60,000 nucleotides of DNA from Callorhinchus milii (taxonomy: Eukaryota), in the NCBI RefSeq assembly GCF_018977255.1, contig NW_024704742.1:127846001-127906000 (forward strand), given 5' to 3'. Shown one piece after another: positions 1-60,000 of the stretch. Within the stretch, counting starts at the first letter, position 1; the number at the start of each line of letters is the position of its first letter. A program made the translations under genes and the position numbers. Under the pieces are notes generated by a model that was not told the origin of the DNA, did not search any database, and saw only the letters and a program-made list of their open reading frames with translations.

Positions 1-620
1 TCAGGCTGCCAAAACCCTCACTCATGCATTCAGCACCTCCAGGCTTGATTACGGGAACACCCTCCTCATCAGCCTTCCCAACTCTTCCCTTCACAAACTG
101 CAGATCATCCAAAACTCTGCAGCTCATGTGCTCTCACGCACCAGGCTCCGCAAACCCATCACTCCCACCCTCGCCCGACTCCACTGGCTCCCCATTCCCC
201 AGAGGATCGAGTTCAAGATCCTCGTCCTCACCTTTAAGGCCATCCACTGCCTTGCCCCCTCCTACTTCTCTGATCTGCTGACTCCATACCAAACTGCCCG
301 TTCCCTCCGTTCATCAGGCTCCGGCCTGCTCCATGTCTCCCGCCCGACCCGCCCTACCATCGGTGCCCGGACTTTCAGCCGCTCTGCCCCCACACTCTGG
401 AACTCCATCCCACGGTCTCTTCGCCTCACTTCCTCCCTTGCCTCCTTCAAGGCCGGTCTCAAGACCCTTCTCTTCGATCGTGCCTTTGGTCTCCTTCCCA
501 CCTCTCTGCCTTCCCTCACTCCTACACCACCCCTCCCCCATGCTTGGGCCCCGACACCTGACTGTTCAGCGCTTTGGGACATCCTCACGATGTGAAAGGT
601 GCTCTACAAATACAAGATAA
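1..620 (+). mobile_element. L2-clade LINE, 3' end of ORF2 plus 3'UTR and tail (5' part outside window)
   Basis: Frame open from 2 to 595: HAFSTSRLDYGN...LQIIQNSAA...LHWLPIPQRIEFKILVLTFKA...APTLWNSIP...FKAGLKTLLF, typical of the L2 ORF2 C-terminus; ends in stem-loop AGCGCTTTGGGACATC...GATGTGAAAGGTGCT. Confidence 0.93.
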
Positions 621-801
621 CAACAAGATTCCATTTATAAAGCGCCTTTCACGTCAGGAGGACGTCCCAAGGCGCTGCACAGTTGGGTCAGGACCCGAGC
701 AGGGGGAAATGGTCAGGGTGAGGGGAGGGAAGGGAGGGAGCGAGGAGGGGGGAAATGGTCAGGGTGAGGGGAGGGAAGGGAGGGAGCGAGGAGGGGAAAT
801 G
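620..801 (-). mobile_element. Young L2 3' stub, tail-to-tail with the previous L2; internal ~46-bp tandem duplication
   Basis: AACAACAAGATTCCATTTATAAAGCGCCTTTCACGTCAGGAGGACGTCCCAAGGCGCT is the reverse L2 tail; nearly identical to 29980-30150. Confidence 0.88.
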
Positions 802-2139
802 TAATTTTGTTCATGTTGTAACATGTTTGGGGGGGGGGGTGCATAAAATCCCAACCAGTGTTATAAGGTGGAGGGGTCACTGGTTGGAGCTTCTGCATCC
901 CCTGCAGAAAGCTGACTGGCTTCCCGACAAGATAGGGCCCGTTACCATAATATATGCTAATAATACCAGCTCTCAAATGGAAGCTTGTTAGGTTCTGTCC
1001 CAGAGCGCTTATAAACAAAAATAAAGACAACAGACTCTGAGACCCTATCCTGCATGAAGGGTGCTCTATAAATGCAAGTTGTTGCTATGATGTTATTTTA
1101 ATGGCTGGCATGGTGAAGATAAATTTTTGCCATTTTTTAAAAATTATAGTTTGTTTACTTTGAAGAAAAATGTTCTCGTCCCCCTGACTCCATTGTCCTC
1201 CACGGTCCTCCTACAATCTGTGGGCACTGATATCTTCCCATAATTTTATGAACTGTTTAACTAAACCCTGAAAAATGCATCTTGCTTGTTGGCAACAGTC
1301 TCCCCCACACCCCCCACACACACACTTATGAGAGAAACAGGTGTACCTGGAGTTTATGCCAGTGTTACAACAATCCTGTGTTGAACCTTATTAAAGCTGA
1401 AAGGTTAACAAAAGCCAGCTTCATTCACGTCAATTAAGCAATGCAACGCATGGGAAAAAACATTCAGTTACTAACTTCATTAAGTATTGTTTCGGTAAAA
1501 CGGTAATGATTATCCCTCCCCTCCTCCCCCACCACCTTTACAATAGCACATGAAAGTGGTAACTTGCATCTTACTAACAGCATGTGGCAGTTATAATAAA
1601 GAAATTAAACTCTAATAACTAAAAGCAGATTCACTTCAAATAGAAATGCAAGGAAATACAAAGCATTTGTCAATATTAAACATGATACTGTAGAAGATTT
1701 ATTATAATATTGTATGTTAGACTCTATGTATCCCGCACATTAAATCAATGTTTCTGCATGACTAAGAATGTTCCGAATGCTTAAAAGACTGTGGCTGACT
1801 ATTGTGGAAGGGGAAGGATGTTGGATCTCTTTGGGGCAGAGCAGTGTTTGAAGTAACCTCGTGTTTGATTTTCGGAATTAGGAGTGATTTCAATAAGGTA
1901 AATAGAGAGGAATTACATACACTCATCTCTCAGTCAACAGAGTAGAAATTTAACATTTAACAGACCGTTAACGAAACCAAAGACAGAGGTAGGGAGTTAT
2001 AAAGAGTGAAAAGACAAGGAAACAAGTCATTTGGCCCAACTAGTCTGTGCCGGTGTTTTATATTCCACAGGAGCTCCCACCCCTCCTATTCCCCAACTCT
2101 ATAGCACTTAAGTCCCTTCTCTCTCATGTTTGCATCAAT

Positions 2140-2370
2140 TATTTTAATGCAATTGGGTAATGGAACCTGGATGCTCTGCCAAATATAATGGTTGAAGCAG
2201 AGTCCGTAAGAGCTTCTAAAAGGGAATTAGACAAATATTTGAAAAAGATAATCATGAAAGATTATGGGGAAAGGAAAGAGGGCTGGAACTAAATGGGTAG
2301 CTCTTTCAGAGAGCTGGCATGGGTATGATGGACTGAATGGCCTCCTTCTGTGCTGTAATATTCTTTGATA
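2140..2370 (+). mobile_element. CR1 LINE 3' fragment
   Basis: Ends ATGGACTGAATGGCCTCCTTCTGTGCTGTAA, as in the CR1 copy ending at ~10300. Confidence 0.75.
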
Positions 2371-2744
2371 CGATATTCCCCATATACTGGCTTACGAAAT
2401 AAAACAAATGATAAAATTGTGCTTCAAAGGGTTTGAAGGGTGGTTCAATGGACCACTGTCTTCTCCTGTCTAAAAACTGTTACTACAGCTCAAGGTTACT
2501 ATGAAGGCTAATGACTGACGACAAAAAGCTGTCTTCAGGACTACTGTCCAGAGGAGAACAGATGTCAAGATCAATAGCTTTTGAATAAAATAGAGCAAGC
2601 TGTTTAAATCAATTGAGAACAAATAATCAGGAGCTTTACATGCCAAAAGCTTGCTAAGCAAATGTTCAAATTACATCTTTTGTGGCATTCATTAAAACCT
2701 AAATGTTGACAGAATCACAGAAGTCTCAAACATGTAGAGATACA

Positions 2745-3040
2745 ACACCAACCCGCATTTATATACATTCATGTAGGGTAACATCTCAGAATGTTTTACA
2801 AATATAGGGTCAGACACCAAACAGGGGAAAGGAGAAGGGGGGAGAGGGGCAGGTAACCAAACATACAGTTGAAGAGCTAGGTTTTAAGGCAGAACATCAA
2901 GACAGATAGAGATGGGGTGAAAAAGGAGGGGGGATAGAAGGAGGGAGTTCCTGAGGTTAGGGGCCTAGAATCTGAAAGCTCGGCCACTGATGGTGAGGTG
3001 GAGATGGCAGGGTATCCGCAGAAGAGTAGGGCAGGAGAAG
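2745..3040 (-). mobile_element. Old L2 3' fragment
   Basis: ACAACACCAACCCGCATTTATATAC tail followed by purine-rich decayed L2 antisense (GAGTTCC...CTGAAAGCTCGGCCACTGATGG). Confidence 0.65.
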
Positions 3041-3469
3041 ATCATTAATGATCACAGTCTTCTTTGTGGACAGCTAGCGAACGATCCTGTGGGTTTGAAT
3101 TGAAACTAAAAGTTTAATTTGCAAAACGTTAAACGGAAAAAATGATGGAACCTCGCAGTTTACCAATGCAAAGCACCGGCATGTTTTCAGCAACATATTG
3201 TGCTTGGTTGACAGGGTTGAGGACATGATTGTACTTCCAAGTCTCACAAATGGGCCAGAGCAAATAAGCTGGATGGCCTGGGAGTAGAATGGGGTTTTCC
3301 TTGTGCGAGGGAGAGGTGCTAGGTTCGAAGGTGTTCAAGCAACATCTGGCAGAAAACCGTGAGTCCTTGCTAGGCTTCACCGGCTCCCTATTGCAGAATG
3401 GATTGATTTCAAGATTGTCACACGGACGTACAAATCATATCATGTCATTCATGCGCTGCTTACATGCAT

Positions 3470-3765
3470 TCCTCTACCTGTTATCTTTGCTTAGTTGGCT
3501 CTGGCCTTCTGCATATCACTCACTCCCTCCACTCACCATCAGCGGCTGTGCTTTCAGCCACTACACCCCGAGACTCTGGAACTCTGTCTCAATCCCTTGC
3601 CCCTCCTTATCAATCTTCAGATTACACCTGAAGACCTTCCTCTTCCACTGTGCCTATGGTCACCTTCCCCCTCTCCCGAGCTCAGCATCAAGCTTTACTA
3701 CTGTTAAGCGCTCTGAGATGCTACCCTGAGTGAAAGATACTATATGAATGTAAGCTGTTGTTGTG
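3470..3765 (+). mobile_element. Old L2 3' fragment
   Basis: Encodes ISGCAFSHYTPRLWNS...FRLHLKTFLFHCAY (L2 ORF2 end); tail AATGTAAGCTGTTGTTG. Confidence 0.8.
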
Positions 3766-5548
3766 TTTTATTGAGACCATGGCAACAACATGCAATATCC
3801 TTCAAGTAGGATAACATCTCAGAGTGCTTCACAGTGGTGGAGCTGGAGAGCGAACAAGGAAGAAGGGGGAGGCAACCACAGGAATATTTGAAGAAGTATG
3901 TTTTAAAGTGAGATTTAAAGATAGGTAGAGAGAGAGGTACTTTCAGAGGTTAGGGACATCACGATTGACCGCCGATGGTGATGTGGAGGACATATGTGGA
4001 AGATTAATGGCAGAATCTGGCTTTGTGAACTTCGTGTTCATGAAAGCACTTAAGGAATTTGCTTACAAAACAAAGTCCTGCTCATCAGGCAGAGAAACAG
4101 GGGTTTTCTGTACAATCTCAGGTCACTGCACAGTCTACGCAAATGCAGCGTGGTGGAAAATCTCAACGTTCCTGTGATGGATGGTACCTCGACTCACTTC
4201 GTTCACAGAGGATGTCACGGTGAGGTACAAGCTCGAGCCCCCAAGTAGCGTAGTGTAAAGCTATCACCTGCAGCGTAGCCCAGGGGTGAGATCAGTAGCA
4301 GTTGAGGCAACTGACTTGGAACAAAGAGCAAGTTCTGTGTACTCTTTCTGAATGAAATCCCACATCCTGACTTTGAAAATAAAGAAAGCTCTCTTAGGAT
4401 AACAACAAAAACAACTTGCATTTATACAGCATCCCAGAGCACTATCCCAGAGGACAGTAAGAGCAATACTATTAACCCAAACGAAAGACGTTTACTATTG
4501 CAAACTGTGGGTTACTCATGCACACTCACACAGACATAGACACCACACATGAGTGGTTTCCCTAGGTCACCATCACATTACAATACAATTTGCATTTATA
4601 AAGTGCCTTTCGTGTTGGGAAGACATCGCAAAACCCTTTACACAGCTGGCAGGGTGCTATATCCTCCAATGACTGGAGCAAGGTTTAAATATACTTGCTA
4701 GATAGATATCCTCTCTTAATCTCTTAATCCAATATTAATGGATTAAGAGGCAGTTTTTTTTGTTGGCTTCATTTAATTTTTCCTCCTTTGCCTTTTCTCT
4801 TTTAAGTGTTCTTGGCTCTTGCTCTCATGGCTTTTCACTCCTTTCACTGCTGAAACATGGTCCACAATAAACTCCACGATTACATCCGTAAAACACCATC
4901 CACAATAAACTCCATAACCACATTTGTAAAACGCAACCATGGTTGGACTTCACCTTTTTTGTAACATATCCTTGATTTAAAAAAAAACACTGTATGTGCG
5001 ACATTGCTTTACGCATATGGCTGCAGTGTTTCGTCCCACAAAATACACAGTCGCTGCACTTTGAGACGTCTCAATGACATGATAAGGTGCTAAATCAAAT
5101 GCGAGGATTATTATTATTATTTCAGGATCAGGGAAACACACCATGGACCATTCTTTGTTAGTGGGTTGCTGTTGACCGCAATGTAGAATATGGGCACTGC
5201 TGGCTTTAAACTGCTGGGATAATTCCAAATGGTGATGGGGAGGGGAAAAGAGGGGTACAATTACTCTGTTGCTCACATGAAATGACTGTGAAGCAGGTTA
5301 CATAAATCCAATTCTAAATCATAGTCTGCTTTGTCAATTGGGAAATAACTGAAGGTGAAGATCTACAACTGAAGCCCTGAATAGATTTGAGCACCTCTAA
5401 CTGTTACTAGAAGTAGAGTAAGCCATTAAGCACTTCGGAGAAACAGGAGCTATGTTTTCCTTTATTTACAGACAGATCACAGAAGTGCTTACCTTCTTGT
5501 TTCTACATAGAAGCGTGCTGTTCAAACGTGAATGACTGTAACCACTAT

Positions 5549-5916
5549 ATAATAATCCTTGCATTTGATATAGCGCCTTATCTCCTTTTCGAGACGTCTC
5601 AAAGCGCTTCACAGAATGCACTGTAAAGTGAATTGACTGTATATTTTGTGGGCAAAACGCAGTAGCCAATTGCACACAGCATTGTTCCACAAACAGTTGT
5701 GGATTGAAGTGAACAAATTTTTTTTGAAGGAATTATTACCCACGAAAAAGCGATCTGCCAATCGACTAATCTAACAACCGAGTTCCAACTTACGGCTAGG
5801 TAAACAGAGGCGTGTGGAGTAAGGAAACTTGCCCAACATTTCACCCTACCGGGAATCGAACCCAGATATCTCAATTGCGAGCTGAGTGCTCTAACTACTG
5901 AGCTACAGGACTCCAC
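5549..5916 (-). mobile_element. tRNA-derived SINE family A, long form
   Basis: Reverse head GTGGAGTCCTGTAGCTCAGTAGTTAGAGC...GGTTCGATTCC (A and B boxes), Deu-like body, L2-type stem-loop and (ATT)n tail. Confidence 0.92.
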
Positions 5917-6934
5917 TTAAGTGAGCTTTGGAGCACGCAACAACAACAACAACTTGCATTTATATAGCACTCTTCATGCGGGGTAGTGTCTCGGAGGCTT
6001 TAGGCAACACCCTACTGTTCAGACTAAATGTGAAAGATGAATAGCTATAGATGAGGAAATTGAAGTAATAAATTCACATCAAAAAGTACAACATAATATG
6101 ACATAAATTGAAGTTCCATTACATTCAATCTGCAACTGAAAAAGACAATGTTACAGATTACACAAGCTGTTCTATTCAATCTATATTTGAGATTAAAATG
6201 TAGCAATGCCAGAACCGGAAATTGCCGCAATAATTGTGATCTCCAGGTTACTCCAGTCAAATTGCAGGATGTGCTAACAAATTTGCTAAATAAACGGCAA
6301 AAAAGTTTTGCAGACAGTGTTTTCTTTCTGTTGGGACTTTTCTCGGCTGAGAAGATGTCCGAGATCAAACTCTTGGCTTCAAATGAGACTTTGGGGTTTT
6401 TGACACTGCAGCGCTGATTATACTGGAGCATCAACAGAATTGGTGAAAAAAATGAACATTCTCCTCAAACCCAGACACAACACACACAAAAGTGCCCACA
6501 TCAGAAGATACGGTTTGCTGCCCATTACAAAATGTCTTCCCCAAGAGTCGCTCATGCACCCATTCAAGTTCTGCGTCAGAGCGAAAAGAAGCCACCAAAA
6601 GCTTAGATAACCACACAGCAACCGAACAAATACTTCACAGCAATCCATGCACCAATAAGGTTGGCTACGGATTTGAGAATGGAGGCAGAAAAGCTCTGAA
6701 AACTAAGAGTGGTTAAACCGAGAGGAGATTACCTTCAAACAAGACCAGACTTCATCAAGCGAGCTGAGTCAAACACTGCGCACTAATTTCAGTACTTAAG
6801 ACTAATTAAGATAAACCGCACAGTTCAGCCTGTGAACATTGATTACAGTAGCCCATTTCCGCTGTTGTATCTACTCTGCTGTAAGAAATGACTCAATGCT
6901 GAATGTTGCCCATAATATTTTATGCCAGGAGGGG

Positions 6935-7105
6935 TCCCTCCAGGGGGAGAGAGCGCATTCCATTCCAACAATCTTTCTCTGGTATTTCCATGTGTAGGTG
7001 GGAAGCATGGAAGTCTCAGTTTGGTTTGGGTAATCTTAAGCATACTGATAGGTTTCTGCATGTGTCAAGACACCTGGCTGACTTTAAAAAACAATTGTCA
7101 GTGTA
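6935..7105 (+). repeat. Unclassified interspersed repeat, copy 1
   Basis: Aligns by eye to the reverse complement of 59655-59830, including exact CATGTGTAGGTGGG. Confidence 0.75.
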
Positions 7106-7884
7106 CTGTATACAGTTATTAAGGTTGCAAGCCAGGCAGCCCAATGGTGTCATAGATAGAGCTGCAACTTATGGAGCAGGAACTCCCTGGTTTGAATCCC
7201 CAGTTGTGCTGAATTTGCTCGTCTGAGCTGAGGCCACAGAGGCCAAATTGTCCACCCTAGCATTTTTCCAGCTTCTAATCCCTCTGTATTTGTAGTGTGT
7301 GCATATGGAGCATTTACATGAGCCCAGGTCAAGCTTGGCTGTGATGCTCTTCGCAGTTGAGTGTCCTGCTGATATGAACAGTGACCAACCTGGTGGATTA
7401 GCATAAGGCAACTGGCAGCTGCGGAACTGCACCCCTATCAACAACAACAACGTGCATTTATATAGCACCCTTCAAGGGCATGCTGGGGACATGTCAATGA
7501 GGAGAAAATTGGAAAATAATTGGGCACAGCAAATCCTAAGAAAAAAAAGTTTGCAAGCTTAAATTTACATCCTGAATAAATCGTTGCAAACATCTCACAG
7601 TGTTTTCCAACTATAACAGTGGGCTCTGAACTTTCATCTGGCAAAAAGGAATCTAACAACCACAAACACTGGCGTATGCAGCTAACCACAATTTTATATG
7701 GCAAAATGTTATGGTTCCACAATGCAGTCAGTGAGTTACTTAACATGACTCAGGTTTGCCTGTCTAATGCTTGATGGACCAGACTCAAGGATTATCTGCC
7801 AACCTTAACCACCACCTCCTAAATCCTCACAGAATTAGTCCTCATAAAATGTCAAACAACTTAGTAATAAGTAGTTGAATTGCA

Positions 7885-8088
7885 GGTCCCCAATGGCTCA
7901 GAGGTTTTGTCCGTCAACAGTTGAGTCATACAGATCGAGGGAAGTCCCAGGTTCCATGCCCGCATTGAGTTAGTTAACTGATCCCATCCGTGCTTACAAT
8001 AGATGTGCCAATTGGCCCCAGGTTAGGGACAGGAAAATGTAGCTATGGTTTAGCTCCTGATTGACATATAACAACCTCGCTGGAGGGC
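7885..8088 (+). mobile_element. Ancient tRNA-derived SINE (family C), decayed; related copy ~7135-7380
   Basis: TGGCTCAG A-box-like and GGTTCCATGCC B-box-like motifs, then GAGTTAG...CAATTGGCCCC...CTCCTGAT. Confidence 0.5.
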
Positions 8089-8089
8089 A

Positions 8090-8420
8090 TATAATAATTC
8101 CAATAATTCTTGCATTTGATATAGGGCCATATCATGTTGCCAAAACATCCCACAGCACTTCACAGGATTTTACTGTAAAGTGAAGTGACTATGTTATTTG
8201 TAGCTGAATGCAGCGGCCAATTTGTGCACAGCAATGTCCCACAAACAGCCATTAAGTGAATGGTCAGTTCTATCTGGGGAATTTGACAAACTCTCTTCTC
8301 TTTTCAAATAGTGCCATGGGATCTTCAACATCTACCCGAACAGGGTTTAATTTCTTAGCCGAATGACAGCAGTTCCAACACTGCAAAGCACTCTCAGCAC
8401 TCCATCGGGGCATCATGAGA
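8090..8420 (-). mobile_element. SacSINE1/DeuSINE-like SINE (family B), 5'-truncated
   Basis: Reverse of AAGATCCCATGGCACTATTTGAAAAGAAGAG...GGCTGTTTGTGGGACATTGCTGTGCACAAATTGG with (ATT)n tail. Confidence 0.8.
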
Positions 8421-9870
8421 TCTTTAACATTTCCCAGATTTGAACAGGCATCTGGTGCACCTATGATGTCTCCCCCCATACTTTCCCTTCCGACCGACCT
8501 GGTCAAATAACCTGCTAACAACTCACTGCAAAGGTTCACACATAAATAATGGCCTCTTTAGCAAAGGGTGACTGGCACCTTCGGAACATTATACCTCAGT
8601 GCAAAAAAAAAGGGCTAAATAATGGATACTGTATATTTTTAAATTGTGTGGGAGATGAATTTAAACACACTTGAAAGTTTCTTCTTAGAATAATGATCGT
8701 TTCACACCCAGATTTCTTCATTCAGCAAACGCAAGGTTTAAAAAGCTTTGATTGCTTGTCGCCAAGCTTTTAACCGCTTGTTACTAGTAAATGAAAGGTC
8801 TTGCACATCATTGCTACAAATGCCAGGAACTGAAACAGATCAATGGGAGTTGAGGTGAGTGTGTACCATTCCTTTCAGAACAGACAAAATAGACGTCTGT
8901 GAGAATCAATAGAATCTTAAGAGTTTAATAAGCATATGCACAGAGAGCTTTAAAAGAGAAAAAGGACCACAATTCCACCTAGATTTAGCCTGTAAGATTA
9001 TTCTGTCTTAAACCTTAAGGTTGAGTCTTAAGATTTTGATTGGTGGAGAATTATGCAAAATTCTTCAGTTCACTCTTAATTTGGAAGTCGGTCCTTCTTA
9101 AGGACTGCGGAAATGTGGCTTCCAAGTTAACAATGAATTTAAGAATTTTTCCTCAATTCTGGAAGATTTGTTAATTTTAAGCCAAAATGGCCTATTTCAC
9201 GAGGTGAAATTTCAGGCCTCATCAGATGGTTAGACGTTTAAAGTGAGAACTATAATAATAACAATCCATGAATTTGATGCAGCACCTTACCATACCATCA
9301 AAATGTCTCAAAGCCCTTCACGGGATTTACTTTGAAGTGTAGTGACTGTGTCTTTGTAGATGATCTAACACAATGTTTTCCCTCATTCCTGCTGTGTACA
9401 TCTGTTTAGCTTTAGTTTCTGGTGTTTGTGTATTTTTATACCGGGCGACGTGACTGTATCACTGACTCAGCAGGTCCTTGCTCACTCTTTGCGGTATCAA
9501 GTTAGACGAAAGGTTGAATATAACAGGGAGTCTTTCAGAGTCAGACAGAGCTGAGGCATGTTTGCAAGATGAGTGAGAACGTGTGGCTACATTTCCCTCA
9601 GCCACTCAGGCAGCAAAACTAGAAACGTATTCACCTTCAAAGCATTTTTACAAGAAAACACAAACAAGGTGCAATGTAACTAGAACCGTAGAAATTTACA
9701 GCAGTGAAGGTTGTTTGGACTATCGTGTCTGTGCTGCTCCCTCAAGAGCAAGTAACATCCATTTTTGTGCAAATTCACATTATAACAATTCCTTCATGTT
9801 AAACAACAACTCAATAATGCAGCCAAGATAAACTCACATTCTCTCATAAGATCAGAAGAAAATTTCCTCT

Positions 9871-10300
9871 ATGGTACCAGGAATGAGAGACTTGAGTTAT
9901 GTGGAGAGACTAGAGAAGCTCGGATTTTTCTCCTTGGAGCAGAGACGGTTAAGGGGAGATTTAATAGAGATGTTCAACATTATCAGGGGATTCGACAGAG
10001 TGAACAGGGAGAAACTGTTTCCGCTGGCGGGTGGGTCGGTAACCTGAGGACGGAGATTTAAGATAGTTGTCAAACGAAAACAGCGAGTTGCTTGGATCTG
10101 GAATGCACAGCCTGAAAGGGTGATGGAAACAGATTATCTTTCAAGAGAGAAGTGGTTAGATATTTGGGGAGGACAAATCTGAAAAGGCTATGAAAAGAGA
10201 GGGGTAAGTGGGATTAATTTTGACACCTCTTTCAAGAGCCGGCACAGGCACGATGGGTCGAATGGCCTCCTTCTGTGCTGTATAATTCTAAGATTCTATG
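9871..10300 (+). mobile_element. CR1 LINE 3' fragment
   Basis: Encodes YVERLEKLGFFSLEQRRLRGDLIEMFNI (CR1 ORF2 C-terminus); 3' end ATGGCCTCCTTCTGTGCTGTATAATTCTAAGATTCTA. Confidence 0.88.
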
Positions 10301-10688
10301 TGCAATCTGATGACCACTGGAGCCACTCCTCCCCCATTAATATCTGCAGTACAAATCTGTCCCTCAGTTCGTGCTGGTATTTACTATCAAATGTACTGAA
10401 GTGCTCAGAGCATCCTGGCTTTATGTTGAGTTCACTGAATGCTGGCAATGGGGTTCAAGAAACAACATAGGAAAAGAGGCAGTGGAGACAGCAACTGGCG
10501 AAGAAAAGGCACCTTGGGAGGGAAAGTATATCTTCTCCAGGGATCATCACTCTGGATTGCAAGAGCTTAGCTAAACCTGACATTTTTTTTAAAAAAGGCT
10601 CCATTTACATTGCAGTTTTACCAAAAAAAGACTCAATCCCCAAGAGTCTTTTCTGTCTTCTCCTTGGTCCCCAAAATAAAAGTTACCA

Positions 10689-10995
10689 GTGGAATCCTGT
10701 AGCTCAGTGGTTAGAGCACTCACCTTGCAAGTGAGAGACCTGGGTTCAATTCCAGACAGGGCAAAACCTTGGTCAAGTTTCCTTACTCCACACACCCAAT
10801 AATAATCCCTCCAAAACAAAACAATAATAAGTTGGTCATTTTCAATCCATGACTGCTGTGCGCAATTAGCTGCTGCATTTTGCCCACAAATATACGGTCA
10901 ATTCACTTTACAGTCTATTCTGTAAAGCGCTTTGAGACGTCTAGAAGACGTGAAAAGCGCTATATCAAATGCAAGACTTATTATTATTATTATTA
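10689..10995 (+). mobile_element. SINE family A, short form
   Basis: tRNA-Ala-like head, body, stem-loop GACGTCTAGAAGACGT, (TTA)n tail. Confidence 0.92.
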
Positions 10996-12876
10996 CCCAG
11001 TCCCATCTCTCAAACGTACTTGAAGGAATACCACTACAAAGAAAATGTCTTGAGTGCTCAGGTTCGATGCATTGTAGTGGTAATGTGGACCAGCAGAAAA
11101 CTGATGGCCTACGATAAATTCTAATTTATCAAACACCATGATCATTACTAATCCATAAATAAATTAGTCAGTGTTTGTCTTAAATAGGAGTTTACTGGCA
11201 CAGTATTTTGATAAGATACTTTTTATGGACTGTTTACTTTAACATTATTCTCTAGTTGTTTAATCCCTGCTCAGGGTAGATTTCAGATGAGAACCAAATC
11301 ACCTCAGAGAAACACAAGACACAATAAGGAGCAGAGAGGAGCTTTCACATTCGTTAAAATCTTCATTAACAGTTTGAACAAATTTCTACAAATGTAAAGT
11401 TGTATATTAACTTTTTTAAAAACTAAATGGAAAAGCATGCTTGTTGCAAAACTGGAAATATAAACTATGGCAATTGTAGAATTAGTTCTATTGCTTTCTT
11501 GCTCTGCCACCAAGACAGCATTGACTCTTCCTGGCCCAAACAAAATAATGTTTTGAATTCAGCAGCTGCTCCCTCACTTTACCATCCCTTCCAGACCCAC
11601 GTGCCTGAGACGCTGCCCTGCATAAAGGGCACTATATAATTATAATTCTCCCTCCCATGCTCTCTGCCCTTCTATCTCTAGCCCACTCACTGCTCATGCC
11701 TCATTCCCTCAGTCCTACCGTCAGTAGCCATGGCTTCAGCAGCTAATGCCCCACTCTGTGGAACTCACAAGGTCCCGTTGCTTGGTTCCTTCTCTCATAA
11801 GTCTTCAAAACCCTCTTAAAAGCTCTTTGATCATGTTTTCTCAACACTCAGCAAAGAGGAGAGGAGAAAGAAGAGTGAAATACTGAGATGTTTTTAATAC
11901 CTATCTCTTCAACCGTTCTTTTGGCTCCCTCCCCCACCCCCCCCTTTTAGGCTACCAATCAGCGGTGTAAAGCGCTCTGAGACATTCTCCTGACTTCAAA
12001 GGCGCTGCATTGATATAAATTGAGGTTGCTGTTCAACCTATTAGAAACATAACATAAGTGCACTTTGGTATTATTGCTGAGAGTAAAATGTGCATCGACC
12101 CTAACTCCATTCCTGGTGCTAATGAACACAAGGAACAGTTTAAGAACATTGCAAACGTACACCACTGTATCACATGCTTAAGTATTCCATTTCAGACCGT
12201 GGGAAAAGTTAACAAAATCATCACCGTGTTCTAGAAATTAAAATGAGAAGCTCACTTGGTAACCACAATACAGGTACTGCATTCACTCTGCCCGCACATT
12301 GAAAGGAAGCATCATTTTGTGGCCATGACCTTAAAAAAATTACCCTTACCTGCAGCATGGCCATGAATTGCTTTTGCTCGAGCAGAAAAAATCATCCGCA
12401 AAAGCATTGCCATCACTGTCTCATGGAAATGCTAACAACCTTTCATGGCTGCATTGTGTGAAAATTCATCAGTGGCATCCCCTACTGTAGCTATTTACTT
12501 TGGCTTTTAGCTTGTAGCTTGAAATGGGTTACGCACATCAATGCAAGTTTGCACAATGCTGTGGTTTTAGCAGTTGACATGCACAATATCACTGTATTTG
12601 ACAAACCATCACTGTCAAGGACAGCAAAGTGCTTTTCAGGGCAGATGCTTTCTTAAAGAATAAAACCTCCTCAATTGAATTGAAACAATAAAGAGAACTT
12701 GAGCTTTTCTGATACCAGGAATAATAAATGCTTCATTATGTTTTCAGTGAAAGCTCATTATTAATTCAAATCAAAGGAAGCGGGAATAGTTAGACTGTCT
12801 CGTTCCAGCAGAATGTTCTCTCTTTGGATTAAACCAGGTCAGAAATGCTGGTGCTGATTGACAAGCAAACCTTTCT

Positions 12877-13161
12877 TAATAATAATAATCCTTGCATTTG
12901 ATATAGCGCTTTTCATGTTTTCTAGACGTCTCAAAAGCGCTTCACAGAATATATGAACGCGGCAGCCAATTGTGCACAACTGCATCCCACAAGCAGTTGT
13001 GGATTGATTGATCAAATTATTGTTAGTATTTTTTTCTTGAGGGATTATTATCAGACATGTGGAGTAAGGAAACTTGCCCAAGGTTTCATCCTGCTGGGAA
13101 TCAAACCCAGGTCACTCACTTGGGAGGCGAGTGCTCTAACCACTGAGCTACAGGAGTCCAT
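12877..13161 (-). mobile_element. SINE family A, short form with internal deletion
   Basis: Reverse head and (ATT)n tail match the other copies. Confidence 0.9.
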
Positions 13162-13506
13162 GTCCACATCCTATGGACCTGAGATCAAACATGATCTTGA
13201 TAAATAATAACCCTGGCATTTGATAGGACGTCTTATCACGTCAAAGCACTTCACAAGGATTTACAAGACTACCATTCTAAAATTCCCAATGTGGAGCTTA
13301 AACATACAACCTTTTGACTCAGAAGCAAAAGTGCTACCAATAGAACCAGGCTGACACATGTTGAGTGCATGGAGAAGGTTGTCCAAACTTGGGAAATTCA
13401 GGATGAGTTGCCCAATGATTCCTAGCATTGAAACATCTCAAAGCCTTTCACAAGCAATTCTTGACTCTCACAAGCAATTCATCAAAAACTATCTGCCGCA
13501 GAGTGC

Positions 13507-13810
13507 TATAATAATAATAATATTTGCATTTCATATAGCACCCTATCATGTCATGGAAACTTCTCGAAGCATTTCACAGGATTTATTGTAAAGTGCAATG
13601 ACTGTGTATTTGTAGGCGAATACGGTAGATAATATGCATACAACAATGATCTACAAACAGCCAAATGTATGTCCAATTTTATCTTGAGGGAGGTTGGCTT
13701 GGCTACTGGGAGAAACGGGATCTTTAACATCTAACTGAGCAAGCAGACAAGGACCTTGGTTTAATGTTTCATCTGAAAGATGTGCTACCAATTGAGCAGA
13801 GCTGACACCT
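13507..13810 (-). mobile_element. SINE family B, decayed
   Basis: Tail ATAATAATAATATTTGCATTTC, then GGGATCTTTAACATC...TTAATGTTTCATCTGAAAG. Confidence 0.7.
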
Positions 13811-15004
13811 ACTGGATGACATAAAGTGGATAAGATTGTCTACTGTTTTTGGTCTTAAACAAGAATTGACTGCAAGGCTGGAACAGAGACAATTTGCGTG
13901 CAGCTCCAGGATGGGATACAATTGCTTGACATTGCCTTCAGAACGGACAGATAAAGAAACTATGTGTGAACTATTCCACGGTGTGAATCCAAATGTCACA
14001 AATAATTGGCTGGCATACAAGGCGAATATACTGAGGTGCACATCTCTCAAGCATCCCTAAGCAAGAATCAGAGAGAACTTTCTTTAAGTCAAACCGTGCA
14101 GTTTGTTGGAGGACAGCAATAATAATAATAATGCTTAATAACATTTGATATTATACATATCACTTCACTGCCCTTCACAGAATTTTTTACTCTGAAGTGT
14201 AGGGTCGGTGTATTTTAAGCAAAGGCGGCAGCCATTTTGTGCACAGCAATGTCCCACAGACAGCAAAGAAGTGGGTGACCAATTTCATTTGGGGGATATT
14301 TGGCCAAGAATATATAACAGCATGAAAAAAATGACAAAGAGTCATTCTGTCTAGTCTCGATTACTGTATATCTGTATCAACTATCGCGGATTGGCATGTC
14401 CAACCCGATATCTGTTAGAACGATAGGAGTACAAATGTCATTTAAAGATTCGGAAATACAGAGTTGAGACCTTTATGGTTGACTTATGGCAATTTTATCT
14501 TTCAATTGGTTTCAGAAATTGACAACTAACTTTGATACTGTGTGTGTGTGGTCTGAGGTGCTGTGGGTAATCCGTTTGCAAGGCAAAATGTCACCTTAGA
14601 TCATTTGCAAGAGCAGTTTAAAGTGCAACATCAATGGTGGTGGAACAAGACACCAGGGAAAATGGGGAAATAAATACACACATTGCTGGCAAGCTTCATA
14701 ATCTACCCACCCTTTAGCTCACCTTAACACATCCTTACCAAGGCCCTTTGGCAAATTTATGAGGGTTCCATGAGCACTCTTGGTAATTTCACTGACAAGA
14801 GGCTTCAGAAAATACTATATTCACTGGAGCAAAATTGAAAGGTGATTAACTGAGGACACAAATAAATGCATGGACTGGGAATATCATGGGTGGACAGACC
14901 AGTGGGATATTTTATCATGATCCATGTTCGATTCAGCTCTTTATTTGGTGTATTTGGATGAGGGAGAAATATTCCCCAGGGAAGTGGCAGAACTCTGCTC
15001 TTGT

Positions 15005-15600
15005 TTCAAAGCCCTCCACAGCCTTGCTCCTCCCTACCTCTCTGACCTGCTAACTCCATAGCAATCTGTCCGCTCCCTCCGCTCAGCGGACTTTGGCCTG
15101 GCTCCATGTCCCCCGTCCTGCCCACCCCACCATCATAGTCAGGCTTTGTAGTTGATAATAGTGCCACGTTTTCGCTTTGTCTCAAAGCACATCACAGAAT
15201 TTACTGCAAATTGTACTTACTGGGTATTTGAAGGCAAGCACAGCAGTCAATTTGTGAACAGCAACAACAACAGCAAGATTGCATTTATAGAGCGCCTTTC
15301 ACGTCGGGACCCGAGCAGGGGGCAAATGGTCAGAGGGAAGGGAGGGAGCGAGGAGGGGGTAGAGAGTCGAGAGGGGAGGTGAAGGCATGGTTGAAGAGCA
15401 AAGCCCCACAAACAACCATGAAGTGAATCACCAATTTTATCTGGATTGTGGGACACCAGGAGAAGCTCCCTTCTCTTTTCAAATTGTCCTGTAGAATCCC
15501 CCATGCTCGGGTCCTGATTCCCGACTGTTCAGAGCCTTGGGACGTCCTCCCAATGTGAAAGTCGCTTTACACACATATTTTTGCTGCTGCTGTTGTGGTT
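15005..15600. mobile_element. Nest of L2 fragments (+ 15005-15150, - 15262-15400, + tail 15500-15598) within a family B SINE
   Basis: FKALHSLAPPYLSDLL-coding piece, (AAC) tails, and family B segments at 15405-15490 and 15598-15760. Confidence 0.75.
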
Positions 15601-16900
15601 TAACATCTACCTGACCAAGCAGATGGGATCTCAGTTTAACATTTCATCCAAAGATCATCACCACTTAACGATATGAGCTGAAAGTCCCAATGTAGGGCTT
15701 GAATCCACAACCTTCTGAACTCAGAGGTAAAAGTACCACCAACTGAGCCAGGCTGACACTTTAGTACCATAACCATATTGTGTGGCACATGCTATATACT
15801 ATCTGCACCCTGTCTAGATTAGATACTGGAGTGGTTCTGTTATCCACCAGCTTTTACTATATTCCCAAAGTGTTCTGTCTCAGTTCAGCCTGACTACCTG
15901 ATGTCTAAGTGGTAAACCATGAAAACAGCAATCAAGAAGGTTAAAAAAAAGCACTAAATTGAATTAAAATTTAAATTAAAAATGAAATCATAACATTATA
16001 TTCTGTTGTGCGTGGAAACAGTTAATCTTTTAGTGCAGCAAATATGCTTGCTGTAAAGTCAGGGGTTATTGTAATGTCAATATGAAGTATTTCATCACTG
16101 TGAAGTGATGTTTTCTTCTGATTCCTCACCCCCCACCCCCATCCCACCACAACGCCCCCTCCCCTCCCTCTGTGTGACTGGCAGTATATCAGTATATTCA
16201 CGTACACAATATACTTAAATATAGCAACACACTGTGCTGAGAGGTCTCAGAGGCCTCTTGTTCCCCTGCAGAGAACATCTCTGTGGTTTTGAAAGATGTT
16301 CTATATGTTTACCAAGCTCAGGATGTGCGTCATCTTCTCAAGTTACGCGCACATTGTTAAATGCTTAGCAGCAATGCTGACTCTTCATGAGACGTACTTT
16401 CTCCAACTCCCACCTTCCTCTTGCAGACTGCTTGCTAATATTTGTTTGTGTGTTTCCCCCTCCTCCCTCCGTCTAACACTCTCACAGTCTGGGATGTATC
16501 TTTCCATTCATCAAGTAGTGTGGATACTACTTATCTGAATTCACGTAGGAAGACATGTAATTCAAGTGGGTTAGGAGCAGGCCTTTCACTGGAGATGAAA
16601 AGCTCTCCAGTGTACTTAGCGTTACGTTGACCGAGACGATGGCTGTGATGATAAGCATATTTTGAAAGAAAATTTTAGAAAAAATACATTTTTATAGCCC
16701 CTTAGCATGCTAAACATCTCAAAGCACTTTACAGTAATGACTTTCAAGTATAGAGGCTGGTTTTGTAGCTGCACGCTGCAAGCAGCAATGGGGTGAAGTG
16801 GCCAATTTGTGTGGGTGGGTGGGGGTTGTTGGCCGGGAGAAACATCATGGAATCTACCTTCGGGAGTATAAAGACCACTGCTGGTTTGTCAATGTCTTCT

Positions 16901-17239
16901 AAGCAAGAAGTCCCGGGTTTGATTCCCGGGCAGGACGAAACCTTAGGCAAGTTTCCTTACTCCACGCACCTCTGTTTACCTATCAGTAAGTCGGAACTTG
17001 GTTGTTAGTCGATTGACAGATTGTTTTCCGGGATAATTATCCCTTAAAAAAATAATAATAATAATTTGGTCATTCAATCCACATCTGTTTGTGGGACACT
17101 GCCTTGCGCAATTGACTGCTGCGTTTTACCCACAAAATATAGTCAATTCACTTTACAGTATATTCTGTGAAGCACTTTGAGATGTCTCAACAACGTGGTA
17201 AGCCGCTATATTAAATGCAAGGATTATTATTATTATTAC
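16901..17239 (+). mobile_element. SINE family A, long form, head partly lost
   Basis: B box GGTTTGATTCC, GGCAAGTTTCCTTACTCCAC, long internal segment, (ATT)n tail. Confidence 0.9.
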
Positions 17240-18777
17240 TACTAAACAGCCTCCCCTGGCAAACTGACAGTGTAAATGTGCAGCAAGAAGCTCTTCTCCT
17301 GTGCCAAATCACTGGCAGAAGTGCACATCTGCTAGCAGTCTTCATCAGGCATCTTGCAGTCCCTCCTTATTACGCAATGCCACATCTGGTTGACAGCAGT
17401 GCAAAGTCACACAGAAAGATAGTAATTTTAAAAACCATGCAAAGGGTTTGATGTGGTTTAAGTGGTCTATCGCTAAAAATAATAACAGCCTTAACCAAGC
17501 CGTATTGGAAAAACACACAAAAAATTATTACATCCTCAACATGCCAATGTATTGTTAATACGAGAGTGAATTAAAGAGCATTGTGACAGTGTGGAGCCAG
17601 AGGTTGTTAGACAGACATCTTCTTTACAGTCCTATGAAATATAATTACTAACCATCAACAGCTGTATATCGAAAGCATGCTTTTGTTATTTTCATTTTAT
17701 TTCAAACAAATGTCTTGAAGCTATAATTAAAAGTGGCAGTAACTGTAATTTTTTGTAAACTTTGTTAACTAGCTTTAAAGACACTATTGCACTGCTGGAA
17801 TGCATTTGTGTGTGGACACCGTGGTCAGGACAGCTTGCATTTATATATCACCCTTCGCGCCGGATGGCGTCTCGGAGCGCTTAAAACTAGGCTATCTGTG
17901 ATGTCCATTTTCCCCCCACCACCACTCACTGAGTGGGACTTTGCTGAGCGCAAACCATCTATCACATTTTCTTAGAAACACATTACTACACTCGACAGTG
18001 ATTTTTGCAATGCACTTTGAGACTGACAATATTATAGGTTCTATCAAAACACATATTTTTTTTTACTCTTGGCCAGACCTGGGTATCTCTGAACACTCAA
18101 TTGCACAGGAATATCTTTCCAGTATCATGCATGAATTCATGAATTCACAAATACAGTACATATGATTAAATTGGTTGCAATACCAACCAAGCCAGAAAGG
18201 CACTTTGGGAATAAACCTCCAAACAACTGAAAGGAAAACAAACACTACTTTTGTGGGTGTATCAGTAGACTTAATGGGTATTCACACGAGTGAAATCACA
18301 TCTAACTGCATTTGTGCGTAATGATAAATAATCCTATAAACCTTGCATTTCATATAGCGCCTTATGATGTCTTTGAGACGTCTCAAAGCACTTCACAAAA
18401 TATTTTGTAAAGTGAATTGATAGTATATATTGTAGGCGAAAATATAATATCCTCTGACAACAACTATTATAGACAAGGTAGTGTTTCCTCACAACACGAT
18501 ACTTCATGTCAATTGTGAAGCAATAAATTTTGATCCTTGGGCAATAGTGCACTAAACATTGCATAAAAAAGCTCTCAACTTTTCTGGCTTTACTTTATAA
18601 GGGTCTGGAATCCTCCTTAATCTGCACCAACAATTTCCAACATGATTGCATTTCAACGACTCATTGAAAACTGAATTGAGTGTTCCCAGACTAACTCCAA
18701 GAAAAGGACTTTGAAAGCTGCACAGGAAAATAGTTAAACAAGAGTTCCTAAAATTAGTAACTTTCAAAGCATTATCT

Positions 18778-19068
18778 AGGCTGACACTTCAATGCACTCC
18801 TAGGGGAGCGCTGTGTTGTTAGAGGTAGAGGTATTGTCCTTCAGATGAGACGGTAAACTTTTTGGAACAAGAAGGGAATTTCTTCTGCCTATCTTGCCTA
18901 ACAAGCCCCCAGATTAAATTGATAATTCACTTCATAGATAGTTCTGGGAGATTGCTGTGCGCAAATTAGCTGCCTACAAATACCATCAGTACACATTACA
19001 GAAATTTCTGTGAAGAGCTTTGAGATGTCTCGACAACATAAGGCACTATATCTAATGCCAAATGCAAG
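18778..19068 (+). mobile_element. SINE family B
   Basis: GGCTGACACTTCAATGCA...TCAGATGAGACG...GATTGCTGTGCGCAAATTAGCTGCC. Confidence 0.75.
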
Positions 19069-19836
19069 GGTTATTCTGGAAAATAAAAACCTAAATGGGG
19101 TAGAGGAGCAAAGGGACCTAGGGGTACACATACACAATTCACTAAAAGTAGCAATGCAGGTTATTAAGGCCGTAAAAAAAAGCAAACCAGGCATTGGGGT
19201 TCATTTCTAGAGGGTAAGAAATAAAAAGCAAGGAAGTTATGGTAAACGTCTATAGAACGTTGGTTAGACCACACTTAGAATACTGTGTGCAGTTCTGGTC
19301 TCCACATTATAGAGGGTATGTAGAGGCACCGGAGAGGGTGCAAAGGAGATTCACAAGAATGATCCCAGAACTGAGAGGTTACACCTATCAGGAAAGGCTG
19401 AACATACTTGGGGACTCTTTTCTTGAAAAGAGGAGGGTAAGGGGGTCACCCGATAGAGGTCTTTAAAATAATGAAAGGTTTTGATAGAATAGACATAGGG
19501 AAGATGTTTCCACTTGTGGGGGAGACCAAAACCGGGGGCCATCAATATAAAATAGTCACAAATAGATCAAATAGGGAAGTTAGAAGAAATGTCTTCACAC
19601 AGAGTAGTGGGAATGTGGAACATGCTACCACAAGGAGTTGTTGAGGCAAATCGCATAGATGTATTTAAGGGAAAGCTAGATAGGTACATGAGGGAGAAAG
19701 GAATAGAAGGTTATGCTTGAAGGCTTAGTTGAGGAAGGGCAGGAGGAGGCTCATGTGGAGCTTAAACAGCGGCATAGACCAGTTGGGCCAAATGGCCTGT
19801 TTCTGTGCTGTATATTCTAATGTATTCTAATGTATT
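19069..19836 (+). mobile_element. CR1 LINE, 5'-truncated (ORF2 C-terminus plus 3'UTR)
   Basis: EEQRDLGVHIHNSLK and YRTLVRPHLEYCVQFWSPHY...ERVQRRFTRMIP; tail (TATTCTAATG)x2; frameshifted. Confidence 0.95.
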
Positions 19837-20697
19837 AATAGCAGTATTTATTTCCAAATATTACATTTGACCAAATGCTGTTCGTTTTCTTGAGATCACA
19901 TAATAAGAAGAATCCTTGAATTTGATATAATATTTAATGTTGAAATATCTCAAAGCACTTCATAGGTAATTGGTGCCAGTGGCTGTACATTTGCAAGCAA
20001 ATGCATCAGCCAATTTGCACACAAGGTCCCCACACAAAAAAACCCAGTGAATGAACAATCTATAGGAAAGATTGTTAGCCAGGGCTTGGAAAATAGCATT
20101 TCATTCAAAGTCAGTACCTCTGACATTGTATCACTGTATCAGTCTACAATAAAGATTCAGCCTAGACTGTTTTCATTACAACAAGCTGATTTGTGATTAA
20201 CCGTATGAGCTTTAACCTTCTTTAAAAGTTGTACATTTACATATTCATCAGGTTTTTCTGACACTCAGTTTGTAAACAAAGATGGTATGAATCTCAGACG
20301 CTACTTTTTATTAGAAACACTCTTAAAACTAAATGTGCTTTTTGGCAAGTGAATTAGCAGATTTACACTGAAGCTGCCAAATCTACATTAGGAGGCAGAT
20401 TTGCCAAATACTCAGTGTTCAACATCATAAAAGGAAACAAAATGATTTCTTGGAAACCTAAAAAAAGCATCAGATTTGAAAGGAAGGAATCAAAATTCTA
20501 GTAATTTGTGTTGCTGGAGTAAATTGGTTTGGGCTCTGAAATTGTAAGTTCAGTTGCAAGAATCAAAGTACCGCCAAAATTTTTCAATGTGATTTTTAGT
20601 TTCTGGCAGCTCAGTTATTCGTTCCCAGCGAATAACTCTGAGTATCTTCCAAATCACCATCACTGAACGTTTCAACAATTGCAAGAAGGTGATTATT

Positions 20698-21013
20698 GTG
20701 GAGTCCTGTAGCTCAGTGGTTAGAGCACTCGCCTTGCAAGCGAGACACCTGGGTTCAATTCCAGGCAGGGCGAAACCTTGGGCAAGTTTCCTTACTCCAT
20801 AAACCTAATAAACCTCCAAAAAACAAAACAATAATAAAATTGGTCATTTTCAATCCATGACTGTCTGAGGGACACTGCTGTGCGCAATTGGTTGCCGCGT
20901 TTCGCCCACAAATATACAGTCAATTCACTTTACAGCATATTCTGTGAAGCTCTTTGAGATGTCGCGAAGACCTGAAAAGCGCTATATCAAATGCAAGGAT
21001 TATTATTATTATT
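20698..21013 (+). mobile_element. SINE family A, short form, full length
   Basis: Complete tRNA-like head (anticodon arm CTCGC-CTTGCAA-GCGAG); ATTATTG on both sides. Confidence 0.95.
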
Positions 21014-21098
21014 GGTCACTGCGCATGTCTGCAGAATATCATTCAACGGGAAATAGCACTGCAGTCATGACTGGAGAAAAAGTCGAATAAGGGACTTC

Positions 21099-21474
21099 AC
21101 AGCCTGGCTCAGTTGGTAGTACTCTTGCCTCTGAGTCAGAAGTTTGTGCATATACGCTATGCTGACGCTCCAGTGCAGTGCTGGGGATGTGCCGCAGGTA
21201 CCGTCCTTTGCGTGAGACGTTAAATTAAACCGAGGTTCCATCTATTTGTTCAGATAGACATTAAAGATCCCATAGCACTATTTGAAAAAACAAGGAGTTT
21301 TTCAAGGTGTCCTGGCCAAAAAAATATAATTGAAAATATAATTCACTTCATGGGACATTGCTATGTGCAAATTGGCTATCACTCCAGTTTACAGTATATC
21401 CTGTAGAGCACTTTGAGATGTCCTTCCTATCTGAAAGGCGCAATATCAAAGCCAAAGATTATGATTATTATTAT
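21099..21474 (+). mobile_element. SINE family B, near full length
   Basis: CAGCCTGGCTCAGTTGGTAGTACTCTTGCCTCTGAGTCAGAAG head, AAAGATCCCATAGCACTATTTG core, tail. Confidence 0.85.
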
Positions 21475-23489
21475 GTGCATCGTATATATCGACTCCCCCA
21501 AATTTATGACCAGCTCAAATTTGTGACTACAAATGTTACTTGTGCAATTTCTCCCTGCAGGAGCATAAAATGCTTCAATCGTTTCCTCTAATTAAATTAA
21601 AAACTATTGTATAGCCCGTTTACTGGAGAGCTTCACCTTACTTACAACTTGTCCCACTTGTTTTACAGACAAACTGAATCGCCATTCTGTCACTTAATCC
21701 TATAATCCTCGGAAGAATTCACTGTCTTTCAAGTCCTTGAGGCACCACTTCGATTTCAAGAAAGTATCCCTTACTCATTCATCAACACACCTTTCCCAGC
21801 TATGCGAAGAAACAGGAGTCCCCTGACACAACCCTGCATTCATTTCCACAGAGTCAAGCACCACAAAAGCAATCAATACATTACCCAATTCCAAGCAGCA
21901 TGAGAAACAATGTCACCAAACCACACTGAATGGGGCTGGGAATTTTCTGCAGTTTTCTCTTTCATTCTCTCTCCCTCCACCTCCCAACCCCACCACCCCT
22001 CAATGAGGCAAGTACATGAACCGAGTTATTCAACGGTAAACAAACTATTTCTGGTTGAAAGAGGTACACATGGATGCTGAAACTCTGAAGTGCTGCTCAG
22101 AGCTATGTGCAATAACTGGGCGTAACAAAGCCTTGCTGCCAAAAATATCTATCAAAACAGCCTGTTATAAATGCACTCTGGCATTTGGTGGCTATCCAAA
22201 TGGGACAGCAATGACTAACACGACTGTGGAACAACATGTCAAGGTAAAGCACTCGGCAAATATATTGTGGTTAACAAGTGCTATCAGTACAATTATCACA
22301 ATAGAATGCATAACATTTCTGATTTATGTTCAAGTGTCAGAATGACATGACAAACTGATCCGACAACTACTGTATTTTTCGCGGCCCATTTAATTTCGTT
22401 GGGTTTCACGCTCCAATGATTCTGCATGAAATTAAATGGGCCAAAATGTTTTATCTTTAATAAAGCGGGTGGGAGAGGCCCGATCACGTGGGATGGTGCN
22501 AAAAAAATGAAGAGATGCAAACCAGGAGTCGGACCCCCAGCGAAGAAAATAAAACAAGAAATAGTGGTATTTAATCCTGTGTTTTTTAATCTGTTGTAAA
22601 ATATATCTGCTTAATATGAATGCAGAAAATCCTTATTACACTCCATTATAATAATAATAACAATAATATTAATAGCCTTAAAGCGCTTCACAGGATTTAC
22701 TACAAAGTGCAGTGTGTTTTGTAGGCGAAGGATTGAAGACAGCTTCAACACAAACTCTCAGTGGTCATCAATTAACTTTTGACCTAAGGCGTATGTGAGA
22801 GAGTGAGGTCTGGAGAATAAAAGTGGTGCCTTTCTTTTGAGATAGTTAACCAAAAAGTTAACCAAATGCTTGTAAGTAAATGTTCCACACAACTGTTGAT
22901 ATGTATCCTTAAAAGTCGAAACTTCTGAAAGATCCATGAAGGCACACTGCTAAGTTTGTAGGTTTCGGGGAAGATTCCTAGCTGTTAAAACGCTAGCTAG
23001 GGGCTAAACCAAGAATCCACATTCAATCCGGTGACACAAATGTGCAGAGAGGCCTGTGTGTGTCTCTGAAGATGCTGCCTTCTTGGCTAACCAGGAACAG
23101 CTGTTCTTTTCTGGTGATCAAATTACCACTAATAAAACAAGACAGCGTGTTTTTTGAAGGGCCCACAGCATAAACACTTTCCCCATCCTAGAGAGACTTG
23201 TGTCGATAAGCATAACTGAATACAATAGGTGCTGTGCTACAGAAACCAAATGATAGGATTAGCGTTTTTCCTTTGGATTATACTTTACTCACTCACACTT
23301 TGTGGCTAAGGTTTCTGGCGTTTCTTTTTACTGACTGGAAGATTGAAACTTATTGTTTAGCTACTTTTGAGAATTCTAAATGCATTTGGAATTAATTAAA
23401 ATGCCCAATTGTTACAAACTCTTTGTGATCTTTGTTTCACCTTTTTTCTAAACTTAGTGTGTCCAATTAATTTTCTAATTGGACCCTCC

Positions 23490-23960
23490 AATACAGTCCT
23501 GGGCGAGTGCCACGTTGTCAGAGTTGCAGTCCTTCAGATGAGATGTTAAACCAAGGTCCCACCTGCCCACTTAGGTGGATGCTAAAGATTCTATGGTACT
23601 ATTCCTAAAACAGAAGGGAGTTTCTCCCAGTGGCCTGGCCAACAATCCTCCAGATAAAATTGTTAAATGACTTAATGGCTGTTTGTTGGGACATTACTGT
23701 GTGCAAATTGACAGCAACATTTGCTGGCAGAAACAGCCACTAACTACACTTTACAGTACATCCTGTGAAACATGTTGTGATGAGATAAGGTGCTACATCA
23801 CATGCAAGGATTACCCACTCAATCCATGTGGGACACTGCTGTGTGCAATTGGCTGCCAAGTTTTGCCCACAAAATATATACAGTATATTCTGGGAAGCGC
23901 TTTGAGACGTCTCGAAAACGTGATAAGGCCCTACATTGAATGTAAGGTTTATTATTATGT
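23490..23960 (+). mobile_element. Family B SINE followed by a family A 3' half
   Basis: CAGATGAGATGTTAAACCAAGGTCCC core; second tail GCTTTGAGACGTCTCGAAAACGTG. Confidence 0.78.
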
Positions 23961-25179
23961 GTTATTATTACACTGCCAAATTGTCTTTTTTTTACAAGGT
24001 CATTCATTCAGGCTCTGTTTATCTTAAAATTCAAATGGATCTTAAGGCACGCTTAACCCCACCCCTGTAACTATTTTACAAAAATCCCTAACTGTCCAGC
24101 ACCTTGGGACATAGTCCTGACGTGAAAGGCACTATACACATGCAATTTGTTGTTGTTTTTAGCAAGTCCACCAAATGGCAACAGGACAGTTCCCCATCTG
24201 GAATAGTGACAATTAGACACATAGGAGCTAGAATATACTATTTAGCCCATTGATTCTGTTGTGCCATTTTATCATGGATCTTTTAATCCATTTCCACACC
24301 TTTTTCCATATCCATCTGTGCCTTGCTGTGTCCATCCATCCGTCTGTCTCCATTTTAAATGTTCCAATCGTTTATGTGAAGAAATCATTTCTAACCTCTA
24401 ATTTTAAGACTGTTCCCTTGTTGCGGTTCCCATGGAGTGAAAAGTCGTCCATATATTTCATTAGTTTTATGAGTTTGAAACTATTATTGAGCCCTTAGTT
24501 TTATTTGTATTAAAATTATGTTAAATTCAGAAGTAATCAAAAGAACAGCTGGGAATTCTGAGTTTGTGGCATATGGGCACATTTCTTGAGAGAAAGCAAT
24601 GCTTTAATAGCCATTTTCAAAGGTTACATTCTGTAAATTTGCATAATATTGGTTTTGTGAATGAATTACTACAAATATAACACTTTGATGAATTGGACTA
24701 AATGCAAAGCAAAATGGACTGACTGTTCCATGCACTAATTGATTATTGGAAGGTAAGCAGCTTAAAAAAAAGCTGAAAGCAAGGAAGACACATGCATACA
24801 AGTTACTCAATGGCTCTGAAGAATGAAACTTCAAATACTGGTATTGTGTATCTTTGACATACCATAACCAGGCTGCGTCATGTTGTAAGTAGTACTCCCA
24901 GAGGGAATGCAAAAGAAGAGATTCACTAGACAAAGTCAAGTATAACTGAGTGTTTCCCTGAGGGGAATAAAGTGTACTTGAAATACTATCTATAGCTGCC
25001 CTATTACTCTGCATGTTGTTTGTTTTATGTATGGGAAACTGCCAGTGTTTAAATATTTACTGTTTTTCTGGGCTATATCCTTTTCCGTATCTCTGTTAGA
25101 ATATCTTCATAACAAAGTTTACAATATTTACCAACTAGGTTTCTTAATATACAAACAAACACAAACCATTGTTCAGCAA

Positions 25180-25500
25180 CATCAGACTTTGGATATCAGT
25201 TGGTAGCACTCTTGCCTCTGGGACAGAAGATTGTGGGTTTAAGTTTCACATCGAGCTGACATTCCAATACAATTCTGGGGAGCTCTCCATGTTACCTCGG
25301 GATACCATATCTTGGATAAGTTGTAGCGCCTCCCTGTTTAAATGGATGTTAAAGATCTCATGACACTGTTCGAAAAGAGAAGAGAGTTTCTCTCACTGTC
25401 CTGGTCCGAAATCTTCCAGGATAAATTGGTCAGTCACCTCACTGCTATTTGTGGGACATTTTGTGTATAAAATGGCCACCACATTTGCCTCAAATAATAA
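25180..25500 (+). mobile_element. SINE family B
   Basis: CAGTTGGTAGCACTCTTGCCTCTG head and AAAGATCTCATGACACTG core. Confidence 0.75.
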
Positions 25501-25839
25501 ATATGATAATAATCCTTGTATTTGATATAACATCTTATAACACTGAAGTGTCTCAAAAATGCATTTTGTGTGTGTGTGTAGAGTGCAGTGACTGTGCATT
25601 TGTAGGCAAACTTACAGTCGCTCTGCTTTTTTGAGATGTTTGAATGTATAAAAATGCAAATTCTTATTAATAATATCAATGACCCTTGCATTTTATGTAG
25701 TGTTTTATCATGTTTAAGCAGCTCAATGCACTTCACAATAATTACTGCACCAAAGCTAGTCTAATGTGCAGTTTGCAGCTCAACACAAATTCCAATAGTA
25801 ATGCTAGGTTTAACTTCATACAACACCAGATTATAACAA

Positions 25840-25931
25840 CAATAATAATAATCCTTGCATTTGATATGGCGCCTTATCATGGTGTCGAGACATCTCAAAG
25901 CTCTTCACAGGATATACTGTAAGTATACCGG
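25840..25931 (-). mobile_element. SINE tail stub flanked by a 25-bp direct repeat
   Basis: TTCATACAACACCAGATTATAACAA at 25815-25839 and 25932-25956. Confidence 0.88.
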
Positions 25932-26727
25932 TTCATACAACACCAGATTATAACAATGAGTAGGTACAATATAATAATAATCCTCGCAATTAATATGATA
26001 CCTTATCCCGTCATCGAGACATCTCAAAAGTTAAAGAGCTAATCTCATTTGCCCTGTAAAGGTGTGAACTCTGTGACCTATGGTTCAAGCTATGTGTAGG
26101 AAATAGTCTCTATTCTTCTCACAACAACACTGAAATTACTGAGGAATTACTGGACTGTAGCTTTGGAAGGTATAAATTCTCCAAACATTTAGAGAGACAC
26201 ATCTACAACCAGTTGTTAATGGGAGTGCCATAACTATAGATAATAACGAATGTCTTTGCAAATATGGGCCTTTCAGTCACCATTTCTTTTATTTTAAATG
26301 TATATTCCTCTTCTTCCCTTAAAGTGAGCTTTTATATGTACCAAAGTTGTCCGCACTCATTCAAATGACAGGATTTCCACATAACCAGAACAACGCTTAC
26401 AAAACAATCAATGCCTGAGGAGACATCAAACCGAGCTCTCAGCATATGGCTATGAACATGATGTTTCAGACGAGTACATGTAGGTCTTTGGAAGAAGCCA
26501 GCCATTATGCTGGGGGCCACAGGTGATGTAGTCATCCATTGCTAAGCTTACACCTAGGGGTCAGCCTAAAACAGATCCTTTCTTTCACTAACGTTGTTGT
26601 AACAGGTGAAGTATCAGACTGATCCTTCAGGCTCTGAGCAGTCTCATTTTATTTACTATAGAAGCACAATGATAACAGATATGAAGAAGACCAATTTTAT
26701 CTGGGAGATTGTTGGCCAAGATACTGG

Positions 26728-27160
26728 AACAATAAGAACAAAATTGCATTTGTAAAGCACCTTTCACGTCAGGAGGACGTCCCAAGGCGCTGGACAGACA
26801 AAGTTACGGACCCGAGTTGGGGGTAGGGGTGGGGGAGGATGGAGGGCAGGGGCGGGGAAGCAGGGCGATTGAAAGTACGGTCAAGGAGGAGGGTTTTGAG
26901 GTGGGCCTTGAAGATGGCGAGGGAGGGAGCGAGACGGAGGGACTGCGGGATGGAGTTCCAGAGGGTGGGGGCAGAGTGGTGGAAGGCTCACCTGCCAATA
27001 GTGGGGCGAGCAAGGGGTGCGACATGGAGCAGGCCGAAGTCTGCTGAGTGGAGGGAGCGAAAAGGATGGTAGAGGGTTAGGAGGTCGCAGAGGTAGGGGG
27101 GAGCAAGACCGTGGAGGGCTTTGAAGGTGAGGACCAGGATCTATAACTGTATCCTCTGTG
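26728..27160 (-). mobile_element. L2 LINE 3' fragment
   Basis: Antisense of FKALHGLAPPYLCDLL...LWNSIP...; L2 tail stem-loop. Confidence 0.9.
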
Positions 27161-27407
27161 ATGGATGGTAGGAAGACAAAAGAAGCTGCATGACATGGTA
27201 ACTTAACATGACATGCTTATGTGTTCTTATTACCATAAATTATAGATAACTCCTTCCTATCCCATTACATACCCTTCTAACATTGTGAAGCCATTGTCTG
27301 TATATGCATAAAGTGAGCCTGACCCCTTTGTTTTCTTTAATTGAGTGAATACAAACACCAATAGAAGTCAATTACCAAAACAAGTCAATCCAGAGCATGA
27401 TCTAGAC

Positions 27408-27760
27408 CAGTGGTTCTCAAACAAATTGCTTTGGTGGCCGTCAGTCACTGGTGGCTGCAGTGCAGCTTTTCGTAATCTATATTACATTCCCCCTTCTCAA
27501 GGCAGCTGACACGTGGGGAGAGATGGAGAGGGAGAGAGAGAACAAGCAGATGCCCGACCGGCCACTCATTCACCCTCACAGTGCTCCCTGGGAGCTGTAG
27601 ACCAGCCGCAATCCACACATTGGACCTCTGCAGTGGCCTTCAACGTGTGCTCAAACTACAAGGCCAGGCATGCGCTGTGCTCCACACAACAAATGCATAC
27701 TCTCCCTCTCCCCCGGGGGTGGGTGGGGGGAGGGATGGGATACTGTGGCCACACTGTGCG
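27408..27760. mobile_element. hAT/Charlie-type non-autonomous element, one terminus visible
   Basis: TCTAGAC followed by CAGTGGTTCTCAA (Charlie-type TIR after a TCTAGA-type target); other end not found. Confidence 0.5.
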
Positions 27761-28587
27761 CCAATATCCTCACAAACACCATTAAGTGAATGACCAATTT
27801 TATCGGGGTGATAGTTGGCCAGGACACCGGGAGAAGACTGTACACATCAACCAAGTGAAACCTGCCCAACCAAACCCTATCCAAGTAAACAAGGTAAAGA
27901 GGAAGGCAGTAATGGGATTCAACTCCATGAGGTTATGGTTATTGAAACTTCAAACTCCCAACATCCTACCCAACTTTTATTTAAGAAATAGATCAATGTT
28001 GTAATGAGAAGACGGATGAGTTGGTAAGTTAGTTTAAGTGTTTTAAATATAAATTGTATTCTGCTGGTATTCTGGAAGGATGAAATTGAATGGATTGAAA
28101 GGCCTTCTTCAGTCATAATCTTCCTAGTGATACTGACCATACCATCAAAGCTCCTGCATGCCCAAATCAGGGTAGCCTATCACTTTGCAATGTTGCACTA
28201 CATGCGATATGCTATATTAGGAGAGGGAATAAAATTACCCAGCAGATGAAATGACTTCATATCATCTGAATGATTGTTGGCGGGTTGCTAAACAGCATCA
28301 ACATGAGCAGGGAGGAGAGGAAAGAGTTCCAAAACACAGCTCCAATTACACCAATGAAAATAGAAAATAGAAAGGAAGAGCAGGGTGGTATTGAGGGTAA
28401 ATGAGTGCGGTTCAGGGCAGACCAGTCACGATGAAGAAACATTGATGTACCAATCATATCACTATGTGGTGCACATTAATATTAAGTATTAGTGCAGTTT
28501 GTGCCATAATAATATTTGACAAAATTAATGATGGAATATTGGAGATGAAACCAAGTGTGCGGTCCTTTCCTTTCACTGTCTGATGTT

Positions 28588-28912
28588 ATAATAATAATAA
28601 TAATCCTTGCATTTGATATAGTGCTTTTCACGTCGGGAGGACGTCCCAAAGCGCTTCACAGAACACACTGTAAAGTGAATTGACTGTATATTTATGGGCG
28701 AACGCGGCAGCCAATTGCGCACAGCAATGTCCCACAAACAGTCGTAGATTGAAAATTACCAATTTATTATTGTTTTGGGTTTTGGAGGGATTATTATTAG
28801 GCTCTGTGTGGAGTAAGGAAACTTGCCCAAGGTTTCGCCCTCTGCCTGGAATTGAACTCAGGTCTTTCGCTTGCAAAGCGAGTGCTCTAACCACTGGGCT
28901 ACAGGACTCCAC
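28588..28912 (-). mobile_element. SINE family A, short form, young
   Basis: Full head and tail; tail loop GACGTCCTCCCGACGT. Confidence 0.95.
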
Positions 28913-29152
28913 AGGACATGTTCCATCCCCGGCCTGCCCCATCATCGGCGGTTAGGCCTTCAGCCTTTCTGCCTCCACCCTTTGGAACCATCCCTTACTA
29001 CCTTCAAGACCCTCCCACCTCTACCCTCCCTGCCCATCAGCCCTCCTGATCCCAATCCTCAGCTCAGGTTCAAATCCCTAACTGTCCAGCACCATGGGAC
29101 GTCTTCCCAATGTGAAAGATGCTATACAAATGTAATTTTTTTTGTTGTTGAC
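28913..29152 (+). mobile_element. L2 3' fragment
   Basis: CCATCATCGGCGGTTAGGCCTTCAGC...TGGAAC; tail ATACAAATGTAATTTTTTTTGTTGTTG. Confidence 0.8.
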
Positions 29153-29640
29153 TTCTGATTTCCTTGGCAGCTTGATTAATATTGTTTCACCAGAACAAAA
29201 GAGAGATTCAGTTTCTGTGTGCGTTTGTATGTGTGTGTGTTTGAGGGGTGGGTGACGGTTGGGGGTGGTGTTGGAGGTGAGGGGGAGAGATTTATTTACA
29301 GCTCGAACAGAATGTATTCCTGTAATAGTGTAAGCAAAGTCTCTGATCCTTATTAAGCAAAGCAAATGCTACCGCAATTTACTGGCCAGAAATAGATTTT
29401 GCTACATAAAGAAGCTCTGCGATGGATTGCTGTTGTATAAGCAATGACCCTTTCACTAACACTGCCGTTGTACAGTCCCTCATTGCTGCATCAGGAAGCC
29501 CATTAGTAACTTAATGGGGTACAGTATTTTAATGTGTGTCAATCTTCTGCTCTCTTGAAATATCTGCCACTGTGGTCACAACTAATAAAACACTCAAACC
29601 AAACACACGCGTTCACACTCACCATGCAACCAATAGAGAT

Positions 29641-30490
29641 ACGACATTACATTTATACAGCGCCTTTCACGTCGGGAGGATGTCCCAAGGTGCTGGACAA
29701 TTAGTGTTTGGGACCCGAGCTAAGGGTCAGGAGCGGGGAGAGTGGAGGCGGGGGATGGGAAGGGGGGGGGGTGACCGAAGGCATGGTCGAAGAGGAGGCT
29801 CTTAGACGGGTCTGGAAGGAGGCAAGGGAGGGGGTGAGGCGGAGAGACTGTGGGATGGATTTCCAGACGGTGGGGACAGAGTGGCTTAAGGGTGGGGAGG
29901 GTGAAGCGGGGGACATGAAGCAGGCCGGAGCCCGCTGAGCATAGAGAGTGGGCAGGTTGGTAGGGGGTTACAACAACAACAACAACAAGATTCCATTTAT
30001 AAAGCGCCTTTCACGTCAGGAGGACGTCCCAAGGCGCTGCACAGTTGGGTCATGACCCGAGCAGGGGGGAAATGGTCAGGGTGAGGGGAGGGAGTGAGGA
30101 GGGGGGAAATGGTCAGGGTGAGGGGAGGGAAGGGAGGGAGCGAGGAGGGGGAAGAGAGTCGAGAGGGGAGCTGAAGGCTCGGTCAAAGAGAAGAAGGTTA
30201 GGAGGTTGCAGAGGGAGGGAGGAGCAAGGCCATGGAGCGCTTTGAAAGTGAGGACTAGGATCTTGAACTGTATCTGCGGTGTGATGGGAAGCCAGTGGAG
30301 TTGGGCGAGGATGGGAGTGATAGGATCACGGAGCCTGGTGCAGGAGAGGACACGGACTGCAGAGTTCTGGATGATTTGCAGCCTATGGAGGGAGAAGTTG
30401 GGGAGGCCAATAATCAACAACAACCAAAACAAAATTTCATTTGTATGGTGCCTTTCATGTTGGGAGGACGTCCCAAGGCGCAGGGAGTTT
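29641..30490 (-). mobile_element. Three stacked L2 3' fragments (29641-29968, 29969-30410, 30413-30490)
   Basis: Three tails; minus ORF contains LQIIQNSAVRVLS...ITPILAQLHWLPI...FKILVLTFKALHGLAP. Confidence 0.9.
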
Positions 30491-30869
30491 GCACAGATAC
30501 AATGATACGCTTTAAAAGGCATGGGCCAGATTATTATGAAGCACATCAACAGGATTTTATTCTGTTTGAGAGAGGGGTGGGGGTTTATTTTAAACTCCTC
30601 TGTCCCCTTCTTTTTTGGGTTACTCTGTCATTATGGATTCTATTCCAGTTCGGGTGGGGGAGGTTGAATGAATGTTGGCCGGTCACAAAACATACCTCTT
30701 TTGCTGGACTTTCAGTCACCTTTCCCCTCGTCATCCCCCTCAGTTCCCAACCCCAGTTCATCCAGCACTGTGAGGTGCTTTGAGACATTCTCCCAACATG
30801 AAAGGCATTGTATAAATGTAAATTGTATTGTATTGTAATTCCCTCCCACTGTGTTATAAACCTCAATGT

Positions 30870-31540
30870 CTATTTGGTAGGAACTGCATTTCAAGCTAGC
30901 CAAATCAGGCAATATTTATTCCATTTGTGGCAACCCTCTCCAGCCCCACCCCGTAAAACAACTGATTTCTGCGGTCTTCTTTCTAGTGGTCTGGTAGAAG
31001 GCATGTGGTCAACAAAAGCCACTTGAGTGCTGGTCAGCATTCAACGACCAATTCATGCAGTTTGGCTTTTAAGGTTCTGATCCTACAGAATGCTTGAAAG
31101 CCACAACAGCAGCCACAACATCGGCTTCATAAAGACATAACTGCACAATAGCCTTTCTCAATTGGTTTGTACCAGTGTCTCGGTTCTTGATAACAATGTG
31201 GTTCATTTGTTTTACATCAACCAGGTGTTTGAAACAGAGAAACCGATTTCCATCCTGAAGAATATCGAAATCAGCCAGCAAGTTCTACATATATGTGACA
31301 CCTAGATATGGAAATTTGCCTGGGATCTGGAATGTAATCTACACTCTCTCCCTGAAGGGAGACTCGGGGACCTCAACATGTGTGTTGGATTGATGCTAGA
31401 GTTTAATTAGAGATTTGCTGGAGTATAACTAGCTGAAACTACATAGCTTGCCATTTAAAGCACAAGTCTTCCACTGCTTGTCCAGATTGGACCATCCTAC
31501 TTACTAGACAATGTTTCATCCATTCCAGAGATCTCAATAG
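30870..31540 (+). mobile_element. Probable highly decayed DIRS-type retrotransposon fragment (RNase H region)
   Basis: Ordered, frameshifted motif remnants: FYINQ (~YINxQGG), LPGIWNV (~HxPGxxN), IACHLKHK (~FASxxNxK). Confidence 0.45.
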
Positions 31541-32693
31541 ACCTCATAACCTGACAGGCTCACTTTATAATTGCAAATATACAGTTAATTCACTTTACAG
31601 CATATTCTGTGAAGCGCTTTAAGGCATCTAGAAGATGTGATAAGGCAATAGATCAAATGCAAGGATTATTATTATTATGTTCTAACCCAGCCATTCAGCC
31701 CATTCAAGCCTATTCTGGTGCTATCTCCTCCACTTAAGTTATAGAGTATACTCTCATCCAAATCATCTGTTTGTTTTCTACACTCTTATGTAGTTTCTCT
31801 TTAAATAACATATGCAGGGTTTGTGTCTCTAGTTCAATTGCCGGACTTGATCAGTCTGCCCTGTCGCAACCAAACTCCTTTTAAGTGTGTCCCATTTTGA
31901 AATCGCTGACACAATCACTGTCTATAAACTTCCTGCTTACTTCTCAGGAAATAAAAATTGAGCTTTCATATTTATCAAACCTTTGCTGTGGGGCTGGAGG
32001 GAGGGGTCATACAATGGTTTGCACAAACAACTCACCCCTCCCTCCCTCCCTCCCTCTGTGCTTGAAAGCAACATGCCAAACAACTCACTCAAAGTAAGGA
32101 GATTTAGCACTTTTTTTTAAAAAAAGAAGAGAACATGCTCTGCCCATGGAAAGATGTCACGCTCCTGTCCATCGAACACGCCTGCTGGCCCAGCAGAGCA
32201 GTTTAGAGGTTTAAAAGCCTGCTGGAAGGAGTTCAAAGACCATTTTCTCACTTTCCTAACCTCAAAGCTTCTGTTTGACGTTCAGTATTAAGCAGGCAGG
32301 ATGTACTGAAGCTGCATGAGGAGGAAAAACACATCACACATGCTAGAGGTGTATCTGCAACACAGCTTGATGCAGTTAGTGCAAATGCCACTGATAGTCC
32401 TCGGTCCTGTTCTTATGCTATAACAGAACTACAATACAATTCTAGATTCATAAATAAAACACTTTTAACAAATTTCTTAAACTCTCGTGGAATATATTTT
32501 CAAAAAGCCGAAAGGCCTTCTTCATCTGACCTAATCTTGTGATCTAATTATTCACAGTACTTTATCATTACCATAGTAAAACAACAACTTCAACCACAAC
32601 TTGCATTAATACAGTGGCCTTCATGCAGGTTAGCTTCTCGAAGTGACTTTTTTTTCACACGATAATCAACTACAGATCGGCTTTCTGGGGGGT

Positions 32694-32798
32694 AGTGACA
32701 CAGCACACACAATCACAACACATACAGTGACATAGCACATACAGCGACACAGCATATACAATGCCATACAGTGGCACATAGTGATAGGGCACATGCAG
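32694..32798. repeat. Degenerate ~18-bp minisatellite (CAGTGACACAGCACATA-like)
   Basis: About 5 imperfect units visible. Confidence 0.7.
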
Positions 32799-32935
32799 TA
32801 GGATTGTGGAGGTATTTCTTTCAGTCAGCTACTTCCCGCTCACTTTGAAACACAGAGAGTAAAGCAAGCCTATAATCTATGAGAAATGGGAACTCAGCTT
32901 TAATCTTCTCTCCCACATGGGGAGGGAAATCATTT

Positions 32936-33420
32936 TGTGCCAAGTGGAGCCATTGATGTATTGACCGCCTGCCTGGCAGACGTCAAGTTGTGGATGAGCC
33001 TCAATTTCCTTCATCTTAACACGGACGAAACAAAAGCCATCCTAATCGGCTTCCAACAACATCCTCTGCCTCTGGCTCTGATCACCTCAACCTTTCTGAA
33101 AACCTTTTCACCACATCACCTGTCTACGTTCTCATCTCACTCCCAGTACAGTTGAAATCTTTATCCAGTCCTTTGTCACTTCCAGACTTGCCTTCCGCAA
33201 TGCTCTCCTCGACAATCTGCCCAGCTCTAACACCCACTAGTCTCAATTCATCCTTTCCTCACCTTGCTCCACTGGCTCCCTGTCTCTCAGCAGAACACCT
33301 TCAAAATCCTTACACTCAACTGAGCCATCAGCCACTGTGGCTCTAACCTCTGGGACTCCTTCCCTAAATCCCTCCACCTTGCCCCCTGAAAACCTGCCTC
33401 TTCGATCATGCCTACAGCAA
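32936..33420 (+). mobile_element. Old internally deleted L2 ORF2 fragment
   Basis: CLADVKLWMSLNFLHLNTDETKAILIG resembles the L2 CLxDIxxWMxxNFLxLNxxKTE motif; later CTCCACTGGCTCCC. Confidence 0.8.
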
Positions 33421-33959
33421 AACGGTGGTAAAACAAGAGGACATAGGTTTGGAGTTGCAAAGGACAATTTCAGGACATGAACCAGGAATGTTTTTTGTTT
33501 AAGCGCTCCAAGACGTTACCCTGAATGATGGGAGCTATATAAATGCAAGTTGTTGATGTTGTTGCAATCACCTCCCACCTCCCCCATCTCTTCTACCAAT
33601 GTTCAGCACCACCACTGCAAAGCGCTTTGAGACATTTCCCTATTGAAAAAAAACCTAGGTCAACGCAAGTTATTGTTGATTCCGCTTCCTTTTCATTAGC
33701 AATGAGCTGAGTCAGCTAGCAGTTGATCAGACAGTAAAGAAGGGCATAATTTCTCCTCCTTCAGAGCAGAGATCAATATATCAACCTGGTGTGATACTCC
33801 GCTGCCTGAGGAAATCAATGTCTGCTCCGGATTTGAAGCCTTCTTACTCTTCAAGCAATGGCTCAGCTCAGCTTAGTACCTGACTGTGGCACAAAGTCTC
33901 ACGAGCTCGTGGAAAGGGTTGTTGATCCCTCCATTAAATTACTTCTCAGCTATCTTGGA

Positions 33960-34215
33960 TGTTAGTTTAAACCAAGATGTCATTTGCCTGCTCAGTGGAC
34001 GTTAAAGATCCCAGTGCACTATTCGAAAAGAGAAGGGAGTTTCTCCTGGTGTCGTGGCTGACAGTCCCCTGGATGAAGTTGGTCATTCACTTCAAGGCTG
34101 TCGTGGGACATTGTTGTGTGCAAATTGGCTCCTGCGTTTCTCTACAAATACACAGTCACTGCACTTGACAGCGATTATTTGCGAACTTTGATGTTATAGG
34201 CACTGTATCAAAAAT
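33960..34215 (+). mobile_element. SINE family B, 3' part
   Basis: GTGGACGTTAAAGATCCC...GGGAGTTTCTCCTGGTG...GTGCAAATTGGCT. Confidence 0.8.
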
Positions 34216-35850
34216 GAGAATCTCTGCGTTCGACTGTGCGCTCAGTAGTCTTATCTGTACGTACCCCACCACTCGCAATCCTGATCACTGCCAACTATCC
34301 GCCTTGCTTATTTTTAAAGGTGTTAACTGATGCAGCATTAACTGCCTTTGCAGCAAATGTACACTGCATGCCCACTATGTGGGAGAGGGGAGGGGGCAGC
34401 AGATAAACATCCCTTTGAATATAACCCACGCAGTTCCCGTTCTCTCAATTTCCTGTCCCCCCACCCCCTTCCCACCCTCAGGCTCCTCTCCCCTCCACTC
34501 CATGCTATGGTTGAATCCAACATATCAGCCCAACACTGCGATATGGTCAACAAACCATCCCCAAAAAATCAAGCACAGCTGTTCTCTGGAGACCTTCCAA
34601 CCAGTCAATTTGCAGGGCGCAAATGAGCTGACACTGAATGTCACATTATGCTCCAACGTCTGCGGCATTAAGGAAAGGTCATGTCAACCATCATTATTAG
34701 TATATCACGAGGATATGATCCAATTTACTATCAATACACACTGCCGACGTGCAGAGAAGGAGGGGGTAGAGGACACCCTCCCCCACCTCTCTGCCCCCGG
34801 AACCAAGTAACAACACTACGTGATTGGAAAAATAATTTGTTACAATACCTCTCACACTTGCCTATTGAAACCACCTCAATGCTGCACGTCGAAGGCCAGC
34901 TTTTGATACCAGTCAGCCTTACACGACCCATTCTGAGGGTAATGCTACGTGGTATTCTCCATTTAAATACATGCAGCGCTGACACATGCTGCTTCGAGTA
35001 ACTATACCTTGATTGAGCCACGACAGTTTTAGCTACAGGCCTGGTGCTGTTTGCTATCAATAGTATCGTGCTGAGACTTGAGTAAGCGATGGGTCTGCTC
35101 TCTGCCTGCTGTTCAGTTTAGGGATCAGGGTCTCCGCTGGCGGGAAATTTGGTCTGTAAATCTGGGGATTTTTATTTATGTTTTGGGGTTTTTTTTTTTG
35201 CCCGGAGCAAAGTTGATAATGCACAGGCACAGCCGTTGCCGTGTTTATGGCTGCCATCCATCAGCATCACTGTGATTAGGTCCCACCATTGCATGTTCCC
35301 TCTGTGTCACACAGTAGCTGCTAGGAGTGTTGGCGTGGCGCAAGATTCCTTTTTCCTGCCACTGCAGCTCCTGTTGGCACCGGTTCAGGTTTTTGTCTCT
35401 CCAGCTCCTTCTCTCATCAATCCTCCTCTCCGGCTCCTCTGTCCCCAACGCTTTATTGTTTTTTTGCATTTACAGGGTGGCTGTGCCTTTGGCGAAGTGA
35501 GACAGTGAGTGGTGGTGGGAGGAAATGAAAAACACTGCAGCACTTCAAATCATTCAAGATTTCTGCTATGTTGGGAGCTTAATTTTTCACTTGGTTTAAT
35601 AGTCAAAGCTGTACATTAAAAACTCCACTGACAATGTACCTACCTACTCATGGCTATTTTACAAAGATTGCATTATACCAATCTGATGCGCTAAAAGTCA
35701 CTTGAACAAGGTGAACACAGGATAAAAAAAAATCTTTCAAGGTCATCTCTTGAGGACTTCTATGTATGTGCCATTTGTTCAGCAGCTGTCATATTTTACT
35801 GTCCTACTGTCTTTCTCTTTCTCTCTCTCTCTTTCTCCCCCCACTGCCCT

Positions 35851-35879
35851 CCCCGCCCCCTACTCACCAGAGCCAATCG
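35851..35879. promoter_or_regulatory. Adjacent GC box and CCAAT box in a repeat-free island (candidate promoter)
   Basis: CCCCGCCCCC at 35851-35860 and AGCCAATCG at 35871-35879; a minus-strand CTG/GTGAGT donor-like site lies between them. Confidence 0.4.
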
Positions 35880-38255
35880 CAAGCTAAAAATGACGAAATG
35901 GCATTACAAGCTATTGTTATCTGCCCAGCCTCTCTTCCAGTCCAGCAAAGAGCTCAAGCACAAACACCACAGCAGACATGTTCCTCTGCGTGACTGGCAT
36001 TTCAAAATAAAATCAACGTATTTCCACTTGTGACTTGCCCGCTGTCCTCCACCACCCCACCTCTCTCCTCCTTCCCCTCTGTCCACCCCCATCCCTCTCG
36101 AATACACATACAAAGAAAGGGCAGAGCAACGGAGGTTTAAAGAGACCCACAGGAGGCAACACTGACTGTGGCAAGTGGAAAACATTAGAGCAAAACATAA
36201 CCTTTGCTCGAAAACCACCATTGCATTTGCGCGTAGGCCAAGTCTGGCCTTCGTGGCTTCGGTGAAAGGAAACCTGAGGGAGGGGGGACACAATCTTACC
36301 ACATAAAAGAGCCTGAGCAATCCAACTTTCGACAAGCAACAAGACGCCAAATAAACCACTTCTTACACATCCGAATGAGCACACGAAAGGGAAAAAGTTC
36401 TGTCGCATCTGCACACTTACTGAATGAAAGCTTCAGGATGCTCCTCACCCCTCACCCCCCACTCCATATAAAACCTCGGCATTCATTCATTTTCGTATCT
36501 CCAACCCAAATCCAGCTTAAAATATTATGTGACGGGATTTACACCGTGAGAGTAACAAGACTCCAGGAAAGTCGCTGCTGCTCAATTCACATTTCTTTTT
36601 CATCCGAGCTGTAATGTTGCCACTGTGCACAGAGCACAGAATGTTGTCACAGAATGGCACGAGTACAAATATACCCCTCTTCCTCTCTTTCTCTCTCCCC
36701 CCCACCCCCAAACCCTCCTCCACCACCACCCACCCACCTATGCCACCTTGCTGGATAATCGTCTTTCTGTGAGAAGTGTACACAGATCAGATTAGATCGG
36801 AAACACAGATCACACCAACAAACTAAAGTGAGGAGGTTGCACTCTTTAATGAAGTGGTGGCCTGAAGACGCACCCCCAGGGCACTCGCCTGCGCAAGGGG
36901 TGCACTATAAATGCAAGTTGTTGTTGTTTTTGTGGCCTGAATAGTGAATGAGCATCGGATCAGGCAAAGCAAGTAGAAGTTTAACTTCTGTGGGCCACTT
37001 GAGGCTCCAGCCCAGGGTCCCACAAAATGTTGTTGTGCCAATTCCCATACTCTGGGCTTGGCTGGGAAACTAGGAGAGGTGCGTAAACCTGTCTCACTCC
37101 TAACGAGAGAGAAAGAAATGCATGAATAGGCTACAATTTCAAGGAACAACACATCATGTATGAAGCTTTGTTTCACATAAAAGGCTGTGAGAATGTGAAA
37201 TGTACTTCCCCTGAAGGTTGTAAAGCCAATATCAAAGGGGAGTTAGATAGTTGGGAAGTAAAGCTATTGAGGGTTAAGGAAACATTCGAAAAATGGGATT
37301 AAAAAATCAACCACAACCTATTGAACAGGTGGAATGGGCTGAATGACCTCATCCATTTCTTATGTTCTCACTTCCTACACAAGATGGAGGTCAGCAAATA
37401 AGATTAACTCTGTTAATACTCGAAGCAAGGACTCAACTTGTTAGTGATCCTGACTCAAATTTCCATACAGTTTCCTGTGTTATACTGCTGTTCTTCAGAA
37501 GGAAAATGGTGCCCAGAGCCAAACAAGAGAAAAATGGCAAGAAAACAATGCTTTGATAAAATTCTATCCTTTCAGATACTGTCAGAAACACCAGCAAGCT
37601 GGGTGTATTAATATCAATTAATAATATTTTTGTCACTCTGGCGATAAATTGTCTCGGATTAATTTTTGCTACCAGAAAAAAACAGGGTTTGCTTCAATGA
37701 TTAATCCAATAATAACGTCCCTCTTGTACTGGAGAACTGAAAAGAGGCAAGTTGATAAGAAAGCAAGTCTTCAATCAGCTGGGAATCCTCCATTTGCTTG
37801 GAAAGAACATGACAAGTCTATTATTACTGTTCCATTAGCATTGCTGCTGCAATTGTATTTGCTTTCCTCTGAAGCTTACAAAATAGTAGTGGAGAATTCA
37901 TCATTGACACACCAACAAGTACAGAAAAGAAGAGCAACCAACACTTTAGAGGCATTAAAACTCATGAGATTTCCACGGGCGAATCTGAACACACAGCATC
38001 ATTCAAACTGTATATCATGCAGATTTCAAACTGCAGATCTCATGCAATGCACCAAGCTGATGCCCATTCAATAAAGCTGTGTGTGCCTTACTTAAACATT
38101 GTGAACAATATTACTGAGTCAACGTTACTATAACCTGGTGCGGAATTATATTGTAAATTATGACTTCAATCAGCTTACTTAAAAAGGTAAGTTTTACACT
38201 CAAATATTAATATTGTTTGCTATATTAATGCTTTTTAATGTTGAACCTTTTTTAA

Positions 38256-38455
38256 ACAAAAATGGCCAAGTTCAAGGTCGCCAGGTTGCTACTGATATCA
38301 CTTCCTGCGTGAGATCAGCAACACTTCCTGTGTGTCATGCGCATGTACGGTGCACAGGAAGTTACATGACTGTTGCTTCTTGCACATTGCGCTTGTGCAG
38401 TGAGCAGAAAGTGACATTGTGGAATTTCACCGACTTGGAAGTCGGCCATTTTTGT
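38256..38455. mobile_element. Palindromic MITE-like element
   Basis: Inverted ends 38257-38280 and 38431-38454 (20/24 match); inner ACTTCCTGTG/CACAGGAAGT inverted pair. Confidence 0.6.
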
Positions 38456-39071
38456 CATTGAGAAACCCCCCCCAATAAAAAGCATTTTTTTCAACGAAAA
38501 TATACTGACGGAATATCGTGAAAAAAAGACGGATATTGATGTTTATCGATTTTTAGTGAAGCCAGGCAAGCCCAGATACGAAGAAGCACCATGTAGTAAT
38601 ACAAACCTCTTCGAGTCCTAAGGCCTTAAATGCATTATGGGTACATTAAGAGAATTATGGGTTAAATAGAAGAGAGTTTAGAAGCTGTTAGAAGTAACTC
38701 AGAAACTGTTCACAAATCAGGCTTGTAACATACAAGGCAATCAACATGTCAAGCTGTGATAAGATACCAAGCTGGTTATTGTAATATCATGATACTGTAA
38801 AAAGATCTGTATGATAAAGACATTGCAAATCCCATTAACAAAAATGCTAAACTACTCATATTGTTGTTTAACATTGAAGATTGGGCCACTGTTATCAACA
38901 CAGTTGTGCAGAACAACAACAACAACAACATTACATTTGTATAGCGCCTTTCACTTCGGGAGGACGTCCCAAGGCGCTGAAAATGTCCTCATCTCATGAT
39001 AGATAAATTAAACGACAAATACCATTTTCTCAGAGTTACCATTCGTGATCTCAGTAGATAATAATAATCTT

Positions 39072-39332
39072 TAATAATCCTTGCATTTGATATAGCACCT
39101 TATCGCGTCTTCAAGATGTCTCAAAAGCGCTTGACAGAATATACTGTAACGTGAATTGACTGTATATTTTGAGGCAAAACGCGGCAGTGAATTGCGCACA
39201 GCAGTGTCCCACAAACAGCCATGAATTGCGTGACCAAACTATTATTTTCTTCTTTTAAGGGATTATTATCCCTGGAAAAGCGATCCGCCAATCAACTAAC
39301 AACCAGGTTCCTACTTACTGCTAGATAAATAG
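39072..39332 (-). mobile_element. SINE family A, long form, head missing
   Basis: Tail, body and long internal segment are present. Confidence 0.88.
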
Positions 39333-40106
39333 ATGTGACCACAGAGGCAGTCTGACAGTTAGAGGCATTCCTGTTTATGTCAGTAGGTTGCAATTTCAAA
39401 GCCAACATCAAGATTTGGGATTATAGGATAGACTAGCATTCCAGTGCAGTCGGGGAAGGGGTTGTGTTGGACATATCATCCTTCAAATGAGATGTTAACC
39501 TCAGGTCCCACCTGCTTGTTCTTCAGCTGAACATTAAGGACTCCCACATGAAACTTTTGGAAAAAAAAGTTTCTCACAGTGTTTAATTGCTTTCATTCGA
39601 TGATTCCATAAGATTTTGTGTTTAGGATGCTAGTGACATCCAGCGGCAGCTCATCAGTGTTCATCAAGTTAGTTTGGATGAAGAAGGCCCTTTGGGCCAT
39701 TTGGTCCCATCCTTCCAAAATACTCGCCCTCCATTCACCTAATACAGTATCAAGCTTTTTTTAAAAATGAGTCCAGTGTCGTGGTTTCAACCATTCTTCG
39801 TGCCAACCTGTTCCAATTGTCAATTACCCTCTGCGTAAAGTTCTGCTCCAACTTTCAATTTGAAAGCGAATATTTTAAGCAATGATTTGCAAGCAAACTA
39901 AACCCTTAGTTCTGTCAAAAGGGAAACAATTCTCACAATGACCCCAACGTTCAGGATATAGCGAGTGATATAGAGAATGAGAATCTCGTGCACGTTAGAC
40001 TCTGACATGGCCTCAAATGTAGCTCAACCGTATCTAATAATGGGGATTGTGCATAACAGACAAGGAGGCCTGCAAGCTGTGGTCTCATCAACAGCTGCCC
40101 AAACAC

Positions 40107-40109
<3 letters not shown>

Positions 40110-40137
<28 letters not shown>
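40110..40137. repeat. (TA)n microsatellite
   Basis: About 14 TA units. Confidence 0.95.
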
Positions 40138-40140
<3 letters not shown>

Positions 40141-40809
40141 TCCCTCACCATACACCAGCTATCACTGAAAGTCAATCACACACTTAACATCCTCAAAGAT
40201 CAATTGAGCTGCAATTCACAAGAACGTATCTGTACCAGTTATCAAAGGATCAACCAAATTCCATGCATGGAAAATTTATTTTGGTCATTACCCATCTGAA
40301 ATAATCTGCAGACTCACACATTAAATGGTACTCAACTGTTTATGTGCCTTTGAACGAAATGTATTTGCCTACAATGCAAAAGCTCTTTTCTGCAGAAAAG
40401 CAGAAGCAATTGAACTCTACGGAGATTGCATCTTAAGTGATTAATATAAAAATTAGTACATAGTATTAGAACTTGTTTATCTGAAAACCTCGGATTGCAA
40501 TCCAGGCACACCAGCAGGTTTAGCATTGTGGCAAAATTAGCAAAGATGACCAAACTCCACAGATAGGCATCTCCAAACACCTGACTAGTTAATTATCTCC
40601 ATATATGTTCATAAAACAAGCCAAAGAAACAGTTGATGGGCCCTCAATGGCCTATCAAGTTTAAATTGTAAGTAGCTGAACCAACAAAAACAACTTGCAT
40701 TTATATAGCGCCCTTCATGTGAAGTAGCGTCCCGGAGCGCTTAAAACAATGTAATATAGAAAGGCTCCAGATTCAATCCCTCTAGTGTGCACGGTTAGGT
40801 AGTATGGTA

Positions 40810-41320
40810 ACAGCCTGGCTCAGTTAGTAGTACTCTCGTTTCTGAGTCAGGAAGTTACACGTTCAAGTTTGAAGTCTGAACTTTGAGCTCATAGTCAAGG
40901 TCAATACTCCAATTCCTGTCTTTCAGTGATTCCGTCCTTTGGATGAAAGATTAAACCAAGGTCCTCTCTGCCTACAACAAAAACAGAATTCGCTGGGAAC
41001 ACTCAGCAGGTCAGGCAACATCTATGGAGAAAGGAAAGTGAGTCAACGTTTCACAACCCTTCGTCAGAACTCAAATCTGCCTGTTGGGGTAGATGTTAAA
41101 GATCTCATGAGACTGTTCAGAAAAGAGAAGAGAGTTTGTCCCAGTGTCCTGGCCGACAATCCTCCAGATAAATAAATTGAAGGTTTTAGTTTTTGGCCGT
41201 TTGTCAGATGTTGCTGCGTAAAAACTGGCTACCACATTGACCTACAAATACAGTCACTACATTGTACAGAAAACTCTCTGAAGTGCTTTGAGATGTTTCA
41301 AAATGTTATGGTTGCATTTC
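40810..41320 (+). mobile_element. SINE family B interrupted by a 102-bp insertion
   Basis: Head CAGCCTGGCTCAGTTAGTAG; core resumes at 41076. Confidence 0.82.
40974..41075 (-). mobile_element. Penelope-like terminus fragment with minimal hammerhead ribozyme core; 7-bp TSD
   Basis: TCTGCCT at 40967-40973 and 41076-41082; minus strand GAGTT-CTGACGA-AGGGTTGT-GAAAC-GTT-GACTC. Confidence 0.7.
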
Positions 41321-42954
41321 AAAATCATGGGTCAATATTGATATTCTGGCACTGAAGATGTAATATAAAAGATGCAATGAAGCTTCATTGCATCTTTCCA
41401 TACACCACTGATCATTCTATTGTTGAACTCTCTGTAATTTGGCGCGGATTCCTTTTAAGCAGGGTTTCTGCGTGTCAGATACCCGGCTGACAATACAAAT
41501 TCCACTTTCCCGAATTAAAACATTTCCCTCCACCACGTTTCAAACCAAAGTGAGTGCCAGCGGGTGAGCGGGAACACCTCGACTCCAATCTGCGGCTTCT
41601 GGATTCGGGACGAGCAGCGCAACTAATCTCTCTCTGCCGGACCATTTCAAGAATGGCCAAGTACGCCTGCTATTCAGTCTGAAAACACAGAGTAGAAGTA
41701 TGATCCTGCAAATAATCCTGCACAGAAAAGGCAAGCTCAGTACGAGACATATAGCACTTAGCTTTTAGTGAAAATAAACGTTTCCATTACAAATCCTTAA
41801 GTGGGCAAACTTTGTACAAAGCACAAACAGCCTCTTGAACAATACTTCAATGGCTTAGATTTTCTTTCCCCCCCCCTCTGACCCCCACGCCACACCGAGT
41901 ATGAAAACTCTCACCAACTCATTGGCACTCCACAGTACTGGTGAATGACATGTTGGCAGGAAATCAGAGTTGTTCACACATTCACCTCTCTTTTGCTACA
42001 TGACAGGACTCTACCCTGCAACCATTTGTGTTGCCATGGAAACATTTGGTCTCCAGTGAATTAAATATTTGAAGGATGCTAAATAAGTCTGAGAAAATAT
42101 TCAGTGTTTTATTCAACCAATTCAGGAGCCTTTTACAGTTTTGAAAACAAGCTCCCTTTACTCAGTTCAAGCCCATCTTTGTGTTAATGTTGGCTTGGTT
42201 TTTTTTATTTCAAACAAACTCCTGGGGAAATAAATACAAAATATTGTTCAGCAAAACGTGTGGCTTTTCATTGCAAAGATACTGCGTGCCTCTGCCAATA
42301 ATTTAGTGGTTAACCTCTTTTTAATAAACTTTCTCTAATTTTGACCTACCAATTAATATGTTTTGAATTTGAAAAACAAACTAGCTCATGTTCATTTCAC
42401 TGACTTCTTCCTCCTCAATAATATAAACAGCCTGGCTCGCTTACGTCTCATCTCCATTCCCAATTTCATGTTGCAAATTTGAAAGGTCAATGTTTATAGC
42501 AGATGTATAATAATAATACTAATCAGTGCATTTTGTACAGTTCCTTACTGCATCGTCAAATCGACTCAAAAGTGCTTCACAAGATTTACTATGAAGTGTA
42601 GCATCCGTGAAATTTGTAGGTGAATGCAGCAGCCAATTTGAGCACAGCCACATCCCACAGCCATGATGTGAATGACCAATTTATTTGCTGTATTACGGCT
42701 TCACAAAATGCCTTGCAAATCACCAACAGGCTGAGCAAGTTAGTCTGAATGGGAGGACTTTTTACCATTAATTTTCTACTATATTTTATAAGAGAAAGCT
42801 TGTGTAAATCTGTCTTGCATCTGTAACAGTGAGTTATATGATTGCCTTGTGCTATTTTGAAATGTTGTAATGTTCCAAGTAGTACTGTTTGTGATAACTT
42901 TAGTTGGCAGCATCTCCCAATACCTGTAATACCATCTTATGGCCTCTTATTACT

Positions 42955-43160
42955 GGCAGCTTGGCTCAGTTGGTAATATTCTCGCCTCTGGGTCAGAACG
43001 TTGTGAGTTCAAAGCCCCATGTTGGAACTTTCACTCACAGTGCAGGCTGACACTGGGCAGAGCGTTGCATGGTTGGAGGTGCTGTGTTTCAGATGAGACG
43101 CTAAAGCCAAGGTCTGTTCTTGTTTGTTCAGAGGAAAGTTAAGAGTTTCTCCTGGTATCC
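42955..43160 (+). mobile_element. SINE family B, 5' half
   Basis: GGCTCAGTTGGTAAT...GAGTTCAAAGCCCC...GCTGACACT...CAGATGAGACG. Confidence 0.78.
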
Positions 43161-43428
43161 GAGCCACAGGGCCTTCATCATTCATACCGCTTGTGTGATC
43201 CCTAGTGAATACCATACCTTCCATCATCCTATTAAACCAAGGAGTTGCTTAAATAATTCCAGTGTCTTGGCTTCAAGTCCTGGTAAGCTTGTTCCATCTG
43301 ATGATTATACTCTATGTGAAGATATACCTCCTGGTGTCTGTCCCAAACTTCTCTTCAATTCCCTGAGCCTGTGCCCTTTTGCCTTGCTGCCTTAGCATAT
43401 CTGAAAGCATTCTTCTGGGTTTAACCTT

Positions 43429-43844
43429 CACATGAGGGAGAAGGGTATGTGAGGGAGTAAGGAATGGGTGAAGACTCGTGTGGAGTATTGACACCGACAT
43501 GGACTGGTTGGGCCCAGTGCCCTGTTTCCACTCTATACATTCTTTCTCTTTTTTGTTTAGCATCATATGTGGAAGCTTAAAGGTGGCAATTAAATTCAAA
43601 TAACCACACTTTTATCCATGAAAAACATCTGAGCCACATGAGGGAGAGGGTATGTGAGGGAGTAAGGAATGGGTGAAGACTCGTGTGGAGTATTGACACC
43701 GACATGGACTGGTTGGGCCCAGTGCCCTGTTTCCACTCTATACATTCTTTCTTTCTCTTTTTTGTTTAGCATCATATGTGGAAGCTTAAAGGTGGCGATT
43801 AAATTCAAATGACCACACTTTTATCCATGAAAAACATCTGAGCC
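43429..43844. repeat. Near-perfect tandem duplication (~206 bp x2) containing a CR1 3' end plus flank
   Basis: Units 43429-43634 and 43635-43843; 2 substitutions and 2 small indels. Confidence 0.95.
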
Positions 43845-44119
43845 CTGGGCAATGCTCCACACCATGTTCCTTTTAGTCAAATTGACTATTTTGACAAGAG
43901 CTCATAAAATAAGAACCGTTGATCTCAACACCCAACAAAAAAAACATTGAGTAAATGTTCAGTCACCAACCAGTTTCCTTACTTTAATGACTTTTCTTTA
44001 ATGAAGAGACAGTGAGAAAAATGGGTTTACTTTATGGCAATTCTATTTTTACAATAGAAACTTGGTAATGGAAGATTGGTTAGTTACTGATAATCTGACT
44101 CTGCATTCGTATTTTTGTG

Positions 44120-44555
44120 GTTAGATCCCATAGCACTATTCGAAAAGAGAAGGGAATTTCTTTTGGCTCTCAGCCAACAATATACCAGATAAAAATACTT
44201 GCATTTGGTATAACACCTCATTACATTATCGAAACATCTCAAAAGTGCTTCACTTAAGATAAACTGTAAAGTGATGTGGTAATGCATTTTGTGAAGGAAT
44301 ACAAAGCCAATTTGCACATTACAATGCCCCACAAACAAGGAGTGAATGACCAATCTCTTTTCAAACAGTGCCATGGGATCTTTGACACCCAGCTAGTCAG
44401 GCACGTGTAGGGACCTCAGACAATGTACCTGATCCCAGCACTGCATTGGAATGTCAGCATAGACTGTATGGGTTCCAACTCGTGATGTGGGGCTTGAACC
44501 CACATCCTTCTGATTCAGAGGCAAGAGCACGCCCAACTGAGCCAGGCTGACACCT
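44120..44555 (-). mobile_element. Family B SINE(s), including a reverse head at ~44485-44555
   Basis: GGGCTTGAACCCACATCCTTCTGATTCAGAGGCAAGAG...CCAACTGAGCCAGGCTGACAC. Confidence 0.78.
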
Positions 44556-46869
44556 GCCTGTGCTGTTCGTTTTTGTGGCTGTTTTGGGGATATTGCAGTG
44601 TGCAAATTGGCTGCTGCATTTGCCTACAAATACAAGATTACGACAATCTTGGTTGAAGATGTAAATTCCTGAAAGGCATTTCAACAATATGATGAGACAG
44701 GGTGTATTATTAGTCACCTCTCTCCTTCCTCACCCTCTCTGCTCTGTGTAGCCAGTAACTGCATATGTGGTGACTGGTTTGCCGCGATTCAATGCGTCTT
44801 GATCCGTTGCCATATATGCACTTAACGGCAAGTGTTGGAATCGCAACGAATCAGGGGAAATTAAGTTCTTCTGCGCATGCGTTGATGGATCAAGACGACA
44901 TTTCCCGCAATTCAATGCAGCTGGCCGGTAAGTGCGTATGTTTCGATGGGTCAGGGCATCATTTCCTGTGATTCAATGCAGCTTGTAAATATGGGAGTAA
45001 TGGAGGATAGCAGACCGGCTTCAACCAGTTAAGCGGGAATACGACTAGTGTTTAGAAAAGAAAGCTAAGTGTTTTTGATCGGAAACTGAATGGAACTCAG
45101 GTGAATCTACAGCTTAGGCGATTATACAATGTATACAGGTAAGACTTTTGCGAGTTTTACTAAATGAAGGGTTGAGCTTCGACAACTGAATGTCTTTTTT
45201 CCACCCCTGACCTCACTTATGTACTGTATTCTTTCTAAAAATAAAAAAGGTGCTGTAAATTCTTAATCTTAATTGCTGGAAATGTTGGGAAAGGATTTAA
45301 TTTGAACTGTAGTTCAGTACATGCAGGCCTTTCATTCGATTTCCTTCAAGTAGCGGTCAGCCTTTGCAGTAACTAAAGACAGTACTTATTGTCCATGCTC
45401 ATTTATGTGAAGGAGGTTATTATTGGAGAGATGCTACTTCTGCTTAATCACAAAAATCCTATTGCCTTTGATGCAGAGGTGTCATTGATATCAGCAGTAC
45501 CCTGAAGGTCTGCAAGCCAAACATCAGACGATGACTGGGAGTACTGATATTCTCCCTGCCATGACATCAAAAGGAGCCAATTAGCAGATACTGAGCATGG
45601 CTAATTTATTTTAATCAAAAACTTTCCCTTTGCTCCTCGAAAATCAACTGATAACTGAAGCCTGGAGCAGAGAGAGAGAAAGATCACGTGAGTCTGGATT
45701 CCACCTCACATCTGAGACGACATTAATTCTAAAAGAAAATTAGAGCCTTCAATGGAAAGAAAGCTGAGTGTTGGAACGAGTCCCCCTCACCATAAAAAGT
45801 CAATGAAGAGAAACATAAATAAGTGACCCATTGTGTGAAGCGCTGTGAGACACAAGTCTCCATATCAAACACAAGCATTTTTTAAAATTCCAGATCTTAT
45901 TACTCAATGTACATATTTTTCTTTGTCCACTAACTGTCCCCCATTACTGTGCATTGTCGGTGTGGTTGGTCTCGAGGGATTCCTCCTTCAGTTGAGGTTG
46001 TAAATTTTTTCCCACGATTGACGACCTAACCTGGTATAGCCATTGCCTCTCCATTCCTCTCTCTCTCTCGCTTTCCCCTCCCCTGTAGTGGAGCTTTCTG
46101 CTGTCCCAATGGTGCTCCAACCAAAGGTCCGACATAAATCTGCAGAAACTCAACAGAACGGAATGCCAGGTTACCCTCTGACCTGAGCCTCTGACCTCCA
46201 GACAGAGGAGTGAATGCTCTCACTGATAGGCTGCCATTCTCGCACAGCTCAATCTGCTCTTCACCAACACAAATGGGGGAAATACAGACTCATAAATACT
46301 GCCCCTGACATCAACAGAACATCAAAGGCGATTTTTATGCAATTGAATCATTTGGGGATTTTTTTTTAAATTGCGGAGAATGCAATTTGGGCTTTGAAGC
46401 TTTAGATCATGAACGTATCAGCATTCCAAATCCTGGAGACCCTGCGAAATCCACAGGCCTTTCAGCTCTGCACAGACTTCGAACCAAATCACAACATTTC
46501 AGTCGGCCGTGAGTCAAGTTGAGAATTAGTCAAATGTAAACATGCAACTTAAATTATCTCAGAATTTCCACTGGGTCCCAAATGAATTTGAATATCTTCA
46601 TCTACTTCGCCATCTCCCCCGGAATCCCTCTGACTTTCCCCTTCCTTCTCTGCTTTTAAATGACACATTTTTGAATGTGTTTTCAGCCACTACTTGTCCC
46701 TCTCCATCCCCCCTTCTTGCACATATACACACACACACACTATCTTCCCAGGCAGGCTTCGCTCAGTCTTTGTAAAACACCCAATGTGAAAAATGCTATA
46801 CAAGTGCAAATTGTTGAAATTGCTGTTGACTTGGAAAGCACTCTGGAGAATCCAATAGTTTAATATAAA

Positions 46870-47500
46870 TGATAAATAATACTTGCATTTAATGTTGCAC
46901 TTTATCACAATGAAATGTCTCAAAGTGGTTCACAGGTAATTGATGTCAAGTGTAATGACTGTTCTTGTTGGCAAACATAGGAACCATTTTGCACGCAGCA
47001 AGAGCTCACAAACAGCTAATGTTTCTGGAGGATTTCTGACCAGGACACCCGAAAGAAACCACTCTCTTTTTTAGAAAAGCATCACAAGACCATTAACATC
47101 CATCCAAAGAACAGGCGGATATGAATTTCATCTAATGTCTAAGCCAGTAGTGGCCAACCCATGGCCTGTGGGCCAACAGGTGTCAAGAAGTGGCCCACTG
47201 ATCATTTGCATGGTCTGGGTAAGTCTGTGTTAAATCAACCTTTTATTCCAGTAGCTACTGAATAGTGACATTTATGGCGTGGCCCTAAATCAAGAAATAT
47301 TCAATCAAGAAAAAAAAATTATTTGGTTGGCCACCACTGGTCTAATGTCTCACCTGAAAGCCTGGATGTCCGACAATGCAGCTCTCCCCAGTGCTAGACT
47401 ATCGTGTGTGCCTAGAATGTGAGTTCCAGTCCCCTCATGGGGCTTAAACCCTCAACCTTCTGACCCAGTGGCGAGAGAACAAACAACTGAACCAAGCTTA
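46870..47500 (-). mobile_element. SINE family B hosting a MITE
   Basis: Tail at 46870, reverse head at ~47440-47497. Confidence 0.72.
47145..47339. mobile_element. hAT/Charlie-type MITE, complete (195 bp)
   Basis: TIRs CAGTAGTGGCCAACC / GGTTGGCCACCACTG (14/15); flanks GTCTAAGC and GTCTAATG resemble an 8-bp TSD. Confidence 0.85.
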
Positions 47501-49183
47501 AAGTTCAACACATGCTGGCACCAATTGGTTAGAGGTAATGAGAAAGACTGATTTCATCTACAGCTATGTCTAACCCCACCATTTATTTGTGCTAAGGCAT
47601 CAAACTATGAGGACACCTCACATCAATGAGTTTGTACATGCAACAGAAATTTAACACATAAGAGGTTTCTTTTGTTATTTGTACAATCACTGAGAGAAAG
47701 CTGTGCTGCTGTGTCATACAAACTGAAACTATTTCTCAATCGCTGTTCTGTAGTCGATGTGACCTCTTCAAATTAAATATCCAGGCTTAACAATGCTCTA
47801 AAAATAACAGGAAGTACATTCCTCTCAAAAGCATGCGTAGCTCTTTGCTACTGTTCAATTAATCATTTTCCCAGGCCTGTACCACACAGCAGGCACTTGT
47901 GCACTTGCCTTGTAGGGCAAGTGCCAAATTAGCATAGTTTTCCTGGATCTCACTTCTGTCTGCCCGGGGCAAAGAGTTAACTGAACGGAGCCCTAATTTT
48001 TCACAATCTAGGTATTTTACAATGGCTCCTGCTCTCAGTAAAATAGCTAATGTAATCTGCCTCTCAGTTTGAAGCAAATGGAAAAGCCCAAACGTTACGG
48101 AGTATAAATAGCTTCAAACAGCTCTTTCAGGGCAAGGTCAAAGAAACGGTAACGTGCGCTACTAAATCATCCAGAAACTGTCATAGAAACAAATTGTTTA
48201 ACATAATCTTCAACTAGCCTTCAGGGCAATAGCAGTTGGATTTTGCACAATTCATGTTTTTTTCATACTGCTGGCTGGCTCCCTTCAGAGCTCGACAGCA
48301 CTCTCCTGGGCTTATTTTTCGCTAACGCTGCATTGTCCAACAACAGCTACATTTTAATAAAAGATTTTGTTGGGGGATGGGGATGGGGGAGTGGCACCAG
48401 CAGGTCTTTTTTTTTGGGCGATACTGCTTTAACTCATGCACTTCACTGAGTGCCCAATCTCTGCAACCTGCTGTGGGGAGGTGCCAAGCAGAGCAAGGAG
48501 GGGGATGGAGCAACCAGACACACTGTCCCACACACTCAGTTCAATGGCAGCACTGACAGAAGCTGCTTACTTGCCTGGCTGCCATCTTAACCGTACAAAA
48601 CATAGGAAAACAGGGATAGGCGGAGGCCATTCAGCTCATCGAGCCTTTTCCAACAATTTATTAGATTTTGGTAGATCTTTGGATTGCAATGCCCCACCTT
48701 TCACCACACTCCTTAATCTAATCCCCTTTTAAAGGGAAAATATAATTTTCCACACAGCATTATTATGGGAACTGAAAATGTGACTCAAAAATAGGGAGAA
48801 ATTCCCTTCTTGTGCTGAATAGTACAATTGGGATCTTTCATATCCACCTGAACCAGTGGATCAGATCTTCTCTGTAAGAAGCCACCTCTGACAATGCAGC
48901 CCTCCCTCAGTACTTCAACAGCGTCGACTACAACAAGTTGCTTTTATAACTATGAGCTTGAGTCCCACATGGATACCTTGTGCAAGTTACAAGAGGCCTG
49001 TGTTGAGACAACTCCTTCAGGCCAGACCAGGCAGAGAGAAGAAGGAAGGCAATTGGAGGGGAGGAGGTTAAAAGCTTGGGATCTTGAAACCAAATTATTT
49101 TACACAAGTTTGAATGATCCTGATCCTTTTAGAAAAAAGACATCAACAGAAGTTTAGAGTCTATTTCAATGTTAACCAAGATT

Positions 49184-49268
49184 AATAATAATCCTTGCAT
49201 TTGATATAGCGCTTTTCATGTCTTCTAGACATCCCAAAGCGCTTCACAGAATATACTGTAAAGTGAAT
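49184..49268 (-). mobile_element. SINE family A tail stub
   Basis: TAATAATAATCCTTGCATTTGATATAGCGCTTTTC...GTAAAGTGAAT. Confidence 0.88.
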
Positions 49269-49308
49269 CGATCATCCATACAGTTGACTACATCAACACC
49301 AGCTCCAT

Positions 49309-49630
49309 GTGGAGTCCTGTAGCTCAGTGGTTAGAGCACTCATTTCGCAAGTGAGACCTGGGTTCGATTCCAGGCAGGGCGAAATCTTGGGCTTGAGTAA
49401 CTTGAGTAAGTTTCCTTACTCCACACGCCTGATAATAATCCCTCAAAAAAATAATAAATTGGTCACTTCAATCCACGACTGTTTGTGAGACACTGCTGTG
49501 TGCAATTGACTGCTGCATTTCGCCGGCAAAAAAAAGTCAATTCACTTTACAGTATATTCTGCAAAGCGCTTAGAGACATCTAAAAGACGTGAAAAGCGCT
49601 ATATCAAATACAAGGATTATTATTATTATT
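49309..49630 (+). mobile_element. SINE family A, short form
   Basis: Full head, body and (ATT)n tail. Confidence 0.94.
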
Positions 49631-49928
49631 TCAAGTAAATTGACTTAAGCCTTTTTAAGTAATATTTCAGATTGCCGTCATTCCCTGCTGGAGACTCACT
49701 GCGGCATTTGTCTCCCAGGGGGATTACAAGAAAATCCTTTAACCCAATGTTATGCTTACCTCACAACAGACTCCTGTTCTGTGAGCCACTTCAGGTTTAC
49801 TGCCTGTGGGCAACATCCAACCAGCTCTACCAACATCCGCCAACAAATGCAACGGAACAAATAGCAGCCGTTGCCACACATCTTTTGATTTTTTTAAAAC
49901 TCATCAGGACCTTGAAGTCATATAATCC

Positions 49929-50100
49929 AGGCTGACACTCCCATACAGTGCTGGGGGTGCGCTGCATTGTCGGAGGTGCCGTCCTTCAGATGAGGTGTCA
50001 AACCGAGGTTCTGCCCGCCCATTCAGGTGGATGTTAAAGATCCCACGGCACGTAAAGAGAACAGAGTTTCTCCCAGTACGCTGGCCAACATTCCCCCAAA
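49929..50100 (+). mobile_element. SINE family B core
   Basis: GCTGCATTGTCGGAGGTGCCGTCCTTCAGATGAGGTGTCAAACCGAGG...GGATGTTAAAGATCCCA. Confidence 0.8.
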
Positions 50101-50841
50101 TGAAATGGCACAGCAATTTGACCTGAATTAGGCCTAGAGAGGGAGATGAGCATAAGCCAGGCTAGGATTCCCTACTTCAGGACTCTCCTATTGAGAAAAG
50201 GAATTGATGCTGCATTGATGAACTCCTTCGAAAACGATAAAAGATATTATCGACTAGCAAGCTTCAGTCTCTCCGGTGCAGCTTCTCGTTCCTTTGTTTC
50301 GCCCATACAATATACAGTCAATTCACTTTACAACGTATTCTTTGAAGCATTTTAAGACATCTCAACAACATGATCTTGTTGAGATGTCTCAAATTCAAGA
50401 TTTATTATTATTATTCTGCAGAATCATGGAGTTTTACAGTACAGGAGGCTACTCGGCCTATTTCATTCCAACAAGAGATGAAGATGGCCATGGAAACAGG
50501 GGAGGCCTTTCAGCTCCATCAAGCCTGTTTTGCTGACAGGGCAAATCTTCTGATCCCATCTCCCAGTGTTAACCCTATATTAGTATGCTCTAACTGGCTA
50601 AGTTTAAAAACTGGCTCTGTGGGAGTATTTAGCAGCCAGAGTTACTGATTTATGGGCCTTTCGTGCTCCCAGTGAAAGGCTGTGCAGCATTAGGTTTCAT
50701 TCCGACTACAATAAAAGACATTTCACATTGAGAAGTCAGGAAAGATAAAACAGTAAACTGACCAACTCTCCAGAGAGAATGTCACATGTACAGGGCGTTC
50801 ACAAAGTCCTGTTACCCCCATTTTGTTTCTAGAGTGCACTA

Positions 50842-51146
50842 GTGGAGTCCTGTAGCTCAGTGGTTAGAGCATTTGCAAGCGAGAGACCTGAGTTCAATTC
50901 CAGGCAGGGCGAAACCTTGGGCAAGTTTCCTTACTCCACACGCCTAATAATCCTCCAAAAAAACCAATAATAAATTGGACATTTTCAATCTACGACTGTT
51001 TGTGGGACATTGCTGTGCGCAACTGACTGCCGCATTCGCCCACAAATATACAGTCAATTCACTTTACAGTATGTTCTGTGAGGCGCTTTGGGACGTCCTC
51101 CCGACGTGAAAAGCGCTATATCAAATGCAAGGATTATTATTATTAT
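50842..51146 (+). mobile_element. SINE family A, short form, young
   Basis: Head with small deletion; tail loop GACGTCCTCCCGACGT. Confidence 0.94.
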
Positions 51147-51394
51147 AACCAACAACTGAACCAAGTGGAAGAATGATAATTGTATTTAAAAGTTTTTAAT
51201 TGTAATCAGTACAAGTGTTTAAGTCTATTTAGATGCCCAGAAGATCAGTGTGAGCGCAATCAGTTTCATGACAGATAATGATCTGTCACCATGTTCGGTA
51301 TGACATCTTCTATAACATGATGGAGTGACAAGACGAAATGCATCCCTGACAGCTTGTTTCAGCTTCTCTGCAGTCTCATATTGCTGTTTTGTAA

Positions 51395-51670
<276 letters not shown>

Positions 51671-53414
51671 TAGCTGGAAGTCGATTAAGTGGAGTTTAAG
51701 TTGCTGATAGCATTAAAACAATTTGACTTTATAGCAGTCTTGTGCTGGCATCAGGGCAGTTCTTTGAAGCTGAAAGATGCAAGGCTTTGATAAACACTCT
51801 TAATTTTTGTTTACAAAGATTATCACACACCAGCGCAGAGAGATTATCGCTTTGTATAAATCTCACTCACCCTCTGAGATTACTGCCATTAACTTTCCTT
51901 ATTGAGACACTTTCTGGCAGTGGTAGTAGTACTCCGAGATCGATAGCAAATCGCACCACATGTTGACAAGCTTTATCACTGTGCAAAGGCTGAACATTCG
52001 TACCAGCCACATAATTCACAGCAGTACCAGCAAGTGGACCTGAAACAAAGCTCCTGGATTTCTCTGCTGGTGGCCATTTGTGTATGAAGAGGCACTTCAT
52101 GTAATGAGGGTCTTAAGGTTTTCTCAGAGAATCCTCAACAGATGTCAGCTTGGCTCAGTTGGTAGCACACTAACCTGTGTATCCTAAGGTTATGGGTTAG
52201 AGAGATCTGTTATAGGTTATATAGAGAAGTGAGTTTCTCCTTGTGTCCTGACCAACAATTGGTCATTCACTTCATGGCTGTTTGTGGGTGCATATTGTGT
52301 GCTGAGTTTGTCTGCAAAAACAGTCACTACACATTAGAGTAATTCTTGTAAACTTTTTGAGACATATTGGTGACGTGTTACGTCATGGTATCAAATGCAA
52401 GGAATATTATTATTCAAGTTCAGGCCCCGCATCAACAATTGAGCTCACAGCTCAGGCTGATCTCCAGTGTAGTACTGAAGGATTGGTGCCATCCTAACTA
52501 GTGGTCTCTCTGTATCGCAGCCTGCTAGCCCACGGGATCTAACTTTATGAGGTGGGGGTGTTAAACTTTGCTTGAGGTTGAGGTGGGAGGGTTTGGGGGT
52601 GAGCTGCACCTTTGTTTGTTATTATGGAGGAGTGCTTTTTCATCAGGGCAGCATCCTAGTCAGTCACGTTTACTAAACAGTGACTAATCTCAATGGGTTT
52701 ATTGTTCTCGGGTGAAGGCCTTTTATTTGCATCTTCAAGAGGATCCAAGGTACCTGACAGGCTGAGCAGGATATGGTCATCATGTGTTGGGTAGGGGCAA
52801 CTTTGGGTGGTTTCAAACTGCTATTAGAGAAAAACAGTTCAGTGCTCTTTGTGTTTGTGTGTGTGTGTGTATGTGAAGCAAGCAGTATCTGGAGCACTTC
52901 TCCAAAAGATATGCAGGAACTACAGACTCATTTCAGCCCTAAAGGCATACTGCTCCTTTTACTGGACTGTCCAGGTTGCGGAGTTGACTTGGACAGCGAT
53001 AAATATTTATCAAGAAGTATGTCAATATCCTTTACTTCGTATCATACATAGGTTTCTCTGCATTTTCTCTTCTCACACTTTGCCCAGAAAACAGTCATTG
53101 CACTTTGCAGTATAAACTGTGAAGGACTGTGGGACATCCTGCCAATGTGAAGGGTGTTGTACCGAATGTAAGAATTATTATTATTTATTCTCACACTTCC
53201 ATAGAGAAACAATGCCCCACTTTGGAACCCAAGACACCAAATGCATAACAGGAGCATCTCACTGAAACAGATAAAAAATGTTTTCTCTTCCCTGTATTAA
53301 TAATAATCATAATAATCCTTGCATTTGATGCAACACCTTATGAAAAACACCCTGTGTTTTTGCAGGAGTGTAATTGTAGGCAAGTACAGCAGCCAATTCT
53401 CACACTGTAATTGA

Positions 53415-53555
53415 AATCATAGAATTATACAGCACAGAAGGAGACCATTCGACCCATCGTGTCTGTGCAAGATCTTTGAAAAGAGCTATCCAAATCAATT
53501 CCACTCTGCTCTCTCCCCATAGCCCTGCAAACTTATCCTCCCCAAATAATTTTCT
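53415..53555 (-). mobile_element. CR1 3' end
   Basis: ATCATAGAATTATACAGCACAGAAGGAGACCATTCGACCCATCGTG, reverse of the 10250-10300 terminus. Confidence 0.8.
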
Positions 53556-55680
53556 AATAGGTTTCCCTATTAGAAATGTCAGCCTAGAATACAAGATCAA
53601 TGTGGCAACACGGGGCTTGAACCCACAACATTTTGACTCAGAAGCAAGCTTGCTGTCCAATAAGCCAGGCCTTTGCAACCCTCTTTGAAAAGATTGTAGG
53701 AATGGACTTGGCTAAGAATAGAGGCTTTTTTGTCTAAGCACAAGGAGGATTCTAACATAGAACGAGAAAGAAGGCGTGCCTTTCCATTAATAACCACTGA
53801 AACTATGCATTAAATGCAGGGGAGTAACCAATACTTTTGTGACACATTCTGGGTCTGATGCATGTTGCAGTTAATGTGCTAACAAACATTTGTATTAATT
53901 TGTCATCAAGCTAACCAGTGATTATCCTGGTTAGTTTGCTGCCAACCAACAATTTTACTTCGTGATTTATGACCATGGATTCTGGACTAACGTAATAAAT
54001 TTCTATTCTTGAGTGTGAAAGCCTTGATCTTATTTTAGATTAAAGATTAAATGCTCCTCCGTGTGCTGGTAAATTTTGAGTCAATGGGATTTTCACGACA
54101 AGCGTACGTTATAATTTATAAGGCAACATGTGTTAACTTACTGGTTTTGACAACTCCAAAAGTTTAGCCTTCCTGGCCATGTCCCTAAATAATCCCAGGA
54201 ATTATGGGGTTAAAACTCATCTTCATACATTCTTTGGTCTATCTTTTCTCTCTCTCTTGCTTCCCATTCTTTAGTTTTTTTTCATTCTTCTGAATTTAGA
54301 CTGTTCCTTTACCTCAGTATGGGTCTGGGCAGATGTCCAAATTTCCCTCCCATAGACAAAACAATTCCACCACATCAATACTGCCCTTTTTTACACCCTG
54401 AATGATTGATAATGTCTTCTCAGTTCTCTGCGCTTAGAGCCCTTCTCTATTGGGGATCTATCCTCTGTGGGAAACAAACACTGCAGACACAAGGCACGGC
54501 ACCCCTTTGGTTCTTTTGAAACAGACCCTACTCCAGCCATTCAAAACAGGCCCGACAGGTCCAAAGCAAACAAACAAATGCATACCAACAGTTATTTCTG
54601 TTGGCCCTTCACAGGTTGCAGATCGCCAGCAGGAAAGACAGGATTTAAGCTTGCACTGAACTGATATGTCTCGTCACCTCATTCTCCACTTCCCACAGAA
54701 AAGGGAAGGGAGGAGGGAGGAGGCCTGATTGCATCTGTCAGTTTGCTGACAATAGGCCGTCTTGTAAGCACTTCCAACACTTTCCCAACAGTTCATTCAG
54801 ACACATTAAGAAGTCCTCCATCACACATGATCGGACTCAAAACAGATATTTTGTTGAAAGAAAATGTACACAGATAGGAATGGGCCAAGTCTAATAAAAG
54901 AATCTCACCACAGAAAAACTGATCGGCAACTCCAAAATAGCCATCAAAGCATTGTGCGAGACTTAAAATTGCCACGGTTGAAAAGGAGGGCAGACCCAGA
55001 AAATGCACCGTAATCTGTTGTAATTCATGGTCCGACTACATTTGCTGTACTCCATCCTATTCAAAGAAGGCAGCTGCACAGATAAGCTGCATTGAATCAG
55101 AAAGTACATTACAGGATTCTCAAAGTTTCGTCCTAAAAGTTTAGGCCTTTGGTTTCGTCATTTCGCAACGTAAAACAATTTGATCTTTGGTATCAAGACA
55201 ACACTCATAATTTGAAGATTTTAAGAGGCTAAGATACAAAAGCTTAAATAGAATTATCAGAGGAACACACTTACTTTGAAAGGAGTTGAACAATTCAGTA
55301 ACATGGGAAAAACCTGATTAGTGGAGAGAAGGAGGCTTCAGTCCTGAAATGATGTAATCAAACAAAGGTGTAGTTTAGCAAAACCAGCCACAGACCAGTT
55401 TCATAGCCCATAAAAAGGAAGTAAGTGGCACTTCAATGGTACAATGAGAAAAGCTTTACAACCTCAGCCTCATCAACACAGGGTGTCTGTTTTCATTGTG
55501 AGCCGAATAACAGACCTCTGAAAGGCCATAAAACACATTCATTGTCTTAAGAAAGAGGCATTTACTCCCAACCTAACACAGTCTTCTCATAAGGACTCTT
55601 TTGTTCACATCGCTTTCAGAGAAAAAAATATTCTTCACGTCTGCACACATCTGTCATTTTAAGGAATCTTATCATCATTG

Positions 55681-56036
55681 TTCTGTAGCTCAGTGGTTAG
55701 AGCACTTGCCTGGCATGCGAGAGGACCTGGGTTTGATTCCCAGGCAGGGCGAAACGTTGGACAAGTTTCCTTACTCCACACGCCTCTATTTACCTATCAG
55801 TAAGTAGTCAGTCGATTGGTGGATCACTTTTCTGGGGGTAATAATCCTTTAAAAACAAACAATGATTTATCAATCAATCCACCACTGTGTGTGGGACACT
55901 GCTGTGCGTAAATGGCTGTCGCGCTTTGCCCACAAAATAGTTAATTCATTTTACAGTATATTCTGTGAAGCACTTTGAGACGTCTAGAAGACGTGATAAG
56001 GCGGTATATCAAATGCAAGGATTATCATTATTATTA
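55681..56036 (+). mobile_element. SINE family A, long form
   Basis: Head TGTAGCTCAGTGGTTAGAGC, long internal segment, tail. Confidence 0.93.
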
Positions 56037-56974
56037 GTTGTTCATCCAGAGCAGAAACTCCAATAGCAGAATTCAAAAAAATCCAGAGCTGTATTTATCT
56101 TTCAAAGCACAACACTATGCAGCTTCTATTATCTCTGTGGAACCTAAGTTTCCAGTAAGGAGACAAGTAAAATTTACTATCAGTGTAGGCCTCAAGAGTG
56201 CTCATGTGATCTTCAGCACGTCAAGCTTGTAACCCTCCTCCACCCAGGGATAGCAGTCTCCACTGTGCCATTCAGAGGCTGAATTGATAAATGGGCTAAA
56301 AGTCCTCTAACACAACACTGTTTAACAGCCTCTTATGCAATATCTGTCACACACTGAGAGTCTGGTGCATTACTCTACAGGAAAAGATTAGACCACACCA
56401 AGAGAAAGGCATTTGGAACCATGAAAGGAAACCCCAGGGAAAATGTTCAATGCAAAAAAAAACTCTGAAATGTAGGTTAACATCATTACATGAAAGAATG
56501 ATTATAATACAAAACCAGGGATCTGACATTATCAGATAATTGCTTCCCCCAAAAATGTACTTCCTATTGTGAAGGAACGAACACCCATAAGGTGTTAATT
56601 GATTGACTGTTTGCAGAAACTAAATAATTTCCTTGATCAGACAGGGCAGTGTTGCCTTTACAGTGGTTCATTTTTAAGAAATTATAAAAATACAATTTGC
56701 TTACTGACTGACTTATTTATGAAGCTAACCTATTAAATGGCTGCCAGCATGGCTTCAGAAGAGTCTGACCAACCTCATAGAGGGTTCCGAGGAAGACACA
56801 TCCCAATTTGACAATAATAATCCTTGTAGTTGGTACGTTGGGATGTCCACCTGATGTGAAAGGCGCTATTCAAATGTAATTTTGGTGGTGGTGGTGTTGT
56901 AGTGCCTTTGACATCAGAAGGACATTCCAAAGCCCTTCACAGAATAAAGTTGTAAAGTTTTTGTGGCTCAACTA

Positions 56975-58400
56975 AATAATGGGTAATCTTATGATGTTGT
57001 GCACCTAGACATCTAAGAGGCATTTGACAAAGTTCACGCTTCTTTACAAACTAATGTCACTCGATAGCAAGGATAAGACCTGTACATAGATTAGTACCTG
57101 TGTAATCATAATCATCCTTACATTTGGTATAGTGCCTTATCACGTCGGGGGGATGTCTCAAAGTGCTTCACAGGAATTACTGCGAAGTTAAGTGACTGTG
57201 TATTTGTAGGCTTAAGTGAGAGCACAATTGCACACAACAATGTCCCACAGAAACGAGTGACCAATTTTATTTGAGGGGATATTGGTCAGGACACTGAGAG
57301 AAACTCCCTTCTTTTTTCGAATAGTGCCATGGAATCTTTAACATTACCTAAATAGGCAGACCTTGGTTTAATAATCATCCAAAGGTCGGCACCTTTGTCA
57401 ATGCAACCCTCCACCAGTGTTGCATTGGATTGTCAGTTTAAGACTGTAAGAAACCAGAGGAGCAAGCCAAAATCTTAGTAATAGAACTCACCAAGGTATT
57501 ACCTGGCTAACTAACCACTGGTAAAAGAAGTTCAAATGCAAGATACTGCACCTAAGAAGTACACCCATATTCTCCATGTACACCAGTAATCCTTGTATTC
57601 GATATAGCGCTTTTCACAATGACATTCTCAAAGCATATCACAGGATATACAAATGTATTGACTGTCTATTTTTAGGTAAATAAGGCAGTCAATTTGTGCA
57701 TGAAGCAAACGATCAGCATTATCTGGAGGATTGTTGGCCAGGACACTGGGAGAAACTCCCTTCTCTTTAAGAATAGCGCCGGGGGATCTTCAACGTCCAA
57801 CTGAACAGACACAAACAGGATAAAATTTGCCAATTGTAAAGTCAAAAGAGACTGAGTTTTATCAGTTGATTAATTGCTCATCATGTCAAAGAAGATGGGG
57901 CAGCAGTCAATAAGGTAAATGAGATGTTGATGTCCATTAGCTAGGATGTACTTGGAGAACTGCGCGTATTCTGGTAGCTTAGACTTGATGCAGTTGCCTA
58001 GGCTCCAATGCGGTTGATCCCTGGTGTTAGAGGGACAAGCTATAAGGAATGAATAAATAATCTAGGGCTCTTCAGTCTTGAAATAGGAGTCTCAGAGGCG
58101 ACCTTATAGAAGTATACAGAATGGGACAGATAAACCAAATCCAGAATAATACTTTCAGATATACCAAGGGAGCAGGGCTGGAGGGCACAGAGTTAGAGTT
58201 GTGATTGCAGAGTTTAGGAAGTATTTCTTTTACACAGCAGGTAATTTGAACAAGTTACCAGGAGAATTCGTAGAGGTCAGGAGTTTGGTTGGATTCATTT
58301 TTTTAAGAAACAGCTTGATGCTGTATTGGAATGGGTGGAGAGTGGGTATTCTGGCAAAATGAGATCAAATAGGCCCAAGGCTTTCTTCATCCAAAGCTCT
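56975..58400 (+). mobile_element. Old CR1 RT/ORF2 remnant interrupted by two minus-strand family B SINEs (~57105-57445, ~57587-57810)
   Basis: DVVHLDI*EAFDKV-like piece; later LGLFSLE...LRGDLIEVY. Confidence 0.7.
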
Positions 58401-58597
58401 ATTGAGTTGTTTTCATTCATAAAGTTCATAATTTTTAAAATGAACTAGGACTAAATTGCTGTAAACTCCAGACTATTGACCATAATGGTATCATTGTCAC
58501 TCCAAACAATCGCTGGACTGACACCAAGATCGCTAAATTGCACCGGTGGACAGCATGTAAATTAATCACTACCAGAAAGCGACCTGTAATAACAGTA

Positions 58598-58900
58598 ATA
58601 AATATAATCCTTGTATTTGATCCAGTGCCTTTTCACAAAGTCAAGGCGTCTCAAAGCGCTGCACAGGATACAACGTAAAGTTGAGTGACTGAGTGTATTT
58701 TATGGGCAAATGTGGCAGCCAATTTGCGCATAGTAATGGCCCACAAACAGCCATGAAGTATATGACCCATGTTATTTGGGGGATTGTTGGCCACGACACC
58801 GCAAGATACTTCCTTCTCTTTTTGAATAGTGCCATGTGATCTTTAACACTCGCCTGGCAGGCAGACGAGACCTCGATTTAACGTCTCATCCGAAGGACAA
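58598..58900 (-). mobile_element. SINE family B, 5'-truncated
   Basis: Tail, Deu core and TTTAACGTCTCATCCGAAGGAC. Confidence 0.82.
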
Positions 58901-59654
58901 TTATTGACCATCTCTTCAGAATACCCTTGATTTGTGATAATCATGAGCTTGAGCTTTCTTTGGACCAGACACACAATCAAATAAATCATCAAAAGGTGCT
59001 GGAGGTAATGCAATATGCTTGAGGGAAAGCAAAAAGGAAAGGAAGTGAATGCCCAATTGTATTGGGAGGATTGCTAGCTAGAAGACTGAGAAAAAATCCC
59101 TTCTCTTTTTGTGCCTGCGAGCGATCTTTAACATCCATGTTTAACAGTACAGCGAGGACTGCAGTTTAACATCCTATAAAATAACAGCACCTCCAACAGT
59201 GCAGTGCTCCCCCAGCACTGCATTGAAGCAACAGCCTAGACTAGACTGGACTGCACTAGCTGTATTTTTTTGTTACAATGAGTTGCTTTATTATTTGAGA
59301 GATTGAATCACTTCACAGTGTACGGTGTATGTTTTACTACTCACTGTTATCACCAAGTCTGTATTTTCCATTTAACATATCTTAAATTACTTTATATACA
59401 GAGTGTAATACTCTTGTGTAGTTACAGATTATCTTGAATGTGTGCCAGTGTTTACTTACTTTATTCCTAGATATTCCTTACTGTCTTCTCCTTACATTAT
59501 GGAACATTCCTTTATAACCATTGTATACAACATCAATAAAAAATGCTTGCCTGTTTGTGGTTTGTGTTCACCAATTGGCAATGTTCAGCAAGCAGTCATT
59601 TGTTTGACCTGGGACCACACAGTTGCAAAATAATGTAATTGTATCAGAAGTTTG

Positions 59655-59830
59655 ACAGTGCCAAATAATATTTTGGGGGCCAGCTGGGTGTCTGATACAT
59701 GCCGAAACCCATCATCATGATTAAGAGTATCCAAGTCAGACTGAGAATTCCATGCACCCCACCTACACATGAAAATGACTGACTCTGAAATGAAATGCAC
59801 TCTCTCCATGGAGGGATGCATTCTGCTTAC
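59655..59830 (-). repeat. Unclassified interspersed repeat, copy 2
   Basis: Reverse complement aligns to 6935-7105. Confidence 0.75.
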
Positions 59831-60000
59831 CAGAGCATATTAAGCGCAGGTTTGCAAGAGCCAAGGCTTGGGACCGCAAAGTGTGTGTTGGGGTACTACT
59901 GAAGTTTTACTAACTAAACCATTAGCTTCCCATTGTTTGTCCAGCTAGGACTAGCATAAGTGTAGGGCGCTCTCAAAGGTGCTTCACAAAGCTGATTGAG

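Follow-up and report, generated by a model that had tools for sequence, protein, structure and literature searches.

The window analysed here, a 60,000-nucleotide stretch of the Callorhinchus milii genome, contains a SINE-like interspersed repeat that is split by a short insert, and this insert carries the core of a minimal type I hammerhead on its minus strand. The features of the locus are given below with the evidence on which each assignment is based.

40810..41320, plus strand: interrupted host interspersed repeat, SINE-like, with approximate ends (copies within the window)
40967..40973, plus strand: left 7-bp copy of the target-site duplication, host repeat sequence (sequence and host-copy alignment)
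40974..41075, minus strand: 102-bp insert (about 40976-41071 matches a high-copy family)
40976..41038, minus strand: family sequence 3' of the hammerhead; the copy ends before an extension of at least 30 nt seen in other copies
41039..41044, minus strand: 3' arm of stem I (pairing)
41045/41044, minus strand: expected position of the scissile bond (core layout)
41045..41052, minus strand: GAAA box, positions of the loopless palindromic helix III and GUU triplet (sequence)
41053..41060, minus strand: remnant of stem II, consisting of an unpaired A, the 5' arm with one CpG-type change and a partial loop (family comparison)
41061..41067, minus strand: CUGACGA core box (C3 to A9), intact (sequence and descriptor)
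41068..41073, minus strand: 5' arm of stem I, the inner 4 nt family-derived and the outer 2 nt from the junction (sequence and pairing)
41076..41082, plus strand: right 7-bp copy of the target-site duplication (sequence)

The heptamer TCTGCCT stands exactly at 40967-40973 and again at 41076-41082 with 102 bp in between, and the insert letters 40974-40975 and 41072-41075 differ from the family sequence described below and belong to the junctions. The right part of the host repeat has up to 12 matches within the window, and the four copies alignable to both flanks of the site (23569+, 58859-, 57353- and 50021+) contain the CTGCCY-type word once. As host copies carry the duplicated word only once, its second occurrence here is a genuine addition to the host repeat, which bears out the initial description of a 102-bp insert that splits a repeat and is flanked by an exact 7-bp duplication. 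Public contigs that diverge after 40973 resume the host repeat with sequence equivalent to that from 41083 on (run X3, 139 contigs; run X2, 59 contigs), and an exact empty-site joint was not found among the 15 joints listed, with 18 more existing. Runs X2 and X3, which derive from organism A and from two studies, also contain contigs (records 17, 24, 25 and 32) that span both junctions together with the ungapped short stem II. Since the junctions and the deleted stem are found in contigs of both runs, they do not represent an assembly slip; either run could be the source of the window itself.

The duplication can alternatively be read as 10 bp long, comprising CTC and the heptamer, with three A's added in the right copy (40964-40973 versus 41070-41082). 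The first two letters of this longer version coincide with the last two family letters of the element, as a microhomology join would give. The right junction at 41073-41079 has the 7-letter word AAATCTG, which is likewise present within the tail extension of the family and could suggest a preference for tail-like targets, although this observation was made post hoc and is possibly due to chance.

Read on the minus strand from 41072 to 41040, the insert spells out a type I minimal hammerhead core, with the letters exactly as the first-pass annotation had given them. This core is above chance: a relaxed descriptor that ignores stem II (CUGANGA, 2-30 nt, GAAA, a palindromic pair, UH, and a stem I of at least 4 bp) finds one site in the window versus 0.03 matches per shuffled window over 100 dinucleotide shuffles. 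CUGANGA, GAAA and the NUH triplet are all present, as is the palindromic pair 15.2-16.2, and helix I directly adjoins the core. The annotated stem I of GAGTT and GACTC does form, although 6 bp are possible rather than 5, while only the inner 4 bp are sequence of the family. Helix II, on the other hand, lacks its closing pair at 10.1-11.1 and retains at most 1 bp, with a fold energy of 0.0. Compared to the G-C form of the family, 6 nt corresponding to the whole 3' arm of stem II are gone between 41052 and 41053, and the 5' arm shows a CpG-type transition. This deletion accounts for the reduction of stem II to about 1 bp that had been noted initially, and it supports the accompanying suggestion of an inactive copy.

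Lacking helix II, the window copy is classed as a broken remnant and not as a ribozyme. In the published dimer model the second molecule supplies helix III but not helix II, so that the window copy, judging from its letters, should not cleave either alone or as a dimer. The calculated dimer energy of -3.1 kcal/mol compared to -17.2 kcal/mol for the best co-fold carries no evidential weight, because two natural comparators also fall well short of their own best co-fold and are without a proper stem I. The insert further contains a 16-codon reading frame, which is too short for an informative protein comparison.

An Rfam search of the insert, which addressed the proposed check with hammerhead models, returned no hammerhead match at the gathering threshold or at E values up to 10, and the insert folds no better than its shuffles (z = 0.43). 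Both results would fit a core that resembles a hammerhead by chance within some unrelated short repeat, next to a coincidental 7-bp repeat; the Rfam outcome in itself weighs in neither direction. We consider this explanation scarcely credible, as the descriptor is matched so rarely in shuffled windows, the duplicated word is single in the host copies and stem II is restored in the family, including a change on both sides of the helix.

This restored helix became apparent from public contigs. Contigs of four of the 24 listed runs were aligned to 40900-41150 at 80% likeness, amounting to 2,571-13,636 contigs per run; none of the 24 runs is on record as RNA, and X2 is presumed to be RNA by guess. 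Summed depth in X3, which does not translate into copy number, reaches about 651,000 within the insert compared to about 21,000 in the flanking repeat and about 8-14 at 40900-40917. Judged from these alignments, organisms A, B and C all harbour the high-copy family of which the insert is a member, and copies beyond the window, whose absence would have counted against the original proposal, are thus present in contigs of three organisms. The family presumably is a familiar shark repeat.

Where contigs leave the alignment, their majority consensuses were compiled, each of which represents many contigs and not a single copy; 24 of these loose-end consensuses are listed and 789 more exist. The stem II region is crossed by 13 of the 24 listed, with an agreement of 0.51-0.66. 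In eight of the 13, stem II consists of 5 bp closed by G-C, with the arms GGGUC and GACCC, a 3-nt loop and one unpaired A ahead, whereas four (one per run) close the same stem by A-U through a two-sided change and one is mixed and unpaired at the closing position. The family consensus thereby comprises helix II, the unpaired A after A9 and a compensatory change of the closing pair, with the 5-bp stem found in 12 of the 13 informative consensuses listed. Conservation of the core and covariation of a stem, on which the hammerhead assignment had been made to depend, are consequently both observed in the family. Its consensus shows the complete layout of a minimal type I hammerhead and is a predicted ribozyme. 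Family copies are nevertheless often decayed, as a CpG change at position 16.2 accounts for about 11-16% of depth and the G12 position is changed in three of the eight listed G-C consensuses.

Family variants at 40989, 41023 and 41038-41039 have a far higher share in organisms B and C than in A; at 40989, T is replaced by A in about 60% in organisms B and C versus 4% in A. These shares may point to different subfamily expansions.

Beyond the 3' end of the window copy, hundreds of contigs per run share a further 30 nt or more, an extension lacking in the copy itself. Consensuses entering this extension before 40976 and 40979 comprise 252 and 246 contigs in X3, and agreement over all such consensuses is 0.42-0.58. 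The distance from C3 to the 3' end of the copy is about 92 nt, or about 120 nt or more when the extension is counted. Joints to the opposite strand connect 41015 or 41023 with 41053 or 41070 in runs X13 and X14; they make up three of the 15 listed joints, two of them at 41070, and correspond to inverted partner copies in organisms B and C. No such joint exists at the window locus, and none is listed from the two runs of organism A among these 15 (of which 18 more exist).

These properties agree well with what is known about Penelope-like elements (PLEs). Minimal hammerheads (min-HHRs) in the pseudo-LTRs (pLTRs) of metazoan PLEs were described in 2014 by Cervera and De la Pena (PMC4209133), together with a metazoan consensus that features an extra nucleotide after position 9 and a palindromic 15.2-16.2 pair. 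According to the same source, thousands of dispersed single min-HHR motifs per genome are ascribed to truncated PLEs. Like the motifs described there, the insert family is of type I and combines CUGANGA, an unpaired nucleotide, GAAA, a loopless palindromic helix III, NUH and a short helix I; unlike them, the window copy is without helix II, and a subset of the family closes helix II by A-U and not by the usual G-C.

The ends of the insert can be compared to PLE insertions as well, which have an optional tail of 30-40 bp and are frequently accompanied by a 5'-truncated copy in inverted orientation (PMC8557442). For Poseidon of Anolis carolinensis, the ORF is reported to begin at stem II of the hammerhead, reverse transcription (RT) starts internally about 110-120 nt in, more closely 111-118 nt, and the tail equals the segment between two internal RT start sites, whereas hammerhead cleavage requires the protein and is dispensable for insertion in vitro (PMC11167929, Frangieh et al. 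2024). Penelope families of the rotifer Adineta vaga show duplications of 8-10 bp, solo pLTRs and 5' joins with microhomology (PMC3846280). The insert family resembles these 3' ends of endonuclease-positive PLEs, as far as they are described in PMC11167929 and PMC3846280, in placing a hammerhead about 100 nt from the 3' end with a putative optional tail of about 30 nt, as well as in its inverted partner copies, short duplication and solo terminal copies. With 7 bp, the duplication at the window locus differs from the 8-10 bp reported for A. vaga (PMC3846280), and, unlike for Poseidon and A. vaga Penelope, no ORF was seen for the insert family, which may belong to Poseidon, Neptune or another clade.

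Taken together, the stem II layout, the 3' extension, the inverted joints and the short duplication lead us to read the insert as a PLE end. It is highly probable that the extreme 3' end, i.e. the pseudo-LTR end, of an endonuclease-bearing PLE was inserted into the SINE-like repeat and has since decayed, and the best reading of its present form is a tail-less, heavily 5'-truncated terminus that arose by target-primed reverse transcription. The 3' extension of other copies would then be the optional PLE tail. Following published PLE biology, the GIY-YIG endonuclease of the element would have nicked the target, whereupon RT would have begun internally on the element RNA, using the closer of two start sites; this choice would explain why the window copy is without the tail of about 30 nt. 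After copying about 96 nt, RT would have halted just 5' of stem I of the hammerhead. Joining of the second end may have involved a few extra letters and possibly a CT microhomology of 2 nt, and the duplication would have arisen from a second nick in staggered position. The 6 nt of the stem II region may have been lost before or after insertion. For cleavage, the hammerhead of the parent element would depend either on dimer formation via the palindromic helix III or on assistance by the element's protein.

The initial proposal had left the choice between a PLE terminus and a small retrozyme-like element. While the PLE end is favoured by the core, the covarying stem II, the 3' extension and the inverted joints, the retrozyme half of the proposal is not supported for the window copy, a lone monomer in 60 kb. 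Retrozymes are defined by tandem units that each contain a complete hammerhead (bioRxiv 10.64898/2026.07.22.740005; PMC7229834), and the insert would in this case be a monomer descended from a tandem non-LTR retrozyme, a hammerhead satellite that propagates via small circular RNAs. Such an origin is conceivable in that retrozymes are descended from PLE pLTRs, can exist as monomers and have been detected in the one chondrichthyan sampled (bioRxiv 10.64898/2026.07.22.740005). Like the animal non-LTR retrozymes of PMC7229834, the insert is non-coding, contains a type I hammerhead and is related to pLTRs. The window, however, holds a single broken copy where at least two tandem units with complete hammerheads would be expected, and blastn, nhmmer and a motif search found no second copy in the 60 kb, so that the tandem copies suggested as a check did not turn up. 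The insert ends also lie away from the cleavage site at 41045/41044, unlike those of a unit-length cleavage product, and its hammerhead is of the minimal PLE type in contrast to the canonical type I hammerheads of the retrozymes described in PMC7229834. One joint among those listed, in runs X13 and X14, does go back by 60, but this 60-nt period places about 37 other letters between its two sides and does not amount to a unit-length repeat. We therefore judge a retrozyme origin to be very improbable.

A more serious challenge to a randomly truncated PLE end comes from the 5' side of the family. All 11 loose-end consensuses that reach past the last shared letters at 41071 diverge within 1-2 nt, and longer pLTR sequence was not recovered from them. 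This absence of a shared continuation beyond 1-2 nt upstream of stem I speaks against the PLE-end reading in its simplest form, as random 5' truncation alone predicts one, and it fits a preferred 5' boundary. The family could accordingly represent a non-autonomous mini-element in its own right, about 100-135 nt long and mobilised in trans, whose 5' boundary is fixed at the stem I edge. It would originate when RT starts internally in the 5' pLTR copy of the transcript itself and runs off at the transcription start next to stem I, in line with reports that PLE transcripts begin within the upstream pLTR (PMC2377424) and that RT starts internally near the pLTR-ORF junction (PMC11167929). On the other hand, just 4-6 letters are visible beyond the boundary, mixed subfamilies with differing upstream sequence would fit equally well, and the deletion in the window copy kept most contigs from aligning across stem II. 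Although compatible with a PLE origin, from which it differs in the programmed boundary, this scenario appears rather unlikely to us. If true, three related organisms would share a very abundant mini-retroposon that bears a hammerhead and is fixed at both ends, and its ends would map in vivo RT start sites as well as the transcription start of the parent element.

Coding sequence of a parent PLE was searched for in the window and in the contig collections scanned, where no RT or GIY-YIG ORF was seen beside a member of the insert family. A pattern specific for the family gave 0 matches in viral contigs, 0 in metagenome contigs and 0 in a scan of prokaryote genomes. A relaxed pattern matched three metagenome loci (L001, L002 and L003), which were rejected as family members, as none aligned to the insert with better than E 0.93. 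L001, an unrelated metagenome contig, encodes a partial PLE-like ORF (306-1148, minus strand) with a cysteine-rich linker and a GIY-YIG domain that matches Pfam above the cut-off. A hammerhead-like core with the stem II arms of the insert family lies 160 nt behind this ORF in the same sense (118-145, minus strand), with an adjacent stem I absent (0 bp). The sequence downstream of the motif shows weak similarity, which 32 of 2000 shuffles equal, and a tblastn comparison of the L001 PLE protein with the window gave nothing better than E 0.12. The L001 layout may parallel the PLE-end reading of the insert by analogy only. Hammerhead-like cores with a 7-bp stem II and a 2-bp stem I occur at 909-942 (plus strand) of L002 and 941-974 (plus strand) of L003; both contigs are near-identical and AT-rich, and no PLE-like ORF was seen in L002.

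A literature search combining hammerhead, Penelope and shark or Callorhinchus, whose scope ended before Repbase, Dfam and subscription journals, returned no paper devoted to the insert family, which may well be catalogued there. The searchable part of the PMC4209133 supplement contains no shark or Callorhinchus entry, and the chondrichthyan list of bioRxiv 10.64898/2026.07.22.740005 could include the family.

The insert is most likely an unremarkable relic of a retroelement end of known kind, with the window copy being inert debris, and as a dead copy of this kind the single locus matters little. In aggregate, such short copies document the start and stop points of PLE reverse transcription in vivo; for one element, these points have been mapped in vitro (PMC11167929). 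Piling up the ends of the copies across the genome could test the start-site model in another vertebrate lineage and reveal whether the 5' boundary is set by the hammerhead region.

Several other repeats were encountered in the window. Rfam reports eight tRNA matches (5841-5912, 10696-10760, 13086-13157, 20702-20773, 28842-28904, 49313-49382, 50846-50912 and 55680-55751), which are adjoined by similar sequence and most likely represent the heads of one tRNA-derived SINE family and not tRNA genes. These tRNA-headed repeats were considered as relatives of the insert as well, and the weak matches obtained (E of at least 0.19) were rejected as chance. Two related ORF fragments at 128-595 and 30076-30549 are presumably similar to L2/CR1-type LINE proteins in their C-terminal part. 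A separate short repeat with about 11 matches in the window, probably the 3' end of a LINE or SINE, occupies 40675-40730 immediately upstream of the host repeat.
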